Below are positions 1 to 64,000 of a stretch of 64,000 nt of DNA, in pieces. The notes below the pieces were generated by a model. The model saw only the letters and a program-made list of their open reading frames with translations, was not told the DNA's origin and ran no database searches. The stretch's first letter is position 1, and each line of letters opens with the position of its first letter. The stretch is from IMG/VR virus record IMGVR_UViG_3300032268_000832, positions 186,001-250,000 of that record; one strand, given 5' to 3'. Both the position numbers and the translations under genes were made by a program.

Positions 1-58
1 AGAAGGGTGGACAGTTCCAGAGGACCCAGCAATCACTAAAGTTAAGGGTGATGAAGGA

Positions 59-574
59 ATGAATTACTATATGATTTATAGTGAAAAAAAAGGGATTGGG
101 ATTGATGAATTATTGTCTTTTGTTGATAAAACAATTAAATTAAATCTTGAAAGAGAAAAAAAACATGAATTATTAAGAGTTAAAGTTGAAGAACTTAAAA
201 AATTATTTAAAGAAAATTCATTAACAAAACTTTCTAGATTAAAATTTAGTTTTTCAGAAGAAGACATAGTGCCGTCTTTAGGTGAGTTTGATTTAAACAT
301 AGACGAAGATGTTGAACCACAAGACATCCAACCAAGTGAAAATTATCAAGAACCTATTATCTATACTTCTGAAATGATAGACAATATGGGTGTTGAAGAA
401 ATGTCTGAAACAATGACAACTCCACAATACTTAGATGAAAACGGAAAACCAATTCAATTTACAGAAGAAGAATTGGAAATGATGGAAGAAGAAGCGAGAG
501 CTGAAAGAAATCGAAAAATGTTTAAAAACAAAAAAAACGGGATGGCTAGCAAAATAGAGTTACCACCTAGATAA
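59..574 (+). CDS. hypothetical acidic protein, probably starts upstream of the window
   Basis: ORF track; followed by hairpin and T-run. Confidence 0.6.
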   Translation: MNYYMIYSEKKGIGIDELLSFVDKTIKLNLEREKKHELLRVKVEELKKLFKENSLTKLSRLKFSFSEEDIVPSLGEFDLNIDEDVEPQDIQPSENYQEPIIYTSEMIDNMGVEEMSETMTTPQYLDENGKPIQFTEEELEMMEEEARAERNRKMFKNKKNGMASKIELPPR

Positions 575-607
575 AAAAAAGCCTTAGAAATTTCTAAGGC
601 TTTTTTA
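573..607. terminator. bidirectional intrinsic terminator
   Basis: AAAAAAAGCCTTAGAAATTTCTAAGGCTTTTTT between convergent genes. Confidence 0.8.
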
Positions 608-622
608 ATTAAAACAATAACA

Positions 623-958
623 TTAAGAAAATGCTCTTTCAAGTAACTCTTGAAAAGTATGTATCAACCAGACTCCTCCAGCTGATAATAATCCGTTTAG
701 GAAAATCACTAAATAAAAATCGGTTACGCCCATAGAGCCAACAGGTGTTAAATCTGAATAACCAAAATAAATAAAAATGAACGATATCGCAAAACCCATC
801 CATGTACCTAAGCACATAAAACAAGTGAATAGTTTATGTAAACTATAACCACCAGTCCCATATTTACTTAAGAAATTTCTGAAACTTTCGAATAAAGACC
901 CATAAATTAAATTATTACATGCCCCATAACAAATCAGTAAAAAAACAATTGTATTCAT
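623..958 (-). CDS. small membrane protein (DUF1360-like, CxxC)
   Basis: hydrophobic helices, LFTCFMCLGTW motif. Confidence 0.55.
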   Translation of the reverse strand: MNTIVFLLICYGACNNLIYGSLFESFRNFLSKYGTGGYSLHKLFTCFMCLGTWMGFAISFIFIYFGYSDLTPVGSMGVTDFYLVIFLNGLLSAGGVWLIHTFQELLERAFS

Positions 959-1018
959 AATTTTTATTAAATATAAACATAATATATAAATTAGTCAATA
1001 TTTATAATAAAAAAAAAC

Positions 1019-1192
1019 ATGAAGAATTTTATAAAAAAATTACTTAGAGAAACCATAGATAGAATCATAAAATGTAAAAAATGTGGTTGGTCTTGGAAAG
1101 AATCTGAATCTTCAAAAGAAGATTTGTATGTTTGTCATAAATGTGGGTTTGATAATGAATCAAATTATATTGACAAAAACAAAAATAACTAG
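1019..1192 (+). CDS. 57-aa zinc-ribbon protein with IKKLLRE N-terminal motif (not in ORF track)
   Basis: manual translation MKNFIKKLLRETIDRIIKCKKCGWSW...VCHKCGFDN; ATATTTATA upstream. Confidence 0.7.
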   Translation: MKNFIKKLLRETIDRIIKCKKCGWSWKESESSKEDLYVCHKCGFDNESNYIDKNKNN

Positions 1193-1212
1193 TATATTTA
1201 ATAAAAAAAAAT

Positions 1213-1428
1213 ATGGACGATAAAATAATAAGTAGAGAACAGTCGTTGGCTGATAAAGATGTGTTGGTTGAAAAATATAAAACAGCACTTAAAAAAACAC
1301 AATTTATAAACGAAGTTAAAAACGGCCTTGGTGATGAGATTAAAAAGAACCCAAAACCTAAAGTGATTAAAAAAAGCTTCACATCAAAAATAATATCAGC
1401 AATAAAAAAAGTGTTTACTAAATTTTAA
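1213..1428 (+). CDS. hypothetical protein
   Basis: ORF track, co-oriented. Confidence 0.55.
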   Translation: MDDKIISREQSLADKDVLVEKYKTALKKTQFINEVKNGLGDEIKKNPKPKVIKKSFTSKIISAIKKVFTKF

Positions 1429-1429
1429 T

Positions 1430-1663
1430 ATGAACTTTGATAAATTAATTGAAACAGTTTCCGAAATATTCGAAAATGAGAAAATAGAAAAAAATGGTCT
1501 GGTGCTAACCTACCAATTACATCCAAAAGCCCACTTGTCGATGAACTTAGAATTACTACAAAAAACACAAGGTGTTAATACCAATTTTGAACCAGTTGAT
1601 GAATTTGAAGTTGAAATTAGTGGTATTTTAATAAAATTTGTTAAAAAAAATTACGAAGAATAA
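1430..1663 (+). CDS. hypothetical protein
   Basis: ORF track, co-oriented. Confidence 0.55.
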   Translation: MNFDKLIETVSEIFENEKIEKNGLVLTYQLHPKAHLSMNLELLQKTQGVNTNFEPVDEFEVEISGILIKFVKKNYEE

Positions 1664-1694
1664 AAAAAAGTAGTATATTTGCCAAAAATAATTA

Positions 1695-2294
1695 ATGGCA
1701 AAGACAAAGAAAATACTTGAAGACTTTGGTGATTACGATTATGTAGTCGGATTAGACGAGGTTGGTCGTGGAGCTGGCGCTGGGCCAGTTGTAACAGCAG
1801 CTGTGATAATGCCTAAGGGTTTTAAATCAGAACTAATAAGAGATAGCAAACAACTTACCGAAAAACAACGCAAAGACGCATACAAATTAATTATGGATAA
1901 TGCGATTGATGTTGTATGCGAAGCTGTCTCAGCCATTGATATCAACGAAATAGGTATCAACCCAGCAACATTCAAAGCAATGCACCTATGTTTAGATAAA
2001 CTAACCAAAACACCAGAACACATACTTGTGGATGGCACCGTATGGGAAAAATACTCAGATACGCCAGTAACAACAGTACCTAAGGGTGACGATACATACA
2101 CATGTATAGCAGCAGCTGCTATAGTAGCTAAAGTTAGACGTGATGAATACATGGGTAAAATACACAAACTACACCCACAATACGAATGGAGTGGTAATAA
2201 GGGTTATTTAAGTGCTGGACACATAGCCGCTATAAAACAATACGGCTCATGTAGGTATCATAGGACACAATATATAAAAAACTTTGTATCCTAA
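1695..2294 (+). CDS. rnhB: ribonuclease HII
   Basis: GLDEVGRG, DSKQL, LVDG, KGD and AAAAIVAKVRRD motifs. Confidence 0.95.
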   Translation: MAKTKKILEDFGDYDYVVGLDEVGRGAGAGPVVTAAVIMPKGFKSELIRDSKQLTEKQRKDAYKLIMDNAIDVVCEAVSAIDINEIGINPATFKAMHLCLDKLTKTPEHILVDGTVWEKYSDTPVTTVPKGDDTYTCIAAAAIVAKVRRDEYMGKIHKLHPQYEWSGNKGYLSAGHIAAIKQYGSCRYHRTQYIKNFVS

Positions 2295-2327
2295 ATCACT
2301 GAAAATCAACAAACAAAAAAATATTTT

Positions 2328-2380
2328 AAAAAAAGTTGCAAAAAAATTTGACACGGACTAAAAAACTTCGTATCTTTGCA
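2328..2380 (+). promoter_or_regulatory. strong host-type promoter (TTGAC...TATCTTTG)
   Basis: Bacteroidota -7 consensus TAnnTTTG; related blocks near 9118, 13057, 22780, 51895 and 53493. Confidence 0.7.
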
Positions 2381-2417
2381 TCACTGAAATAAATAATAAA
2401 CTTTAAAAACAAATATT

Positions 2418-3872
2418 ATGAGCACTTTATTAAAAGCTATGCAAACTAACAATTCTTTAACTGAAAACGGAATGACTACAAATTCAAGTTCTTTGAATTT
2501 ATGTGTTGATTTATTTTTTCAAATTGGTGCAATGAGAGGTCAAGATAAAACTAGACTTATCAATGTGTTTACCAAAGCTTTTGGTGAGAACCCGTTAAAC
2601 GCTATGCGTTTGCTTTTTTGGGCTCGTGATGTTCGTGGTGGTGCTGGTGAGAGACAAATTTTCAGAGACATAATTGAATATTTAGGTAAAAACCGTACAG
2701 AGGTTCTTGCTAAGAACTTACATTTGATTAGTGAGTTTGGTCGTTGGGATGATTTATTTATGATGATTGGAACACCTTTAGAAACACAAGCGTTAGGTTT
2801 ATATGCTGAAGGTTTGACTAGTAAAAATGGTTTAGCTGCAAAATGGGCTCCACGTCCAAATGTTGGTAATCGTGAGAAAAAAAGATGGGCAACCACTTTA
2901 AGAAAATATATGGGTATGTCACCAAAAGACTACCGTAAAATGTTAGTTGAAAATTCTAACACAGTTGAGCAATTAATGTGTTCTAGAGAATTCTCTTTAA
3001 TTGATTACTCTAAATTGCCTTCAAAAGCTATGAGTGATTACATGAAAGCGTTCTCTAAAAACGACTTAGCTCGTTTTCAAGAATACTTAACAAGTGTTGA
3101 AAAAGGTGAAACCAAAATCAATGCTGGTGCCGTATACCCATACGACATCATCAAAAACCTTAAACAAGGTAATACCAAAGGTGCTGATGTTCAATGGAAC
3201 GCGTTACCAAACTACATGGAAAACAACAACGAAAGAGTGTTGCCATTGGTTGACGTATCTGGTTCTATGGAAACACCAGCGGGTAGTAACGCTAATGTTA
3301 CTTGTATGGATGTATCAATCTCATTGGGGTTATACATTTCAGAAAGAAACGTTGGTCCATTCAAAGACGCGTTTATTACTTTCCACGAATCACCATCATT
3401 AGAAATAGTGAAAGGTAGTTTGTCAGAAAGATACCGTCAAATGGCACGTTCAAAATGGGGTGGTAGTACTAATTTAGAAGCAGCTTTCAAGTTGATTTTA
3501 AATAAAGCTGTTGCTTCTAATGTTGCACCTGAGGAAATGCCAACAATGATGTTAATCCTATCAGATATGGAGTTTGACTCTGCTGTAGGTAGTCGTTGGG
3601 GTGGTCAAGGTTCTTGGAACCCAACTGCTCAACAAATGATTGAAAAAATGTATAACGATGCTGGGTACGAAGTGCCAAAAATCGTTTTCTGGAACATTCA
3701 ATCAAGAGGTGATAACAACAAACCAGTTCACTTTGATAAAAATGGAACTGCGCTTGTATCTGGGTTCAGTCCAGCTTTACTTACCAACTTGTTGGCTGGT
3801 AAAGAAATGACACCATTAGCAATGATGATGTCAGTTATCGGCTCAGAGCGTTACGCTAGCGTAACTGTTTAA
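2418..3872 (+). CDS. DUF2828 family protein (TROVE/Ro60-like helical domain plus VWA domain)
   Basis: ARDVRGGAGER, GRWDDL, AAKWAPR; VWA MIDAS DVSGSM, GSTN, LSDMEFD. Confidence 0.85.
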   Translation: MSTLLKAMQTNNSLTENGMTTNSSSLNLCVDLFFQIGAMRGQDKTRLINVFTKAFGENPLNAMRLLFWARDVRGGAGERQIFRDIIEYLGKNRTEVLAKNLHLISEFGRWDDLFMMIGTPLETQALGLYAEGLTSKNGLAAKWAPRPNVGNREKKRWATTLRKYMGMSPKDYRKMLVENSNTVEQLMCSREFSLIDYSKLPSKAMSDYMKAFSKNDLARFQEYLTSVEKGETKINAGAVYPYDIIKNLKQGNTKGADVQWNALPNYMENNNERVLPLVDVSGSMETPAGSNANVTCMDVSISLGLYISERNVGPFKDAFITFHESPSLEIVKGSLSERYRQMARSKWGGSTNLEAAFKLILNKAVASNVAPEEMPTMMLILSDMEFDSAVGSRWGGQGSWNPTAQQMIEKMYNDAGYEVPKIVFWNIQSRGDNNKPVHFDKNGTALVSGFSPALLTNLLAGKEMTPLAMMMSVIGSERYASVTV

Positions 3873-3910
3873 TAAGGGTGAGGTGGGAAACTGCCTCATT
3901 TTTATCAAGA

Positions 3911-4065
3911 TTGTCATTGAAAGATGTATACCGCAAGCTATCTACAAATATTTATGATTCAGTACTTAGTTAATGTAGGTCTTCCCAGCAACCTCTAAAT
4001 TTATTTTTAATGTTGGGAAACTTCAAACAGGGTTTAGAAGTAAAAGCCCCAACATCTTGAGACAA
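3911..4065 (+). ncRNA. Y-RNA-like element copy 1
   Basis: terminal stem TTGTC..AAGATGT / ACATCTT-G-AGACAA then ATACCGCAA; directly after the DUF2828 gene. Confidence 0.55.
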
Positions 4066-4072
4066 TTAAAAT

Positions 4073-4101
4073 AAAACCTTCCATATATGGAGGGTTTTTT
4101 T
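4073..4101 (+). terminator. intrinsic terminator
   Basis: AAAACCTTCCATATATGGAGGGTTTTTTT. Confidence 0.8.
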
Positions 4102-4150
4102 GTTTTATATTATTTACATATTTTTTATTTTTCGGTATATTTAAAATAAA

Positions 4151-4393
4151 ATGAAAAAACTATTAATTAAAGAGGTAGACCGTTATTATAGTAGTAATAA
4201 AAAAGGTAAATATATTAGTGAATTTTTAATCTATGTTAAAATTGATGACCAAAATTTAAAATGTGAAACTGCTATTGGTGATAATGAAAAAAAAGAAATT
4301 GTTAACGAACTAATTTTAATACATTTTTACGATTACAACACAAAAGAAATCCTTAATTCAATAGAAGAAATAACATTATTTAATAAAAACTAA
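4151..4393 (+). CDS. hypothetical protein
   Basis: ORF track. Confidence 0.5.
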   Translation: MKKLLIKEVDRYYSSNKKGKYISEFLIYVKIDDQNLKCETAIGDNEKKEIVNELILIHFYDYNTKEILNSIEEITLFNKN

Positions 4394-4394
4394 A

Positions 4395-4733
4395 ATGGAA
4401 AACAACCACCCACTTATCCTAGTATTTTACTTGGACGCTGAAATGATGCAAAACCAACAAATTATTCAACCATTTGCCGAATCGGTAAATCATATGATTG
4501 AACAAAAAAATTCTAACATGATGGCATTCTTTTTACCAACTACTGGTGAAGAACGAGTAGAATGTATCAACCCAGTAATGCTTTCAGAACCAGATATGGA
4601 GAAAGTACAACAAATGATTAAAGAGATTCAAGAACAGTTTTCAGTAGGTGTTGATATGGATATTGAAGATATTGAAATTGAAAATAATCCATGCGAATGC
4701 GGTGGAGATTGTAATTGTGGTAAATATGAATAA
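4395..4733 (+). CDS. hypothetical protein with Cys-rich C-terminus
   Basis: ORF track; CECGGDCNCG tail. Confidence 0.6.
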   Translation: MENNHPLILVFYLDAEMMQNQQIIQPFAESVNHMIEQKNSNMMAFFLPTTGEERVECINPVMLSEPDMEKVQQMIKEIQEQFSVGVDMDIEDIEIENNPCECGGDCNCGKYE

Positions 4734-4914
4734 TCAAGATAAAGCAATAATATATGACAATTGTCTTAGAGAAAGTGATTCACTTCAAAGACAAAATTCT
4801 AAATTAAAATCTGAATATGCTGGTAATATACCAAATAATATTCAACAACAAATAGATAGAAATGATAAGAGAATAGCTGAGTTGGTAACAAAATTAGAAA
4901 ACTTATTTAAATAA
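4726..4914 (+). CDS. hypothetical coiled-coil protein
   Basis: ATG at 4726 within track ORF 4648..4914. Confidence 0.55.
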   Translation: MNNQDKAIIYDNCLRESDSLQRQNSKLKSEYAGNIPNNIQQQIDRNDKRIAELVTKLENLFK

Positions 4915-4942
4915 AATTAAACCCAGAAATTTTCTGGGTTTT

Positions 4943-5602
4943 TTAATGTAACGTACTTTGTCTTCGTATTTTAGGGTAAGGCCAACCTGTTTCATCATGT
5001 ATCACATCATATAATCTACCTATATTAGACTTAGTTGCTGTCCCCATAAATAAAAGACTTTTTATTTTTTGTTTTTTAGCTATTTTAGCAAGTGTATGGT
5101 GTAACCTTTGAGCTTCTTCTAAATTCTTACATAAAACCATATCAAATTGGTCCTCATTATATATTAACAATTTGTTATAAACAACTATGATTTGTTTAAC
5201 AGTTTTTTTAGAATGTGCGTTAAGCATAAGTCTTTTAACTATTTCACGTATTGTTGGTCTTTCACCGTTTTTATAACCAATACCATAAATCATAAATGTT
5301 TCTTCAAGCTCATAATCTTGAGATGTTAAAATAGTCCAATCACCCAAGGGTTCTTCAGTGTATAACTTACCATAACCATCTCTAAGGGTTCTAAATGTAT
5401 CACCCTCTTCAGTTGGTTTTGTCACAGCAATCTCGTATTTTACAGGTATAATTTTATTACTATTAACAAAACGTTTAGGAAACAAAACATTATTTTCTTC
5501 TTTTATTTTATGGTAACGTGTAAAAATAGTTTCTAGGGTTCTAGCTCTATGAATTGTCTTTTTATATTCGCCGTTACACAATAATACAACTCTATATGTC
5601 AT
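4943..5602 (-). CDS. hypothetical protein
   Basis: 219-aa ORF; terminator-like hairpin at 4919-4943. Confidence 0.7.
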   Translation of the reverse strand: MTYRVVLLCNGEYKKTIHRARTLETIFTRYHKIKEENNVLFPKRFVNSNKIIPVKYEIAVTKPTEEGDTFRTLRDGYGKLYTEEPLGDWTILTSQDYELEETFMIYGIGYKNGERPTIREIVKRLMLNAHSKKTVKQIIVVYNKLLIYNEDQFDMVLCKNLEEAQRLHHTLAKIAKKQKIKSLLFMGTATKSNIGRLYDVIHDETGWPYPKIRRQSTLH

Positions 5603-5657
5603 CTATTTGCATTTTTAATATAATTTAAGTATATTTGCTAAAAAATAAATACAAACT

Positions 5658-6689
5658 ATGAGCAAAAAAGATTATTATGAAGTTTTAGGTCTTAATAAGG
5701 CTGCTACTGCTGAAGAAATCAAAAAAACCTATAGAAAATTAGCAAAAGAACACCATCCAGATAAGGGCGGTGATGAAACACTATTTAAAGAAATTTCAGA
5801 AGCTTATGAAGTTTTATCTGATAAAGATAAAAAAGCCAAATACGATAGATTTGGTCATTCTCATGATAATATAGGTGGGTATGATGATATGCAAAATGGT
5901 TTCCATGATATGTTCAGTCAATTTTTTAGACAAAAACAAGCTAGAGAACGCGTTGGTGAAAATATGACCTTAACTGTAAAATTAACACTAGAAGAAATTT
6001 TTACAGGTGTTAAAAAGAAATATAACTACAATAGAAATGTTTCTTGTACTGACTGTTCTGGACATGGTGGTTCTGAACCACAAGAATGTTCTACATGTAA
6101 TGGAAGTGGTCAGATTAGACAAGTCACTAGAACACCTTTTGGTTTTATGGAAAACATAAATGATTGTCATGTTTGTAGTGGTACTGGAACAACTTTTAAA
6201 AACGAATGTAAAACTTGTAGTGGTAGTGGTTTAGTAAAAAAACAAGAACTAGTTGAAGTAGACATACCAACTGGAATCCAAGATGGTATGGCATTTGTTA
6301 TGGGTGGTAAAGGCCATGGTGTTAAAAGCGGAAGAGAAGGTGATTTAATTATACGAATATCCGAATTACCACACGAAAAATTCACTAGAGTTGGTTCGGA
6401 ACTAAAATTAAAACTTAAATTAGAATACCATCAGTTGGTATTGGGTGATAAAGTTGAAATAAACACCATAGAAGGTGGTAAAATTAGAATACCAATATCA
6501 GAATACAGTCAAATTGGGCAAAACCTTAAAATACCGTTTAAAGGTCTCAGAGAGCTAAATACAGACAAACGTGGTGATTTAATTGTTACTTTGGATGTGA
6601 ATATACCAAAAACTCTAGATGATAGCTTAAAAGCTATTATAATCGATTTAAAAGAAGAGTACGAAAAAAAACAAACGGAAAGTTTGTAA
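5658..6689 (+). CDS. dnaJ: DnaJ chaperone
   Basis: J domain with HPD, four CxxCxGxG repeats, C-terminal domain. Confidence 0.95.
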   Translation: MSKKDYYEVLGLNKAATAEEIKKTYRKLAKEHHPDKGGDETLFKEISEAYEVLSDKDKKAKYDRFGHSHDNIGGYDDMQNGFHDMFSQFFRQKQARERVGENMTLTVKLTLEEIFTGVKKKYNYNRNVSCTDCSGHGGSEPQECSTCNGSGQIRQVTRTPFGFMENINDCHVCSGTGTTFKNECKTCSGSGLVKKQELVEVDIPTGIQDGMAFVMGGKGHGVKSGREGDLIIRISELPHEKFTRVGSELKLKLKLEYHQLVLGDKVEINTIEGGKIRIPISEYSQIGQNLKIPFKGLRELNTDKRGDLIVTLDVNIPKTLDDSLKAIIIDLKEEYEKKQTESL

Positions 6690-6750
6690 ATTAGAATATT
6701 AATTAGTATTTTTGTAAAACAATAACATTATATAAAATTTTTTAAAAACA

Positions 6751-7176
6751 ATGGCTAGATACGAAGAACCATTTGAAGACACAACAGACTTGTATACTAA
6801 ACACATAGAAAGAGCAGGTCTATCTAATTTCATTAACATTACTGTGTTAACTAACAATAAAGCTAAAGACGTTTACAAGGTAAACAAAGCTAACGAATTG
6901 TTAAAATACAGAACTGGTGATGATATCATCATCGTTATCAACGAAAACGTCTTAGATAAACTTGATGACGCTGATAAAGAAATGGTGATTGAAGAATCTA
7001 TTTCTTCAATCCACTATAACACTGAAAAAGACAGAATTGAGATTTCTAAACCAGACGTTGTTACGTTTAGTGGTATTTTATCTAAACACGGTTTCGATAA
7101 ATGGAATCGAGTTAGAGAAACTATAAGTTTGTTATTCGAATCAGAAAAACAAACAGAGGCAGAAAACGCTGAGTAA
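6751..7176 (+). CDS. hypothetical phage protein
   Basis: ORF track; TAnnTTTG promoter upstream. Confidence 0.65.
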   Translation: MARYEEPFEDTTDLYTKHIERAGLSNFINITVLTNNKAKDVYKVNKANELLKYRTGDDIIIVINENVLDKLDDADKEMVIEESISSIHYNTEKDRIEISKPDVVTFSGILSKHGFDKWNRVRETISLLFESEKQTEAENAE

Positions 7177-7472
7177 TGTTCAAAGAACAGATTGCTGAAA
7201 TAAACCCAGAAGCGTTATTAGTTGATGGGTTTGACGAAGCTATTATAGGCATGGCCGAGAGAATAAATCTCGGCCCTGTTGTTGCCTATGACGTAGAAAA
7301 AATAATCGAAATACTTGCTAAAGACATGGAAGTTGATATTGACGACATTACGGATGGTCAATCAATTGAAGAAGTTCAAATTAGTATGGCTTACGAATAT
7401 TTTTATTTTAATATCCAAGGAGCTTGGATGGGTGACTACACACCAATTTTTATTAGTAAACTACAAAATTAA
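7176..7472 (+). CDS. hypothetical phage protein
   Basis: DGFDEAIIG...AYEYFYFNIQGAWMG resembles a recurrent phage family. Confidence 0.65.
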   Translation: MFKEQIAEINPEALLVDGFDEAIIGMAERINLGPVVAYDVEKIIEILAKDMEVDIDDITDGQSIEEVQISMAYEYFYFNIQGAWMGDYTPIFISKLQN

Positions 7473-7477
7473 ATAAA

Positions 7478-8173
7478 ATGAATTACGCACAAGAATTTAA
7501 AGATTACGCTATCAAACACATGGGTATTAGCTCATGTCAATTTCAAGCATGGGAAGATGTTCAAACTAGAATATATGGTCCATCAGCTTCACTAACACCT
7601 TACATCTTAGAAGAAAGAGAATTGCGTGTTACACAAATGGATATTTTTTCCAGACTTATGATGGATAGAATCATTTGGTTAGCTGGACCTGTTAACGATA
7701 GAATGAGTACTGTTGTTCAAGCACAGTTAATGTTCTTAGACAATTTAGAAGTTAAGGATGTTACGTTACATGTTGATACACCAGGTGGGTCAGTAAAATC
7801 AGGTCTTTCAATCGTTGATGTAATGAACTATGTTTCATCTGATATCATTACAGTAAACACTGGTATGGCTGCAAGTATGGGTAGTATCTTATTAGGTGCT
7901 GGTACCAAAGGTAAACGCTTCACATTACCAAATAGTAGAGTAATGTTACACCAAGTATCAACAGGTGCCCAAGGTAACATTCAAGATATCAGACGTTCAA
8001 TCGCTGAGGGTGAAAAATATAACACAACATTATTTAACATGCTTGGAGAATTTACTGACAAAACACCAGAACAAGTTCTTAAAGATGCTGAAAGAGATTT
8101 TTGGATGAATGGTGAAGAAGCGTTGGCTTATGGTATTGTTGATGGTGTTATAACAAACAAAAAGAAAAAATAA
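7478..8173 (+). CDS. clpP: ATP-dependent Clp protease proteolytic subunit
   Basis: DIFSRLMMDRII, TPGGSV, AASMGS, MLHQ, ERDFWM. Confidence 0.95.
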   Translation: MNYAQEFKDYAIKHMGISSCQFQAWEDVQTRIYGPSASLTPYILEERELRVTQMDIFSRLMMDRIIWLAGPVNDRMSTVVQAQLMFLDNLEVKDVTLHVDTPGGSVKSGLSIVDVMNYVSSDIITVNTGMAASMGSILLGAGTKGKRFTLPNSRVMLHQVSTGAQGNIQDIRRSIAEGEKYNTTLFNMLGEFTDKTPEQVLKDAERDFWMNGEEALAYGIVDGVITNKKKK

Positions 8174-8291
8174 TTATAAATAAACTTGCATTTTATAAAA
8201 AATGTTAGTATATTTGTAAAAAGATTTAGGATATGCGGGTTTTTTAATGTGTGCCCGCATATTTATAAATCACAAGTTCTTAGAAAAATAT

Positions 8292-8642
8292 GGGGTTGGT
8301 TGGTTTTGATTGGGTATAGTCGTAAACTGTAAGCATGTAGTGCTAGATTGGAAGCACTTTAATCTGTCTATTAAACATTGAATTGACAACGATTTTATCG
8401 TATCTGAAAATTTCCTTGATGAAGCTGTAATGGTTTCTAACGGAGAGTTAGCAGTAGCTTAAAACTGCAAATAGTGGTAATCCACTTGATAGTGATAATT
8501 CACTAAATAATGGTACACCATTCATCTTTATTATTGGATGCCATCGATAATATATTCTGGCGCTAGAAGAAAAATTGTAGCTAAACATGTAGAAAACATT
8601 TGAAGAATACTCAAGACGCGGGTTCGATTCCCGTCAGCTCCT
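8292..8642 (+). ncRNA. ssrA: tmRNA; tag ORF 8385-8462 DNDFIVSENFLDEAVMVSNGELAVA*
   Basis: GGGGTTG/CAGCTCC acceptor with G3-U70, GACGCGGGTTCGATTCCCGT T arm, tag ending AVA-stop. Confidence 0.9.
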
Positions 8643-8787
8643 CGAGTACTTTTTTGGGTGTATTAGGTTAATTCTTATTATACTCAACTCTTTAAAAAGA
8701 TTCAGTTAATTTTACCGAAAACATACTGAAATAAAAACCCCTAGTAAATTGTCGCTTACTAGGGGTTTAACTTTTTAATGCAATACC

Positions 8788-8829
8788 TTATTTTTTAGGT
8801 GGTTTGCATCCACATCCTTTGTTTTTCAT
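8788..8829 (-). CDS. putative 13-aa microprotein MKNKGCGCKPPKK
   Basis: manual translation; ATATTTATA motif upstream on the minus strand (about 8863-8871). Confidence 0.35.
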   Translation of the reverse strand: MKNKGCGCKPPKK

Positions 8830-8890
8830 AGTACTAATTATTTAATGAAGTGTTATAACAATTATAAATATCTTATAAAAAATATTAATT

Positions 8891-9115
8891 ATGTTTTTCG
8901 ATAAAAAATATACTGTCACATTCCTAAATAGTAAATGGGAAATTGTAAAATCTAATGTCAAATTAATCTCAATTCCACAAAGAAACGAATATATTTACAT
9001 TAATAATAAATATTACGATGTTATCAACGTGATTCATTCGATTGATAAAACACATAAAATACATATTGTTATAGAAGAAACTGAGGAAAAATATGATTTA
9101 AATAAAAAAAAATAA
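8891..9115 (+). CDS. hypothetical protein
   Basis: ORF track. Confidence 0.55.
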   Translation: MFFDKKYTVTFLNSKWEIVKSNVKLISIPQRNEYIYINNKYYDVINVIHSIDKTHKIHIVIEETEEKYDLNKKK

Positions 9116-9197
9116 AAAAAGTTGTAAAAAAACTTGACATGAGTCGAAACTTTTAGTATCTTTGCATATATTTATTACAATACGTTCTTAAACAACA

Positions 9198-9408
9198 TAT
9201 CTAAAAAGATGATTTCTGCAAACAGATATCTACAACTATGAGAAGGAGTAACTAGTCTCCATCGGACATTACTGACAACATTGAAATACCATGAGTCGCT
9301 ATTGTCACACGAAAGTGAAAAAAACTGGGAGTGTTGTGAGGACACTTTAAATCTACTACCGTGAGCACGTTAGTCACGTAAAACAAAGCGAACTATCATC
9401 TTGAGATA
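9198..9408 (+). ncRNA. Y-RNA-like element copy 2
   Basis: TATCT-AAA-AAGATGAT / ATCATCTT-G-AGATA stem then TTCTGCAA; promoter directly upstream. Confidence 0.6.
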
Positions 9409-9415
9409 ACTTATA

Positions 9416-9494
9416 TGGTTAAAGAATCTTTTCAGCAAACTAAAACTCTATTTTTAATTTGATAAAAAACACAGAAAAAAAGAGATTCTGACCA
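9416..9494 (+). ncRNA. Y-RNA-like element copy 3
   Basis: TGGT-TAA-AGAATCT / AGATTCT-G-ACCA stem then TTCAGCAA. Confidence 0.6.
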
Positions 9495-9497
9495 AAA

Positions 9498-9579
9498 GTG
9501 GTAGAAGTTAAGTCTTTATCTGAAAGATTGCCTTAAAAAGCATTTTCTAGGATAGCTGGTTCATAGCCAGCCTACCGCA
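9498..9579 (+). ncRNA. degenerate tRNA-like RNA
   Basis: acceptor GTGGTAG/CTACCGC and T arm GCTGG-TTCATAG-CCAGC; non-canonical D and anticodon arms. Confidence 0.5.
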
Positions 9580-9586
9580 CTAACAT

Positions 9587-9659
9587 TGCGGGGTAGAGCA
9601 GTAGGTAGCTCGCAAGGCTCATAACCTTGAGGTCGTCCGTTCGAGTCGGGCCCCCGCTA
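9587..9659 (+). tRNA. tRNA-Met(CAT), initiator-like
   Basis: cloverleaf, loop CTCATAA, 1:72 mismatch. Confidence 0.9.
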
Positions 9660-9717
9660 CTGGAGACTTTTTTGTACTTTTCAGTTTTCTGAGATATTTA
9701 TTATTAAAGAAATTGAA

Positions 9718-10377
9718 ATGGCAAGAAAAGAAAAAAACATACACTACATTTATAAAACAACGTGTAATATAACAGGACGATGGTACATCGGAATGCATAG
9801 CACGTATAACTTAGAAGATGGTTATATAGGTAGTGGTAAAACATTAAGACGTTCTATTAGAAAATACGGTAAAGAAAATCACACAAAAGAGATTCTAGAA
9901 TTTTTAGAAAATAGAGAAGAATTAGCTAAAAGAGAAAAAGAAATTGTTAATAAAGAATTAATTTCAGATTCCAAATGTATGAATTTGGCTCTTGGTGGTG
10001 AAGGTGGTGGTTTTATCAATGAAGAACATATGTTTAAATGTGTTAAAGCTGGTAGAAAAAAAACTGACGAAGTTTTAAAAGAAAAGTTCGGTGGTGATGA
10101 AAACTGGTTAAGTAGATTCAATTCTCATGTTAATAAAATAGCTTGGGAAAATGAAGAATACAGACAGAATAAATTAAAAAATCTAGATTGGACTGGTAAA
10201 AATCATGCTGAAGAATCTAAACGTTTAATCTCTGAAAAAAGAAAAGGTACTGGTATTGGTGAAACAAATAGTCAATACGGTACGTGTTGGATAACCAGAG
10301 ACGGTGCTAACAAAAAGATAAAAAAAGAAAACCTTGAAACTTATCTGAACGAAGGTTGGGTTAAGGGTAGAAAATAA
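9718..10377 (+). mobile_element. GIY-YIG homing endonuclease (Seg-like)
   Basis: YIYKTT...WYIGMH...YIGSG, NUMOD3-like GKNHAEESK; sits between two tRNA-Met genes. Confidence 0.85.
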
Positions 10378-10384
10378 AATACAT

Positions 10385-10472
10385 CGCGGAATGGTGGAAA
10401 TGGTAACATGCTAGGCTCATAACCTAGAGGAGCAGTAACACTGTGTTGTAGGTTCGAATCCTACTTCCGCAA
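10385..10472 (+). tRNA. tRNA-Met(CAT) with C1:A72 mismatch and long variable arm
   Basis: CTAGG-CTCATAA-CCTAG; variable hairpin GCAG-TAACA-CTGT. Confidence 0.8.
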
Positions 10473-10473
10473 C

Positions 10474-10528
10474 TAGAAGAATAGATTCAGCAATTTAATG
10501 TTTAGGATACAAAAAAGACTATTCTGTA
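10474..10528 (+). ncRNA. Y-RNA-like element copy 4 (minimal)
   Basis: AGAATAG / CTATTCT-G stem then ATTCAGCAA. Confidence 0.5.
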
Positions 10529-10597
10529 AAAATTAAAACCCATAGCAATATGGGTTTTTCTATTTAAACTAATAATTAATTTAAAACACAAAAACCA

Positions 10598-11275
10598 ATG
10601 GAAAAGATTAAACTTGAAATTCGTGGTGCAGAGGGCGGGACCGATGCAAAGCTATTGGTGTGTGAAATGAAAGACATTTACACCAAAGCAGCAAACATTA
10701 ATAACATCGGATGAATAACCGATGAAGAAAGAGATGGCTATGTTAGCATATGACTAACTGGTAAAAATGTCAAAAAAATCTTCGAAAACGAAATTGGTAA
10801 CCACAGGTGGCAAAGAGTCCCACCAACCGAACGTAAGGGAAGAGTCCACACTAGTTCAATAACAGTAGCACTTATGCAAGAAAACGATTACAAAGAAGTA
10901 GAGATACATCCAAGTGAATATCGTTTAGAAACAACTAGAGGGACTGGTCCAGGTGGGCAGCACCGCAACACTACTGACTCTACAGTAATTGTAACTCATG
11001 AAGCAACAGGTATTAAAGTTGTAAGAAACGGAAGATGCCAACATAAAAATAAAGAAGAAGCTCTTGTCGAATTAAAAAAACGAGTAAACGATTTTTATAG
11101 AAGCGGTCATGATAATGAAGCTAGTGAACAAAGAAAAGACCAAATCGGGAAGGGTGATAGAGGTGATAAACGAAGAACCTACAGAGTTAAAGATGGTGTT
11201 GTAATCGACCATATCACAGAAAAGACTGCAAATATAAAAGACATATACAGAGGTAAAATACAATTACTATCGTAA
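10598..11275 (+). CDS. class I peptide chain release factor (RF1-like PxT and GGQ; no domain 1) with in-frame TGA at 10712 and 10751
   Basis: manual translation [45 protein letters not shown], in frame with track ORF 10874 ([12 protein letters not shown]). Confidence 0.85.
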
Positions 11276-11359
11276 TAAAAAAAAAAGGGTGAAATTTTCA
11301 CCCTTTTTTATTTGTACATAAGTAAAAAAATCGGTATCTTTGTAAAAAAATCTTTAAAT

Positions 11360-11554
11360 ATGAAAAACAATCCTTTAATTATTGTTATTTTTTGGATATT
11401 ATGGGTGGTTGGGTTAGATTACATTTCCGAGTATGTGATTAGCAGACCAACAGACGGTTCTGTTCAATTCTTATCCTTAATCTTTGTATTAGCAATGACT
11501 GTATTGTTAGTTAAAAAGACTTATTTGTATATTATTAACAATTTAAATAAATAA
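11360..11554 (+). CDS. small two-helix membrane protein
   Basis: hydrophobic segments. Confidence 0.55.
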   Translation: MKNNPLIIVIFWILWVVGLDYISEYVISRPTDGSVQFLSLIFVLAMTVLLVKKTYLYIINNLNK

Positions 11555-11559
11555 AAACC

Positions 11560-12498
11560 ATGATTTCAACAATTATTATTGTTTTATCGCTAATAATGGC
11601 GATAGTAATCGCTCTTTCCACAAGGGAATCGAGCACAAAACAAACCAACTGGGGAACAGAATTTAATAGTGTTTGGTTAATTAAACCAATACTAATATTA
11701 GTTTTGGGCCTTACGTTAGGTTTTACTCAACCTTACAAATTAGATAGGGTCGATGCTGGTAACGTAGGTATCAAAGTCAACTTATCTGGTGATGCACGCG
11801 GTGTATCAAAGTATGAATACAAAACTGGTTGGGTAGTATTCAATACATGGACTGAACAACTTTATCAGTTTCCAGTTTTCCAACAAACTATTGGATATGA
11901 AAAACAACAAGTTATAACCAAAGGTGGTTTCCCAGCGACAATTCACCCAAGTTTTAACTATTCATTAAAAGCTGGTGCTGTTGGTGATATGTTCCAGAAT
12001 TTACGTTTGGATATTAAATCAGTAGAACAAGGTTGGTTACAAACAGCCATAGTTGGTGCTATTAATGACGTTGCTAATAAATGGGAGGTTGATAAAATCT
12101 TTAACGAGCGTGAACAATTTGAAGCTGCGATTAAAACTGAATGTAACAAGCGTTTATCTAAATGGTTTACCGTGTCACAATTAAGAACAAACATTGTTCC
12201 ACCACAATCCTTACAAGAAACAATTATAGCTAAAACTAGAGCGATTCAACAAGCACAAGCTGAGGACCAAAAAGCTCTTACAGCTGAAGCTGAAGCTAGA
12301 AAGAAAGTGGCTATTGCTAATGGTGATGCACAACAAACAATTATCGCGGCTAAAGCACAAGCAGAAGCTATGAGAATTAGAAAACAAGAAATCACTCCGT
12401 TGTATGTTGAATACTTAAAATGGATTGACATCAACCCTAACACACCAAGGGTACCACAAGTTGTGGGTAGCACAGCAGTGTTAAACCAACTTAAATAA
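11560..12498 (+). CDS. SPFH/band 7 (prohibitin-like) membrane protein
   Basis: N-terminal TM, VDAGNVGIKV, Ala/Glu/Gln-rich coiled coil. Confidence 0.85.
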   Translation: MISTIIIVLSLIMAIVIALSTRESSTKQTNWGTEFNSVWLIKPILILVLGLTLGFTQPYKLDRVDAGNVGIKVNLSGDARGVSKYEYKTGWVVFNTWTEQLYQFPVFQQTIGYEKQQVITKGGFPATIHPSFNYSLKAGAVGDMFQNLRLDIKSVEQGWLQTAIVGAINDVANKWEVDKIFNEREQFEAAIKTECNKRLSKWFTVSQLRTNIVPPQSLQETIIAKTRAIQQAQAEDQKALTAEAEARKKVAIANGDAQQTIIAAKAQAEAMRIRKQEITPLYVEYLKWIDINPNTPRVPQVVGSTAVLNQLK

Positions 12499-12551
12499 AC
12501 CAAGAACTCTACTGTGAAAGGTAGGGTTTCTTCTAATTTAAAAAAATAGAT

Positions 12552-13055
12552 ATGTTTAAAAAAATGCTTATTATAGGTCACGCTCGCCACGCGAAAGATA
12601 CGTTAGCTGAAATATGGCGAGATAATTATGGTCTTACGTTCAAATCATCATCACAAGCTGCTGCTGATATTTTCTTGTATGACACCTTAAAAGACAAGTA
12701 TGGTTATACAACACCAGAAGAATGTTTCGAGGATAGAGTAAACCACAGAGCTGAATGGAAACAATTGATTTGTGATTACAACAAAGACGACAGAGCTAGA
12801 TTAGCTAAGAGTATACTAGAACAATCAGATTGTTATGTAGGTATGCGTGATAGAGAAGAAATAAACGAGTGTATGCGCCAAGGGTTGTTTGATATAATCA
12901 TTTGGGTTGACGCATCAGAAAGATTACCGTTGGAAGACCCTTCATCATTTGATATTGACAAAACATGCGCTGATATCATCATTGAAAACAATGGAACTTT
13001 CGAAGAATTCAAAGAGAAAGTTTTAAGACTTGGAAAATTTTTGAAAAAAAATTAG
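12552..13055 (+). CDS. P-loop deoxynucleotide monophosphate kinase-like protein
   Basis: IIGHARHAKDT P-loop, ADIIIENNG. Confidence 0.65.
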   Translation: MFKKMLIIGHARHAKDTLAEIWRDNYGLTFKSSSQAAADIFLYDTLKDKYGYTTPEECFEDRVNHRAEWKQLICDYNKDDRARLAKSILEQSDCYVGMRDREEINECMRQGLFDIIIWVDASERLPLEDPSSFDIDKTCADIIIENNGTFEEFKEKVLRLGKFLKKN

Positions 13056-13105
13056 AAAAAAAGTTGCACAATTAAAAAAGTTGTGGTATCTTTGTATCAC
13101 AATAA

Positions 13106-13178
13106 GGTTCTATAGTATTAACGTGAATACGCCCGCCTCTAAAACGGAGAAATATCGGTTCGAGTCCGATTAGAACTA
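13106..13178 (+). tRNA. amber suppressor tRNA (anticodon CTA)
   Basis: acceptor GGTTCTA/TAGAACT, loop CTCTAAA, T arm ATCGG-TTCGAGT-CCGAT; anticodon stem only 3 bp. Confidence 0.7.
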
Positions 13179-13238
13179 CAAACACTTTACATTTTTTAGA
13201 AAAATGATATATTTATAAACAAAAAACAAATAGAACAA

Positions 13239-13589
13239 ATGACTTAGATTAACAATCAAAAATTAAGAGTTGTCACAAGACGTGACTTACCAATTTCCAC
13301 ACAAGCGGTGCAATCGGCACACGCAGCCATTGATTTTCAACATGACCACCCAGAAGTGGCATCACAATGGCAAACAAAATCAAATTATTTAGCATTATTA
13401 ACTGTCGCTGATGAAGAAGAGTTAATCAAATTGATTACCAAAGCTATCTTTATTGGTATCAAACACACTATTTTCCGTGAACCAGATTTGGGTAACGTGA
13501 TTACAGCAGTAGCCTTTGAACCAACAGACGCGGCTAAAAAACTTACCAGTTCATGTCCGTTATTAGGAAAGGAGGTTCAATATGCTTAA
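13239..13589 (+). CDS. peptidyl-tRNA hydrolase Pth2-like protein with in-frame TAG at codon 3 (13245)
   Basis: MT*INNQKLRVVTRRDLPISTQAVQSAHAA...FREPDLGNVITAVAF. Confidence 0.75.
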
Positions 13590-13839
13590 TATTCAATCCA
13601 GAACAGAAATCATTTTCCATTTTAACAAAATGTCTTTACAAGACCCTAGTATACCTATGTGGGTAATCAAAGCCAAGGGTGAAACATATTATGTAGACCA
13701 CGTAGATATGGAATCTGGTGTAGGTTTTACTACCAAAGAAACACCAGACAACCCAAGTACAAAGGGTTCTATTAAATTCAAAGCTAAATTGAAAATTGAA
13801 AAAATAAACAATAGGGTAGTCGCAACGATTTACCCTTAA
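13582..13839 (+). CDS. hypothetical protein
   Basis: ORF track. Confidence 0.6.
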   Translation: MLNIQSRTEIIFHFNKMSLQDPSIPMWVIKAKGETYYVDHVDMESGVGFTTKETPDNPSTKGSIKFKAKLKIEKINNRVVATIYP

Positions 13840-13845
13840 TTAAAT

Positions 13846-13915
13846 GGTTTGGTGACCGAGTGGTAGGTACAGTTCCGCAAGAACTGGCACGGTGGTTCGA
13901 ATCCACCCCAAACCT
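13846..13915 (+). tRNA. tRNA-Cys(GCA), atypical C33
   Basis: GGTTTGG/CCAAACC, CAGTT-CCGCAAG-AACTG, U73. Confidence 0.75.
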
Positions 13916-14049
13916 CTAATAATAATTTAAAACATAGAAATCATGATGTAGATTGCAAGACCACCGAATTAAGTTTATTATAACTTGGACATTATCTTGG
14001 ACAACTTGTCCAACTACTAACAATTATAATAAATTTAAAAAGAAAACAA

Positions 14050-14463
14050 ATGAAAACACAAGAACAAGTTCAACAAGAATTGAATACATATTTAAACAAA
14101 ACAGCACAACACGTGTTTGTAAAAACAATAAACGATAAAAAAGTAGTATTTAGACTTTTTGATGTTAAAACAAAAGATGGTAAAACCTATTGGATGGGTT
14201 TATTATTAAATGAAGATTTAACCCCAAACAGAATAAACATCCAAGTCAATATTGATGGTTGGTCAAGTTCTAACGCTAAGAATGGTCTTAAACACCTTAT
14301 GTTTTTGAATCAAGGTTACATGAGTGTTAGACTTAAAAGAAAAACACAACCTATCATTGATAGTTTAAAAGAAATTGTTGCGTCAATGGACGCTCCAGAT
14401 GTAAATTGGAGAGTGATGGAACAATACAAAAAAGATTTAATTGAAAAGCTACATGTAGCGTAA
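14050..14463 (+). CDS. hypothetical protein
   Basis: ORF track; terminator follows. Confidence 0.65.
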   Translation: MKTQEQVQQELNTYLNKTAQHVFVKTINDKKVVFRLFDVKTKDGKTYWMGLLLNEDLTPNRINIQVNIDGWSSSNAKNGLKHLMFLNQGYMSVRLKRKTQPIIDSLKEIVASMDAPDVNWRVMEQYKKDLIEKLHVA

Positions 14464-14513
14464 TAAATTAGGGCCACTGAGGCCCTTTTTTATTTTATTG
14501 AATATTTATAGGT

Positions 14514-15725
14514 ATGAAAGATACGATTAAACAATTACTTAGAGAGGCATTAGGTGTGCCAGACAATATAACAAATGTTGGTGTTGAAGTTTATAATAAA
14601 GTTTTAGATTATTTAAACCAACAACCAGCAGATATGCTTATGACTGATATTCCAAATAAAATTAAAATAACTGGTGAGTATAAAGTTGGTGATGCTGTGT
14701 TTAATAAAGTTAAACTTAAATTAAATACTAAGGTATTAAACCGTCATGACAACAATTTACCTAAAGTTTATGGTATGGCTTTTAGAAATAAAAGCGAGTT
14801 TGATGTTCAATTATTTAGAAATATTTCTGTAGGTAAAGACGGCTCTGTTTATCTATTCATTGAAATTGCAATAAACAAAACAACAACGGTAGAAGAAGTA
14901 TTAGAAGAATTTGCTAAAGAAAAGATTAAATTAACAATGGCTTTAACTCATGAGTTAAAACATGCTTACGATATGTATAAAAAGAAAGTGTCTAAAATAC
15001 ATAGAAATAGTGAATATGGTGTTTTTACCGATATGAGAACAAACATACCACCTTTGGACCAATTTATACATGATTTATATTTTACTACTAATGCTGAAAA
15101 TTTAGTTAGAGCAACAGAAGTAGCATCAAATATAGAACAAGTAGGTATCACCAAAAAACAATTTTTAAATTTTTTGGAAACTGATGACACGTATCAAAAC
15201 CTAAAAAGGATAAATTCATTCTCTTTAGATGAGTTGATAAATGAATTGAAACAACACAAAGATAGGATAATTAAGGTGTTGGATGATGCTGGGTACAAAA
15301 TACCTTCATCTGAGGATGATTTAATTAGTCTTTTATTGAAACTTACATATGAATTAATACAAAAGCGTAAATTTGAGTCTTATAAAGCCGCTGCTAGATT
15401 AAATGTCCCTTTTGTTGCTATGTTATTACAAGGTGATTCGGTTTCTAGAAAAGAAATTAAAGATTATGTTGACACTTTAAAACGATTTGATAATTATCAA
15501 CAGTTCTTCAATTATGAACAAAAAAACTTTAAAACCGTAACCGATAAGTTATTAAAGAAAATTCATAAATTATACGCTATGGCAAAAGATGATAACCAGT
15601 CAGATGTAATGCAAAAAATAAACGCTAGAACAACCAATGAATCTATTTTAGATTGGGATTTATACTACGAAGCAAATAACATAAGTGAAACAAACCCTTT
15701 TAAAAAAAATGAAGAATTTAATTAA
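14514..15725 (+). CDS. IKQLLRE-motif protein with HExxH motif
   Basis: MKDTIKQLLRE; THELKHAYD. Confidence 0.7.
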   Translation: MKDTIKQLLREALGVPDNITNVGVEVYNKVLDYLNQQPADMLMTDIPNKIKITGEYKVGDAVFNKVKLKLNTKVLNRHDNNLPKVYGMAFRNKSEFDVQLFRNISVGKDGSVYLFIEIAINKTTTVEEVLEEFAKEKIKLTMALTHELKHAYDMYKKKVSKIHRNSEYGVFTDMRTNIPPLDQFIHDLYFTTNAENLVRATEVASNIEQVGITKKQFLNFLETDDTYQNLKRINSFSLDELINELKQHKDRIIKVLDDAGYKIPSSEDDLISLLLKLTYELIQKRKFESYKAAARLNVPFVAMLLQGDSVSRKEIKDYVDTLKRFDNYQQFFNYEQKNFKTVTDKLLKKIHKLYAMAKDDNQSDVMQKINARTTNESILDWDLYYEANNISETNPFKKNEEFN

Positions 15726-17637
15726 ACAATTACTTAGAGAAAACTTACAATTGGCTGATAAGGTTTATTTCAATTCTGGGAAGTTATCACCTAGAGTTAG
15801 AGAAATAATTACACGTATCACCAATGGTGACCCATATACCAAAATAATGACTGACATCTACTATACGATGTTAACCAATAATCATAGAACTGGTGAATGG
15901 GCTCTTAAACAATTAGACCCAGAACATCAAGAAACTGAAAAACCAGAAAATGATGTGATGAGTACACCTGATTTGCAAAAATTAAGACCAATATACAACC
16001 AATTAAAAGAATACGATAAAAATGTATTCCCCATCAAAGGTTTCAACATCAATGGTGTTCAAGATACAAATGATTTAATTAGAGGGTTGATTCAGCGTGA
16101 AAAAATACTTAATATCTTTAATGAATGGCCTTCAATAGCTAAACGTAATATGAAAACTGATATTAGAACTGAAAGAGATAGCTCCCAAATGAATAGTTAT
16201 AGAGATGATTTAGAACATGCTGATGCGCATATTAGTCAGTTGAATAATAGAAACGAAGAAGCTAGAAACAGCATATTAAGAAAGATGTTTACTAACAACA
16301 CAACACTTGATGATGTATTGGATTTTGTACAAGAGAAAGAAAACTTACTTGGTGGTGTTGACTTAACTAGAAAACAAATAGGACAAATACTTAAACATGA
16401 TAAAGAAAACTATGACGAATTAAAAGTTAAATATAATAAAGGTAACATAATGATTATTGAAGTTTCTGGTCCAAATGGGATAAAAGAAATTGGTTGTAAT
16501 TCTCTTTGGTGTTTTACTTATAATAGAAAAGGTGGTTCTACTAATTGGGAAGATTGGTCTAGGAATTCAACTAACGGATATTGTTATATAATAATAGATT
16601 TTTCAGAGCCTTCAGATTCTGAATTGTTTATGCATGTCCTTACAAAACCACTTAGATATGATTATTCAGATTATGGTGAAACTGGTGATGAAAGACTTTA
16701 TACTATGTCAAACAGAGATATTCATGATGACGATGAGGACTATGGTAGAAGTGTTAACGAATACATAGAGTACCTAATTGATTTACCAACTGCAATGAAA
16801 GTAATGAACTTTGGAGTAAAAAAACCAAAAGAAAAAAAGAAAAAACAAAAATTCGTTGACCCTAACCAGTTATCATTAGATTTAAACGAAGTAAAAAATA
16901 CACTCAGAGAAGGTTTGATAACTGAAGCTCTTTACAATATAGACGATGATGTAGATTTAATTTATGATAATTTTTTTGCTGAGGATTTAGATACATTACT
17001 TAAAACTAGAAAATTAAATAATAGTATGTTTTATAACACAATTATAAGCACTAGTATTTTAAGTAATCCATTATGTGTTAAAGCAAATGAAATAAACCCT
17101 TGTAAAATATTAATTAACTTTGACAACAATATTTATAACCCAAACACTAAAACAATTTCAATTACAGCATCTAAAAGAGCGTTAGAATTTATAAAAGATA
17201 ACAATAATGATTTTGATAAAGCTTTAGATAATTTAGAATGGGATGATGCTAAAAAAATAAAATCAGATTTATCGGAAGAAAAAATCAAAGGTTCTATACA
17301 TCATGAATTAACACATTGGTTAGATGATACGTTTAACAACAATAGAATAAAAAGAGCTGTTGATAAATTCATCAAAAAAAATAAAAAAGTTGGTAGAAAT
17401 AACATACCAATTGATGCTGATACTTTAGAAATACAAGCACAAATACATAATATTCATCAATTAAAAAGAAAATATCAAGATGTTTGGGATAATTTAACTT
17501 TTAATGAAATGATGAATATGTCAGTAACGATTAGAGTTGTTTACAATAATTTACCTTTAAAATATAGAAACAGATGGGTTCGAGATTTAAAAACTAGAAT
17601 GTATCGTGAAGGCTTGTTAGGTAAAAATATGTATTAA
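15709..17637 (+). CDS. IKQLLRE-motif two-module protein with HExxH motif
   Basis: MKNLIKQLLRE; internal VKNTLREGLITE; HHELTH. Confidence 0.7.
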   Translation: MKNLIKQLLRENLQLADKVYFNSGKLSPRVREIITRITNGDPYTKIMTDIYYTMLTNNHRTGEWALKQLDPEHQETEKPENDVMSTPDLQKLRPIYNQLKEYDKNVFPIKGFNINGVQDTNDLIRGLIQREKILNIFNEWPSIAKRNMKTDIRTERDSSQMNSYRDDLEHADAHISQLNNRNEEARNSILRKMFTNNTTLDDVLDFVQEKENLLGGVDLTRKQIGQILKHDKENYDELKVKYNKGNIMIIEVSGPNGIKEIGCNSLWCFTYNRKGGSTNWEDWSRNSTNGYCYIIIDFSEPSDSELFMHVLTKPLRYDYSDYGETGDERLYTMSNRDIHDDDEDYGRSVNEYIEYLIDLPTAMKVMNFGVKKPKEKKKKQKFVDPNQLSLDLNEVKNTLREGLITEALYNIDDDVDLIYDNFFAEDLDTLLKTRKLNNSMFYNTIISTSILSNPLCVKANEINPCKILINFDNNIYNPNTKTISITASKRALEFIKDNNNDFDKALDNLEWDDAKKIKSDLSEEKIKGSIHHELTHWLDDTFNNNRIKRAVDKFIKKNKKVGRNNIPIDADTLEIQAQIHNIHQLKRKYQDVWDNLTFNEMMNMSVTIRVVYNNLPLKYRNRWVRDLKTRMYREGLLGKNMY

Positions 17638-17674
17638 TTTTTGTTTTTTAAAAATAAAATTGTATCTTTGCAAA

Positions 17675-18847
17675 ATGAAAACACAGATAAAACAAATACT
17701 TAGAGAAGGACTTACAATGGAAGAAAGAATTAAATTTGACTTCCAAATACCATCAGATATAATTGAAATCCAAAAGGTGTTCACCAAAAACGGATATAAA
17801 TTATATGTGGTTGGTGGAGCTGTGCGCGATGCCCTATTAGGAAAAACACCTAAGGATTTTGATTTAGCTACAGATGCTGTTCCTGACAAAGTAGAAGAAA
17901 TGATGCAAGATGCTGGGTTCAGAACCCTACCAACTGGTAAAGCTTTTGGTGTTATCAACGTATTCACTGACCAAGGAGAATATGAAGTAGCTACGTTTCG
18001 AAATGATATTGGTTCTGGTAGAAGACCAGACAGTGTTGAATTTACAAATATAGATGGTGATGTAAAAAGACGTGACCTTACAATCAACGCTTTGTTCTAT
18101 GATATAGACACAAAAGAAATAGTTGACCTTGTAGGTGGTGTAGACGACCTTAAAAACGGTGTTGTGAGAACTGTTGGTGCCCCAGAAGATAGATTTGGTG
18201 AAGATAGGCTTAGAATTCTAAGAGCGATTAGATTTGCTGGTAGATTTGGTTCTGATTTAGACCCAGCAACAGATATGGCATTACAAAAAGATGCAAGTCT
18301 TGAAGGTATTTCTGGTGAGCGTATTAGAGATGAGTTTATCAAAGGATTAATCTCAGCTAAGTCATTTAAAAAATACATGGAAATGTTAGATAAATATGAC
18401 TTATTCAAATGGGTGTTACCTAACATGTTATTGAATAAAAAATCATACATGAGAAACTCTGGTAAAGTTGACAATTACATTGTTGAATTGGCTAGTTTAT
18501 TAAAAGATAACGAAATTGATTTGTTAAGAAGAAAATTAAATGAATTGAAATACTCAGCAGACGAAATAAAAGCGATTGTGTTTTTAATTTCATTCTTAAA
18601 ATTGAGTGTTGATACCGCATACTTGTTGAAAAAAATGCAACAAACTGCTGGTGTTTCTGATAAACAAATTAGAGAATTTGGTGAGAAAGAAAACATACCA
18701 GAAAAATTGTTAAACGCTTTTGAACAATATAGACTTAGCGTTAGCGGACCAGAGGCTATGGAAAAATTTGATTTGAAACCAAGTCCTGAGTTGGGAAAAG
18801 CCATCCAAAAAATGGAAACAGCTAACTTTGAAAAATTATTAAAATAA
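17675..18847 (+). CDS. cca: CCA-adding tRNA nucleotidyltransferase
   Basis: VGGAVRD, DFDLAT, RRDLTINA, EDRLRILRAIRF, ERIRDE. Confidence 0.92.
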   Translation: MKTQIKQILREGLTMEERIKFDFQIPSDIIEIQKVFTKNGYKLYVVGGAVRDALLGKTPKDFDLATDAVPDKVEEMMQDAGFRTLPTGKAFGVINVFTDQGEYEVATFRNDIGSGRRPDSVEFTNIDGDVKRRDLTINALFYDIDTKEIVDLVGGVDDLKNGVVRTVGAPEDRFGEDRLRILRAIRFAGRFGSDLDPATDMALQKDASLEGISGERIRDEFIKGLISAKSFKKYMEMLDKYDLFKWVLPNMLLNKKSYMRNSGKVDNYIVELASLLKDNEIDLLRRKLNELKYSADEIKAIVFLISFLKLSVDTAYLLKKMQQTAGVSDKQIREFGEKENIPEKLLNAFEQYRLSVSGPEAMEKFDLKPSPELGKAIQKMETANFEKLLK

Positions 18848-18899
18848 TATTGATTTCGTTTAGTGTATTAGTATATTTATTCGTATAAACAAAAAGAAT

Positions 18900-19277
18900 A
18901 TGGCAAAATTTTTAGTAACATTTACCGACACGTTAGATGACATTGAAATTAACGGTTTTACCGTAATGACAGAAAAAGAAGTTGAAAGCTTTGAAGAAAC
19001 TGCGATGAGCATTACATGGCCTTTTATTTACGCCATGGGTCAAGATGAATTAGAATTCTCAAGTGGAGATGATTTCTTATCTAGAGTTGATTTTAAAGAA
19101 ATTACAAATGAAGAAGCTAAATCACTTAAAAAATTATTTGGTGACTCATTCGGAGTATTTATTGATGAAGCGTTCTTAGAAGAAGTTATTGGTGATGAAG
19201 ATGATTCTGATTTTGATGATGAAGATGATATGGATGATATGTACGACAATTACGGTGATGAAGAAGATTACGATTAG
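18900..19277 (+). CDS. acidic hypothetical protein
   Basis: ORF track; Asp/Glu-rich tail. Confidence 0.65.
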   Translation: MAKFLVTFTDTLDDIEINGFTVMTEKEVESFEETAMSITWPFIYAMGQDELEFSSGDDFLSRVDFKEITNEEAKSLKKLFGDSFGVFIDEAFLEEVIGDEDDSDFDDEDDMDDMYDNYGDEEDYD

Positions 19278-19737
19278 TTATAAACAACAACCAACTGGCA
19301 ATACATGTGGACCAACATGTATCTACATGGCACTAAACTACATAATCAACAAACCAAACGACTTACCCTTTGACGTATACATCACAAAACCCATAGAAGA
19401 AATAGCCGATGATTGCGGAACTGATTGGGTGGTAGGAACACCACCAGAAAGAATGATTAAAGGTTTTGATAAGTATGATATGAAATATGTGGAATACACA
19501 CACTCTCCTAACCCATATATGTTATTGAGAAGCGTTATCGATTCAGACAACATTCCAATTGTTAGAACAATCACACAAGGTGTTCCACATTGGATAATAG
19601 TAAATGGATTTGATGATGAAAAATACAATATACTTGACCCATGGCTTGGGCAAATACAATACACACAAGAACAACTAGACTACATTTGGTCACCAAGACA
19701 ATATCAATTTTTTGAAATAATAACCGATGAAAATTAA
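19258..19737 (+). CDS. C39-like cysteine peptidase
   Basis: QQPTGNTCGPTC, HWIIVNG, ILDPW. Confidence 0.8.
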   Translation: MKKITISYKQQPTGNTCGPTCIYMALNYIINKPNDLPFDVYITKPIEEIADDCGTDWVVGTPPERMIKGFDKYDMKYVEYTHSPNPYMLLRSVIDSDNIPIVRTITQGVPHWIIVNGFDDEKYNILDPWLGQIQYTQEQLDYIWSPRQYQFFEIITDEN

Positions 19738-20170
19738 ACAAGGAATCCCAGAAGACTTAATCCAATATGTTTTGGATTTTACATACCCAAATTTTAAACA
19801 CTTAATGTCCAGACAAGGTTATGATTTTTATTTAAAAGGTGTTACAAATTGGGGTATATCAGCGATGCTTGTAACAGACGATGATACAATATTAGGTGTT
19901 TATTTGTTGGGTGATACTCAATTAACCGATTATGTCGATGCACCAAAATATGAAGTTTTAAGAGGTGTTGAAGGTGTTCTATTGTTTATCGATTCATCAA
20001 TAAGAGGGTTAGGTTACGGTAATAAACTTAAAGACTATCCAAGGACACTTGGATATGATTATATCTGGGGTCAGCAGTTTAAGGGTCTTAATAACTTAAA
20101 TGATTGGCTTAAGCGTAGAGAATTGGTTGCAACAACTGGTGAAGTTTATATAACTGCTGAAATTTTTTAA
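19727..20170 (+). CDS. GNAT-like acetyltransferase
   Basis: LFIDSSIRGLGYGNKL motif A. Confidence 0.6.
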   Translation: MKIKQGIPEDLIQYVLDFTYPNFKHLMSRQGYDFYLKGVTNWGISAMLVTDDDTILGVYLLGDTQLTDYVDAPKYEVLRGVEGVLLFIDSSIRGLGYGNKLKDYPRTLGYDYIWGQQFKGLNNLNDWLKRRELVATTGEVYITAEIF

Positions 20171-20202
20171 TTTTATTTAGATATTTATAAATAAAATTAA
20201 AG

Positions 20203-20802
20203 ATGAGAAAATTTGATAAAATTAAAAATATTAAAAAAGCTAATTTACTATCTGAACAAAGATACTTAGAATCTAAAGGGTTCTTAAAAGAAAATATCAA
20301 CACAGCTTTAGATAACTTATTAAAAACTGCTGATTTTGATAAATTATCAGAAGTTGATAAAGTTGTATTGTTATCAGCTGGTAACGATATTGAAAAGTTA
20401 AAAAAAATTGATTTAATAAAATTTTATAGAGATAACGGAAACACATTCGGTGATTTGAAATTAAGAGTTAAAGTAAAAGAAGTGAATGAACAACCAATAA
20501 CACAAAGATATTCAATTGAAAACGCTGGGAAAATTGGTTATGTTTTCCCATCATTACGCAAATCACCAGATGGTGTTTATTTTGTGATTATAAAATTGGA
20601 AGAGGGTGTAGAAGATGAAATTCAATTTGGTGGTGAATACCATCAAGATGTTTTAATTTTAATAGATAATATGTATCCTTTAAGTTATGGTAATCTTAGT
20701 GAAGAATTTGAAAAATTTATGGACAGACATAATTTTGAATTGGGTAATTTTAGAAAAGATAATGATTTACCACCAAACGGTTTTTTTGATGATTTTAAAT
20801 AA
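20203..20802 (+). CDS. hypothetical protein (KANLLSE N-terminal motif)
   Basis: ORF track; ATATTTATA upstream. Confidence 0.65.
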   Translation: MRKFDKIKNIKKANLLSEQRYLESKGFLKENINTALDNLLKTADFDKLSEVDKVVLLSAGNDIEKLKKIDLIKFYRDNGNTFGDLKLRVKVKEVNEQPITQRYSIENAGKIGYVFPSLRKSPDGVYFVIIKLEEGVEDEIQFGGEYHQDVLILIDNMYPLSYGNLSEEFEKFMDRHNFELGNFRKDNDLPPNGFFDDFK

Positions 20803-20841
20803 AAAACAATAATTACATTATATAAAAGAATATACAAACAA

Positions 20842-21117
20842 ATGAAAAAGAAACAATTTTTAACAGAATCAGACAGAAAACAAATACTAGCTGATAAAGA
20901 GAAAGCCATATTAGAAAACTTTGCAAAGACATTTAATTCTATTAAACGTGTTGACGAAGCTGAAATAACGGAAAATAACGAATCAACAGTTTTAACGTCT
21001 ACAGATAAAAATGATTTGAAACAAGACATAGCTAAACTAAAAAAAGAAAAACCAGACGCTAAAGTTGGTGAAATAACTAAAAATGGTAAAATTTTTAGTG
21101 TTAGAATAACTTTTTAA
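20842..21117 (+). CDS. hypothetical protein
   Basis: ORF track. Confidence 0.55.
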   Translation: MKKKQFLTESDRKQILADKEKAILENFAKTFNSIKRVDEAEITENNESTVLTSTDKNDLKQDIAKLKKEKPDAKVGEITKNGKIFSVRITF

Positions 21118-21160
21118 GTCAAACATAAAAAAAAAATGAAAAACAAACAATTTTTAACAA

Positions 21161-22354
21161 ATGAATAGAAAAAATAAAATATCCATTATTAACAAAGCTA
21201 ATATTTTATTAGAAAATAAATTCATTGAAGAAAAAATTGGTAAAGACTCAATGATTAATGATTTAACAAACAAGGTTAATGATTTAACAAAAAGAGTAAA
21301 TTCAGGTGAAAATTTAGAAAATGAACTTAAAAATGTAATAAATAAGTTAATATTAGTTTTAAAAGACGATTCTATTGATGAAAATAAAATAGTTGAAGGG
21401 GTATTTGATTATGCTAAAATTGCTTTAATAAGTGGTTTGATGGCTTTAGGTATGACTAATACACAAGCACAATCAAAAATAGATAACTCAATTAATATAT
21501 CTTCTGTAAATAAAAGTGCTGAAGTTGAGTTATCGGATAATATAAAATTAGATGTTTCTAGAACTATTAACAGGTATCTTAATCAAGATAAAGGTGTTAA
21601 CCAAATAATTATTGAGATTGTTGGTAAAGCTTCCCTAGTAACACCACCAGCAGGTATGACAAATGAAGAATTAGCAACAAAAAGAGCGGAAAAAGCTAAA
21701 GAATATATTGAAGCTAAATATGGTAATAAAGTAATTGTGTCAAATATCACGACTAAAATAGGTGATACCAAATATATTAGTGGTTTGGATTCAAAAGATT
21801 CTCAAAAGTTTACGAAAGAACAAGGTGTTTCTATAAACATTGTTGCTAGTTTTGGTGGTAATTTAAATGGTTATTTTAATTCGATTATTATCTCCCCAGG
21901 TAAGAATCCAGATAATTTATTAGTATACAATTCTAGAGGTGAATTAATTACCAGTACTGGTTTTTTTGGTGATGGTGACAAATACCATCCACATTATTTG
22001 GTGTCAACAACGATGGGAATTGTTAAAGATAATGAATTGGGAAATAATACTAAACTTTTTGAAGGTACTTTAGATGAATTAAAAACTTTATTGACACAAC
22101 CCTTAGCGGATAACGACACTTATTATAATAATGCTTTAAAAATATTAATAGATAGGTATAATAACAATAAACCTATTTACTTATATGACTTACACACCCC
22201 AAAGACTTTAGATTTAAGTGATTTAGGTTTTGTAACGATTAAAGTTGTAACCAGTGATAAAGATACTGAGGGGAGTGTTATAATTAATGGTAGTAATAAT
22301 CAAAAAATTAAAGGAATTTACAACAAAAAAGGTTTTTCATTTTATGGTTTTTAA
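21161..22354 (+). CDS. protein with hydrophobic segment and OmpA-C-like region
   Basis: NEELATKRAEKAKEYI resembles the OmpA NxxLSxxRA motif; KANILLE N-terminus. Confidence 0.55.
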   Translation: MNRKNKISIINKANILLENKFIEEKIGKDSMINDLTNKVNDLTKRVNSGENLENELKNVINKLILVLKDDSIDENKIVEGVFDYAKIALISGLMALGMTNTQAQSKIDNSINISSVNKSAEVELSDNIKLDVSRTINRYLNQDKGVNQIIIEIVGKASLVTPPAGMTNEELATKRAEKAKEYIEAKYGNKVIVSNITTKIGDTKYISGLDSKDSQKFTKEQGVSINIVASFGGNLNGYFNSIIISPGKNPDNLLVYNSRGELITSTGFFGDGDKYHPHYLVSTTMGIVKDNELGNNTKLFEGTLDELKTLLTQPLADNDTYYNNALKILIDRYNNNKPIYLYDLHTPKTLDLSDLGFVTIKVVTSDKDTEGSVIINGSNNQKIKGIYNKKGFSFYGF

Positions 22355-22428
22355 AAAAAAACCATAAAACATTTTTTTATTAAAAAAAAATGTATATCTT
22401 TGCACTATTAATTTTAAAACAAAAAACC

Positions 22429-22785
22429 ATGAAAGTATTTTTTATTGCTTTTTTAATGTTTTCTTTATCGATTAAAGCCCAAAAACTAAAGAATGAATTA
22501 TTTACGTTTAATGTTGATTATACAAACAAAGAGTTTATAGTTAGGGTTGGTGATATAGATGAAAATAAATCACAAGTTGAAGTTGAAATTAAGTGTTCTA
22601 AAATAATTCTAGACTATAAAAAGGAAAAACATTTTGTGGAAGTTTTTAATATAAAACAACATGTTAATAATAGCAATGTTTTTTTTGGTGGTAAATTGAT
22701 TGAAGGTGAATATGTTATAACGTTAACATATGTTGAAAATGGTAAAAAAATAAAAAAAATAGAAAAAAAATTAATAAAAACTTGA
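22429..22785 (+). CDS. putative secreted protein
   Basis: signal peptide MKVFFIAFLMFSLSIKAQ. Confidence 0.6.
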   Translation: MKVFFIAFLMFSLSIKAQKLKNELFTFNVDYTNKEFIVRVGDIDENKSQVEVEIKCSKIILDYKKEKHFVEVFNIKQHVNNSNVFFGGKLIEGEYVITLTYVENGKKIKKIEKKLIKT

Positions 22786-22866
22786 CTTGTATTAAAATAG
22801 TTAGTATATTTGCATAACTTTTTAAAACAAGGATATATTTATAAACAAATACAAAAATAAAACAAA

Positions 22867-22968
22867 ATGAGAACAATTAACATACATATGATATCGATTT
22901 CGAATTGGAGACGCAATAGTCACCAAATGTCGGGTATGTCTAATTGCCAAGGTGGGACTGAAGTATAA
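22867..22968 (+). CDS. attenuator leader peptide 1 MRTINIHMISISNWRRNSHQMSGMSNCQGGTEV
   Basis: codons 4-19 are all read by tRNAs of the downstream cluster; contains antiterminator GTCGGGT (22929-22935). Confidence 0.85.
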   Translation: MRTINIHMISISNWRRNSHQMSGMSNCQGGTEV

Positions 22969-22993
22969 TTCAGAAACACATATAACAATACAC

Positions 22994-23027
22994 AACCCGA
23001 CTAGTTAAAAGCTTAGTCGGGTTTTTT
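22994..23027 (+). terminator. attenuator terminator 1
   Basis: AACCCGACTA..TAGTCGGGTT plus T-run. Confidence 0.85.
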
Positions 23028-23038
23028 ATTTTAAAACT

Positions 23039-23230
23039 ATGGGTGAATTAGTAAGAAAATTAGGAACTGAAAAAAGTGTCAACTTAGTTAAAGACTTTAA
23101 CCTAATAGTTGACAAGTACAGAAAAATAGCAGATGCCAGTGGATATCACGGAGAGCTAAAATTTCAAAAAGAAGGTGGGTTCACCGTAATATTTGTAGAT
23201 ATTAAAACGGACGATAATTTGGAGGAGTAA
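23039..23230 (+). CDS. hypothetical protein
   Basis: ORF track. Confidence 0.55.
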   Translation: MGELVRKLGTEKSVNLVKDFNLIVDKYRKIADASGYHGELKFQKEGGFTVIFVDIKTDDNLEE

Positions 23231-23308
23231 AGCGTAATGGTTGACCGCTCTAGTCTTGAAAACTAGTCTCGCGAAAGTGGGTTGCAGGTTCGAGTCCTGT
23301 CTCCTCCG
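23221..23308 (+). tRNA. tRNA-Ser(TGA)
   Basis: GGAGGAG/CTCCTCC, CTAGT-CTTGAAA-ACTAG, long variable arm. Confidence 0.9.
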
Positions 23309-23378
23309 CAAAAATTTACACATGCGGTGAATAGTAAAAATTATCCGCACTTTTACAAAATGTAATATATTTATTAGT

Positions 23379-23813
23379 ATGGAAATAAATATAAACGTTA
23401 AAAGGTGTTCCAAATGTCAAGAAGAAAAAAGTATTGATTTATTTGGTGTAAAAAATTATAATAAAGATGGTTTAAATCATTATTGTAAAGAATGTGAAAA
23501 TAATAGGAATAAGGTTAGATATCAAGACCCTATTCAAAAAGAAAAAATAAAGTATAATTCAATTTTAAGAAATTATGGTCTTACTAAAGAAGAATATTTA
23601 TTAAAATTAGATAAACAAGAACATAAATGTTCTATCTGTAGTGATGTTTTAAAAAATGATAAAAAAACACACGTAGACCATTGTCATTTGACTGGTGTTG
23701 TTAGAGATATTTTATGTGATAAATGTAATAAATTATTGGGTAACGTAAAAGAAGATGTTAATTACCTAAAAAATTTAATAAATTACATTGAAAAATATTC
23801 ACCGCAAAAATAA
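23379..23813 (+). mobile_element. endonuclease VII-like homing endonuclease
   Basis: CSIC..HVDHCHLTGVVRDILCDKCNKLLG; inserted in the tRNA array. Confidence 0.8.
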
Positions 23814-23866
23814 GGCGAATAGAAAAGATAATCACCGCAAAAATGCGGTGATTGTAAATTAAACAT

Positions 23867-23939
23867 GGTGGCTATAGTGTAACGGTTAACACGCTAGATT
23901 GTGGTTCTGGAAATGGGAGTTCGATTCTCCTTAGTCACC
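23867..23939 (+). tRNA. tRNA-His(GTG)
   Basis: G-1, CTAGA-TTGTGGT-TCTGG, C73. Confidence 0.9.
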
Positions 23940-23946
23940 CTTTTAT

Positions 23947-24018
23947 ACTTCGCTGGTGAAATGGCTATCATCTTGGTCTCCAAAACCAAGGTTTCAGGTT
24001 CGAGTCCTGAGCGTAGTG
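23947..24018 (+). tRNA. tRNA-Trp(CCA)
   Basis: TTGGT-CTCCAAA-ACCAA. Confidence 0.9.
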
Positions 24019-24027
24019 CTAAAACAT

Positions 24028-24100
24028 AGGCGTGTGGTGAAATTGGTTATCACGCAAGACTGATACTTTTGTATTTCGAGTTCGAGTCTCGACATGCCTA
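24028..24100 (+). tRNA. tRNA-Ile(GAT)
   Basis: CAAGA-CTGATAC-TTTTG. Confidence 0.85.
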
Positions 24101-24105
24101 CAAAC

Positions 24106-24189
24106 TGTGATGTGGATGAATGGTTTAGTCACCAGCCTGATACGCTGGGTGTTTATAACACAATGTGGGTTCGAGTCCCACCGTCACAA
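24106..24189 (+). tRNA. tRNA-Ile(GAT) with long variable arm
   Basis: CCAGC-CTGATAC-GCTGG; variable hairpin GTGTT-TAT-AACAC. Confidence 0.8.
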
Positions 24190-24191
24190 CT

Positions 24192-24425
24192 ATGAAAAGA
24201 CAATATAGTGAAAATGAAAAAGGATTGGTAGAAGCCATAGTTGGATTGTTCATTTTGCTTCCTAACCCACAATTGAAGGGTAAAGAACAAGAAATAATGA
24301 AAATTGCTTTTAAAATTCTGGACGAAATGTTAGATGAAGACTTTGAACCAGAAGAAAATGAAGATGAAGACGATGATGATGGATACGAAGATTACATCAA
24401 GTATATTGTTGAAAAACGTAAATAA
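24192..24425 (+). CDS. acidic hypothetical protein
   Basis: ATG at 24192 after the tRNA. Confidence 0.55.
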   Translation: MKRQYSENEKGLVEAIVGLFILLPNPQLKGKEQEIMKIAFKILDEMLDEDFEPEENEDEDDDDGYEDYIKYIVEKRK

Positions 24426-24499
24426 GGTCCTCTGGCGCAATTGGTTAGCGCAGCGCGCTCATAACGCGACGGTTTCGGGTTCGAGTCCCGAGGGGACCA
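24426..24499 (+). tRNA. tRNA(CAT), elongator Met or Ile2
   Basis: GCGCG-CTCATAA-CGCGA, paired 1-72. Confidence 0.85.
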
Positions 24500-24604
24500 C
24501 ACCCTATCAAATGGTGTAACCACGGGTAAAAACAGCAACGCTGGCGAATGGACCAGAGGCGCACCGTAATTGTGGTACTCGGTGTATTGATAAAAATATA
24601 AAAT

Positions 24605-24690
24605 TCTGGTTTGGCCGAGTGGACGATGGCAGCAGACTGTTAATCTGCTAGGGTACACCCTCAACGTAGGTTCGAATCCTACAGCCAGAG
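24605..24690 (+). tRNA. tRNA-Asn(GTT) with long variable arm
   Basis: GCAGA-CTGTTAA-TCTGC; variable hairpin AGGGT-AC-ACCCT. Confidence 0.8.
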
Positions 24691-24757
24691 CGAAAATTTT
24701 TTTGTTAATCTATTGACTTTTTGTTCGAATTTATTATATTTATAATAAAAACAAATT

Positions 24758-25312
24758 ATGAAAGAAAAAATATTAGAATTAAGAAAAAAAGGTTTAAAAA
24801 TTGATGAAATTGTTAAAGAATTGGGTTGTGCTAAAAGCACCGTATCATATCACATTAACAATAATGGTTTAGGTGGTAAGGTTATAACTGACAGTTTAAT
24901 TTCTAAAATTAATGAGTATTATTTAACTCATAGTAAAGCTGAAACAGCTAAACATTTCGGGATTGGAGCTTCAACTGTAACTAAATATACTGAAAATAAA
25001 AGAGTCTATTTAAGCGAAGAAGAGAGGAAAGAAAAAGCTGTTAAAGCCGTTGTAAAAAGAAGACAAAAAGTCAAAGAGATGGCAGTTGAATACAAAGGCG
25101 GTTCATGTCAGAGATGTGGTTATAATAAATACATAGGTGCTTTAGAGTTTCACCATATGGACCCAAATGAAAAAGATTTTTTAATAAGCAGAAAAGGTCA
25201 TTGTACATCTTGGGAAAAAATAAAAAAAGAATTAGATAAATGTATTTTAGTTTGTGCTAATTGTCACAGAGAAGTACACGAAGAAGAAAGAAATAACAAG
25301 GGGCTGTCGTAG
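24758..25312 (+). mobile_element. HTH-HNH homing endonuclease
   Basis: CQRCGY..LEFHH..CILVCANCHREVH; sits between two tRNA-Asn genes. Confidence 0.85.
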
Positions 25313-25373
25313 CAGCGGTCTAATACGGAGGACTGTTAATCCTTTTACATGGGTTCGAATCCCATCGGCCCCG
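25300..25373 (+). tRNA. tRNA-Asn(GTT)
   Basis: GAGGA-CTGTTAA-TCCTT. Confidence 0.85.
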
Positions 25374-25387
25374 CAAAATAAAAGAAG

Positions 25388-25540
25388 ATGGAAAAGACAA
25401 GTGAAGCTGATATGCAGCGTCTTTATGATTACTTGGATAAAATGGGTGTATCTTATACGGTAGACCGAAATCCAAGTCCAGAAAAGATTGCTAGAATCAA
25501 AGCACAAATTGAAAAGAACAAAAAAATAAGAATGTGTTAA
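25388..25540 (+). CDS. 50-aa hypothetical protein (not in track)
   Basis: manual translation MEKTSEADMQRLYDYLDKMG... Confidence 0.5.
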   Translation: MEKTSEADMQRLYDYLDKMGVSYTVDRNPSPEKIARIKAQIEKNKKIRMC

Positions 25541-25640
25541 TGCTGATAAACTACAACAGCACCAGACGAAAAACTGGCGTGGAGCATGGGACTAGTTAAC
25601 CACCACAATTGTAGGAGAATACCCTACCACATTCACAAAT

Positions 25641-25713
25641 GCCGAGGCTTATAGGAAAAGAGCCATCCCTCATAAAGATGGTCAAGTCGGTTCGACTCCG
25701 ATACTCGGTACCA
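25641..25713 (+). tRNA. tRNA-Met(CAT), atypical D arm
   Basis: loop CTCATAA, T arm GTCGG-TTCGACT-CCGAT, encoded CCA. Confidence 0.7.
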
Positions 25714-25718
25714 AAATT

Positions 25719-25791
25719 GGCTCTATCGTTCAACTGGATAGGACCTCGGTCTACGAAATCGAAAATACAGGTTCGAATCCTGTTAGAGTCA
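25719..25791 (+). tRNA. tRNA-Arg(ACG)
   Basis: TCGGT-CTACGAA-ATCGA. Confidence 0.9.
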
Positions 25792-25840
25792 CAACATCAG
25801 TCAAATCTATAATTTATATGTATCATTTGGCTAACAATAT

Positions 25841-25913
25841 GCCTCCATAGCATAAATGGAAATGCAACATCCTTCTAAGATGTCCAATCGGGGTTCGAAT
25901 CCCTGTGGGGGTA
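25841..25913 (+). tRNA. tRNA-Arg(TCT)
   Basis: ACATC-CTTCTAA-GATGT. Confidence 0.9.
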
Positions 25914-26117
25914 CAAATAAAATAGCAATCAAGGTTTGTTTCACCTTCAAGATATTCCTGAAAAGAAACTAGGTGTGTTGATAGGGGTAGCCTCCCAACA
26001 GTGACTGATTAAATTCAAGGTAGATACGGACTGGTACAGTGGTGACTTACACACGGAATTCCACTAATCCCTTTGTAGCCCGTCACGACCCAAGGGCGGG
26101 ATTGTTATTTTATTTAT

Positions 26118-26204
26118 GGAGAGTTGCCAGAGTGGTAATGGAGCGGATTGCTAATCCGTGGTCGTTAGTTCGGCCCATGGGTTCGAATCCCATACTCTCC
26201 ACCA
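26118..26204 (+). tRNA. tRNA-Ser(GCT)
   Basis: GCGGA-TTGCTAA-TCCGT, long variable arm, encoded CCA. Confidence 0.9.
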
Positions 26205-26248
26205 CGTCTTATTCATTATTTCTAGATATTTATTTAAAAATATTGATA

Positions 26249-27043
26249 ATGAAAAAATATATTAAAAATTTGCTTAGAGAAAATATTTTAAAAGAGTATA
26301 TCAATCAAGACATGGTATCTCTTAAGAGATATTTTTCTATGTCAGATGAACAAAAGAAGTCTTATTTACCACATGAATATCCATATGAATTTGATAGGTT
26401 CTTAGATGAAGAAGGTATAGAAACAGATATTGAGGGTGAAACATATGAAATATCAGATATTCTATTTGATAAAAACCCAGAATTATACAATAGATTTGCT
26501 GAATGGTTATTTAGAGAAATTGAACAAAACACACTAAACGTTCCAGACTCTGATTATCCAGCATGGGCCTATTTTGATAACCCAAGACTTGTTAAGAATC
26601 AATGGTTAATTCATTTCACTGATAATGCTGAGAGTATTGCAAGACAAGGTTTTAAATATGGTGTTGATGAAATTGATAAATTGGCGTTAACAACACATTT
26701 GGGAGAGTTCGAAAAAAAATATGGTGGTTATAATTTTGCTTATGATATTGAGAGATATGATAGATATGCACATAGCAATCGTGGTTCTGGTTTTAAATAT
26801 GGTAAAGAAGCTGTTATATTTAGAGCATCTGGTATAGAATTATGGCATTATAGTGATGAGGAACCACAAGTTATTTTTTATGGTAATACAGCTAGAAACA
26901 TAATACCAATAATAAGAGGTGAGAATGCTGATTGGGCGGTTTATAGCACAAAGAGTGGTCGTATCTTATATGAGAACGATGATTTTGACAATGTAGTTGT
27001 ATGGGTTTTAAGAAATTACGTTCAATATAGAAAACAAGTGTAA
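26249..27043 (+). CDS. IKNLLRE-motif hypothetical protein
   Basis: start reassigned to ATG 26249 (MKKYIKNLLRE). Confidence 0.7.
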   Translation: MKKYIKNLLRENILKEYINQDMVSLKRYFSMSDEQKKSYLPHEYPYEFDRFLDEEGIETDIEGETYEISDILFDKNPELYNRFAEWLFREIEQNTLNVPDSDYPAWAYFDNPRLVKNQWLIHFTDNAESIARQGFKYGVDEIDKLALTTHLGEFEKKYGGYNFAYDIERYDRYAHSNRGSGFKYGKEAVIFRASGIELWHYSDEEPQVIFYGNTARNIIPIIRGENADWAVYSTKSGRILYENDDFDNVVVWVLRNYVQYRKQV

Positions 27044-27045
27044 AT

Positions 27046-27723
27046 ATGAAAGATTTTATTAAACAAAAATTATCAGAGAATTTAGTACATGAGGTAATCG
27101 AATCTTATTTAGAAGAGGATTACCCATCCAATTTTGATTTAGAAGAATTTTCAAAATTAAATAGTTTTAACAAAAGAATCCAATACTGTCAAGAAAGACT
27201 TAAAAGAATATCATCTGGCTCATCTAGGATTGTCTATATGGTTGACGATACTAAAGTGCTTAAGATTGCGAGAAATAAAAAGGGTCTTGCACAAAACGAA
27301 ATTGAAATTGATTATTCAAATTACTATGATTTAAAAGACATCACAGCACAAGTATTTGCTTATGACCAAAATAATTTATGGGTTGAAATGGAGTTGGCTA
27401 AAAAAGTAACGCCAGCAATATTTGAAAGAGTTGTTGGTTTTACATTTGCTGATTATTGTGCTGGCCTTAGAAAACATCATGATGAAATAAACCCAAAAAG
27501 AGGTTCATGGTTTAGTTCTGATGTAAGCAAAGAAGTTTATGAAGCTATGTGGGAAGATGAATTTACTTATGAAATGTTAAGTTTTATTGGTGGTTATGAT
27601 ATTCCAGTTGGTGATTTGTGTAAACTTAACACATATGGTCTTGTAAAAAGAAATGGTGAAGACACGATTGTTATGATTGATTACGGATTAAATAATGATG
27701 TTTGGCAAGACTATTATAAATAA
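27046..27723 (+). CDS. protein-kinase-like fold protein
   Basis: SSGSSRIVY, VLKIA, QNEIE, GDL, IDYG. Confidence 0.65.
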   Translation: MKDFIKQKLSENLVHEVIESYLEEDYPSNFDLEEFSKLNSFNKRIQYCQERLKRISSGSSRIVYMVDDTKVLKIARNKKGLAQNEIEIDYSNYYDLKDITAQVFAYDQNNLWVEMELAKKVTPAIFERVVGFTFADYCAGLRKHHDEINPKRGSWFSSDVSKEVYEAMWEDEFTYEMLSFIGGYDIPVGDLCKLNTYGLVKRNGEDTIVMIDYGLNNDVWQDYYK

Positions 27724-27761
27724 TTTTTGTATAGTTAAAAAATAAGTAGTATATTTGCATC

Positions 27762-28700
27762 ATGAAAAAAGAAATAAGAACAATATTAAGAGAAGGTATG
27801 TTAAAGAATTCATTAGGGGTTGCGGTTTCAAGACCAGACCAAGTGCTTATCGTGATGCGTGGTATACCAGGCTCGGGTAAATCAACAAAAGCCAAAGAAC
27901 TAGTAGGTGAAGGAGTAATCCATTCAACTGATGCTGTTATAGAGTCACAAGGTGATTACAACAAATTCTTTCAATTAATGTTTGAATCTAAAGACTTTAC
28001 ACCATTGTCAAGAGCTCACTCTACCAATTTAAAAAACGTTGTTGGTTCGTTAAAAGAAGGTGTTTCACCAGTTATCCTAGATAACACAAACATCAAACAA
28101 AACGAATCAAAGGCCGCTATTAAGGCTGCTTTGGAAATGGGGTTGGCTGACAACAACATAAAGTTTGTGGATATAGGTACAGCTGGTCTTACAGCTGAGC
28201 AATTAGCTGAAAGAAACACTCATGGTGTACCGCTTGAAAAAATACAATCAATGATTGAATCACACAAGGGTCAAGGTCCATTAACGCTTAAAAGCGTTTT
28301 AGAATCGAAAGACATGTACAAAGAATCAAACATTTTGTATTCTGCTGTTGTATTGGATGGTGGGTCTAGAGCAGCTTTGTTGTCAAGAATTGAGGGTATG
28401 ATACCTGATGGTTGGAAAGTAATTGCGCACCACATGACTATAGTGTTTGGTAAACCAGTACCAAACCAAGAAGATTTAGGTAAAGAAGTTACTTTGTATG
28501 TTGAAGCTATAGGGATTAGCGATATGGCTATGGCTGTTAGGGTTGAAGGTTATCCATCAACCAATGCGATTCCACATATAACAATTGCGATAAACCCAGA
28601 TGGTGGAAAACCAGTGATGTCGAATGATATCACCAAATGGCAAAAAATAAAGAACTTTGCCATTAAGGGTAGAGTTACTGAAATTAAGAAAGGGTCGTAA
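27762..28700 (+). CDS. polynucleotide kinase-like P-loop fused to 2H phosphoesterase (RNA end healing)
   Basis: GIPGSGKST, ILDNTN, RNTHGVP; HMT and HIT 2H motifs. Confidence 0.85.
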   Translation: MKKEIRTILREGMLKNSLGVAVSRPDQVLIVMRGIPGSGKSTKAKELVGEGVIHSTDAVIESQGDYNKFFQLMFESKDFTPLSRAHSTNLKNVVGSLKEGVSPVILDNTNIKQNESKAAIKAALEMGLADNNIKFVDIGTAGLTAEQLAERNTHGVPLEKIQSMIESHKGQGPLTLKSVLESKDMYKESNILYSAVVLDGGSRAALLSRIEGMIPDGWKVIAHHMTIVFGKPVPNQEDLGKEVTLYVEAIGISDMAMAVRVEGYPSTNAIPHITIAINPDGGKPVMSNDITKWQKIKNFAIKGRVTEIKKGS

Positions 28701-28758
28701 AGACCCTTTTTTATTTGCATATAATAAAAATATGTTGTATCTTTGTAAAAAATATATT

Positions 28759-29394
28759 ATGATAACAGCGCAAGTAGTATTAATTAACGAAGAAGGTTTA
28801 ATTCTTGGAGTGTCTAGAAAAGACAACCATTCTGATTTCGGATTACCTGGAGGTAAGATGGACCCAGAAGACGACAATGACCCTACAACAACGGCAATAA
28901 GAGAATGTAAAGAAGAAACTGGTTTGGATATTTTTAATTTACAATTAGTTTTTGCTATCCATAAAAATGGTAACATGGGTTACACTTATTTGGCTAAGTA
29001 TTCTGGTGAAATAAACCATAACGAACCACATGTAGTTAAATGGGTGGCTATGGAAGTTCTAATTAACGGAAGCTTCGGTAGATACAATCAAATGGTGTCT
29101 GAATCACTTACGGATTTGGGTGTTGATTATCAATTGGATGTTGATTTGGATAGTTTAACTAACGAAGTTAAAGAGTATGCTGCTAATAATAAGCTGTTGG
29201 GGATGACTTTTAACGTTGACCATCTTTATAAACAGTATGGTTTTACTGGTAAAACTTCTTATGTTGTTTATTTTGATATAGATTACGATGAATTTTTGTG
29301 GGATTTTGACAATGACTTTATAATTGGTTTGGAAGCTATTGGTAAAAAATATGGGGTTGGTGTTCAATTACCACATCATTATTATACAAAATAG
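28759..29394 (+). CDS. NUDIX hydrolase
   Basis: LPGGKMDPED..AIRECKEETGL. Confidence 0.85.
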   Translation: MITAQVVLINEEGLILGVSRKDNHSDFGLPGGKMDPEDDNDPTTTAIRECKEETGLDIFNLQLVFAIHKNGNMGYTYLAKYSGEINHNEPHVVKWVAMEVLINGSFGRYNQMVSESLTDLGVDYQLDVDLDSLTNEVKEYAANNKLLGMTFNVDHLYKQYGFTGKTSYVVYFDIDYDEFLWDFDNDFIIGLEAIGKKYGVGVQLPHHYYTK

Positions 29395-29440
29395 TTGTAA
29401 CAATAGAAATTAATTAGTATATTTGCAAAAACTTATAAAT

Positions 29441-29827
29441 ATGAAAAATGCTGAAAGACGTCTTCAACTAACGTCAAAATTTGTACAGATGGGTAAAGCT
29501 CTAGTTGAAGAGGGTAGAGAATCCAATGATTTAATTATCGCTCAGTTGGGTAGTATGATAATCTTTTTAGGTGGGATTTGTTTTGATGATGAAGATGTCA
29601 CAAAATTTGGTGAATTGGTTTCTATGTATTCAGCAAAAAAATTGGTTGAATCTTTAGAAGAAAACAATGACCCTGAAATTATGGCTATCAGAAGAAAAGC
29701 TGAAGCTGACACTTATGAAAACATCTTAGATGGGATTGATGGTTTAATTGATGATGCTAAGAGAGGTAAATTGGATGATGAGGATGAAATCAATTTTGAC
29801 CAAGATGATGACGATGATAATGATTAA
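29441..29827 (+). CDS. hypothetical protein
   Basis: ORF track. Confidence 0.6.
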   Translation: MKNAERRLQLTSKFVQMGKALVEEGRESNDLIIAQLGSMIIFLGGICFDDEDVTKFGELVSMYSAKKLVESLEENNDPEIMAIRRKAEADTYENILDGIDGLIDDAKRGKLDDEDEINFDQDDDDDND

Positions 29828-29887
29828 TTAACGCAAATATTTTGTGCATTAAAATAAACACATATATTTGCACAAAAAATACATGTT

Positions 29888-31012
29888 ATGTTAAAAATAC
29901 AAAAATTTATAAAAGAAAACGGTTTTGAAAAAGCTGTTAAAGAGTTTCAATTAAAAACTCGTGAATACGAACACAAAGTGTTATTGAAATATGACCAATT
30001 AGTGTCACCAACTATTATGTCGAACATAGAAGTTCAAGAATGTAGAGGTCTTATCCTTGAAAAAGGTACATGGGATGTTATGTCGTTGGCTTTCACAAAA
30101 TTCTTCAATGCTGAAGAAGGAAACGCTGCTAAAATAGATTGGAACACAGCTCACGTTTTAGAGAAACTTGACGGTACTCTTATACAAGTGTATTGGGACT
30201 GGGTAAACGAAGAATGGTATGCTGGTACTACTGGTACAGCTGAGGGTGAGGGTGAAGTTAACAACAAAATGGGAACTACTTTTAACTCATTGTTTTGGGA
30301 CACTGTAACAAAACAATATGCGTTGAATACATGTATGTTCGACAAAAACCATGTATATGTGTTTGAGTTAACAACTCCATATAATATTGTTGTAAAACCA
30401 CACGGAGAATCATCAGCAACTTTGTTGACTGTTAGAAACCGTGTTACATTACAAGAGGTTTCTTGGAAAAACTTAACTATGATTGCAGAATCGTTAAGAG
30501 TACCATTGGTTAAAAGATTTGACTTGAATGCTAAAGATGTGGGTACTTTGTTACGTACATTTGAAGGTATGCCATGGTCAGAAGAAGGTTACGTTGTTGT
30601 AGACGCTAATTTTAACCGTATCAAGATAAAAAACCCAGCTTACGTTGCGGTTCACCACTTGAAAGGTAAAACAGCTGAACACAACATCATAACTATCGTT
30701 AAATCTAACGAGATAGAAGAATTCGCTTCAACTTTCCCAGAAAGAAAAGATGAATTGCTTAGACTTAAAGATAACTACGATAAATTAACTGACAAGTTAA
30801 ATGATGTTTGGGTTGAGTTAAGTGCTCGTAAACCAAAAAACATAACCAAAGAAGAAAAGAAAAGATACGCTGCGGCTGTATTTGAAGTTTGTGGTAAACA
30901 CGACTTAAAACAATTCACTGGATTGTATTTCGGATTGGTTGATGGTAAAGTTGGTTCCGTAGAAGACTTCATTGTAAACTACGATGACAAATTATTATAC
31001 AAAATGCTCTAA
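29888..31012 (+). CDS. RNA ligase, T4 Rnl1-like
   Basis: ECRGLIL, KFFN, EKLDGTLI, FEL, EGYVV, KIK. Confidence 0.85.
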   Translation: MLKIQKFIKENGFEKAVKEFQLKTREYEHKVLLKYDQLVSPTIMSNIEVQECRGLILEKGTWDVMSLAFTKFFNAEEGNAAKIDWNTAHVLEKLDGTLIQVYWDWVNEEWYAGTTGTAEGEGEVNNKMGTTFNSLFWDTVTKQYALNTCMFDKNHVYVFELTTPYNIVVKPHGESSATLLTVRNRVTLQEVSWKNLTMIAESLRVPLVKRFDLNAKDVGTLLRTFEGMPWSEEGYVVVDANFNRIKIKNPAYVAVHHLKGKTAEHNIITIVKSNEIEEFASTFPERKDELLRLKDNYDKLTDKLNDVWVELSARKPKNITKEEKKRYAAAVFEVCGKHDLKQFTGLYFGLVDGKVGSVEDFIVNYDDKLLYKML

Positions 31013-31050
31013 CTCTTTGGGGTTAGAGCTTAACCTTTAAAAATAAAAAA

Positions 31051-31692
31051 ATGGCAAAAAATCATAAACTAAATGAACGTTTATTAATAGAATACGTTAA
31101 TTCTGGTGAATGGACTATTAATGATAGTGGTGAAATATGGTCTAAAATTAAAAGGGTTGGTGCTGGGTTTTATGAAGTAGAACCATACAGAATTGAGAGA
31201 AAGACCAAGGAAGGTTATTTAAGTATAAGAGGTTCTGTTAATGGAAAAAGATATAGTAGTTTTGCACATAGATTAGTTTGGCAATATTTTAACGGTGATA
31301 TAAACGATGGTTTAACAATAAACCATAAAGATGGTGATAAAACTAATAACAAATTATCAAATTTAGAACTAGCAACATATAAAGAACAATCCAAGCATTC
31401 TAGAGAAGTTCTCGGTAACGTGATAGACCAATATGGTGAAAAAAACCCTTCCTTTAAACTAAAAGATTCAGAGGTAGAAGAAATTAGAGAATTATATAAA
31501 ACCAAAAACTACACTCAAGTACAAATTGGGGAAATGTACGGTGTTGCACATCAAACAATATCTAAAATAGTAAATGGTGATAGAAGAAATAAAGATTTAA
31601 AAACAGTAAAACAAGATTATAGAAACTGCCTTAAAAGCGTTAGAAACGATAAAGGTAGGTTTATATTAAAAACAAATAAAGATAACATTTAA
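31051..31692 (+). mobile_element. HNH homing endonuclease with C-terminal HTH
   Basis: HRLVW..INHKDGDKTNNKLSNLE. Confidence 0.85.
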
Positions 31693-31702
31693 TTAGTTTA
31701 TA

Positions 31703-32044
31703 ATGGCAAAAATAACACCTTTATATCCACAATTCGTAACTGTTGATGGTAATTGTGCGTTACGTTTAATCTACGATGGTGGAAAATATAAATATTACAG
31801 AGATGGCGGTCAATGGGGTGTTGATTGTTATAGAGACTCAGAAGGTATTTTACGAGCATATTGTAGGGATATTAAATCGTTAGATGATAAACCATTGCTT
31901 TCAATATCTGAAAAAGAATGGAGACTATGTAACGGTAAATACGTGCCACATAAGTTTGAACGATACGGTTCTGAACGTGACACCACTGGAGATGTAAAAA
32001 AAGAAGTACCAAAAAACAAAAATAAATACCTTTTAATACGATAA
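31703..32044 (+). CDS. hypothetical protein ending KYLLIR
   Basis: ORF track. Confidence 0.6.
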   Translation: MAKITPLYPQFVTVDGNCALRLIYDGGKYKYYRDGGQWGVDCYRDSEGILRAYCRDIKSLDDKPLLSISEKEWRLCNGKYVPHKFERYGSERDTTGDVKKEVPKNKNKYLLIR

Positions 32045-32046
32045 AA

Positions 32047-32217
32047 ATGGAAAAAGAAAATAACTATGAAGGTATAAAGTCGATTTACCATTATATTCCT
32101 CATTATGATATTGAGACTTTGATTGATTTTGATAGGGTATCTAAAAATCCTTGTTCCGAAATTGAATTACCAAAACAAAAAGAAAACAAACGTAAATACC
32201 TTTTAATTGCAAGATAA
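32047..32217 (+). CDS. 56-aa protein ending KYLLIAR (not in track)
   Basis: manual translation MEKENNYEG...NPCSEIELPKQKENKRKYLLIAR. Confidence 0.55.
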   Translation: MEKENNYEGIKSIYHYIPHYDIETLIDFDRVSKNPCSEIELPKQKENKRKYLLIAR

Positions 32218-32720
32218 TGACTTATACAGACAAAACTTACGAAGAAGCAAAATTGGTTGCTATAAAAGCGCATAGCAACCAATCCTATGATGAAATATTC
32301 CCATACCACAAACACTTACAAGACGTTGTGGATGTAATCAAAAGATTTGGATACTCTGGGAAATACATCGTGGCATCTTGGTTGCATGATGCAATCGAGG
32401 ACGATGGTATAAGCTACAACGACATAAAGAAACACTTCGGTATTGAAGTTGCTGAAATGGTTTTCTGTGTTACTGATGAGCTTGGGAGAAACAGAAAAGA
32501 GAAAAAAGAGAAAACTTTACCTAAAACTGCTAGCAATCCAGATGCAATTATTCTTAAGTTGGCTGATAGAATCGCAAACATTGAACATGGTGGTAAAATT
32601 GACATGTATGCCAAGGAATACGCGGAGTTCAAAGGTGCTTTGTACTTAAACACACCAATCGCTGCCAAACCAATGTGGGAACACTTAGAAAAATTATTGG
32701 GAAAAAGTTTGGAGGATTAA
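32217..32720 (+). CDS. HD-domain hydrolase, Mesh1/SpoT-like
   Basis: AHSNQ, PYHKH, WLHDAIED, KLADRIAN. Confidence 0.8.
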   Translation: MTYTDKTYEEAKLVAIKAHSNQSYDEIFPYHKHLQDVVDVIKRFGYSGKYIVASWLHDAIEDDGISYNDIKKHFGIEVAEMVFCVTDELGRNRKEKKEKTLPKTASNPDAIILKLADRIANIEHGGKIDMYAKEYAEFKGALYLNTPIAAKPMWEHLEKLLGKSLED

Positions 32721-32758
32721 AAATAAGTAGTATATTTGCAATCTAAAACAAAAACATT

Positions 32759-33070
32759 ATGGCAGGTGAAATAATTGGTGAATTGATAGCGGGGGTAGCT
32801 GAAGTTGGGTTTGAAGCCGCTTCAATCTCAAACAACAAAAAAAATGGTATTGGGTGTCTAATAATGACAATTCTTTTAATAGGGTTGATTATTGGTGTAT
32901 ACTACATGGCCACTAAAGAACCAACACAACCAACACATGGTCTTGTGACCAAAAAATTACCCGATGACAAGATGGTTATCAAAACCAAAAAAGGTGAAGA
33001 CGTTTATACAATAACACATGAGTTATACCTTAACAAAAAAGTAGGTGACTCAATAATTCTAAATAATTAA
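32759..33070 (+). CDS. single-TM membrane protein
   Basis: hydrophobic segment. Confidence 0.6.
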   Translation: MAGEIIGELIAGVAEVGFEAASISNNKKNGIGCLIMTILLIGLIIGVYYMATKEPTQPTHGLVTKKLPDDKMVIKTKKGEDVYTITHELYLNKKVGDSIILNN

Positions 33071-33071
33071 T

Positions 33072-34472
33072 ATGACAATCAAACAAATTTTTGATGAGAT
33101 TGCTGCTGAAAGCGGTAACAACGCTAAGATTGAAATTCTTAGAAAGTACCAAGACAACGAACTATTGAAAAAAGTTCTTTATATGGCTAACTCTAAAAGA
33201 GTTAAATTTTATATCAAAAGAATCCCTGAATATACACCTATTTTAGAATATCCAGAAGGTATTGATTTTATAGGTCAATTAGGTAGATTAGATGGTTTAT
33301 CATTAAGAGTTACTACTGGTTCTTATGCTACTTTATTATTAAAAGATATTTTATCACATATGACAGCTGATGATGCTTATATCGTAGAACGTATAATTGA
33401 GAAAGATTGTAAAATTGGTATGGGTACCACATTTATGAACAAAGTATTCAAAGACCTTATTGAAGACACACCTTATATGGGTGCTGTTTCTTTTGATGAG
33501 AAGAAAGCTCGTAAAATCTTCGAAAAAGGTGCTAAGGGTTTTTCACAAATTAAAATGGATGGCCGTTACTGTAATGCCGTTATCCGAAATGGTGAAGTTG
33601 AAATGGAATCACGCCAAGGTGAACCAACAACACTTACTGGTGCTAAATTTTTAGAAGAATTAGAATCGTTTGAAGACTGTGTACTTAATGGTGAGTTAAC
33701 AATGGTTGATACACCTAGATATGAGTCTAACGGTATCATAGCTTCTCTTATCGACATCTTAGGTAAAAAAGACTCTAGAACTGAAAAAGAGAACGAAAAG
33801 AAATTAAAAGCGTTCAATGACAAACATGGTTCGTTGGAAGAAGCGTTAGATAAAATCCGTTACACAGTATGGGACCGATTAACCGTAGATGAATACTTCA
33901 ACAAATCATCAAAACTTAAATATGTTGAGCGTTTAGCAACACTAGAAAAAGTGATTCAAGATGCTGGTTCTACATGTGTTAATTTGATTGAGAGTATGAT
34001 TGTTCATAACTATAAGCAAGCTATGAATCACTTCAAAGAAGTGTTAGCGTTAGGTGAAGAAGGTACAATCCTTAAAGCGTGGGATGGTGAGTGGAAAGAT
34101 GGTAAACCAACATGGCAAATTAAGCTTAAATTGGAATTAACGTTAGATTTGGTTATTACTGGATTCAACTACGGAACCAAAGGAACTAAAAACGAAAACG
34201 TTGTTAGTTCATTGAACGCCGAAACATCATGTGGTAAATTAAAAACTAGACCACAAGGGTTAAAAGAAGACTTAATGAAAGAAATTACTAAAAACCAAGA
34301 TAATTTGTTAGGTACAATTATTGAGGTTAAGTGTTCTGGTCTTTCATTTGATAACACAGGTGCTTATTCATTGTTATATCCAGCGTTTAAACACTTTAGA
34401 GATGATAAGAGTGAGGCTAATTCTTTAGATGAGTGTATTGAAATTCAAAATGCTGCGTTAGGTTTATCATAA
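33072..34472 (+). CDS. ATP-dependent DNA ligase
   Basis: KMDG, LNGEL, EGTILK, KLK, FRDDK. Confidence 0.9.
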   Translation: MTIKQIFDEIAAESGNNAKIEILRKYQDNELLKKVLYMANSKRVKFYIKRIPEYTPILEYPEGIDFIGQLGRLDGLSLRVTTGSYATLLLKDILSHMTADDAYIVERIIEKDCKIGMGTTFMNKVFKDLIEDTPYMGAVSFDEKKARKIFEKGAKGFSQIKMDGRYCNAVIRNGEVEMESRQGEPTTLTGAKFLEELESFEDCVLNGELTMVDTPRYESNGIIASLIDILGKKDSRTEKENEKKLKAFNDKHGSLEEALDKIRYTVWDRLTVDEYFNKSSKLKYVERLATLEKVIQDAGSTCVNLIESMIVHNYKQAMNHFKEVLALGEEGTILKAWDGEWKDGKPTWQIKLKLELTLDLVITGFNYGTKGTKNENVVSSLNAETSCGKLKTRPQGLKEDLMKEITKNQDNLLGTIIEVKCSGLSFDNTGAYSLLYPAFKHFRDDKSEANSLDECIEIQNAALGLS

Positions 34473-34576
34473 ATTAACAAAAAATAAACAATAAAAATTT
34501 GGTATATCAAATTTAACTTAGTATATTTGTAACCTAATAACAAAAAAATTTAATTATTAAAAAAAAAAGAAAAATT

Positions 34577-35053
34577 ATGAAAAAATTATTTTACGTATTA
34601 ATTGCGTTTATCGCATTAACAGTTACAGCACAAGGTCAAACAGATTCTACAAAAGTTAAAACAACTAAATATGTTTCGGTTGGGTTATCAATGTCAAATT
34701 TTGACGAAACTTTTTCTGATAACTCTTATCCAAGTGTTGAAGTTGGTTTCACAAAAAATGATATTTCTTATGGTGTGGTTTTAGGTAGAGCATCGTTAAG
34801 AGATTTAGGTAGTTTTAGTGATAACATCCAAAATTATTTTTATGAAATTAAGATATCTCCATCTACATCTTTAGGTTACTTAAACGGTAATTTAATTTTA
34901 GGTCTTGGGGGTTACATTAATCAAGGGAATAGACATTTTGTAGAATATGGCGCTGGTTTATCTAAAACTTTTGGTAACGTAAGTTATGGTTTATCATATT
35001 CTAATTGGGATGGTGTTGATTATGTTACACCAAGTGTTAGTTTAAGTTTCTAA
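34577..35053 (+). CDS. putative small outer-membrane beta-barrel protein
   Basis: signal peptide, alternating beta pattern, C-terminal Phe. Confidence 0.55.
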   Translation: MKKLFYVLIAFIALTVTAQGQTDSTKVKTTKYVSVGLSMSNFDETFSDNSYPSVEVGFTKNDISYGVVLGRASLRDLGSFSDNIQNYFYEIKISPSTSLGYLNGNLILGLGGYINQGNRHFVEYGAGLSKTFGNVSYGLSYSNWDGVDYVTPSVSLSF

Positions 35054-35134
35054 TAAACAAAAAACATATAAAAACAAAAATGGGTGTGTAATAACACCCT
35101 TTTTTACTAGTAAAAATTAAATAAAAAGAACAAG

Positions 35135-36187
35135 ATGAAAAAAATGATTAAATTTCCGTCTATCGAACAATTCAGAAGCGTTGTAGCTACTGTTCTTAGA
35201 AAATATAATTTTGTTGGTCTTGATGAGAATGGTGATGCGATTTACGACACCACAAAACCAAAACCAACGCTTACCTTCAAGGGCACTGTGAAACTTCACG
35301 GAACCAATGCTGGTGTTTCTTTCAAATACGGTTATGATAACACTAGTGAGTATTGGGTACAATCTCGTGAAAACATTATCACACCAGAAAAAGACAATGC
35401 TGGTTTTGCTTTCTTTGTTGAATCACATAAAGAAGCGTTTAAAAAATTTGCTAGTCAAATTGATTCGTTGGGGATGTTTGATGTCCGTCATAACATCGTT
35501 ACGATTTATGGTGAATGGGCTGGTGGTAACATTCAGAAGGGTGTTGGTATTTCAAATCTACCAAAATCATTCTTTATCTTTGGTGTTAAAGTAACTCCGA
35601 TTACTGAAACTGAAGAAGAAGCTAGACAAAAACCAGCTTATTGGATTCCTTCACACTTTTTGAAAAGTCCTGAGGATAACATTTACAATATCGAAGATTT
35701 CCAAACTTGGGAAATCGATATTGACTTTAACATGCCACAATTGGTTCAAAACAAATTGTCAGAACTTACACTAGCTGTTGAAGAAGAATGTCCAGTTGCT
35801 AAGGCTTTTGGGTTCTCTGGAATCGGTGAAGGTATTGTTTGGTCAACAACGCTTAACGGAAACGTACACCGCTTCAAGGTGAAGGGCGAACGCCACTCTA
35901 GTTCAAAGGTTAAAACACTTGCAGCTGTAGACACTGAAAAATTGGAATCAATCCAAAGCTTTGTTGAATACGCAGTAACTGAAAGTCGTTTCAATCAAGC
36001 ACTTGAAAATGTATTCCCTAACGAAGAACCAATTGAAAACAAAAAATTGGGTGATGTAATTCGTTGGGTTGTAAACGACGTAATCAAAGAGGAAATGGAC
36101 ACCATGACTGATAACAAAATCGAACCAAAAGATGTGAACAAATACATCTCTTCTAAGGTTAGAGATATGTTCTTTAAGTTGGTGTAA
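35135..36187 (+). CDS. RNA ligase, Rnl2-like
   Basis: VKLHGTN, IYGEW, GEGIVW, FKVK. Confidence 0.8.
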   Translation: MKKMIKFPSIEQFRSVVATVLRKYNFVGLDENGDAIYDTTKPKPTLTFKGTVKLHGTNAGVSFKYGYDNTSEYWVQSRENIITPEKDNAGFAFFVESHKEAFKKFASQIDSLGMFDVRHNIVTIYGEWAGGNIQKGVGISNLPKSFFIFGVKVTPITETEEEARQKPAYWIPSHFLKSPEDNIYNIEDFQTWEIDIDFNMPQLVQNKLSELTLAVEEECPVAKAFGFSGIGEGIVWSTTLNGNVHRFKVKGERHSSSKVKTLAAVDTEKLESIQSFVEYAVTESRFNQALENVFPNEEPIENKKLGDVIRWVVNDVIKEEMDTMTDNKIEPKDVNKYISSKVRDMFFKLV

Positions 36188-36281
36188 ATCAAAGAGTTAG
36201 TAGCTGAAAAAAGTTAATTTTTTTTAGTGAAAACTCTTTATTTTTATATAAAATAACGTATATTAATAATAAAAAAAACGG

Positions 36282-37622
36282 ATGAATTCAAAATTATTTA
36301 TTGCAGAAAAAGTTAAGGTTGGTTTTAACCCAAGAACCGATACTTATAGTGGAAAATTGGGTTATGTTATCGGCTTTGACGGTAAAAAATGGCGTAAAGA
36401 ACCTTCATGGGAAGGTTGGAGGTATCACCACATGGATGATGATACGTATCAGCAAAAACGTAGAGAGCAATACAATGACCGTGTGGCTAAGTCTAAAAAA
36501 GACCATGCTTATTATGTTCAAGAATCTTCAAAAAATAAAAATAATTGGTATAAGCAATATGCTGATATGACTGAGGAAGAATATGTTGATAAATTTGTTG
36601 GTTCTTATGATAAATTCACACCTAGTCTTGGTAGAGTTTCTTCTGACGAATCACTTAAACCAATTGAATTTGACAACGTACCAACAGAAGGTTTTGTATT
36701 AAACAAAAAAGTTGGTGGTTACTCTAACGGTTGGGACCATAGGTCAACTTATTGTCGTGTGTACGACCCGAGAGGTTTCGAGTTTGAAATCAGTGTTCCT
36801 AATTTGTTGTTTATTCTTCAAGAGTGTAACGCGATGAAAGGAAAAGGTCTAGAAGGGGCTTTTGTGTATGCTTGGGATGGTAAGGATTTAGTGTTGTTAC
36901 CAACAACCAGTCTTGATTATCAAGAATCACAGAAGTTTACTGAAATGCAATCACAAAAAATCGGGGTTAAGGATTTGGTTGAGGGTTGTACTTACAAAAC
37001 AAAACAAATGGAAGAATACATCTATTTGGGTAAATTCAACTGGTTTGATGAACATTACAGATATAGTCATGATAGATACGACAAAGTTAGTTGTGGGAAA
37101 AGACAGGTGTTTTATAAAGTTCAAAAACCTAATTATGGTGAAAGAATTGAATCGTTTACTAGTTTAGCTAAATTTGCAATTAAAACAAATGACACACCAG
37201 TTTCAAACTACGCTGAATTGTTGGATGAATTTAATAAATCAAAATTTAGTGGTATTATTGATAACCTTGAAGAAATCGATGCTTTTATACCAACAGAATT
37301 AACATATTCTCACCATTCGCATGAAGATTATGGGTATTGTTATTTACCATTGGGTAATAACCAATACGAACAGTATGCTTTAGAAACGGACGAAGTTGAA
37401 TACTCTAACGCTAGTTACTATTATAATAGAAATAGTAAAAATAAGATTAAGACATACAAGTTAACAGCTAAAAAAGTTGTTACGGTTAAAGACGGTGAGA
37501 TTAAATTGAAAACAATCAAACCAAAGTTAATTGAAAAGATTTCATATCAAACTATTAAGGATATGAAATTAAAATTAGTTACGATAAATAAAAATAACAA
37601 AAATAGAGTATTAGTATTTTAA
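36282..37622 (+). CDS. hypothetical phage protein
   Basis: 446-aa ORF. Confidence 0.75.
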   Translation: MNSKLFIAEKVKVGFNPRTDTYSGKLGYVIGFDGKKWRKEPSWEGWRYHHMDDDTYQQKRREQYNDRVAKSKKDHAYYVQESSKNKNNWYKQYADMTEEEYVDKFVGSYDKFTPSLGRVSSDESLKPIEFDNVPTEGFVLNKKVGGYSNGWDHRSTYCRVYDPRGFEFEISVPNLLFILQECNAMKGKGLEGAFVYAWDGKDLVLLPTTSLDYQESQKFTEMQSQKIGVKDLVEGCTYKTKQMEEYIYLGKFNWFDEHYRYSHDRYDKVSCGKRQVFYKVQKPNYGERIESFTSLAKFAIKTNDTPVSNYAELLDEFNKSKFSGIIDNLEEIDAFIPTELTYSHHSHEDYGYCYLPLGNNQYEQYALETDEVEYSNASYYYNRNSKNKIKTYKLTAKKVVTVKDGEIKLKTIKPKLIEKISYQTIKDMKLKLVTINKNNKNRVLVF

Positions 37623-37624
37623 TT

Positions 37625-38062
37625 ATGAGTGCAAACAACGACAAATTAGTACAAGAGTTAACCAAGATTGTTAACGAGAAAAAAGCAGCCATCGCTAAGG
37701 CTGAAAGACCTAACTGGAACACTAACTGTGCTTTCAGATACAGCAAAGATTCCTCAGCTAGTATCAACCTACAAGTATGTAGTGCGGTAGAAGAATTGGT
37801 TTATATTTTAGGTTTCTTGTGTGAGAAACGTAACGCGTTTAACGAAGCACAAAAAATCATCGGTACAAACCTAGAATTTAAGTGGTTTGGTTTTACCTTT
37901 GATGATTGGGCCGAAGACATCAAAACAAGAATCGACAAAATCGAGATTACAACCAAGAAAAAAGAGTTGGAAATGCTTGAGGAACGTCTTAACAAATTAA
38001 TCAGCCCAGAGCTTAGAGCACAAATGGAGCTTGAAGAAATCAGAAAATCTCTTGGTGTATAA
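37625..38062 (+). CDS. hypothetical coiled-coil protein
   Basis: ORF track. Confidence 0.65.
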   Translation: MSANNDKLVQELTKIVNEKKAAIAKAERPNWNTNCAFRYSKDSSASINLQVCSAVEELVYILGFLCEKRNAFNEAQKIIGTNLEFKWFGFTFDDWAEDIKTRIDKIEITTKKKELEMLEERLNKLISPELRAQMELEEIRKSLGV

Positions 38063-38268
38063 TGATTACCAATAAAGTATACAGATTGACCAAAAATGTT
38101 GAAGTGGCTAGAGATATGCCACTTAAAGCTGGTCAAGAACTTGAAGTTGTGATGGATGTGGTTTATATTAATGGGTTTCCATTACAACCAGAACTACAAC
38201 CATTATTCTTACGTTTTGTCAATGAAAACCAAAGTATTTTGGAAGACGTGACAAAAAAATGGAAATAA
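38062..38268 (+). CDS. hypothetical protein
   Basis: ORF track. Confidence 0.55.
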   Translation: MITNKVYRLTKNVEVARDMPLKAGQELEVVMDVVYINGFPLQPELQPLFLRFVNENQSILEDVTKKWK

Positions 38269-38320
38269 ATTTGGAAGTATAAAAAAGATTTAATATCTTT
38301 GCAAAAATAAATGTAGAAGT

Positions 38321-39610
38321 ATGATAACTAAAGAAAACGGCTTAAAATACGCTAAATTAATTCACGTATCGGTTGATAACGGAAAAACAGATAATAGCAA
38401 CAAAGTCTATATAATGGAAGAGCTTGCTGACGGTAGAATCAAATGTGAATACGGTAGAGTTGGTAAAAGTCTCACTACTGAGTATAAAGATAGTTCTAAA
38501 TGGAGTAGTGTTTACAAACAAAAGACTGGTGCTAGTAAAGGTTACACTGATGTAACAGAGTTATTAGCAGAACCAGTAGTTGATAATTCAAACGGTGGTT
38601 CACAAAACAACACTGTTGAAGCGATAAAAGATGCTATGGTTAAGAAATTAGTTCAAGACCTTATGGCATACGCAAATAAATCTATTCAAAAGAATTATAA
38701 AGTTACTCAAGACGCTGTTTCTGAACAACAAGTTGAAGCAGCACAAGAGGTTTTGTCTAAAGTTACAGCTATGCTTAAAGTTGGTGGTGACCTTAAAGAA
38801 GTGAACAACGAATTGTTAAGACTTTTTACCGTTATTCCTAGAAAAATGGATAACGTTAAAAATCACTTGGTTCAAGGTCTTGATAACGATGACGAATTGG
38901 AAAAAGCTCAAAGATTGTTGGGTGAAGAACAAAGTGCGCTGGATACCATGGCTGGTCAGGTTAAACTTATCAAACAACAAAAACAAACTATTGAAACCAC
39001 TGGTGAAGAAATGTCAGATATTGACATCCTTACTCAAATGGGTCTTAAGATTGAAGTTGAGAAAGATAGCGAAACACTTAGCCTTATCACCAAATTATTG
39101 GGTGATAATTCGTCAAAAGCCAAAAAGATTTTCAAAGTTGTTAATATTGCCACACAAGCCAAATTTGATAACCATTTTAAAACAGCTAAAGTTAAAAAGA
39201 AAAGACTTTACTGGCATGGTTCTCGAAACGAGAACTGGTTTAACATTATCCAGACTGGTCTTATGATTAGACCTTCTGGTGCTGTTTACACTGGTTCTAT
39301 GTTCGGTGATGGTGTGTATTTCGCTAACAAGAGTCAAAAATCATTGGGGTATAGTTCACTATCAGGTTCACATTGGACTAGAGGTAACTCTCAAGTAGGT
39401 TTCTTGGCATTGTTCGATGTACATTTAGGAAACGAGAAACACATTCACAAACATGATTCATCATGTTATAGTTTGAGTTACTCTAACATCCAAAAGGATG
39501 GTTTTGATAGCGTATACGCTCATGGTGGTGCTGACCTTAGAAATGACGAGTTCATTATCTACAATCCAGTACAATGTACAATTTCTCACTTAATACAAAT
39601 GGAACACTAA
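38321..39610 (+). CDS. WGR-domain poly(ADP-ribose) polymerase
   Basis: YGRVG; regulatory helices (FTVIPR); WHGSR, MFGDGVYFA, NDEFIIY triad. Confidence 0.9.
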   Translation: MITKENGLKYAKLIHVSVDNGKTDNSNKVYIMEELADGRIKCEYGRVGKSLTTEYKDSSKWSSVYKQKTGASKGYTDVTELLAEPVVDNSNGGSQNNTVEAIKDAMVKKLVQDLMAYANKSIQKNYKVTQDAVSEQQVEAAQEVLSKVTAMLKVGGDLKEVNNELLRLFTVIPRKMDNVKNHLVQGLDNDDELEKAQRLLGEEQSALDTMAGQVKLIKQQKQTIETTGEEMSDIDILTQMGLKIEVEKDSETLSLITKLLGDNSSKAKKIFKVVNIATQAKFDNHFKTAKVKKKRLYWHGSRNENWFNIIQTGLMIRPSGAVYTGSMFGDGVYFANKSQKSLGYSSLSGSHWTRGNSQVGFLALFDVHLGNEKHIHKHDSSCYSLSYSNIQKDGFDSVYAHGGADLRNDEFIIYNPVQCTISHLIQMEH

Positions 39611-40332
39611 TGGAAGAATTAGAATTTAAAACACCTTATCAATGGTGTTTAGAACTTAACATAAGGGTCTTAGACCTAAACGAATGGCCACTAGAGTGGT
39701 TCGGTTCAAAGGAGATGCATTATTTTATGTTTCCTACAATGCCTAAAGGTGAATTCCTTGAAGCGTTGTCACAATGCAAGGTAAAAGCTAACTCGATGCC
39801 AAGAAAAACTGAAATGTATTTGGAATACAGAATGTATGGTCTGGTTCCTTACAATATAAGTCCAATTCAACAAGGTATCCAATTTGGTCATGCTGTGGTT
39901 GAGTACGGTCAAACAGTTAAAGGTCTATCTAATTTAGAGAAGATTTATAATAAATGGGCCAAAGAAGATAAAACTTTTATTATCCTTAATGGTGGTACTA
40001 CTAACAATACACCAGATAAGTTAGGAAGTCTTAACCAACATTTAAGAACACTTACTGATAATGGTGTCGCTACAGCTGTTTTCCATGAACCAGACTTAGG
40101 GGACCAGTTAACAGCAGTTGTGTTCTTGGTTGACGAGAGAGTTTTCAATAGAGAACTTTACCCAGAGTTCCAAGAAGAAAAGTTACCTTATGGTACTCGT
40201 AAGCCGTCCAAAAAAGCTCAACTTGAATTGGAAGAAAGAAATGAATCCAACTACCAAAAATGGGTTGAAAAGATTGGAGGTCCTAAAAACGCTTTCTTGA
40301 GAGAGTTTTTAAAACCACTTAGGTTGGCTTAA
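39610..40332 (+). CDS. Pth2-like domain protein
   Basis: QQGIQFGHAV, FHEPDLGDQLTAVVF; similar to the 13239 gene. Confidence 0.65.
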   Translation: MEELEFKTPYQWCLELNIRVLDLNEWPLEWFGSKEMHYFMFPTMPKGEFLEALSQCKVKANSMPRKTEMYLEYRMYGLVPYNISPIQQGIQFGHAVVEYGQTVKGLSNLEKIYNKWAKEDKTFIILNGGTTNNTPDKLGSLNQHLRTLTDNGVATAVFHEPDLGDQLTAVVFLVDERVFNRELYPEFQEEKLPYGTRKPSKKAQLELEERNESNYQKWVEKIGGPKNAFLREFLKPLRLA

Positions 40333-40369
40333 ACCTTTACTAATTTCCTTGGGTTTCATATAATTGTGT

Positions 40370-40822
40370 ATGAAACCCATTGAGATTAAAAAAATACTAG
40401 ACAAATATTTAAATAAACATTATGTAGTTTGTAATAACAAATTTTATCATGTTAACACAACTCAGTTAGAATATGGTCAAGACATCGTTATAGAATGTCA
40501 TGTTGTTTTTGATTTTGATATTTTAGAATGTGAAAAAATATTTAGAAAATGGTCGTTTTCAAATGGGTTGCAAAAAAAAGAGTTTGGTTCAGCGTATAAA
40601 AAACCATTTTGGACTGTTGAAATGTCTGATGACTTGCATGCTTTTCATCATATAGATGCTGAGGCTGAACTAATTAATATGTTATCACAAGAAATTTCAA
40701 ACGAAATTGATAGAGAGATTATTAACGATTTAATAGCTATAAATGGAAACGAAATTGATAGAGAGATTATTACTGATTTAATAACAATAAATGGAAACCA
40801 AAATATTACACCTTACAGGTAA
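40370..40822 (+). CDS. small protein containing a T4 gp23-like major capsid segment
   Basis: WTVEMSDDLHAFHHIDAEAELINMLSQEISNEIDREII. Confidence 0.6.
   Translation: MKPIEIKKILDKYLNKHYVVCNNKFYHVNTTQLEYGQDIVIECHVVFDFDILECEKIFRKWSFSNGLQKKEFGSAYKKPFWTVEMSDDLHAFHHIDAEAELINMLSQEISNEIDREIINDLIAINGNEIDREIITDLITINGNQNITPYR
40699..40798 (+). repeat. 48-nt tandem duplication
   Basis: AAACGAAATTGATAGAGAGATTATTA at 40699 and 40747. Confidence 0.85.
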
Positions 40823-41312
40823 GATTGAGTTTGAACCTGAGGACAAAACAAAAAAACACTTAAATCAAGCGTCATGGAAAAAAATAGCCATGGTTATGGT
40901 AGATGGAGAGATATGCGAATACTACAATTGGTTCATAAAAAGAAGATACAATCTAACACTAAATAAACCGCTTAGAGGGGCTCATATTTCGTTTATTAAC
41001 GACAGCATGAGGGATTTAACCCAGAATGGACAAAAGTCCGTTGAAGAGGCTCTAAATGCGTGGGATATAACAAAACAAAAATGGCATGGTAAAACTATAC
41101 CTATCGTTATTGATTTGGACCCTAGGACTGATGGTAGAACATGGTGGTTTAACGTTCCTCATGAAGAGAGAGAATCATTACAATCCATAAGAACTGAATT
41201 GGGTTTAGGGAAACCATTCTTTGGAATGCACATGAGTATTGGTTATGCTAACGAAAAAAACATAGAACACTCTGAATACTTACATGATTTAATAAAAAAG
41301 GGCTACATTTAG
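40791..41312 (+). CDS. 2H phosphoesterase-like protein
   Basis: AHISF and MHMSI motifs. Confidence 0.65.
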   Translation: METKILHLTGKIEFEPEDKTKKHLNQASWKKIAMVMVDGEICEYYNWFIKRRYNLTLNKPLRGAHISFINDSMRDLTQNGQKSVEEALNAWDITKQKWHGKTIPIVIDLDPRTDGRTWWFNVPHEERESLQSIRTELGLGKPFFGMHMSIGYANEKNIEHSEYLHDLIKKGYI

Positions 41313-41740
41313 CCCTTTTTATTTTTTGCGTTATTGATTAACCATGGTTCCACGTTAGGTATCTTTTCTAGGAATTTCAATTCCACTTCATAAGCTCTAG
41401 ATTCTTCTTCTAGTTCTGTTAACCCATAATTATCATGTAATGCTTTAAGATGAAAAGATTCATGTACGATTACAGCAGCTATATTATTTATTGAAACGCT
41501 ATTCATATCGTTTGTTGTTATGAGTACTGTATCACCATTTTGTGTTGTTGAGAATGTGCTAAGTATATAACTTATTTTTTTACAATGTTTTTTAACCATA
41601 TCATAAGCTTCGGTATCGTTGTTCTGAATGATTAGTAAAGCTTGTTCAACTTTAACTTTCCAACCAGTTCCAACATCGTCAATCTTTATTTGCCCATAAG
41701 ATGTGATAGACAAAAGTAATATAAATAATATTTTTTTCAT
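41309..41740 (-). CDS. secreted HExxH metallopeptidase-like protein
   Basis: signal peptide; VHESFH. Confidence 0.6.
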   Translation of the reverse strand: MKKILFILLLSITSYGQIKIDDVGTGWKVKVEQALLIIQNNDTEAYDMVKKHCKKISYILSTFSTTQNGDTVLITTNDMNSVSINNIAAVIVHESFHLKALHDNYGLTELEEESRAYEVELKFLEKIPNVEPWLINNAKNKKG

Positions 41741-43383
41741 TAGTTGGCGTATCCTGTATTAACAATATAATAATTTGAACTTCCACCAGACACTGGGGAA
41801 TTTATAACAATAGATTGAACACCAGAATAGGTGGTTTTTAAATTACTATTTGATGAGTTTATTATAGAAAATTGGGTCGGTGTGAATATCCTAGTGTTAA
41901 CCAAAGTTGGTTTCCACGAAGTAAATTTACCTATTTTTTTAGCGTAAATATAATAAACGTCTGAAATGTTTATTTTAGAATCATCATTAACATCAAATTT
42001 ATAATAATCCCAAGCATTTATATTTCTACTTAAAACCTTAGAGTTTGCTGAAATAGCGTCAAAAGTTGTTATAGCGTTAGGTGTTGGTGCATCAATTTGA
42101 ATATACCATTCTATTGATGGGTTAGTAGTTTCTGTGATAGTATATTTTCCATTAGAATCTGTGTATATTGTTTTATATAACTCCCATGAACCTGTGCTAA
42201 ATATATAATCAAATTCCAAGACATAATTTAAAGAATTGTTATTATTTAAATCATTCCAACGACCACTACCAACAAACTGAATATAATCTTCACCACCAGA
42301 ATTGTTAGGTTCACCACCATTCCAATTAGAATAAGGATAAACACCAAATCTCCATGCTGTTGACATGTAATTACGATTCATCTCATCAGCTGTAAGAGCG
42401 TTAGAATATACTTGAAAACTACCTAATCTAAAATTACCATAAGCGCCAGAACCCATGTTTGTAAAATCGGTTAACCCAATACCATAATATAAACCATTTC
42501 CGTAATAATATGGTGCTTGTCTAGCTGTATTTATAGTAGCAAAAGCAACACCATCTTTATAACCAGTAAGTGTTGTTCCATCGTAAGTAAAACCAACTAA
42601 ATGCCAAGCGTTTAATGTTATACTAGTAGAAACTTGTACCATTCCACCGTTCCAAAGCCCACATCTAAGTGTGTTACCACCAGTTATTTCTATTTGTGCG
42701 TCGTGCCAACCAGATGATGGGCTACCAGCACCTAATTCAGTTACAACAACACCATTTCCAGTTGGATAAATCCACGCTAATAATGAAACTTTAGTTGATG
42801 TAAATTTTGAGGCTAAATTACCCGTAATACCATATTGGTTAATACCGTTGAATGTTAAGTATTTACCACCACTATTAGTATATGTAGGGTTGTTTGTTAA
42901 TGTAGTGTTAATACTAGATTTAATATCTGTTAGTATATTTCCTGATGTGTAGGACGCTACATCATAATCAGCTTGTTGGTTTGTGGTGACATAATTTTCT
43001 GTCCATCTCCACCCAGCATTTGGTTCCCCATAAAAATTACCTGTTTTGTCTTGATAATATCCTATCCATCCACTAGGCCATGTGTTAAAAACAAAGGTAT
43101 TTTCAGCAGCGTTAGAAATTGTCACTAAATGACCATTCATAGCTACACAGTTAGCTTGGGCTGTAGTCCAATTAGCGGTGGTTGTTGAACGATAATATGA
43201 ATGACCGTTATAATTTGTTTGTGAAGTAAATCCAGCTAAATTTGACGTTGTTCTTTTAAAAAGTTTTATAGGTATATTAGGAATACCTACACTATTTGAG
43301 TTGTAGATATAACCAGAATAATTAAATTGACCAAATAATTGGTTAGTCAATAATAATATGAATACCACTAACTTTTTCATCAT
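41740..43383 (-). CDS. secreted protein with C-type lectin, LamG and dockerin-like domains
   Basis: YNGHSYY..CVAMNGHLVTI, WNGGEPNN..WNDL; WHLVGFTYDG; DVNDDSKINISD. Confidence 0.8.
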   Translation of the reverse strand: MMKKLVVFILLLTNQLFGQFNYSGYIYNSNSVGIPNIPIKLFKRTTSNLAGFTSQTNYNGHSYYRSTTTANWTTAQANCVAMNGHLVTISNAAENTFVFNTWPSGWIGYYQDKTGNFYGEPNAGWRWTENYVTTNQQADYDVASYTSGNILTDIKSSINTTLTNNPTYTNSGGKYLTFNGINQYGITGNLASKFTSTKVSLLAWIYPTGNGVVVTELGAGSPSSGWHDAQIEITGGNTLRCGLWNGGMVQVSTSITLNAWHLVGFTYDGTTLTGYKDGVAFATINTARQAPYYYGNGLYYGIGLTDFTNMGSGAYGNFRLGSFQVYSNALTADEMNRNYMSTAWRFGVYPYSNWNGGEPNNSGGEDYIQFVGSGRWNDLNNNNSLNYVLEFDYIFSTGSWELYKTIYTDSNGKYTITETTNPSIEWYIQIDAPTPNAITTFDAISANSKVLSRNINAWDYYKFDVNDDSKINISDVYYIYAKKIGKFTSWKPTLVNTRIFTPTQFSIINSSNSNLKTTYSGVQSIVINSPVSGGSSNYYIVNTGYAN

Positions 43384-43829
43384 ATTTTAGAAATAGCGTC
43401 TTGTAAGGCTTTTTTTAACGCACCAGAAAAAGCTGATTTTTCGAAAGGTAGGGTTTCATCTTGTAATTCAATAAATGTTGAACTAACATCAGTATTTGTA
43501 TCACCTTCACCTTCATATTCATCACCATCTATTTTTACTATTAATTTAACTGTTGTTTTTTTTCTTTTTTTCTCAAAAGGACCTAAAGACACACTATTGG
43601 TTGGTGCTTCAATACTTTCAATTAAAACACTAACAGGTTTCCCATCTTGACAAATAGAATAACTATTAGAAAGAATTTCTTCGGTAATTTGTTTTACACC
43701 TAGCAAAAATCTATTAGGGTTCACTCCTTCAATTTCACCTTCGTTTTTAACATCTTTAACTGAATAACATTCTTGAGAATATCCTCTTAAAGAAATAAAT
43801 ATTGTTAATATAATTAAAATTTTTTTCAT
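43380..43829 (-). CDS. secreted hypothetical protein
   Basis: signal peptide. Confidence 0.65.
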   Translation of the reverse strand: MKKILIILTIFISLRGYSQECYSVKDVKNEGEIEGVNPNRFLLGVKQITEEILSNSYSICQDGKPVSVLIESIEAPTNSVSLGPFEKKRKKTTVKLIVKIDGDEYEGEGDTNTDVSSTFIELQDETLPFEKSAFSGALKKALQDAISKI

Positions 43830-43834
43830 ATGTA

Positions 43835-45232
43835 TTATAATATTGCTTTTGCTCCTGTTAAAATTTGGTAAGATAACGGTTTATCATTTATTTGTTGAAC
43901 ACCGCTTATACTTATATTTAACTTGAATTTTTTTGTTATTTTATAATCAGCTGATACAAAAGGTATTGCTAACAATCCTGAATTATACCACATACCTTGA
44001 TAATAGTAAACATATGGTGAATAAACAGCAACAAACATAGTTGTTAATTTTATTTTTTTATTTAATTTAAAATCACTATAAACACCACCTAACATTGAAA
44101 TACTTTTAAATCTAGATTCACCTAAATTCCCAGTTGTTAAATTAACACCAATTGTTGATGTTACTTTACGATACTTATATGATTCCATAAAAGAAATAGT
44201 GTTGAAAAAGTCTTTATCAAAATTCAACATAGTTGAATTAGCCAGTATACTGGTAAATTTCTTATGTCTATATGAAACAAACAAAGTTATGTTTGAATTA
44301 TTAATATAACTCGTAAAATTAACTAACACACCTTTAGCGAATGTGTTTTTAGTGTTTGATGAAACAATACTAGCGTTTAATTTAAACTGACTAGGGTCGG
44401 CCCCATCTGCACTACCTATAACAACGACATCACCATTCATCATTAGATTACCTTTTTTCGCTCCAGCTACTTTACTTTTTGTCGTAGATGAAGATTGAGA
44501 AGAAGATACTAACGCGTTATTAGCTTGTTCTTTATTTTTTTCTGAAGTTTCTGATTTTTCAGTATTGTCTAACCTTACAGAATTAACACCTCCTGTAATA
44601 TTACTTATGGGTGTTTGACTTTCTTGTGTTCCTGTTGTAGTTGTGCTAGTCTGAGTTGGATTAGTAGTTCCTTCATTTCCACTATTTGTTCCAGTTCCAT
44701 TATTAGAGGTATTATTTCCGTTGGTAACTGGTGTTTTTTTATCTCCGTTACTATTTCCTGTATTTCCGATAGAATTGGTCCCATTTTTATTATCTTTTTT
44801 TTCTTCATTGTTATTTGCTGAAACCTTCTCGTCAGCTTCAACAATCCCTGAAATTGTTGAACCACCACTTATGGCTTCCATGTCACTTAAAATAGACAAA
44901 ACACTGGTCACCACAGCTATATTGTTTTGCGCAATTAAAACATTCATAGTGGTATCTAAGGTTAAACCAACACCACTACATGGACCTGCTGGGTTTTGAG
45001 AATTTACAGTATTAATCCAATCTTGAAAAACACCCGATTGTAATTCAGCATCAGTAAATGAACGTACTTGGCCGTTATAAGTTACTGGTACCGAACCAGA
45101 AGATGTATCAATATAGATTTGTTTAGTTTTAGAGGTGCAAGGGTCGGTATAAGAATACATAAACCCTTGCGCCACAGCTAAAACCGATGTGAATAATAAT
45201 AAAATTGTATATATAAATTTATTAACATTCAT
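43835..45232 (-). CDS. secreted protein with Asn/Thr-rich linker and C-terminal beta-barrel-like region
   Basis: signal peptide, low-complexity linker, alternating beta pattern. Confidence 0.65.
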   Translation of the reverse strand: MNVNKFIYTILLLFTSVLAVAQGFMYSYTDPCTSKTKQIYIDTSSGSVPVTYNGQVRSFTDAELQSGVFQDWINTVNSQNPAGPCSGVGLTLDTTMNVLIAQNNIAVVTSVLSILSDMEAISGGSTISGIVEADEKVSANNNEEKKDNKNGTNSIGNTGNSNGDKKTPVTNGNNTSNNGTGTNSGNEGTTNPTQTSTTTTGTQESQTPISNITGGVNSVRLDNTEKSETSEKNKEQANNALVSSSQSSSTTKSKVAGAKKGNLMMNGDVVVIGSADGADPSQFKLNASIVSSNTKNTFAKGVLVNFTSYINNSNITLFVSYRHKKFTSILANSTMLNFDKDFFNTISFMESYKYRKVTSTIGVNLTTGNLGESRFKSISMLGGVYSDFKLNKKIKLTTMFVAVYSPYVYYYQGMWYNSGLLAIPFVSADYKITKKFKLNISISGVQQINDKPLSYQILTGAKAIL

Positions 45233-45237
45233 TTTAA

Positions 45238-45588
45238 TTAATTTTCAGTTGTACTTGACATAGAAATTCCGTCTTCTTCATCAACTTTTTGGATAAGCAT
45301 TTTATCTCTATCTTCTGAGTTAAACCAATAGTCAACAACTTTGTTTAAGTTACCAACAAAAGCACCTAATAAGATAAGTAACATTTCTTTCCAATCTTCA
45401 TTAATAGTAGCGCCAAAAAAAACACCAGCGTTAATCCCTAATATAATCATTGTAAATAAACCTAACACAATTGCTGTAATTTTCCAACGATTATTTTGCA
45501 TTTCAACAAGCATATAATAGAATCTATTTTTTTCATCTATTTTTTTTGGTATTTCTTTACCTGTTATCATTTGTTTTAATTTGTTCAT
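45238..45588 (-). CDS. two-TM membrane protein
   Basis: hydrophobic helices. Confidence 0.6.
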   Translation of the reverse strand: MNKLKQMITGKEIPKKIDEKNRFYYMLVEMQNNRWKITAIVLGLFTMIILGINAGVFFGATINEDWKEMLLILLGAFVGNLNKVVDYWFNSEDRDKMLIQKVDEEDGISMSSTTEN

Positions 45589-45591
45589 TTT

Positions 45592-46296
45592 TTAATTTTT
45601 AAATATTCCATTTTTTATTAATTTTGAAATTACCCTAGAAGCAGCTGTTTCTAAGGCTTTTTTTGTTGATATACCGATTGTTGATTGATTAAATTTAATT
45701 TCATCCACACCATCTAATAACGAAGATGTTTTTACAGTTGAAGCTTCACCTAATCCACTACCAGTATAAATTTCACCAGTTTCAGCATCTACAAATCTAA
45801 CTTGTAATCCTAATCTAGTTGTTTGTGTTGTTTTAGAACCATCTGTTAGTTTAACCTCTTCATCTTCTGATACACTGAAGTCATATACTTCAATATAAAC
45901 AAAGAATTTTGCTAAAATGACATTACCCTTCACTTCTATTTTATTTGATGAAATACCCTTATCTGAAGCTTTATCTTGAGCTATCATTTTTTGTTTTATT
46001 TCATTTTTATCTTCAGTAAATTTGAATCTGTCTGTTGTTTCTAAGAACTCTAAAACAATATTTGCAACCCCAAGTCCAACACGTTTGTCTTTTAACTCTG
46101 GGTACATTTCATATAATTCCTCGTTGATACCTATTTTAAGTACTTGAACTGGAATAGCCTCACCTTCATAGCCACTAACTACATCAAGTGATTGTTTCTT
46201 TTCAAAATCAGCCTTATAATCCTCGGTCTTTACAGTGCCAATTTGACCGTAAAGACCGAAAGATGATAATAATAAGGTTAAAAGCAATTTTTTCAT
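45592..46296 (-). CDS. CsgG-like protein
   Basis: LETTDRF, VYDFS, LQVRFVDAETGEI. Confidence 0.7.
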   Translation of the reverse strand: MKKLLLTLLLSSFGLYGQIGTVKTEDYKADFEKKQSLDVVSGYEGEAIPVQVLKIGINEELYEMYPELKDKRVGLGVANIVLEFLETTDRFKFTEDKNEIKQKMIAQDKASDKGISSNKIEVKGNVILAKFFVYIEVYDFSVSEDEEVKLTDGSKTTQTTRLGLQVRFVDAETGEIYTGSGLGEASTVKTSSLLDGVDEIKFNQSTIGISTKKALETAASRVISKLIKNGIFKN

Positions 46297-46297
46297 A

Positions 46298-46612
46298 TTA
46301 CCAAGGGTCCTCTTCTGTTTTTTTAGGAGCGGGTGCTGGAGCTGCTACTGGCGCAGCAACTGAAGTTTTTTGGTTATTAGTATTATTACTTTGTTGTTTT
46401 TGTTGGTTGGTATTGTTATTAGATAAATTGATAACAACAGGAGCAGCTGCTGGAGCTGCTTGTTCTGTTTTTGTTTCTTCTTTATCTTCACCTTCACCAC
46501 CAAATAAATGAGTAGACACCCAAATACCTGCACCACCAATTACAGTGGTTAATGTTCCTAGGATAGTTTTTTTAAGACCTGACCATCCTTCTTCTGTTTT
46601 GTTTTCTTCCAT
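46298..46612 (-). CDS. single-TM protein with Ala/Pro-rich tail
   Basis: ORF track. Confidence 0.6.
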   Translation of the reverse strand: MEENKTEEGWSGLKKTILGTLTTVIGGAGIWVSTHLFGGEGEDKEETKTEQAAPAAAPVVINLSNNNTNQQKQQSNNTNNQKTSVAAPVAAPAPAPKKTEEDPW

Positions 46613-46618
46613 TTTTTT

Positions 46619-48511
46619 TTAATATTTAGCAATTTTATCAGTTTCAATTTTACTTATAGTATTTAATTTAGCAATATATAACCCACTAGCTAAAGAAGAT
46701 AAGTTAGTAGAATAAACATATTGACCCTTAGCCATATATTTGTTTATTATAGTAAATACTTTTCTTCCCGCTACATCGAACAAACATAGTTCAGTTTCAC
46801 CGCTTTTATCTACTTTAAAATTTACAAATACATCACCATTTGTTGGGTTAGGATAAACAATCATATCACCAGTGATAAATGTTTGATTACCAATTTTATT
46901 GATTTCAACAACACCATTGGTAGGTACAATATTCATATCTGAAGAAGTTTCGTTTCCTACAAATTTTCTAGATGTGTATAATGGACTAGAGTTCCATTCG
47001 CTTTGTGGTGATTTAGCTGTAAAATATAATGTGAAAAGAGTTTCCCCGTCTTCAACAAAGTTATTATTACTAGCATCATAACCACCCCACTCAATAACAT
47101 CATCATGAGGGTTAACAAAACTTAACCATGACATTGCTTTTTGTGAGTTTCTTACTTCATTAAATTCTAATAAATTAGAATCATAATATAAAGCTAATTG
47201 TAGAGAACCTAATTTATTATTACCAGTAAGTGTTTTAACAGGTATTTCAACCATATTACCTTCACTCACAGTTAAACTAGGTAAATTAATTTCAACTGTT
47301 GGTAAAGGTCTATCATACTCAACTTTTTCATCAATAACATAACTAGAAGCATTAGCTGGGTTATTAATTTCAATAGGTGTTAAACGAGCCATATGATAAC
47401 CAGTTCTATTTGCGTCACCAGTAACCATAACATAATATGTTATACTAGTTTCACCAAAAGGTATTTCATATGTAAAGTCAGTAACACCAGCAATACTTGA
47501 AGTCATGTTTGTGTTAGGTGAACCCATAACAGTAGTGTATTCACTAGATGTAAAGAATTTAATATTGTTTACACCATTTGGCCATACGCTAAATCTACCA
47601 GAGATTTTACCAAAAACACCATAAGCATCAGATATTGTAATGTTATTGTTACCATTTACGTCAGCAGCGTAAAAATCAAAATCACTTGGTTGTCCAGTAC
47701 CTAACACCCATTGATTAATTTGCTGTGCATCCGCAACTGAAATAACGTTACCAACATCCATAGTACCACCGTTTACAACTAATCTTATATCATAAAACGT
47801 AGCGTCAATTTGCTCATTAATAGCATAAGAACCGTTTAAATCAGTAAGATAATTGTTAACTAAAGTCCATGGACCGCCAGTTTTAAGTTTTTTCTCTAAT
47901 GAGAATGGTAAATTTTTAGCTGGAGTATCGTTTACGTTCACAAAATTTGCTGTGTAAGTAAAAGTTTGTCTTAAGAAGTTACCACCATAATTGTGAAGTG
48001 ATAACACTAAGTCATTACCAGCTTGGTCAGCACCCATTTGAGGAAAAGTTTGAACACCAGTCCATGTTAAGTTTCCAATAGACGGCAAAGAATCAAAAGT
48101 TCCAGCAGCAACATGGGTAAAAGCAATATTAAACAAATTACCGATTGGTAATGTGTATGTACTATCACTACCTGTGTATACTACAGTTATAGTTACGTAA
48201 CCATTAGCATTGTTATCAACAAATTGTAAATCTAAATTGGTTGTAGAACCAATTAAAGATACAGCTGCTGATGAAAATGCTGTTTTATCATAAAACACTC
48301 TAAATTGAAGACCTGTAACTAACGAAGTAGTTGTATTAGCATAGGTTAATTTAGTGTTAGTAACACCTTGTACACTAGTACCAACGGTATAGTTCGTGTC
48401 AATTAAAACCCAAACACCGTTAGACGGTGCAACAGGTTCTTGTGCGAAAGTTGGTGTTATGAAACTAAATAATAGTAACGCAACACTAACTAATTTTTTA
48501 ATGTTTTTCAT
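46619..48511 (-). CDS. secreted cohesin/dockerin-like protein with type IX secretion C-terminal sorting domain
   Basis: signal peptide; DVNGNNNITISD; VYPNPT..FDVAGR..LASGLYIAKL. Confidence 0.8.
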   Translation of the reverse strand: MKNIKKLVSVALLLFSFITPTFAQEPVAPSNGVWVLIDTNYTVGTSVQGVTNTKLTYANTTTSLVTGLQFRVFYDKTAFSSAAVSLIGSTTNLDLQFVDNNANGYVTITVVYTGSDSTYTLPIGNLFNIAFTHVAAGTFDSLPSIGNLTWTGVQTFPQMGADQAGNDLVLSLHNYGGNFLRQTFTYTANFVNVNDTPAKNLPFSLEKKLKTGGPWTLVNNYLTDLNGSYAINEQIDATFYDIRLVVNGGTMDVGNVISVADAQQINQWVLGTGQPSDFDFYAADVNGNNNITISDAYGVFGKISGRFSVWPNGVNNIKFFTSSEYTTVMGSPNTNMTSSIAGVTDFTYEIPFGETSITYYVMVTGDANRTGYHMARLTPIEINNPANASSYVIDEKVEYDRPLPTVEINLPSLTVSEGNMVEIPVKTLTGNNKLGSLQLALYYDSNLLEFNEVRNSQKAMSWLSFVNPHDDVIEWGGYDASNNNFVEDGETLFTLYFTAKSPQSEWNSSPLYTSRKFVGNETSSDMNIVPTNGVVEINKIGNQTFITGDMIVYPNPTNGDVFVNFKVDKSGETELCLFDVAGRKVFTIINKYMAKGQYVYSTNLSSLASGLYIAKLNTISKIETDKIAKY

Positions 48512-48520
48512 TTTTCCGTT

Positions 48521-48769
48521 TTAAGCTTCGTTTGAGTTGTCTTTGTTAGATTTACCAAAAACTTTGTCAACCGATGCTAAACCTAGACATCCGAATGATA
48601 ACATTGCGACAGCATTAACTAATGTGTCAGAAGGTTTGATATCACCATGTGAATAACTATTTACGAACATTGTTGCACATAAAGTTAATCCAGCGATGAT
48701 TCCAACAAACCTTTTTGATGAGAAATTTCCTGTCTCATCTTGGAAAATTTGTGTAAAGAATTTTTTCAT
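48521..48769 (-). CDS. small two-TM protein (holin-like)
   Basis: SSKRFVG and two hydrophobic helices. Confidence 0.5.
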   Translation of the reverse strand: MKKFFTQIFQDETGNFSSKRFVGIIAGLTLCATMFVNSYSHGDIKPSDTLVNAVAMLSFGCLGLASVDKVFGKSNKDNSNEA

Positions 48770-48905
48770 TTTTTTTAATTTTATTCTTTTGTTATTTTTT
48801 TGATGAAACATTTGCTTTCGCTTAAATATAAATATTGAAAAAAAGTTTAAAAAAAATCTTTATTTAAAAAAAAAGTAGTATCTTTGCATAAAATTATTTA
48901 ATGCG

Positions 48906-49167
48906 ATGAAATTGATTTTTAAATATAATTGGTGTGTACCCTACGAAGCTAGTGGTACTGAAATTTTTATAATAGAATGTGATAGTAAAATTAAATTACA
49001 AGTTTACGTTTTAGATAAAATAAAAGAAGTTAGGCAAAAAAAAAAATAACTACCTAACATTATTTAATTTTGAATTTTATAATTTAGATGAATTAGAGTA
49101 CCAAATAGAATATAACGTATACACCTTAGATGAATGGTGTGAAAAAGAAATAATAAAAATAGAATAA
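48906..49167 (+). pseudogene. ORF split by an A11 homopolymer (49036-49046)
   Basis: removing one A joins MKLIFKYNW..VRQKK to NNYLTLF..KIE*. Confidence 0.55.
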
Positions 49168-49168
49168 A

Positions 49169-50392
49169 ATGAGCAAACAACTAACACACGAGTTTCTAGT
49201 AGAAAATGGGTTAATACTTTTTGAAACCATAATTGGTTCTCAAGCATATGGTACCCAAACACCTACTAGTGATGTAGACAAAAAATTCGTATACATATTA
49301 CCTATGGATTATATCTTGGGTACTGGATATGTTGAACAAATAAATGTAAATAAAGACTACACAGGTTGGGAACTTAGACGTTTCCTAGAATTAATGGAAA
49401 CAAACAACCCAACGGTTCTAGAACTTTTAAACAGCCCAGGAGACTGTATAATCAGCAAACACCCTTTGTTTGACCTAATCCTTGCACATAAGGAGGATTT
49501 CATAACAAAACTATGTAAAAATAGCTTTGGTGGATACGCTAGACAACAAATTGTTAAAGCTAAAGGTCTTAACAAGAAACAAAACTGGGAAAAAGACAAA
49601 GTAACTAGAAAAGACTTGTTAGATTTCTGTTATGTTATTCAAGGTGATAAATCAATCCCATGGAGAGCGTGGAATGCTAACAAATATGATGAAAAATTTG
49701 TTGGTGCTGTGAATATCCCAAATGCGAGAGATACCTACGCTTTATTTTATGACAGCGTTGCTGAAATGCTTCATTCTGAAAATACTGATGAAGAACTTAG
49801 AGAGACTTATAAAGAAGCACTGAGAAAAGCTGGTAAATCAATGGGTATGGGTTATAAAGGACTTATCAATACTGGTCATGAAGATGAAGATGGTAAGATT
49901 AACTACGGTATCTCAAATCAATTACGTCTTTCTAGCGTACCTAAAGGTGAGAAAGTTATTGCAACAATAGTGTATAACAAAGATGGTTATTCAGAACATT
50001 GTAAAGACTATAAAGAGTATCAAGAATGGCTTGAAAACCGTAACGAAGCTCGTTATGTTGAAACACAAGAACATGGGCAAAGAATTGATGGTAAGAATAT
50101 GATGCACTGTATGCGTCTTATCAGAATGGCAACAGAAATTGGTCAAGGTAAAGGGATTCAAGTAAGAAGAGAAGATAGAGAATATCTATTATCAATTCGT
50201 AGAGGTGAACTAGACTTAGATAAATTAATCGAAGAAGCGGATAATGCAATTAAAAATATGGATGAAGTTTTTGATAATTCCACTCTACCTGACAGAGTCC
50301 CTAAGGGTTTGGTAAATGCTCTTTTAGTTACTATCAGAAGAGAATTTTATGATTTGCCAATATCGGCAACAACACTTGAAAAAAGACTTTAA
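49169..50392 (+). CDS. Pol beta-like nucleotidyltransferase (YcgL/RlaP-like)
   Basis: GSQAYGTQTPTSDVD, NPTVLE, KNMMHCMRL. Confidence 0.8.
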   Translation: MSKQLTHEFLVENGLILFETIIGSQAYGTQTPTSDVDKKFVYILPMDYILGTGYVEQINVNKDYTGWELRRFLELMETNNPTVLELLNSPGDCIISKHPLFDLILAHKEDFITKLCKNSFGGYARQQIVKAKGLNKKQNWEKDKVTRKDLLDFCYVIQGDKSIPWRAWNANKYDEKFVGAVNIPNARDTYALFYDSVAEMLHSENTDEELRETYKEALRKAGKSMGMGYKGLINTGHEDEDGKINYGISNQLRLSSVPKGEKVIATIVYNKDGYSEHCKDYKEYQEWLENRNEARYVETQEHGQRIDGKNMMHCMRLIRMATEIGQGKGIQVRREDREYLLSIRRGELDLDKLIEEADNAIKNMDEVFDNSTLPDRVPKGLVNALLVTIRREFYDLPISATTLEKRL

Positions 50393-50393
50393 G

Positions 50394-50897
50394 ATGGATA
50401 TATTTGACGCACCTAAAAATTGTATAAGAACCAACAGTGGTTTATATATAAATGTTTTTGAACCAAAATCTGAAATGATTAATATTGAAGACATCGCACA
50501 TGCGTTAGCTTCTTTGCCCAGATTTGGCGGTCATTTAAACAAACACTATTCAGTGGCGCAACATTGTATAAGATGTTGCGAAATGGCTGAAGGGTTTGAA
50601 GACAAAAAAGCAGCTTTGCTCCATGATGCTAGCGAAGCGTATATGTTAGATATACCAACACCAATAAAATCAATGTTACCAGATTATAAAAAATATGAGG
50701 GTAATTTAATGATGTTTATTGCAAATCATTTTGATTTTGAATACCCATTAAACGAAAAAGTTCACACTATAGATAGAGATATGTTAGTATATGAATGGGA
50801 AAATTTAGTGGTAAATGAATCTGAGGAATTTGAATGTTGGGACCATGCAACAGCTAAGTCTAGATTTATAGATGAATTTAATAATTTATTTAAATAA
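50394..50897 (+). CDS. HD-domain deoxynucleotidase-like protein (YfbR/YfdR-like)
   Basis: DIAHAL, RFGGH, YSVAQH, LLHDASEAY, DIPTPIK. Confidence 0.85.
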   Translation: MDIFDAPKNCIRTNSGLYINVFEPKSEMINIEDIAHALASLPRFGGHLNKHYSVAQHCIRCCEMAEGFEDKKAALLHDASEAYMLDIPTPIKSMLPDYKKYEGNLMMFIANHFDFEYPLNEKVHTIDRDMLVYEWENLVVNESEEFECWDHATAKSRFIDEFNNLFK

Positions 50898-51215
50898 ACT
50901 GTTATTTTCTAATAAAAATTGTATATTATCATCGGCTGTTTGACAGTCATCTATGAAGGAGAATATTTGCTCATTGGTAAGTATTCTCCATTCATTTTTA
51001 GCTTCAGTCTTAGTTTGGTGTTTTCTATGAAGCCATTGTTCTACTTTTAAGTAATTTTTACTTTCATATTGCTTTAATAATACAATCTTATTAGGGTTAC
51101 CAGTTTGTAATTCCGATAATCTAATTTTTATATCTCTTTTTGTGACACCTATCTTGTAGGATTCATTTCCATCAATGTCTGTTTGTAGTAATAAATATAC
51201 ATGTCCCATAATCAC
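50886..51215 (-). CDS. GIY-YIG nuclease (T5orf172/MUG113-like)
   Basis: VYLL..YKIGVT..RLSELQTGNP..E..LH..EW. Confidence 0.8.
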   Translation of the reverse strand: MIMGHVYLLLQTDIDGNESYKIGVTKRDIKIRLSELQTGNPNKIVLLKQYESKNYLKVEQWLHRKHQTKTEAKNEWRILTNEQIFSFIDDCQTADDNIQFLLENNSLFK

Positions 51216-51265
51216 AAATATATTAGAGTTTTTGTATTTTGTAAATATTTATAAATAAAAAAAAT

Positions 51266-51853
51266 ATGAAAGACTTTATAAAAAATAGACTTAGAGAATC
51301 TTTAGAACATGAAGAAGATTTACAAGAAATAAATTGGAAAGGATTAGCCGCTGGTGCTGCTATGACGTTGGGTACGTTAGGTGCGCAAGGACAAACGACA
51401 GAACCAACTACACAAACACAAACACCAACAACTCAAACAACACAACAAAAACCAATGTTCGGTACACCAGAACAAAGAGCTGCTGCTAAGGCTAAAAGAG
51501 AAGCTCAACGTAAAAAGAATTTTGATATTTCTGTAAATAATGCTTATGGAATGGGATTTGTTGAAGATATTGAAGAAGAAGAATTTAACACTGGTTGTAA
51601 CATAGCCAATAATCAAGAATTAAAATATTTAGATGGTTCATCACCTGAATTCCCTAATTTTGTATATAGAGAAATGGAAGATGGTACCAAAGTTAAGATT
51701 AATATGAAAAAATATCTTAATTATATTAGAAAACAAAATAAACAAGCTGATGTGCCTTTAGATGGTTTACAAGGTCCTAATTTTAAATCAACAAAATGTG
51801 GTGTTTCTAAAGATGCTGCAAAACAAAGCAAAAGCGATTGGAGTAAAAAATAA
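51266..51853 (+). CDS. IKNRLRE-motif protein
   Basis: MKDFIKNRLRE; hydrophobic segment then Thr/Gln-rich linker. Confidence 0.65.
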   Translation: MKDFIKNRLRESLEHEEDLQEINWKGLAAGAAMTLGTLGAQGQTTEPTTQTQTPTTQTTQQKPMFGTPEQRAAAKAKREAQRKKNFDISVNNAYGMGFVEDIEEEEFNTGCNIANNQELKYLDGSSPEFPNFVYREMEDGTKVKINMKKYLNYIRKQNKQADVPLDGLQGPNFKSTKCGVSKDAAKQSKSDWSKK

Positions 51854-51894
51854 CCATTTTAATGGTTTTTTTAAAAAATCATATATTTATTATA

Positions 51895-51945
51895 AAAAAG
51901 TTGCAAAAAAACTTGACTTGTATTAAAACAGTTCGTATATTTGCA
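51895..51945 (+). promoter_or_regulatory. promoter of the Cys/Val/Leu tRNA operon
   Basis: AAAGTTGCAAAAAACTTGACTTGTATTAAAACAGTTCGTATATTTGCA, near-identical to 53493-53543. Confidence 0.75.
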
Positions 51946-51982
51946 TCGTATTAAATTTTAACGAAAAAAGAAACAAAACAAA

Positions 51983-52063
51983 ATGAGAAATACTTTTAAC
52001 ATATTAGTCCTTTTAAGCTTATGCTTGCTAGTGGTAAACACAGCAGGGCTTTGCGTATGTTAA
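51983..52063 (+). CDS. attenuator leader peptide 2 MRNTFNILVLLSLCLLVVNTAGLCVC
   Basis: 10 of codons 8-18 are Leu/Val/Cys; antiterminator GGGCTTT (52046-52052). Confidence 0.85.
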   Translation: MRNTFNILVLLSLCLLVVNTAGLCVC

Positions 52064-52093
52064 ACTCATCTGAATAAGATAAGTATCTCTCAC

Positions 52094-52125
52094 AAAAAGC
52101 CCATCCTAACCAGATGGGTTTTTTT
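52094..52125 (+). terminator. attenuator terminator 2
   Basis: AAAAAGCCCATC-CTAACCA-GATGGGTTTTTTT. Confidence 0.85.
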
Positions 52126-52138
52126 ATTGAATAATAAT

Positions 52139-52219
52139 GCCGTGGTTCCTGAGTGGTCAAAGGGGGCGGACTGCAAATCCGCTGCGAAAGCTTCGTGGGT
52201 TCGAATCCCTCTCACGGCT
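52139..52219 (+). tRNA. tRNA-Cys(GCA) with extended variable arm
   Basis: GCGGA-CTGCAAA-TCCGC; variable TGCGAAAGCTTC; U73. Confidence 0.85.
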
Positions 52220-52240
52220 CAATGATAAACTGAAAAAAAA

Positions 52241-52621
52241 ATGGAAGGTAAAGATTACTTAGTTGGTTCATTTAGAACCAAAAACGGTGCTCAAGTTAAC
52301 GTTTATAGAAATATTAAAAATATGGAAAAGAATGAAATTAAAAAGGACTTGTATAAGTCAAAGAATCTGGCTAAATTTAGCCACTATGTAAACGGAAACC
52401 TGTATTATAAGGTAGACGTGATGGACGGAACTTATCAGTTCCCAATAAAAACAGTACAGAAATCATATGTAATGGATACTAGACAAGTTGAAAAGATTCC
52501 AACACTAGTATTAGCAGAAGATTTAGGAACAACAAGTTTTGACGCTGAAATAAAGGGTTCTGAATTGATTAGATGGATTGAAAAAGCTATCGATAATGAA
52601 GATTTTATAAAAGTAGGGTAA
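52241..52621 (+). CDS. hypothetical protein
   Basis: ORF track. Confidence 0.65.
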   Translation: MEGKDYLVGSFRTKNGAQVNVYRNIKNMEKNEIKKDLYKSKNLAKFSHYVNGNLYYKVDVMDGTYQFPIKTVQKSYVMDTRQVEKIPTLVLAEDLGTTSFDAEIKGSELIRWIEKAIDNEDFIKVG

Positions 52622-52634
52622 AACCTACTTAAAT

Positions 52635-52723
52635 GGGACTATGGTGTAGTTGGTTAAACATCCCATCCTTACAAGATGGAGACGAGAAGTATAACGCTGG
52701 TTCGAATCCAGCTAGTCCTACCA
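52635..52723 (+). tRNA. tRNA-Val(TAC) with 16-nt variable region
   Basis: CCATC-CTTACAA-GATGG; encoded CCA. Confidence 0.8.
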
Positions 52724-52731
52724 AAATAAAT

Positions 52732-52818
52732 GGCCTTGTGGCGAAACTGGCAGTACGCACTAGACTTAAAATCTAGGGTCCCGAAGGGGGCGTGTGGGTT
52801 CGACTCCCACCAAGGCTA
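52732..52818 (+). tRNA. tRNA-Leu(TAA)
   Basis: CTAGA-CTTAAAA-TCTAG, long variable arm. Confidence 0.9.
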
Positions 52819-52826
52819 CACAATAT

Positions 52827-52909
52827 GCGGATATGGTGGAATGGTAGACACACTAGCCTTAGAAGCTAGGGCTCATTTGGGCATGCGAGTTCGAGTCTCG
52901 CTATCCGTA
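52827..52909 (+). tRNA. tRNA-Leu(TAG)
   Basis: CTAGC-CTTAGAA-GCTAG, long variable arm. Confidence 0.9.
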
Positions 52910-52915
52910 CAAATC

Positions 52916-52990
52916 GCATCTGTAACTCAGTGGTTCAGTAGTGCTTCCTTTACACGGAAGAAGTCGGGGGTTCGAATCCCTCCAGATGCA
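52916..52990 (+). tRNA. tRNA-Val(TAC)
   Basis: CTTCC-TTTACAC-GGAAG. Confidence 0.9.
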
Positions 52991-52992
52991 CT

Positions 52993-53083
52993 AAAAGATA
53001 GTTTCAGCAAACAAAAACTGGTTAAAAATTCACACTTAAAATGCGAACGAAGCGGTTCAAATCCGCAAAATATAACTATCTTG
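52993..53083 (+). ncRNA. Y-RNA-like element copy 5 with tRNA-derived cargo
   Basis: AAGATAGTT / AACTATCTT-G, TCAGCAA; internal CTTAAAA loop and T arm GCGG-TTCAAAT-CCGC. Confidence 0.65.
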
Positions 53084-53088
53084 TTTTT

Positions 53089-53172
53089 GGCCGAGTGGCG
53101 TAATTGGTAGCCGCGCCAGTCTAAGAAGCTGGTTCTCGAAAGGGAGTGTGGGTTCGAGTCCCACCTTGGTCA
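53089..53172 (+). tRNA. tRNA-Leu(AAG)
   Basis: CCAGT-CTAAGAA-GCTGG, long variable arm. Confidence 0.85.
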
Positions 53173-53201
53173 CAAATTGAAATATCAACATATTTATTAG
53201 T

Positions 53202-53483
53202 ATGAAAACACTAATAAAACAATTGTTAAGAGAAAACATACTTGAATTACCAGATTACGCTGTTATTGAAATTACAATACCAATAGCATACATGGACCCT
53301 AAGTATTATTATCAAGCTGTACCAATAAATCAGTTGGATTCTGATAGGATATACATTTGGAAAGGTGCTGCTGGTGGTAAATCAATATCAACCAAGAGTG
53401 TTAGAGTATTAAAAACATTCAAATACAACGAAAAAGATGAAATGGACGTTTATCTTAATCAATTGAGAAACAACGAAATATAA
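53202..53483 (+). CDS. IKQLLRE-motif protein
   Basis: MKTLIKQLLRE; ATATTTATT upstream. Confidence 0.65.
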   Translation: MKTLIKQLLRENILELPDYAVIEITIPIAYMDPKYYYQAVPINQLDSDRIYIWKGAAGGKSISTKSVRVLKTFKYNEKDEMDVYLNQLRNNEI

Positions 53484-53492
53484 AATATTTCA

Positions 53493-53543
53493 AAAAAAGT
53501 TGCAAAAAAACTTGACTTGTATTAAAACAGTTCGTATCTTTGC
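53493..53543 (+). promoter_or_regulatory. promoter of the Phe/Glu/Asp/Ala tRNA operon
   Basis: TTGACTTGTATTAAAACAGTTCGTATCTTTGCA. Confidence 0.75.
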
Positions 53544-53623
53544 ACTATAATTAAAAACAAAGAAAAAAAATGACTTTTTAAAAAAAGTCGCATATTTATA
53601 AACAAATACAAAAAGAAAACACA

Positions 53624-53713
53624 ATGAGAACTTTAACTAACATATTTGATTTCGCATTTTTTGCAGCCGAGGAGGATTACTCTTTCGGAAGGTCAAACAC
53701 TGTCATAAGTTAA
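53624..53713 (+). CDS. attenuator leader peptide 3 MRTLTNIFDFAFFAAEEDYSFGRSNTVIS
   Basis: codons 8-18 are all Phe/Asp/Ala/Glu; antiterminator AGGTCAAAC (53690-53698). Confidence 0.88.
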   Translation: MRTLTNIFDFAFFAAEEDYSFGRSNTVIS

Positions 53714-53738
53714 CGTTTAAATTAACGATATAAATGAT

Positions 53739-53768
53739 AAGTCTGACCTAATAAGTCAGACTTTTTTT
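53739..53768 (+). terminator. attenuator terminator 3
   Basis: AAGTCTGAC-CTAATAA-GTCAGACTTTTTTT. Confidence 0.85.
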
Positions 53769-53783
53769 ATGCAATAAATAATT

Positions 53784-53856
53784 GGTTCTGTAGCTCAGTT
53801 GGTAGAGCACTAGATTGAAGCTCTAGGTGTCGTGGGTTCGAGTCCCACTGGAACCA
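53784..53856 (+). tRNA. tRNA-Phe(GAA)
   Basis: CTAGA-TTGAAGC-TCTAG. Confidence 0.9.
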
Positions 53857-53865
53857 CAAAAAAAT

Positions 53866-53940
53866 GGCCCCGTCTTCTAAACGGAATAGGAAGCCACCCT
53901 TTCAAGGTGTGTAATGCGAGTTCGAGTCTCGTCAGGGCTA
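53866..53940 (+). tRNA. tRNA-Glu(TTC)
   Basis: CACC-CTTTCAA-GGTG. Confidence 0.85.
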
Positions 53941-53977
53941 CAATCTGGTTAAGATTCCAGTAATCAAAAATCTAAAT

Positions 53978-54050
53978 GGTCTATTCGTCTAGTCGGTCAG
54001 GACGTGCCCCTTTCACGGGTAAAACACGGGTTCGAATCCCGTATAGACTA
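53978..54050 (+). tRNA. tRNA-Glu(TTC)
   Basis: TGCCC-CTTTCAC-GGGTA. Confidence 0.9.
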
Positions 54051-54059
54051 CAATAAAAA

Positions 54060-54131
54060 GGTCCTATCGTTCATCGGCTAGGATGCCTCCCTGTCACGGA
54101 GGTGAGGAGGGTTCGATTCCCTCTAGGACCG
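54060..54131 (+). tRNA. tRNA-Asp(GTC)
   Basis: CCTCC-CTGTCAC-GGAGG. Confidence 0.9.
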
Positions 54132-54215
54132 CTGGTAACATCTGGTAATTTTAATACCAGTAAAAACCATTAAAAACAGGGATTATTAGTTTTATCTGGT
54201 AATGTCTGGTAATTT

Positions 54216-54287
54216 GGGGTCATAGCTCAACGGCTGAGCGCTTCCCTTGCACGGAAGAGGATGTGGGTTCGAATCCCATTGGCTCCA
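54216..54287 (+). tRNA. tRNA-Ala(TGC)
   Basis: CTTCC-CTTGCAC-GGAAG; G3-U70. Confidence 0.9.
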
Positions 54288-54340
54288 CTAATTAGTTTCT
54301 ATCTTTTTAATTTTTAAAGATATTTATAGATAAAAAAAGT

Positions 54341-56683
54341 ATGAAATTATCACATATATTCAAGGATTTGTTAAATGAGGATTTTAAAACTCAAACACAG
54401 AAATTCATCTCTCAAGGTTATGAACCAGAAATTGTTAGGTCGTATATTGAAAAATTTAAATATATTAGAGATGGTAAGTATCGTGAGGCGCTTAACCCTG
54501 ACTTAAACATCAACGTTCCAGTTGAAAAACGATTTGATATTGATGCGTACCCAACGTTTAATTCTCTTGAAACCCTAGTTGATTATGTGTCAGGTCAAAG
54601 ACCAGTTAAAACCACTATGTCAAAACAAAATGATATTGAAGTTACTGGTGAAGCTGTTTATAACAAAGATGGTGTTGAAGTATTTTATGCTGACAATCCA
54701 AGAGCGTGTATTAAATATAAGGGTAGTATGCCATATAGTTGGTGTGTTGCTAGGTCAGATTCTTCAAACATGTTCTATACATACAGATTTAAACCATATG
54801 AACCAGCTTTTTATTTTGTTAAGGATGTAAAAGCTACTGAAAAAGAATTGGCAGATATTGCTAAAACTGGTACTGTTAGTGGTGGTTTTAAAAATAGATA
54901 TCATTTCTTTGTTATTCAAGTACCTAAAAACCTTAACCCTGAAGATGACAACACCCCACAATACATAGTTACTTCAGCTAACAATGACGGGGATAATCAA
55001 TTAAGTTGGAATCAAATTCTAGAAATAAACCCAAAATTAGCTGCTATAAAAAATGTATTGATTCCTAAACCTTTTACACCACAAGAAAGGGCGCAACATG
55101 AAAGGTTTAAAAAGGGTATAAATGATAATGAATTTAGGAAACTTAGTTACGAAGATAAGAAAGCTTATTTGGATATATACCCAACAATTGCTAAACCAAT
55201 TACAACTAATCAATTTTTGATATTACCAGACGATTTAAAGAATCTATATGTTTCATTTGGTATTGGATTAGACGATGAACAATTTGATAGTATTAAAAAC
55301 AACCCTAAATTACTTAAGCGTTATGTACAAATTAGTGATAGAAAGTTAGATGTTTATTTAAAAGCTGATAATTGGAATAGAACTAGTTATCGTATGATGT
55401 ATACTGAATTGATAGTACTTCCAGAGGAAAAAATATCAGAATACTTAAACACTTTAAATAAAAAAGAAATTGGTAGTTTTATTGCGAATAACGGTGTTGA
55501 TAAATTAGAAATGCTAGAGAAACTTGCTTCTGGTAAATTGGTTGGTAATTATTCTGATATTAAACCGATAATTGATGGTTTAAGAAAAAATAGTGGAATT
55601 AGATATAGAAGCAAATATAATGAAGAAACAGATGTAATAGAACTGTTAAACGAAATGCTTCCAGATAGTGTATCTGTTGAATATGGTGAATATTCAAATG
55701 AAATTATGTTTGAACTTTCTTCCGAAATAAAATTTGGTTATGATTTAGAAGGTGTTTTATCCAGCTTATCACAAGATAGTTGGGATTCATGGAATGATAG
55801 TTATTTTGATGGTTGGTCTGAAGGACTTAAAGAAGAATACGAAAACCAAATAGAATCAGTACTTAAAGACCAAAATTTAGTTAATGATTTAAGAAAAAAT
55901 GGTATAAACCCAACACCAAAAATAGTAGAAACGTTATTAGAAAAATTTAATGCGAGTGAAAAAATAAAAGAACACATTGATGAAGTTTATACTGAAGCTC
56001 AATCTGTTAGTGAAAATCGAATATTTAGAGAGTTACATAATAAATTTACAAAGATAATAACTTACGAGAATAGTAATAGCGGTGGTTATTATGGTTCTAG
56101 TAGAAGAAATTTTACTGAGGTTACTATAAATATATCTAATTTTATTGGTGCTTTAATTTCAGATTCTGACATATTAACAAAAGATAAAACACAATTTGAA
56201 AGCGCTTTTGAATCATTATTAGAAGACTTATTAGAACAAGCCGATTTACCTACAACTCAAGAAGAGATAGACGAAGAAGTTAGAAATGGTGGTGTAGATA
56301 TTGATAATGAAGCTATGAGTAACTACATAAAGGAAAAAATATATGAGATTATAGATGAAAAAATTTATAATAATGACGATGAATATAATGACGAAGAACG
56401 TGAAGAAATAAAAAAAACAAAATATGATATTCTTACAGCTTTTGAAAAAACACTTAAAGGGTTAGGTCAAGATGAAAATACTAATGAAATAGAAAATGAT
56501 TTAGTTCGTATTGTATTTGATAGAAGTAAAATTAAAACCAATGGGTCGATTTATACCTCTGTTATTCATAAGAAAGATAATAGTACTTTTAATGGTTATA
56601 TGTTTATTAATGACATCCCATCTTATTTTAAAAACTACAAATTATTTGAAGAAATAAAAAAAATGAAAAATTTAATCAATTAA
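54341..56683 (+). CDS. large hypothetical protein (FKDLLNE N-terminal motif)
   Basis: 780-aa ORF; YSWCV segment resembles SLWCF of the 15709 gene. Confidence 0.75.
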   Translation: MKLSHIFKDLLNEDFKTQTQKFISQGYEPEIVRSYIEKFKYIRDGKYREALNPDLNINVPVEKRFDIDAYPTFNSLETLVDYVSGQRPVKTTMSKQNDIEVTGEAVYNKDGVEVFYADNPRACIKYKGSMPYSWCVARSDSSNMFYTYRFKPYEPAFYFVKDVKATEKELADIAKTGTVSGGFKNRYHFFVIQVPKNLNPEDDNTPQYIVTSANNDGDNQLSWNQILEINPKLAAIKNVLIPKPFTPQERAQHERFKKGINDNEFRKLSYEDKKAYLDIYPTIAKPITTNQFLILPDDLKNLYVSFGIGLDDEQFDSIKNNPKLLKRYVQISDRKLDVYLKADNWNRTSYRMMYTELIVLPEEKISEYLNTLNKKEIGSFIANNGVDKLEMLEKLASGKLVGNYSDIKPIIDGLRKNSGIRYRSKYNEETDVIELLNEMLPDSVSVEYGEYSNEIMFELSSEIKFGYDLEGVLSSLSQDSWDSWNDSYFDGWSEGLKEEYENQIESVLKDQNLVNDLRKNGINPTPKIVETLLEKFNASEKIKEHIDEVYTEAQSVSENRIFRELHNKFTKIITYENSNSGGYYGSSRRNFTEVTINISNFIGALISDSDILTKDKTQFESAFESLLEDLLEQADLPTTQEEIDEEVRNGGVDIDNEAMSNYIKEKIYEIIDEKIYNNDDEYNDEEREEIKKTKYDILTAFEKTLKGLGQDENTNEIENDLVRIVFDRSKIKTNGSIYTSVIHKKDNSTFNGYMFINDIPSYFKNYKLFEEIKKMKNLIN

Positions 56684-56752
56684 ATTTGCAAGATTAAAAA
56701 TTTACTCGTATATTTGCATCATAATTAATATAAAACTTAAAATAAAAACAAG

Positions 56753-57091
56753 ATGAGTAAATTTGAAAAAATGATTTCGGCTAGTAATTCAACAACATTA
56801 GCAAACAGAGCTAGCGATTTAGCTGAAGAAGTGTCTTTAGAGTTAAACTCTTTCATCAACAATTTGAAAAGAGAAAAATCTCAGTTGAAAAGTAAAATCA
56901 ACAAGTTAACGGATTTAGCACCAGAGAACACTACATCTTTGAGACCTGGTCATCCAGAATTCAATGCTTCGAATTGGGTAGCTGAGTTACATCAATGTCG
57001 TATGGATTTAGCATTGAAAGATGTTGAATTAGCAGAAGCACAAGCTATCCACGATGAATACTTTGGTGAAGAAGCTGAAAACGCTAAGTAA
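56753..57091 (+). CDS. hypothetical coiled-coil protein
   Basis: ORF track. Confidence 0.65.
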   Translation: MSKFEKMISASNSTTLANRASDLAEEVSLELNSFINNLKREKSQLKSKINKLTDLAPENTTSLRPGHPEFNASNWVAELHQCRMDLALKDVELAEAQAIHDEYFGEEAENAK

Positions 57092-57093
57092 TC

Positions 57094-57579
57094 ATGAGTA
57101 CAAAACCGAAAGTGTATTTGGCGAAATCAAACAGAGCTAATCCAGAATTGGTTAGTAGAGTTCGCCAAACTCTTTCCAAATATGATATAGAAATCGTTGA
57201 ATTTAAGGGTGGTCAATTTAGTCACAAACCAATGTTAGAATGTGAACAATTAGTAGTTGTACCAGACTTATCAGATGAAGAAAATATCGTAATTGGGAAA
57301 GGGTTGTATGAGCAAATTGAAAGATTTGGTTCCTCAAAAGGTTTTGAATATGTTTTAACTATCACTAGTGATAACATGTTGATTAAAGAACTTGATGATA
57401 TTGATATAATTGATTATGATGATTACGTTGAATACGCTCTTCTACATTTTCAATCATCATGGGGTTCTGAACACTTGAAGGACGTTTTAGATGAAATTGG
57501 TTATAACCCAAAATCATCAAATACTTTAAAAACGTCTGGTAAATCAAATTATTATATGTTAATTGGTAAAAAAGTTTAA
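57094..57579 (+). CDS. hypothetical protein, possible TIR or deoxyribosyltransferase-like fold
   Basis: KPKVYLAKS..VRQTLSKYDIEIV N-terminus; weak. Confidence 0.45.
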   Translation: MSTKPKVYLAKSNRANPELVSRVRQTLSKYDIEIVEFKGGQFSHKPMLECEQLVVVPDLSDEENIVIGKGLYEQIERFGSSKGFEYVLTITSDNMLIKELDDIDIIDYDDYVEYALLHFQSSWGSEHLKDVLDEIGYNPKSSNTLKTSGKSNYYMLIGKKV

Positions 57580-57768
57580 AAAAAACTTGCAAGATTGAAA
57601 AACACTTAGTATATTTGCATTGTAATTTTAAATAAACATCGTAGAGTGTTTGAGAGTAGTAGCTATTAGGAAAGTTCCTCCTCTTTATCGAAAGATAAAT
57701 GAAACTTTGTACTGGCGGTGGTATCAAACACAAAGACGTAAGTATTGGGGTCTTACAACCCCAAGAAT

Positions 57769-57841
57769 GGTACCGTAGCTCAGTTGGTAGAGCAATGGAC
57801 TGAAAATCCATGTGTCACTGGTTCGATTCCAGTCGGTACCA
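57769..57841 (+). tRNA. tRNA-Phe(GAA)
   Basis: ATGGA-CTGAAAA-TCCAT. Confidence 0.92.
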
Positions 57842-58014
57842 CTACAGTAAGACGGTTAGCCTTACGTAAAGAACTTTAAGACACCATGGAAGGTTTTAAA
57901 GGGAAATGACGCTAACAGCTGAGGAAGTGCTAGAACTTCTGGGTTTGCAGTTCGGACCCTCTCCCAAAGAAAACACTGCAATGGTACTATCATGGGAACG
58001 ATAGTACCAAAACA

Positions 58015-58090
58015 CGGGGATAGCATAAGGGCGGCAGTTCCTTGCAGAACGTATACTAGTTGCCGAGGGGTTCGACTCCCTTCTCCCCGA
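58015..58090 (+). ncRNA. degenerate tRNA-like RNA
   Basis: CGGGGA/TCCCCG acceptor and GAGGG-GTTCGACT-CCCTT T arm; non-canonical middle. Confidence 0.5.
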
Positions 58091-58104
58091 CTAAATTATT
58101 AACT

Positions 58105-58278
58105 ATGGCTACATTAGCACAAAAATCTAGACAAGCTAGAGCGTTAGCAATGCTTGAAACACAACTTAAAAGTGGTGTTAAAACTCAGAAAGGAACTTCT
58201 GACGTTAAAATCGAATTGACAGATGCGGATAGAAAACGTATCAACAAAGAGATTAGTAACTTAAAAGCGAAAGCTTAA
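58105..58278 (+). CDS. small basic protein
   Basis: ATG at 58105, MATLAQKSRQAR... Confidence 0.6.
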   Translation: MATLAQKSRQARALAMLETQLKSGVKTQKGTSDVKIELTDADRKRINKEISNLKAKA

Positions 58279-58282
58279 AAAA

Positions 58283-58428
58283 TAGGTAAAGAAAGATTAT
58301 TTCAGCAATTTAAATCAACAGCCTCCTAAGCTCGTGGTCGCAGGTTCGAATCCTGTCTAGTTTTTCCTAGGAAAAGCAAGTAGCTCAGTTGGATAGAGCA
58401 CGTATGAAAAAATTAATCTTGTTACCTA
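58283..58428 (+). ncRNA. Y-RNA-like element copy 6 containing a circularly permuted tRNA-Arg(CCT)
   Basis: TAGGTAA-AGA-AAGATTA / TAATCTT-G-TTACCTA, TTCAGCAA; internal order is anticodon arm, T arm, closed acceptor, D arm. Confidence 0.75.
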
Positions 58429-58431
58429 CAT

Positions 58432-58507
58432 ATGAGGATAGCTCAGTTGGTAGAGCGCTCGGTGGTTCGCTGCCGAGAGGTTGCAGGTTCGAGTCCTGCT
58501 CCTTGTA
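58432..58507 (+). ncRNA. tRNA-like RNA with the anticodon loop replaced by a UUCG tetraloop
   Basis: canonical D and T arms; CTCGGTGG-TTCG-CTGCCGAG. Confidence 0.7.
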
Positions 58508-58599
58508 CAAAAAAATTTTTAACTATTATTTAACAAAAAAATTTTGTAGTTACAAAAATACTTAGTATATTTGCATTGTAAAACATAAACAATAACAAA

Positions 58600-59319
58600 A
58601 TGAGTTTTTTTAAAAATCTAATCTTCGCTCAAGATGAAAATCCTAGTGAGGGTACTAGTACACCAGCACCAGTGAAACAACAAACAACAAGTAAGTTTCC
58701 TGATTCTGGTCAAGCAACAACTGTTGCAACACCTGTTTTTTCGTTTCCAAATTCTGAAACGACACCAACACCTACAACCTTTGTTTCTCAAGCAAATGTT
58801 TCTCACGAACACTTAGAGAAAGCTATTGAGTTATATGAAAAGGGTTTTGATTCTTTAAACCAAAATGGTTTTGATTTCTACGAGTTTTTCCAATCAGTAT
58901 CACAAGGTGGTATCGCAAACCCTCAAGTATATACTATGGCTTATGCTATGGGAACAGCAATGGATAAAACTATTAACAAAGAGAAACTTACCTCACAAGC
59001 TGATTACTATATCGCTGAAATTACCAAAGTATACGATGAAAACGTTGCTAAAGGTCAAGGTAAAAAAGAAAGTTTATTGAGACAAAAAGAGTCTGAAAAT
59101 CAAACATTAGCAAATGAGTTAACTATGTTCCAACAACAATTGGAAGCGTTGCAAATTCAAATTGTTGATAGACAAAATAAACTTCAAGCTATCAATGGTA
59201 AATACCAACCACAATTGGATGAAGTTGATAGTAAATTAAATGCCAACACAATTGCCAAGAGTAAAATTGTTGAGGCTATTGAAATTGTAAAATCAGGGAT
59301 TAACACAAACATTAAATAA
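58600..59319 (+). CDS. coiled-coil protein, first gene of the ABC/OmpA operon
   Basis: ORF track; TAnnTTTG promoter upstream. Confidence 0.7.
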   Translation: MSFFKNLIFAQDENPSEGTSTPAPVKQQTTSKFPDSGQATTVATPVFSFPNSETTPTPTTFVSQANVSHEHLEKAIELYEKGFDSLNQNGFDFYEFFQSVSQGGIANPQVYTMAYAMGTAMDKTINKEKLTSQADYYIAEITKVYDENVAKGQGKKESLLRQKESENQTLANELTMFQQQLEALQIQIVDRQNKLQAINGKYQPQLDEVDSKLNANTIAKSKIVEAIEIVKSGINTNIK

Positions 59320-59320
59320 G

Positions 59321-60454
59321 ATGAGTTCACAAACACAATTTAAACAACCAACTACATTAAACGCAAATTTAATGGAGTTACCAATCCTTAAGCACTTTGA
59401 CCAAAATCAAATTGCAACTAAGGTAGACACATTCCGTAAAGGTGAGAAAAATCTTTTCTGGTTCATGAAATTAGCCGCATTTGGTGCTATTGGTTACGGA
59501 TTATGGAAGTATGTATTACCAACCGTATTCCAAGCCATAGGTCATATGTTAGCAGTTGCCGCTACTGGGGTGATGATTGTAGGTCTTATAATCGCAGCAC
59601 CAGTAATTCTTAAAGGGCTTAGAGCCTTGACTAGAAGTCTTCATAAGATGATTATCCGTCACGACCCTTTTGCTCAGTTGGAAATTGAGCGTCATAAGAT
59701 GATTTCTAACCAAACAACATTTAGAGTTGCTAAAGGAAACATTGCTCAGTTAAAAAATGATATGGAATTAGAATCAAGCAGAGCGCAAACAGAAGCTGAG
59801 GAAGGGCAAAAGTCAATTCTTAGACTTCAAGCCAAAGCACAAAAAATCAAAACCAGAATGGACGAAATGGTTCAAAAAGGTGGTGTAGAAGCTAGAGGTG
59901 AAGATGAATATGTAAACTTGGCGTCTGAATTTCAAAAAGTAAACGCTGAAGCATTGCGTGTTTCAAATAAATTAACGCAAGCTAAAGACTTCGTTCAAAA
60001 ATACGGTACACGTGCCAACATCATGAAGAAAATGGGTCAAAAGCTTACAATGGTTGAGACTGCTATGGAGATTAAAATCTCTGACTTTGATGCTACTGTA
60101 GAAATGCTTAAGAAAGACTATGAATTTGGTCAAAAATCTAACGCTGCTACAACTGCCGCTAAAAATGCAATGGGCTTCACCAAAGGATGGGAATTCGATT
60201 ATGCTCTTGACGTTGTAACATCAACGATTGCCGCTGATATCGCGATTACAGCTGGTAACTTGAAAGACATCGAAACGCTTACAACTAACTATACGTTAGA
60301 TTCTGATGAGTTGTTCGCTAACTTGAATGCTGTGGCTGACAAAATCAAAGTTGGTGAAGATATTATTCCAAGTTCAAAACAATACAACAACCCTGAGTAC
60401 GTTTTGTCATCAACTGACAGACAAAAATCAGGTGGGTTTGGTGAGTTGTTCTAA
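59321..60454 (+). CDS. two-TM long coiled-coil protein (PspA-like architecture)
   Basis: two TM helices then extended coiled coil. Confidence 0.65.
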   Translation: MSSQTQFKQPTTLNANLMELPILKHFDQNQIATKVDTFRKGEKNLFWFMKLAAFGAIGYGLWKYVLPTVFQAIGHMLAVAATGVMIVGLIIAAPVILKGLRALTRSLHKMIIRHDPFAQLEIERHKMISNQTTFRVAKGNIAQLKNDMELESSRAQTEAEEGQKSILRLQAKAQKIKTRMDEMVQKGGVEARGEDEYVNLASEFQKVNAEALRVSNKLTQAKDFVQKYGTRANIMKKMGQKLTMVETAMEIKISDFDATVEMLKKDYEFGQKSNAATTAAKNAMGFTKGWEFDYALDVVTSTIAADIAITAGNLKDIETLTTNYTLDSDELFANLNAVADKIKVGEDIIPSSKQYNNPEYVLSSTDRQKSGGFGELF

Positions 60455-60707
60455 TCAAAGATAAAAAAGAACTGTTCGAGTACCTTTTGTTGACCATACA
60501 TCCAAAAGTGAAGTGGTGGACAAAGATACTATAGGATTGGTGAGCCTAGATGAGTAAGTAACAAGTCAGAAGAGTCTTAGACCGTATGGGTAGTTCCTCT
60601 AACTGGCGAACATTAAAAAAACGTTAAATAGAAAAAAAAGATTTGGTACATTAAAAATATGTTTGTATATTTGTACCATAAAACAATAACATTAAAATTT
60701 AAACAAA

Positions 60708-62522
60708 ATGGGAAGAATCCTTAAAATTCAAAAATTGACTACCTTTGCAGAAGGTGTAATTGTTGCTCTTGGAGCAGTATTGGTAATGGGTATCGTGTAC
60801 TTCGTGTCACCAGGCCTACGTGTAGAAGTGTCTAAAACACTTGGTGGTTTAGAGCTTAATTCAGAAACCTTGAACAATGTAACAGCTGGTACTAAATTGC
60901 CGTTGCCATCTAGTACTCCATCAAGTGAAGTTGCTTCAAAAGGTCTTATTAGAATTGCAGAGTATGCATGGAATGGTAACTCTGGTATGATTGTAGCTAA
61001 CGGTGGACCACGCACAACTGAGGGGTCGCTTATGGAAGCCGCAGGTGTAAACTTAGAAATTGTTCGTCAAGACATGGTTGGTGGTTTACGTGATATGCAA
61101 GTAAAATTCGTTGAAGAATTTGATGGTGGTGCCGCTTATCCTAAATCTGATAAATCAGCTGTTGCTGTATCTATCATGGGTGATGGTGTTCCATTCTATA
61201 TCACAACTACACAAAAATCGTTAGATGAAAAATTCGGTAAGGGTAAATACCACGTACAAGCGATTGCACAATATGGTTTATCATACGGTGAAGATAAGCT
61301 TATCGGACCACAAATTTGGAAAGATAACCCTCAATCATTGAAAGGTGCTGTTATTTCTTCTGTAATCGGTGACGGTGACTGGGTTGTAGCTTGTAACTAT
61401 GCGTTCGCTAACAAAATTCCAGTAAATCCAGACCCAAAAACTTACGACCCTAATGCGATTAACTTCGTACCATCACCAAATGATGACTTTATTGAATCTG
61501 TAAAAGACTTGATTAAATCTCAAACAGCTGGTTATACGGTTCCATTAAAAGAGGTTAAAGATGGTAAATTAACTGGTAAGACGGTTAACCGTAAGATTGA
61601 TGGTGCTACTACGTGGACTCCAGGTGATAAGATGGCTTTCGATGCGTTGACTGGTTTCACAGATGTTGTTTCAACAAAAGAGTTTGTGAATCAAATGGCT
61701 ACTACGCTTGTAATTGTTAAAGAGTGGGCTGTACAACACGATAAAGAAGTTATCAATTTATTGAAACAAACTTATGTTGCTTCTAATCAAATCAAACAAT
61801 ACGATGAATGGGCTCGTAAAGCGGCTGAGTGTGTAGCTAAAACATACAACGCAGAAACTGCTGAATACTGGTATAATATGTTCAAAGGACAAAAAGGTAC
61901 CAAAGCTGGTTTAGGTTACGATGTTGGTGGTACAAGAGTATTCAACTATGCTGATGCAATGCAATACAACGGTATCTCTGATGGTAACAACAGATACAAA
62001 GCAGTATATGACCAAGTTTCCGCTTATTTGACTGACTTGAACCCATGTGGTTTCAATGAAACTTGCCCTGAGGGTGTTATACCTTACGATGACGCGGTTA
62101 ACTTATACTTCTTAAAATCAATTAACATTGGTGATGCAGGTAAAACTGAAAAAATATCATATGCTGAAAACAAAACTAAAGTTTTAGCTAGTGGTCAATG
62201 GAACATCAACTTTGCAACTGGTAGTTCAGCTATCCAAGGGTCTGAAAAAGACTTAGAAACGATATATAACTTGTTAGTGCAAGCTGAGGAAGCAAAACTT
62301 AAAGTTGTTGGTCACACTGATAACGTAGGTAACTCAAATTCTAATATGGACTTGTCAAAAGGACGTGCTAACTCTGTAGTTGCATATTTAACAAGTAGAG
62401 GTATCTCTAAAGAACGTTTCCAATTGGTAGACGGAAAAGGTGATACACAACCTATCGGTGATAACAACACTGTATCAGGTAAAGCTAAAAATAGACGTGT
62501 AGAAATTACTCTATTAAAATAG
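60708..62522 (+). CDS. ABC substrate-binding-like domain fused to OmpA C-terminal domain
   Basis: INFATGS, VVGHTDNVG, NMDLSKGRANSV, KNRRVEI. Confidence 0.85.
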   Translation: MGRILKIQKLTTFAEGVIVALGAVLVMGIVYFVSPGLRVEVSKTLGGLELNSETLNNVTAGTKLPLPSSTPSSEVASKGLIRIAEYAWNGNSGMIVANGGPRTTEGSLMEAAGVNLEIVRQDMVGGLRDMQVKFVEEFDGGAAYPKSDKSAVAVSIMGDGVPFYITTTQKSLDEKFGKGKYHVQAIAQYGLSYGEDKLIGPQIWKDNPQSLKGAVISSVIGDGDWVVACNYAFANKIPVNPDPKTYDPNAINFVPSPNDDFIESVKDLIKSQTAGYTVPLKEVKDGKLTGKTVNRKIDGATTWTPGDKMAFDALTGFTDVVSTKEFVNQMATTLVIVKEWAVQHDKEVINLLKQTYVASNQIKQYDEWARKAAECVAKTYNAETAEYWYNMFKGQKGTKAGLGYDVGGTRVFNYADAMQYNGISDGNNRYKAVYDQVSAYLTDLNPCGFNETCPEGVIPYDDAVNLYFLKSINIGDAGKTEKISYAENKTKVLASGQWNINFATGSSAIQGSEKDLETIYNLLVQAEEAKLKVVGHTDNVGNSNSNMDLSKGRANSVVAYLTSRGISKERFQLVDGKGDTQPIGDNNTVSGKAKNRRVEITLLK

Positions 62523-62629
62523 TGTTCGTGTTTTAATTAAAAAGTCCCTGATTAACATCAGGGATTTTTTTTTATTATTATTTGGTAGTTTGAAAAATAA
62601 ATAGTATTTTTGTATAAAATTATAACACA

Positions 62630-63409
62630 ATGAAAAATATAATTAAAATGTTTGTCCCTTTTCAAACAATAAAAGGGTCTGAAAAAACAATAATGCTAAC
62701 AATATGGTTAGTTTCTTTGTTTGCTATTTGGGGTGTTTGTGCTATGGGTACAACGCACTTGTTTCCAACACCGTCACAAGTGTTGAAAGGGTTTGGAACT
62801 ATATGGACTGATGGTCTTATTGTTCATTTATTCAATTCTTTAGCGTTATGTGCTCAAGCTGTTTTAATTTCAGTTTTTATTTCTTTGTTTGTAACTTATT
62901 TAAGTACGTTACCATTCTTTAAGGGTTGGGCTGACTTTATTTCAAAGCTTAGATTCTTACCGCTAGCTGGTATTACATTTTACATCACTATTATCATTTC
63001 TAGTGCAAGAACTATACAAGTATGGGTACTTGTAATGTTTATGTCGACTTATTTGATTACATCGCTTGTACAGATGATTAAAGACATTTCACAAGAAGAA
63101 TTTGACCATGCAAGAACGCTTGGTTGTAACAGATGGGAAATGCTTTGGGAAGTGGTGATTAAAGGACGTTTTGATTACGTATTTGAATTGGTTAGACAAA
63201 ACCTTGCGATTGTATGGATGATGCTTGTAAGTATTGAGAGTATCCTTATCGCTGCTGGTGGTCTTGGTGTTCTTATTAAGAATGGTGATAAGGTTGGTGA
63301 CAACGGACGTGTTATTGCGGTTCAAATTGTGATTATCCTTGTTGGTATCGTGCTTGACTTCTTGTTAACAAAATTAAGAAAATTAATATTCAGGTATTCT
63401 AACTTTTAA
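62630..63409 (+). CDS. ABC transporter permease (NitT/TauT/SsuC-like)
   Basis: FPTPSQV; EAA loop DHARTLGCNRW; GGLG. Confidence 0.85.
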   Translation: MKNIIKMFVPFQTIKGSEKTIMLTIWLVSLFAIWGVCAMGTTHLFPTPSQVLKGFGTIWTDGLIVHLFNSLALCAQAVLISVFISLFVTYLSTLPFFKGWADFISKLRFLPLAGITFYITIIISSARTIQVWVLVMFMSTYLITSLVQMIKDISQEEFDHARTLGCNRWEMLWEVVIKGRFDYVFELVRQNLAIVWMMLVSIESILIAAGGLGVLIKNGDKVGDNGRVIAVQIVIILVGIVLDFLLTKLRKLIFRYSNF

Positions 63410-63420
63410 AATTAAAAATT

Positions 63421-63612
63421 ATGCTGTATGTTTTAATCATTATTATTTGTGGGTTAATTGGTGGTTTAATAGTTATAACTATTGATTATTTGTTTAATTT
63501 ATTTTCTAATAAAAAAAGTAATATAGTTACTTATGAGAAAATAAAACAAACACCTGAACAATTAAAAATTAGTAAACGTTTAGATGAAATGTTAGAAGAG
63601 TTTAAAAAATAA
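63421..63612 (+). CDS. small single-TM protein
   Basis: ORF track. Confidence 0.5.
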   Translation: MLYVLIIIICGLIGGLIVITIDYLFNLFSNKKSNIVTYEKIKQTPEQLKISKRLDEMLEEFKK

Positions 63613-63617
63613 AAATT

Positions 63618-64000
63618 ATGCCGTATACAACAAATGAAACGCTATTATACGTTGATAACGTAAGCGCAGGTTACGATGGGAAAGTCATTATTAAAGACAT
63701 CAACATCATAGAAAGAAATGTAATAAGAAAAGACTTTGATTCAACTGGTCAAGTTATTGCAGTGTTGGGACGTTCAGGTAGAGGTAAGTCTACATTGTTT
63801 AAAGTTCTTACTGGTTTATTAAAACCAATGAGTGGTCAAATATTATTGGCTGATATGGATACTGACGATTCAAGCGATGCTAAACCTTTAGATGAAGGTG
63901 ATGTTGGTTTTGTTGACCAAAAATACACGCTTTTCAGACATAAAACAGTTACTCAGATTTGTCAATACGCTATGCGTAAATCAACTTACCCTAAAGCAGA
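63618..64000 (+). CDS. ABC transporter ATP-binding protein (runs off the window)
   Basis: manual translation MPYTTNETLLYVDNVSAGY..LGRSGRGKSTLFKVLTGL..VGFVDQ. Confidence 0.88.
   Translation, partial: MPYTTNETLLYVDNVSAGYDGKVIIKDINIIERNVIRKDFDSTGQVIAVLGRSGRGKSTLFKVLTGLLKPMSGQILLADMDTDDSSDAKPLDEGDVGFVDQKYTLFRHKTVTQICQYAMRKSTYPKA

What the first reader, a model, noticed from the sequence alone, without database searches (positions are those of the whole stretch)
58283..58428. Circularly permuted tRNA-Arg(CCT) inside the conserved stem
The order is anticodon loop CTCCTAA (58323), T arm GCAGG-TTCGAAT-CCTGT, an acceptor stem closed by TTTTCC-TA-GGAAAA, then D arm TAGCTCAGTTGGATAGAGCA. This resembles YrlA topology but keeps an anticodon loop. 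It may be a tRNA decoy, or a permuted tRNA matured by the phage RNA ligases.
Basis: partly seen in the sequence, partly recalled or inferred. Interest (0 to 1): 0.75.

Follow-up and report, generated by a model that had tools for sequence, protein, structure and literature searches.

The report
Phage tRNA mimic with swappable anticodon arm
A freshwater jumbo phage makes a stable 171-base RNA folded like a tRNA wired in a different order (a Y-RNA-like "YrlA" mimic, not a working tRNA gene), whose anticodon-like hairpin is swapped between close relatives and which in one RNA sample appears joined head to tail.

Summary
At 58283-58428 (+) a 19-bp interrupted outer stem encloses, in order, a hairpin with a 7-nt anticodon-type loop, a 5-nt variable loop, a T arm, a closed acceptor hairpin and a D arm. 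This is the known YrlA (bacterial Y RNA-like) topology. Rfam YrlA matches end to end at 36 bits, within the 28-41 bits I measured for genuine YrlAs next to rsr in mycobacteriophage Bxz1 and two Bacteroidota MAGs. Bxz1's YrlA has the same hairpin, so keeping an anticodon loop is not unique. Six distinct homologues give 97% pairing and 7 compensatory pairs. New features: no Ro/TROVE gene in the 306-kb phage record (86% complete) and no conserved Ro-binding motif; the hairpin is replaced as a block between otherwise near-identical relatives (CCU, CUU, CAG) while keeping a 3-bp stem and an N-U-NNN-A-A loop; the RNA is fully covered in RNA libraries from at least three independent freshwater samples (a fourth is labelled ambiguously); one contig is a closed 171-nt cycle joining 58431 (the RNase P site of the next gene) to 58261. 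A decoding tRNA is unlikely: the body does not co-vary with the anticodon and the acceptor stays closed. Best guess: a ligase-sealed tRNA decoy or scaffold. Function is inferred.

The parts
58261..58431 (+). Whole RNA as delimited by the head-to-tail joint (171 nt)
   Evidence: X19 contig of 201 nt = 58379-58431 followed by 58261-408, i.e. 171 + 30 (k-1), a closed cycle. Share of sampled words 0.94-1.00 in RNA runs X19, X15/X16, X22 (labelled 'RNA?') and X18.
58265..58276 (+). 5' tail mini-hairpin AAGC-GAAA-GCUU; overlaps the last codons of the upstream ORF
   Evidence: Folds; L008/L021/L028 have AAGCC-AAAGUUA-GGCUU at the same place.
58283..58304 (+). Outer stem P1, 5' strand (P1a 58283-89, P1b 58293-99, P1c 58300-04)
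   Evidence: MFE fold. 19 pairs, nearly invariant in 6 homologues, one U-A to U.G change.
58305..58319 (+). 15-nt single-stranded linker GCAAUUUAAAUCAAC
   Evidence: Unpaired in the proposed model; conserved in most homologues, replaced together with the hairpin in L028.
58320..58332 (+). Anticodon-position hairpin: 3-bp stem AGC/GCU, 7-nt loop CUCCUAA (58323-29)
   Evidence: All 3 pairs change on both sides among homologues. Cassettes CCU/CUU/CAG all keep N-U-NNN-A-A.
58333..58334 (+). CG (tRNA positions 42-43) pairing with C58401 G58402 (27-28); completes a split 5-bp anticodon stem
   Evidence: Invariant in 6 homologues. The equivalent AG/CU is in Bxz1 YrlA. The Rfam YrlA model pairs these positions.
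58335..58339 (+). Variable loop UGGUC (44-48; C48 opposite G15)
   Evidence: GGUC invariant in all homologues, in Bxz1 and in the Lac Pavin MAG YrlA.
58340..58356 (+). T arm GCAGG-UUCGAAU-CCUGU
   Evidence: Rfam alignment. One pair changes on both sides and one changes on one side only.
58357..58380 (+). Closed acceptor hairpin (7 acceptor positions with an A.A mismatch, 3 extra pairs, CUAG loop)
   Evidence: 3 compensatory pairs; CUAGU../..GCAAG versus CCACCC/GGGUGG in relatives.
58381..58402 (+). U8 A9, D arm GCUC-AGUUGGAUA-GAGC, A26, C27 G28
   Evidence: D stem invariant.
58405..58428 (+). Outer stem P1, 3' strand (P1c 58405-09, bulge 58410-13, P1b 58414-20, P1a 58422-28)
58432..58508 (+). 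Adjacent anticodon-less tRNA-like gene; its 5' end (RNase P site) sets the 3' end of the mimic
   Evidence: ARAGORN and Rfam both start it at 58432. 8-bp stem capped by a UUCG tetraloop.
58105..58278 (+). Conserved 57-aa ORF, present on the same RNA contigs; overlaps the RNA's 5' end by 18 nt
   Evidence: 13 of 20 window-versus-L006 differences fall on third codon positions. RNA contigs run 58115/58117 to 58313/58358.
30038..30643 (+). Context: T4 Rnl1-type RNA ligase domain (candidate sealing enzyme)
   Evidence: PF09511, 59 bits. An Rnl2-type ligase lies at about 35285-35884, an AAA_33 kinase ORF at about 27846-28262, and a CCA-adding enzyme at about 17801-18169.

Best explanation
This is a YrlA-class (Y RNA-like) tRNA mimic, not a tRNA gene. 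Shown: a phage-encoded, expressed small RNA folds as a circularly permuted tRNA. The acceptor stem is closed by a loop, the T and D arms and the variable loop are canonical, and the RNA's two ends leave through the anticodon stem (between tRNA positions 28 and 29) as a 19-bp conserved stem, P1. A 3-bp hairpin with an anticodon-type 7-nt loop stacks under the remaining 2 bp of that stem. Inferred: it is made on a transcript that also carries the upstream 57-aa ORF and the downstream tRNA-like gene. RNase P cutting at 58431/58432 leaves a 3'-OH. An endonuclease makes the 5' end at 58261. P1 holds the two tails together like a broken stem-loop, and a phage ATP-dependent ligase (Rnl1- or Rnl2-type) seals them into an exonuclease-proof 171-nt circle. 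Because it has no free CCA end it cannot be charged. It most likely acts as a decoy or scaffold for proteins that recognise the tRNA shape and read the anticodon loop. Given the phage's candidate Pnk-type kinase, Rnl1-type ligase and CCA-adding enzyme, host anticodon nucleases are the leading candidates. The invariant P1 probably binds a second, sequence-specific partner. Block swapping of the hairpin (CCU, CUU, CAG) would retune which factor is engaged.
For: Topology and family: Rfam YrlA covers 58312-58428 end to end at 36 bits, E 4e-6. The next hits in this 38-tRNA genome score 18.7 bits or less. Genuine YrlAs beside rsr score 32.5 (Bxz1), 41.3 and 28.1 bits (Bacteroidota MAGs). Bxz1 YrlA has the same hairpin plus 2-bp layout. 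Structure: 6 distinct homologues give 97.4% of cells paired against 46.5% or less when partners are slid, and 7 pairs with changes on both sides. Hairpin as cassette: window versus L006 has 8 differences, all at 58319-58332 within 58240-58508. L008 versus L028 has 13 of 16 differences in a 28-nt block within 900 nt. Every cassette keeps a 3-bp stem and an N-U-NNN-A-A loop. Expression: RNA contigs with 0-2 differences in X15, X17 and X19. The 171-nt stretch has share 0.94-1.00 in X19, X15/X16, X18 and X22 (X22 labelled 'RNA?'), while X15-X19 held only 0.17-0.26 of the 1-kb context. Circle: X19 contig = 171 + 30 nt closed cycle, with its 3' side exactly at the start of the next tRNA-like gene. 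The junction is absent from viral DNA contigs, and all DNA homologues lack a tandem copy. Repair context: Rnl1-type, Rnl2-type, AAA_33 kinase and CCA-adding genes.
Against: No partner protein has been identified. P1, the D stem and the 2-bp CG helix are invariant, so covariation neither supports nor contradicts them. The fold's free-energy z-score is only -1.8. The circular form rests on one low-depth contig (depth 3.9) in one run. Logan contigs cannot show read-level ends, and DNA from that sample was not examined. X17 also holds an uncut precursor running to 58451. The hairpin swaps could reflect relaxed constraint plus recombination rather than selection; Chen et al. call the equivalent 'V' stem-loop less conserved. 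The decoy function and the identity of the sealing ligase are inference only. The family is narrow: 6 distinct sequences, all close relatives.
Confidence: 0.55

Rival explanations
1. Ordinary Y RNA: the RNA binds the host's Ro60 orthologue (Rsr) through its stem and tethers it to an effector, as YrlA does in Salmonella and Mycobacterium. The phage supplies only the RNA half.
For: Same topology and Rfam family as YrlAs beside rsr. The likely host phylum is Bacteroidota, and 2 of 5 candidate host-clade genomes encode a 515-aa TROVE protein with a YrlA next to it, followed by a tRNA as here. The window's 5' tail has AGCGAAAG, 7 of 8 positions against GNCGAAN0-1G. Some jumbo phages carry TROVE with a tRNA-like partner (PMC7824862).
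Against: No TROVE gene in the 306-kb record or in 4 related records, and none among the neighbours. P1 has no GNCGAA-type motif and does not resemble the Bacteroidota YrlA stem GUGCCGUAUGUGAGAGG. The 5'-tail match drops to 6 of 8 in L008/L019/L021/L028, lies in coding sequence and is at chance level. 3 of the 5 candidate host-clade genomes showed no TROVE.
Confidence: 0.2
2. True permuted tRNA gene: the transcript is circularised, the acceptor loop is opened by RNase P and RNase Z, CCA is added by the phage enzyme, and the product decodes AGG (AAG or CUG in relatives).
For: The de-permuted sequence is a complete cloverleaf with U8, A14, G15:C48, G18G19, T54-Psi55-C56-type loop, U33 and A37. 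A head-to-tail RNA joint exists. The phage has ligases and a CCA-adding enzyme. The phage lacks Arg(CCU), Lys(CUU) and Leu(CAG) tRNAs. M. smegmatis YrlA is cut by RNase P and CCA-tailed in vivo (PMC4201824).
Against: The observed joint keeps P1, leaving about 88 nt inserted between positions 28 and 29, and the acceptor hairpin is still closed in that contig. There is no bulge-helix-bulge motif. The same class-I body carries Lys (L008) or Leu (L028) anticodons, and a CAG anticodon on a body without a long variable arm does not fit bacterial Leu tRNA architecture (general knowledge). Acceptor pair 5-68 is A.A and the helix runs on past position 1, a poor RNase P substrate. The ARAGORN call does not depend on the hairpin.
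Confidence: 0.05
3. Functionless relic or mere processing leader: a decayed tandem-tRNA pair (the proposed evolutionary origin of YrlAs) that survives only as the 5' leader of the downstream tRNA-like gene.
For: The partial tRNA-model hit 58294-58356 (model positions 9-63, 20.8 bits) looks like the remains of a first tRNA. The dimeric-tRNA origin model is discussed in 10.1101/312249. It is physically contiguous with the next gene, and a precursor contig exists.
Against: 146 nt are identical between window and L006 apart from the hairpin, while the adjacent ORF differs at 20 positions. Compensatory changes maintain three helices. It accumulates as a discrete species in several metatranscriptomes where the flanks are absent.
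Confidence: 0.08
4. Assembly artefact or chimera at this locus.
For: None found.
Against: Independent assemblies from different samples carry it in the same context, and RNA contigs span it.
Confidence: 0.01

Closest known systems
YrlA (Y RNA-like A; Rfam RF02553) of Salmonella, Mycobacterium smegmatis and cluster-C mycobacteriophages such as Bxz1 (Chen et al. 2014, PMC4201824; Wang et al. 2018, 10.1101/312249)
   Same: Order: stem, (V hairpin), variable loop, T arm, closed acceptor stem-loop, D arm, stem. Conserved tRNA tertiary positions. Located among or next to tRNA genes. The phage also carries many tRNAs and a tmRNA, as Bxz1 does. The Bxz1 RNA has the same 3-bp hairpin with an N-U-NNN-A-A loop plus a 2-bp helix.
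   Different: No rsr/TROVE gene nearby or anywhere in the record. No conserved GNCGAAN0-1G motif. S. Typhimurium YrlA and the Lac Pavin Bacteroidota YrlA lack the hairpin. Here the hairpin is exchanged as a block between near-identical relatives. There is evidence for a covalently closed form.
Circularly permuted tRNA genes of the red alga Cyanidioschyzon merolae and some other algae and archaea (Soma et al. 2007; from my own knowledge, not read here)
   Same: The 3' part of the tRNA is encoded upstream of the 5' part; acceptor strands are joined by a linker; a circular RNA intermediate occurs.
   Different: Those use a bulge-helix-bulge motif and the splicing endonuclease to join the ends precisely, and give a normal decoding tRNA. 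Here there is no such motif, the joint retains a 19-bp stem, the anticodon is not conserved, and none is known in bacteria or phages.
Deinococcus radiodurans Yrn1
   Same: A Y RNA that Chen et al. model with a potential 'anticodon arm' (5-bp stem) as well as a T arm.
   Different: There the loop has 6 nt, the arrangement of arms relative to the ends differs, and it binds Rsr and PNPase. No such partners are identified here.
T4-type tRNA repair (Pnk + Rnl1) against anticodon nucleases such as PrrC/RloC, and phage tRNAs that evade or replace cleaved host tRNAs (background in PMC7824862, PMC2610378)
   Same: The phage encodes Rnl1-type, Rnl2-type, kinase-domain and CCA-adding proteins beside large tRNA arrays. 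In known systems the anticodon loop is the part under attack, and it is the variable part here.
   Different: Known countermeasures are repair enzymes or functional replacement tRNAs. A non-chargeable, possibly circular mimic acting as a decoy has not been described in the papers I could search.

Membership tests
YrlA / bacterial Y RNA-like (RF02553) | tRNA-like T stem-loop with conserved T-loop sequence | tested here: met
   GCAGG-UUCGAAU-CCUGU aligned to the model; the stem covaries.
YrlA / bacterial Y RNA-like (RF02553) | tRNA-like D stem-loop downstream of the T arm | tested here: met
   GCUC-AGUUGGAUA-GAGC; invariant in 6 homologues.
YrlA / bacterial Y RNA-like (RF02553) | Closed stem-loop (AS) between the T and D arms, variable in sequence and length | tested here: met
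   10-bp hairpin 58357-58380; 3 compensatory pairs; loop 4 to 18 nt among homologues.
YrlA / bacterial Y RNA-like (RF02553) | 5' and 3' ends pair into a long stem that carries the Ro60-binding module | tested here: inconclusive
   A 19-bp interrupted stem is predicted and is strictly conserved. There is no covariation, and whether it binds Ro60 is unknown.
YrlA / bacterial Y RNA-like (RF02553) | GNCGAAN0-1G motif near the 5' end | tested here: not met
   Absent from P1. AGCGAAAG at 58266-73 matches 7 of 8 positions in window and L006 but only 6 of 8 in the other homologues, lies in coding sequence and is at chance level.
YrlA / bacterial Y RNA-like (RF02553) | Encoded within about 4 kb of an rsr (TROVE) gene on the same strand | tested here: not met
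   No TROVE in the 306-kb record (86% complete) or in 4 related records. Neighbours have no TROVE-like signal.
YrlA / bacterial Y RNA-like (RF02553) | Score at or above Rfam's gathering threshold (69 bits) | tested here: not met
   36 bits. YrlAs lying beside rsr in Bxz1 and two Bacteroidota MAGs score 32.5, 41.3 and 28.1, so the threshold is not discriminating outside the seed lineages.
YrlA / bacterial Y RNA-like (RF02553) | Physically bound by Ro60/Rsr | not testable with these tools
   Needs immunoprecipitation or in-vitro binding.
Circularly permuted tRNA gene (Cyanidioschyzon type) | 3' half upstream of 5' half; rejoined sequence gives a full cloverleaf | tested here: met
   The acceptor, D and T arms are solid. 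The anticodon stem forms as 3 + 2 bp. The ARAGORN call itself is lenient.
Circularly permuted tRNA gene (Cyanidioschyzon type) | Bulge-helix-bulge motif at the junction for precise excision and ligation | tested here: not met
   The junction is flanked by 15-nt and 2-nt single strands and a 19-bp stem. The folds show no 3-nt bulges 4 bp apart.
Circularly permuted tRNA gene (Cyanidioschyzon type) | Circular intermediate that joins the tRNA halves | tested here: inconclusive
   One RNA contig shows a circle, but it joins the outer ends 58431 to 58261 and keeps P1.
Circularly permuted tRNA gene (Cyanidioschyzon type) | Conserved anticodon and amino-acid identity; mature CCA-ended, chargeable product | tested here: not met
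   CCU, CUU and CAG occur on near-identical bodies. The acceptor is closed in all RNA contigs that span it. Charging itself is not testable here.
Canonical tRNA (RF00005) | Linear cloverleaf detected by tRNA models | tested here: not met
   No ARAGORN call on the linear element. Rfam tRNA gives only a partial 20.8-bit hit, below its gathering score of 29.

The most novel reading that the evidence does not exclude
A phage makes a covalently circular, non-chargeable tRNA mimic. Its anticodon arm is an exchangeable cassette, used as a nuclease-proof decoy (or re-sealable bait, together with the candidate Pnk-type kinase and the Rnl1-type ligase) for host anticodon-directed defence nucleases, independently of Ro60. 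Cassette swapping between Arg-, Lys- and Leu-type loops would track the specificity of the host's nucleases.
Probability: 0.2. Interest if true: 0.85.

Novelty: new variant of a known kind. Interest (0 to 1): 0.6.

Why it matters
YrlA-type tRNA mimics have been defined by their link to Ro60, and the partner of their tRNA-like domain is still unknown. This one stands alone in a Ro-less jumbo phage. It sits beside a tRNA-repair toolkit, is abundant enough to assemble from several metatranscriptomes, and its only fast-changing part is the anticodon-position hairpin. That points to the anticodon loop as the functional surface, which gives a concrete handle on what these mimics bind. The hairpin is also present in the Bxz1 YrlA, which suggests that the 'V' stem-loop of at least some YrlAs is a retained anticodon arm. 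That fits the dimeric-tRNA origin model. If the circular form is real, it would be an example of a phage ligase sealing a regulatory RNA rather than repairing a tRNA.

Tried and rejected
(1) blastn of the 1-kb region against 50,697 phage records found only hits to the ordinary tRNA-Phe and nothing on the element.
(2) The seed TTCAGCAATTTAAATC..GGTTCGA in viral contigs gave three extra contigs (L010, L012, L014) with nothing tRNA-like after the seed; rejected as chance.
(3) Five of the ten metagenome hits to the P1 3'-strand pattern were chance matches.
(4) The flanking 239-aa and 57-aa ORFs used as handles recovered only the same four viral contigs. L009 (36% identity) has no RNA element.
(5) Gene conversion from the phage's own tRNAs: no cassette is closer than 5 of 17 mismatches to any phage anticodon arm.
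(6) A hidden Ro among the neighbours: Pfam, PHROGs and the Atlas feature search gave nothing for the 780-aa, 377-aa and other ORFs.
(7) The promoter and terminator scan gave nothing beyond chance. The one 'terminator' is the T arm followed by the U-rich acceptor strand.
(8) The very deep 'joints' with letters between the two sides (57793/4 to 58336, 58399 to 58478, 58458 to 58328) are tRNAs of other organisms cross-mapping on the D and T arms, not products of this locus.
(9) The ARAGORN de-permutation test turned out to be weak evidence for the anticodon arm.
(10) The paralog of the downstream tRNA-like gene (genome 286683-286759) has no permuted partner upstream.
(11) I did not run complex prediction with a host Rsr. 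With one job and no calibrating positive control, the result could not have been interpreted.

Full report
WHERE THE WINDOW LIES. The window is positions 186001-250000 of a 306,463-bp IMG/VR virus record. It is linear, CheckV estimates it 86% complete, and it has 30.9% G+C. ARAGORN finds 38 tRNA genes in the genome (28 of them in the window), and Rfam finds a tmRNA. Sequencing runs that hold the region are lake, river and other freshwater metagenomes. A neighbouring ABC permease is 50-63% identical to Bacteroidota proteins, so the host is probably a freshwater member of that phylum.

THE OBSERVATION.
- loop CTCCTAA at 58323-58329;
- T arm at 58340-58356;
- a closed hairpin at 58357-58380, containing TTTTCC-TA-GGAAAA;
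- D arm at 58381-58400.
The limits of the finding, 58283 and 58428, are the two ends of a long interrupted stem that I call P1. It has three segments: TAGGTAA/TTACCTA, AAGATTA/TAATCTT and TTTCA/TGAAA. A T loop followed within 14-36 nt by a D arm occurs once in the window and never in 100 shuffles. The P1 strands are single copy in the genome, and the other close T-to-D spacings are ordinary tandem tRNAs. Neither ARAGORN nor Rfam's gathering thresholds call anything on the linear sequence.

A SPLIT ANTICODON STEM. C58401-G58402, just after the D arm, pair with C58333-G58334, just after the hairpin. The 3-bp hairpin stem (58320-22 with 58330-32) can stack on this 2-bp helix to give a 5-bp anticodon stem whose 5' strand is interrupted by P1. 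Opening the acceptor hairpin and joining G58402 to A58320 gives a sequence that ARAGORN calls tRNA-Arg(cct). My controls show ARAGORN is lenient. It still calls a tRNA for 50 of 81 wrong junction offsets and 101 of 200 shuffled hairpins. That call therefore vouches for the acceptor/D/T core only.

WHAT IT IS. At a permissive threshold, Rfam's YrlA (Y RNA-like) model matches 58312-58428 over its full length at 36 bits, E 4e-6. That is below the gathering score of 69. The next-best hits in this tRNA-rich genome score 18.7 bits or less and lie on real tRNAs. To calibrate, I scored YrlAs that satisfy Chen et al.'s criterion (PMC4201824) of lying beside an rsr/TROVE gene on the same strand:
- mycobacteriophage Bxz1, 189 nt upstream of gp220: 32.5 bits;
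- a Lac Pavin Bacteroidetes MAG: 41.3 bits;
- a Sediminibacterium MAG: 28.1 bits.
The score here is typical of genuine YrlAs outside the seed lineages.
The Bxz1 RNA has the same fine structure: a hairpin CUC-AUUGCAA-GAG, then AG and AGGUC before the T arm, and CU after the D arm. De-permuted, it becomes 'tRNA-Ala(tgc)'. Chen et al. already describe a less-conserved 'V' stem-loop upstream of the T arm in many YrlAs. Wang et al. (10.1101/312249) state that the Salmonella YrlA lacks an anticodon loop, and they relay the proposal that YrlAs arose from dimeric tRNA transcripts. The partial tRNA-model hit at 58294-58356 (model positions 9-63) fits that origin. So the permuted topology is a known kind, and keeping the hairpin does not by itself separate this RNA from YrlA.

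CONSERVATION AND COVARIATION. Flanking-protein and pattern searches recovered the element in four other viral contigs and four metagenome contigs, giving six distinct sequences. On the alignment, 97.4% of cells in my proposed structure form standard pairs, against 34-47% when the partners are slid. Seven pairs change on both sides: all three hairpin pairs, one T-stem pair and three acceptor pairs. P1, the D stem and the CG helix never vary, so covariation says nothing about them. Their strict conservation, while the upstream ORF differs at 20 positions between window and L006, argues for constraint.

THE HAIRPIN IS A CASSETTE. Between window and L006 the only differences in 58240-58508 are eight changes at 58319-58332. 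They turn AGC-CUCCUAA-GCU into GCU-CUCUUAA-AGC. Between L008 and L028, 13 of the 16 differences in 900 nt lie in a 28-nt block of linker plus hairpin, turning AGC-CUCUUAA-GCA into UGC-AUCAGAA-GCA. The 'anticodon' is therefore CCU, CUU or CAG on otherwise near-identical bodies. Every version keeps a 3-bp stem and a 7-nt loop with U at position 2 and AA at positions 6-7, as does Bxz1's. None resembles an anticodon arm of the phage's own tRNAs.

EXPRESSION AND ENDS. Four metatranscriptomes from different samples were laid on 57000-59400:
- X15 holds contigs 58117-58358 (2 differences) and 58329-58429 (0 differences).
- X17 holds 58115-58313 and 58300-58451.
- X18 holds a diverged relative, 58125-58423.
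- X19 holds a 201-nt contig that reads 58379-58431 and then 58261-58408.
The X19 contig is 171 nt plus a 30-nt overlap, which is the signature of a closed cycle in a k=31 assembly graph. The 3' side of the joint is exactly the base before the downstream tRNA-like gene, which both ARAGORN and Rfam start at 58432. That is where RNase P would cut.
The flanking ORFs are mostly uncovered in these runs. When only the 171 nt are queried, the share of sampled words is 1.00 in X19, X15, X16 and X22 (X22's library is labelled 'RNA?') and 0.94 in X18. X15-X19 held only 0.17-0.26 of the surrounding 1 kb. The junction 28-mer is absent from viral DNA contigs. In every DNA homologue the element is followed by the tRNA-like gene, not by a second copy. 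I conclude that the RNA is expressed and accumulates as a discrete species. A circular or head-to-tail ligated form probably exists, but it rests on one low-depth contig, and DNA from that sample could not be examined.

WHAT IT IS NOT.
- Not a member of the Ro-linked YrlA set as defined. There is no TROVE gene in this record or in four related ones, no hint of one among the neighbours, and no RtcB.
- No conserved Ro-binding motif. P1 has no GNCGAAN0-1G motif and does not resemble the stem of the Bacteroidota YrlA. A 7-of-8 match in the 5' tail is not conserved and is at chance level.
- Probably not a decoding tRNA. The joint keeps P1 and the closed acceptor. There is no bulge-helix-bulge motif. 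The same class-I body carries Lys- or Leu-type loops.

HOW IT MOST LIKELY WORKS. Shown: a conserved, expressed, permuted tRNA fold with an exchangeable hairpin at the anticodon position. Inferred: RNase P releases the 3' end, an endonuclease makes the 5' end at 58261, and P1 juxtaposes the tails. One of the phage's ATP-dependent ligases then seals them; the candidates are an Rnl1-type gene at about 30038-30643 and an Rnl2-type gene at about 35285-35884. The phage also has a 316-aa kinase-domain ORF about 1.8 kb upstream of the Rnl1-type gene and a CCA-adding enzyme. That is the toolkit that jumbo phages use against tRNA-cleaving defences (PMC7824862). Only the anticodon-position hairpin changes quickly, while the rest of the tRNA shape is frozen. 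I therefore favour a non-chargeable decoy or scaffold for a factor that reads the anticodon loop, with P1 as a handle for a second partner. A role as a Y RNA for host Rsr is the main rival. Rsr and YrlA do occur in 2 of 5 candidate host-clade genomes, in the same YrlA-then-tRNA order.

VERDICT. This is a new variant of a known kind: a YrlA-class tRNA mimic that is Ro-less, has a cassette-like hairpin and may be circular. The function is unproven.

Noticed in passing
window 58432-58508; paralog at genome 286683-286759 (outside the window); L008, L019, L021: The gene right after the mimic is a cloverleaf whose 'anticodon' arm is an 8-bp stem capped by a UUCG tetraloop, so it has no anticodon. 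Its acceptor has G3:U70 (the alanine identity pair), also kept in L008. A paralog has a GAGG-capped 8-bp arm and no G3:U70. L008 and L021 carry an 18-nt insert with a GNRA-capped mini-helix. This is a second family of tRNA mimics in the same phage.
   Followed up: partly
window 58015-58089: A third tRNA-like fold, missed by ARAGORN: a 6-bp acceptor-type stem CGGGGA/UCCCCG, a T arm GAGGGG-UUCGACU-CCCUUC, and one long hairpin in place of the D and anticodon arms. There is only a weak hit to the 3' end of the tmRNA model.
   Followed up: partly
window 13106-13179 and 53866-53941; 8292-8645: The phage carries suppressor-type tRNAs with anticodons CTA (reads TAG) and TCA (reads TGA), plus its own tmRNA (72 bits). 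This may mean stop-codon recoding, or manipulation of termination, during infection.
   Followed up: no
window 10385-10473, 24106-24190, 24605-24691, 52139-52220, 52635-52723: Several tRNAs that normally have short variable loops are 82-89 nt long (Met, Ile, Asn, Cys, Val; Pro is 96 nt outside the window). This suggests insertions, long variable arms or small introns.
   Followed up: no
window ~17801-18169, ~27846-28262, ~30038-30643, ~35285-35884: A CCA-adding enzyme, an AAA_33 kinase-domain ORF (316-aa frame, about the size of T4 Pnk), an Rnl1-type ligase and an Rnl2-type ligase lie between the tRNA arrays. Together they would make a T4-style tRNA repair kit.
   Followed up: partly
window 58105-58278: A conserved, basic 57-aa ORF with no family match lies on the same RNA contigs as the mimic and overlaps its 5' end by 18 nt. 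13 of 20 differences from L006 are at third codon positions. It could be a partner protein.
   Followed up: partly
window 58566-58573: TATATTTG, matching the Bacteroidota -7 promoter consensus TAnnTTTG (from my own knowledge), lies 27 nt before the ORF at 58600. This agrees with a Bacteroidota host.
   Followed up: no
L083:315-426 (-) and 224-296 (-): In a Lac Pavin Bacteroidetes MAG, the YrlA beside rsr is followed 18 nt later by a normal tRNA. This is the same YrlA-then-tRNA order as in the phage.
   Followed up: partly
window 58329-58429 (X15 contig): One X15 RNA contig matches 58329-58429 perfectly and then continues for 30 nt that do not match the window beyond 58429. It may be a second junction variant or a different downstream sequence. 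The letters were not shown.
   Followed up: no
L010, L012, L014: Three unrelated viral contigs share the 18-mer TTCAGCAATTTAAATCAA with the linker, but have nothing tRNA-like after it. Probably chance.
   Followed up: yes
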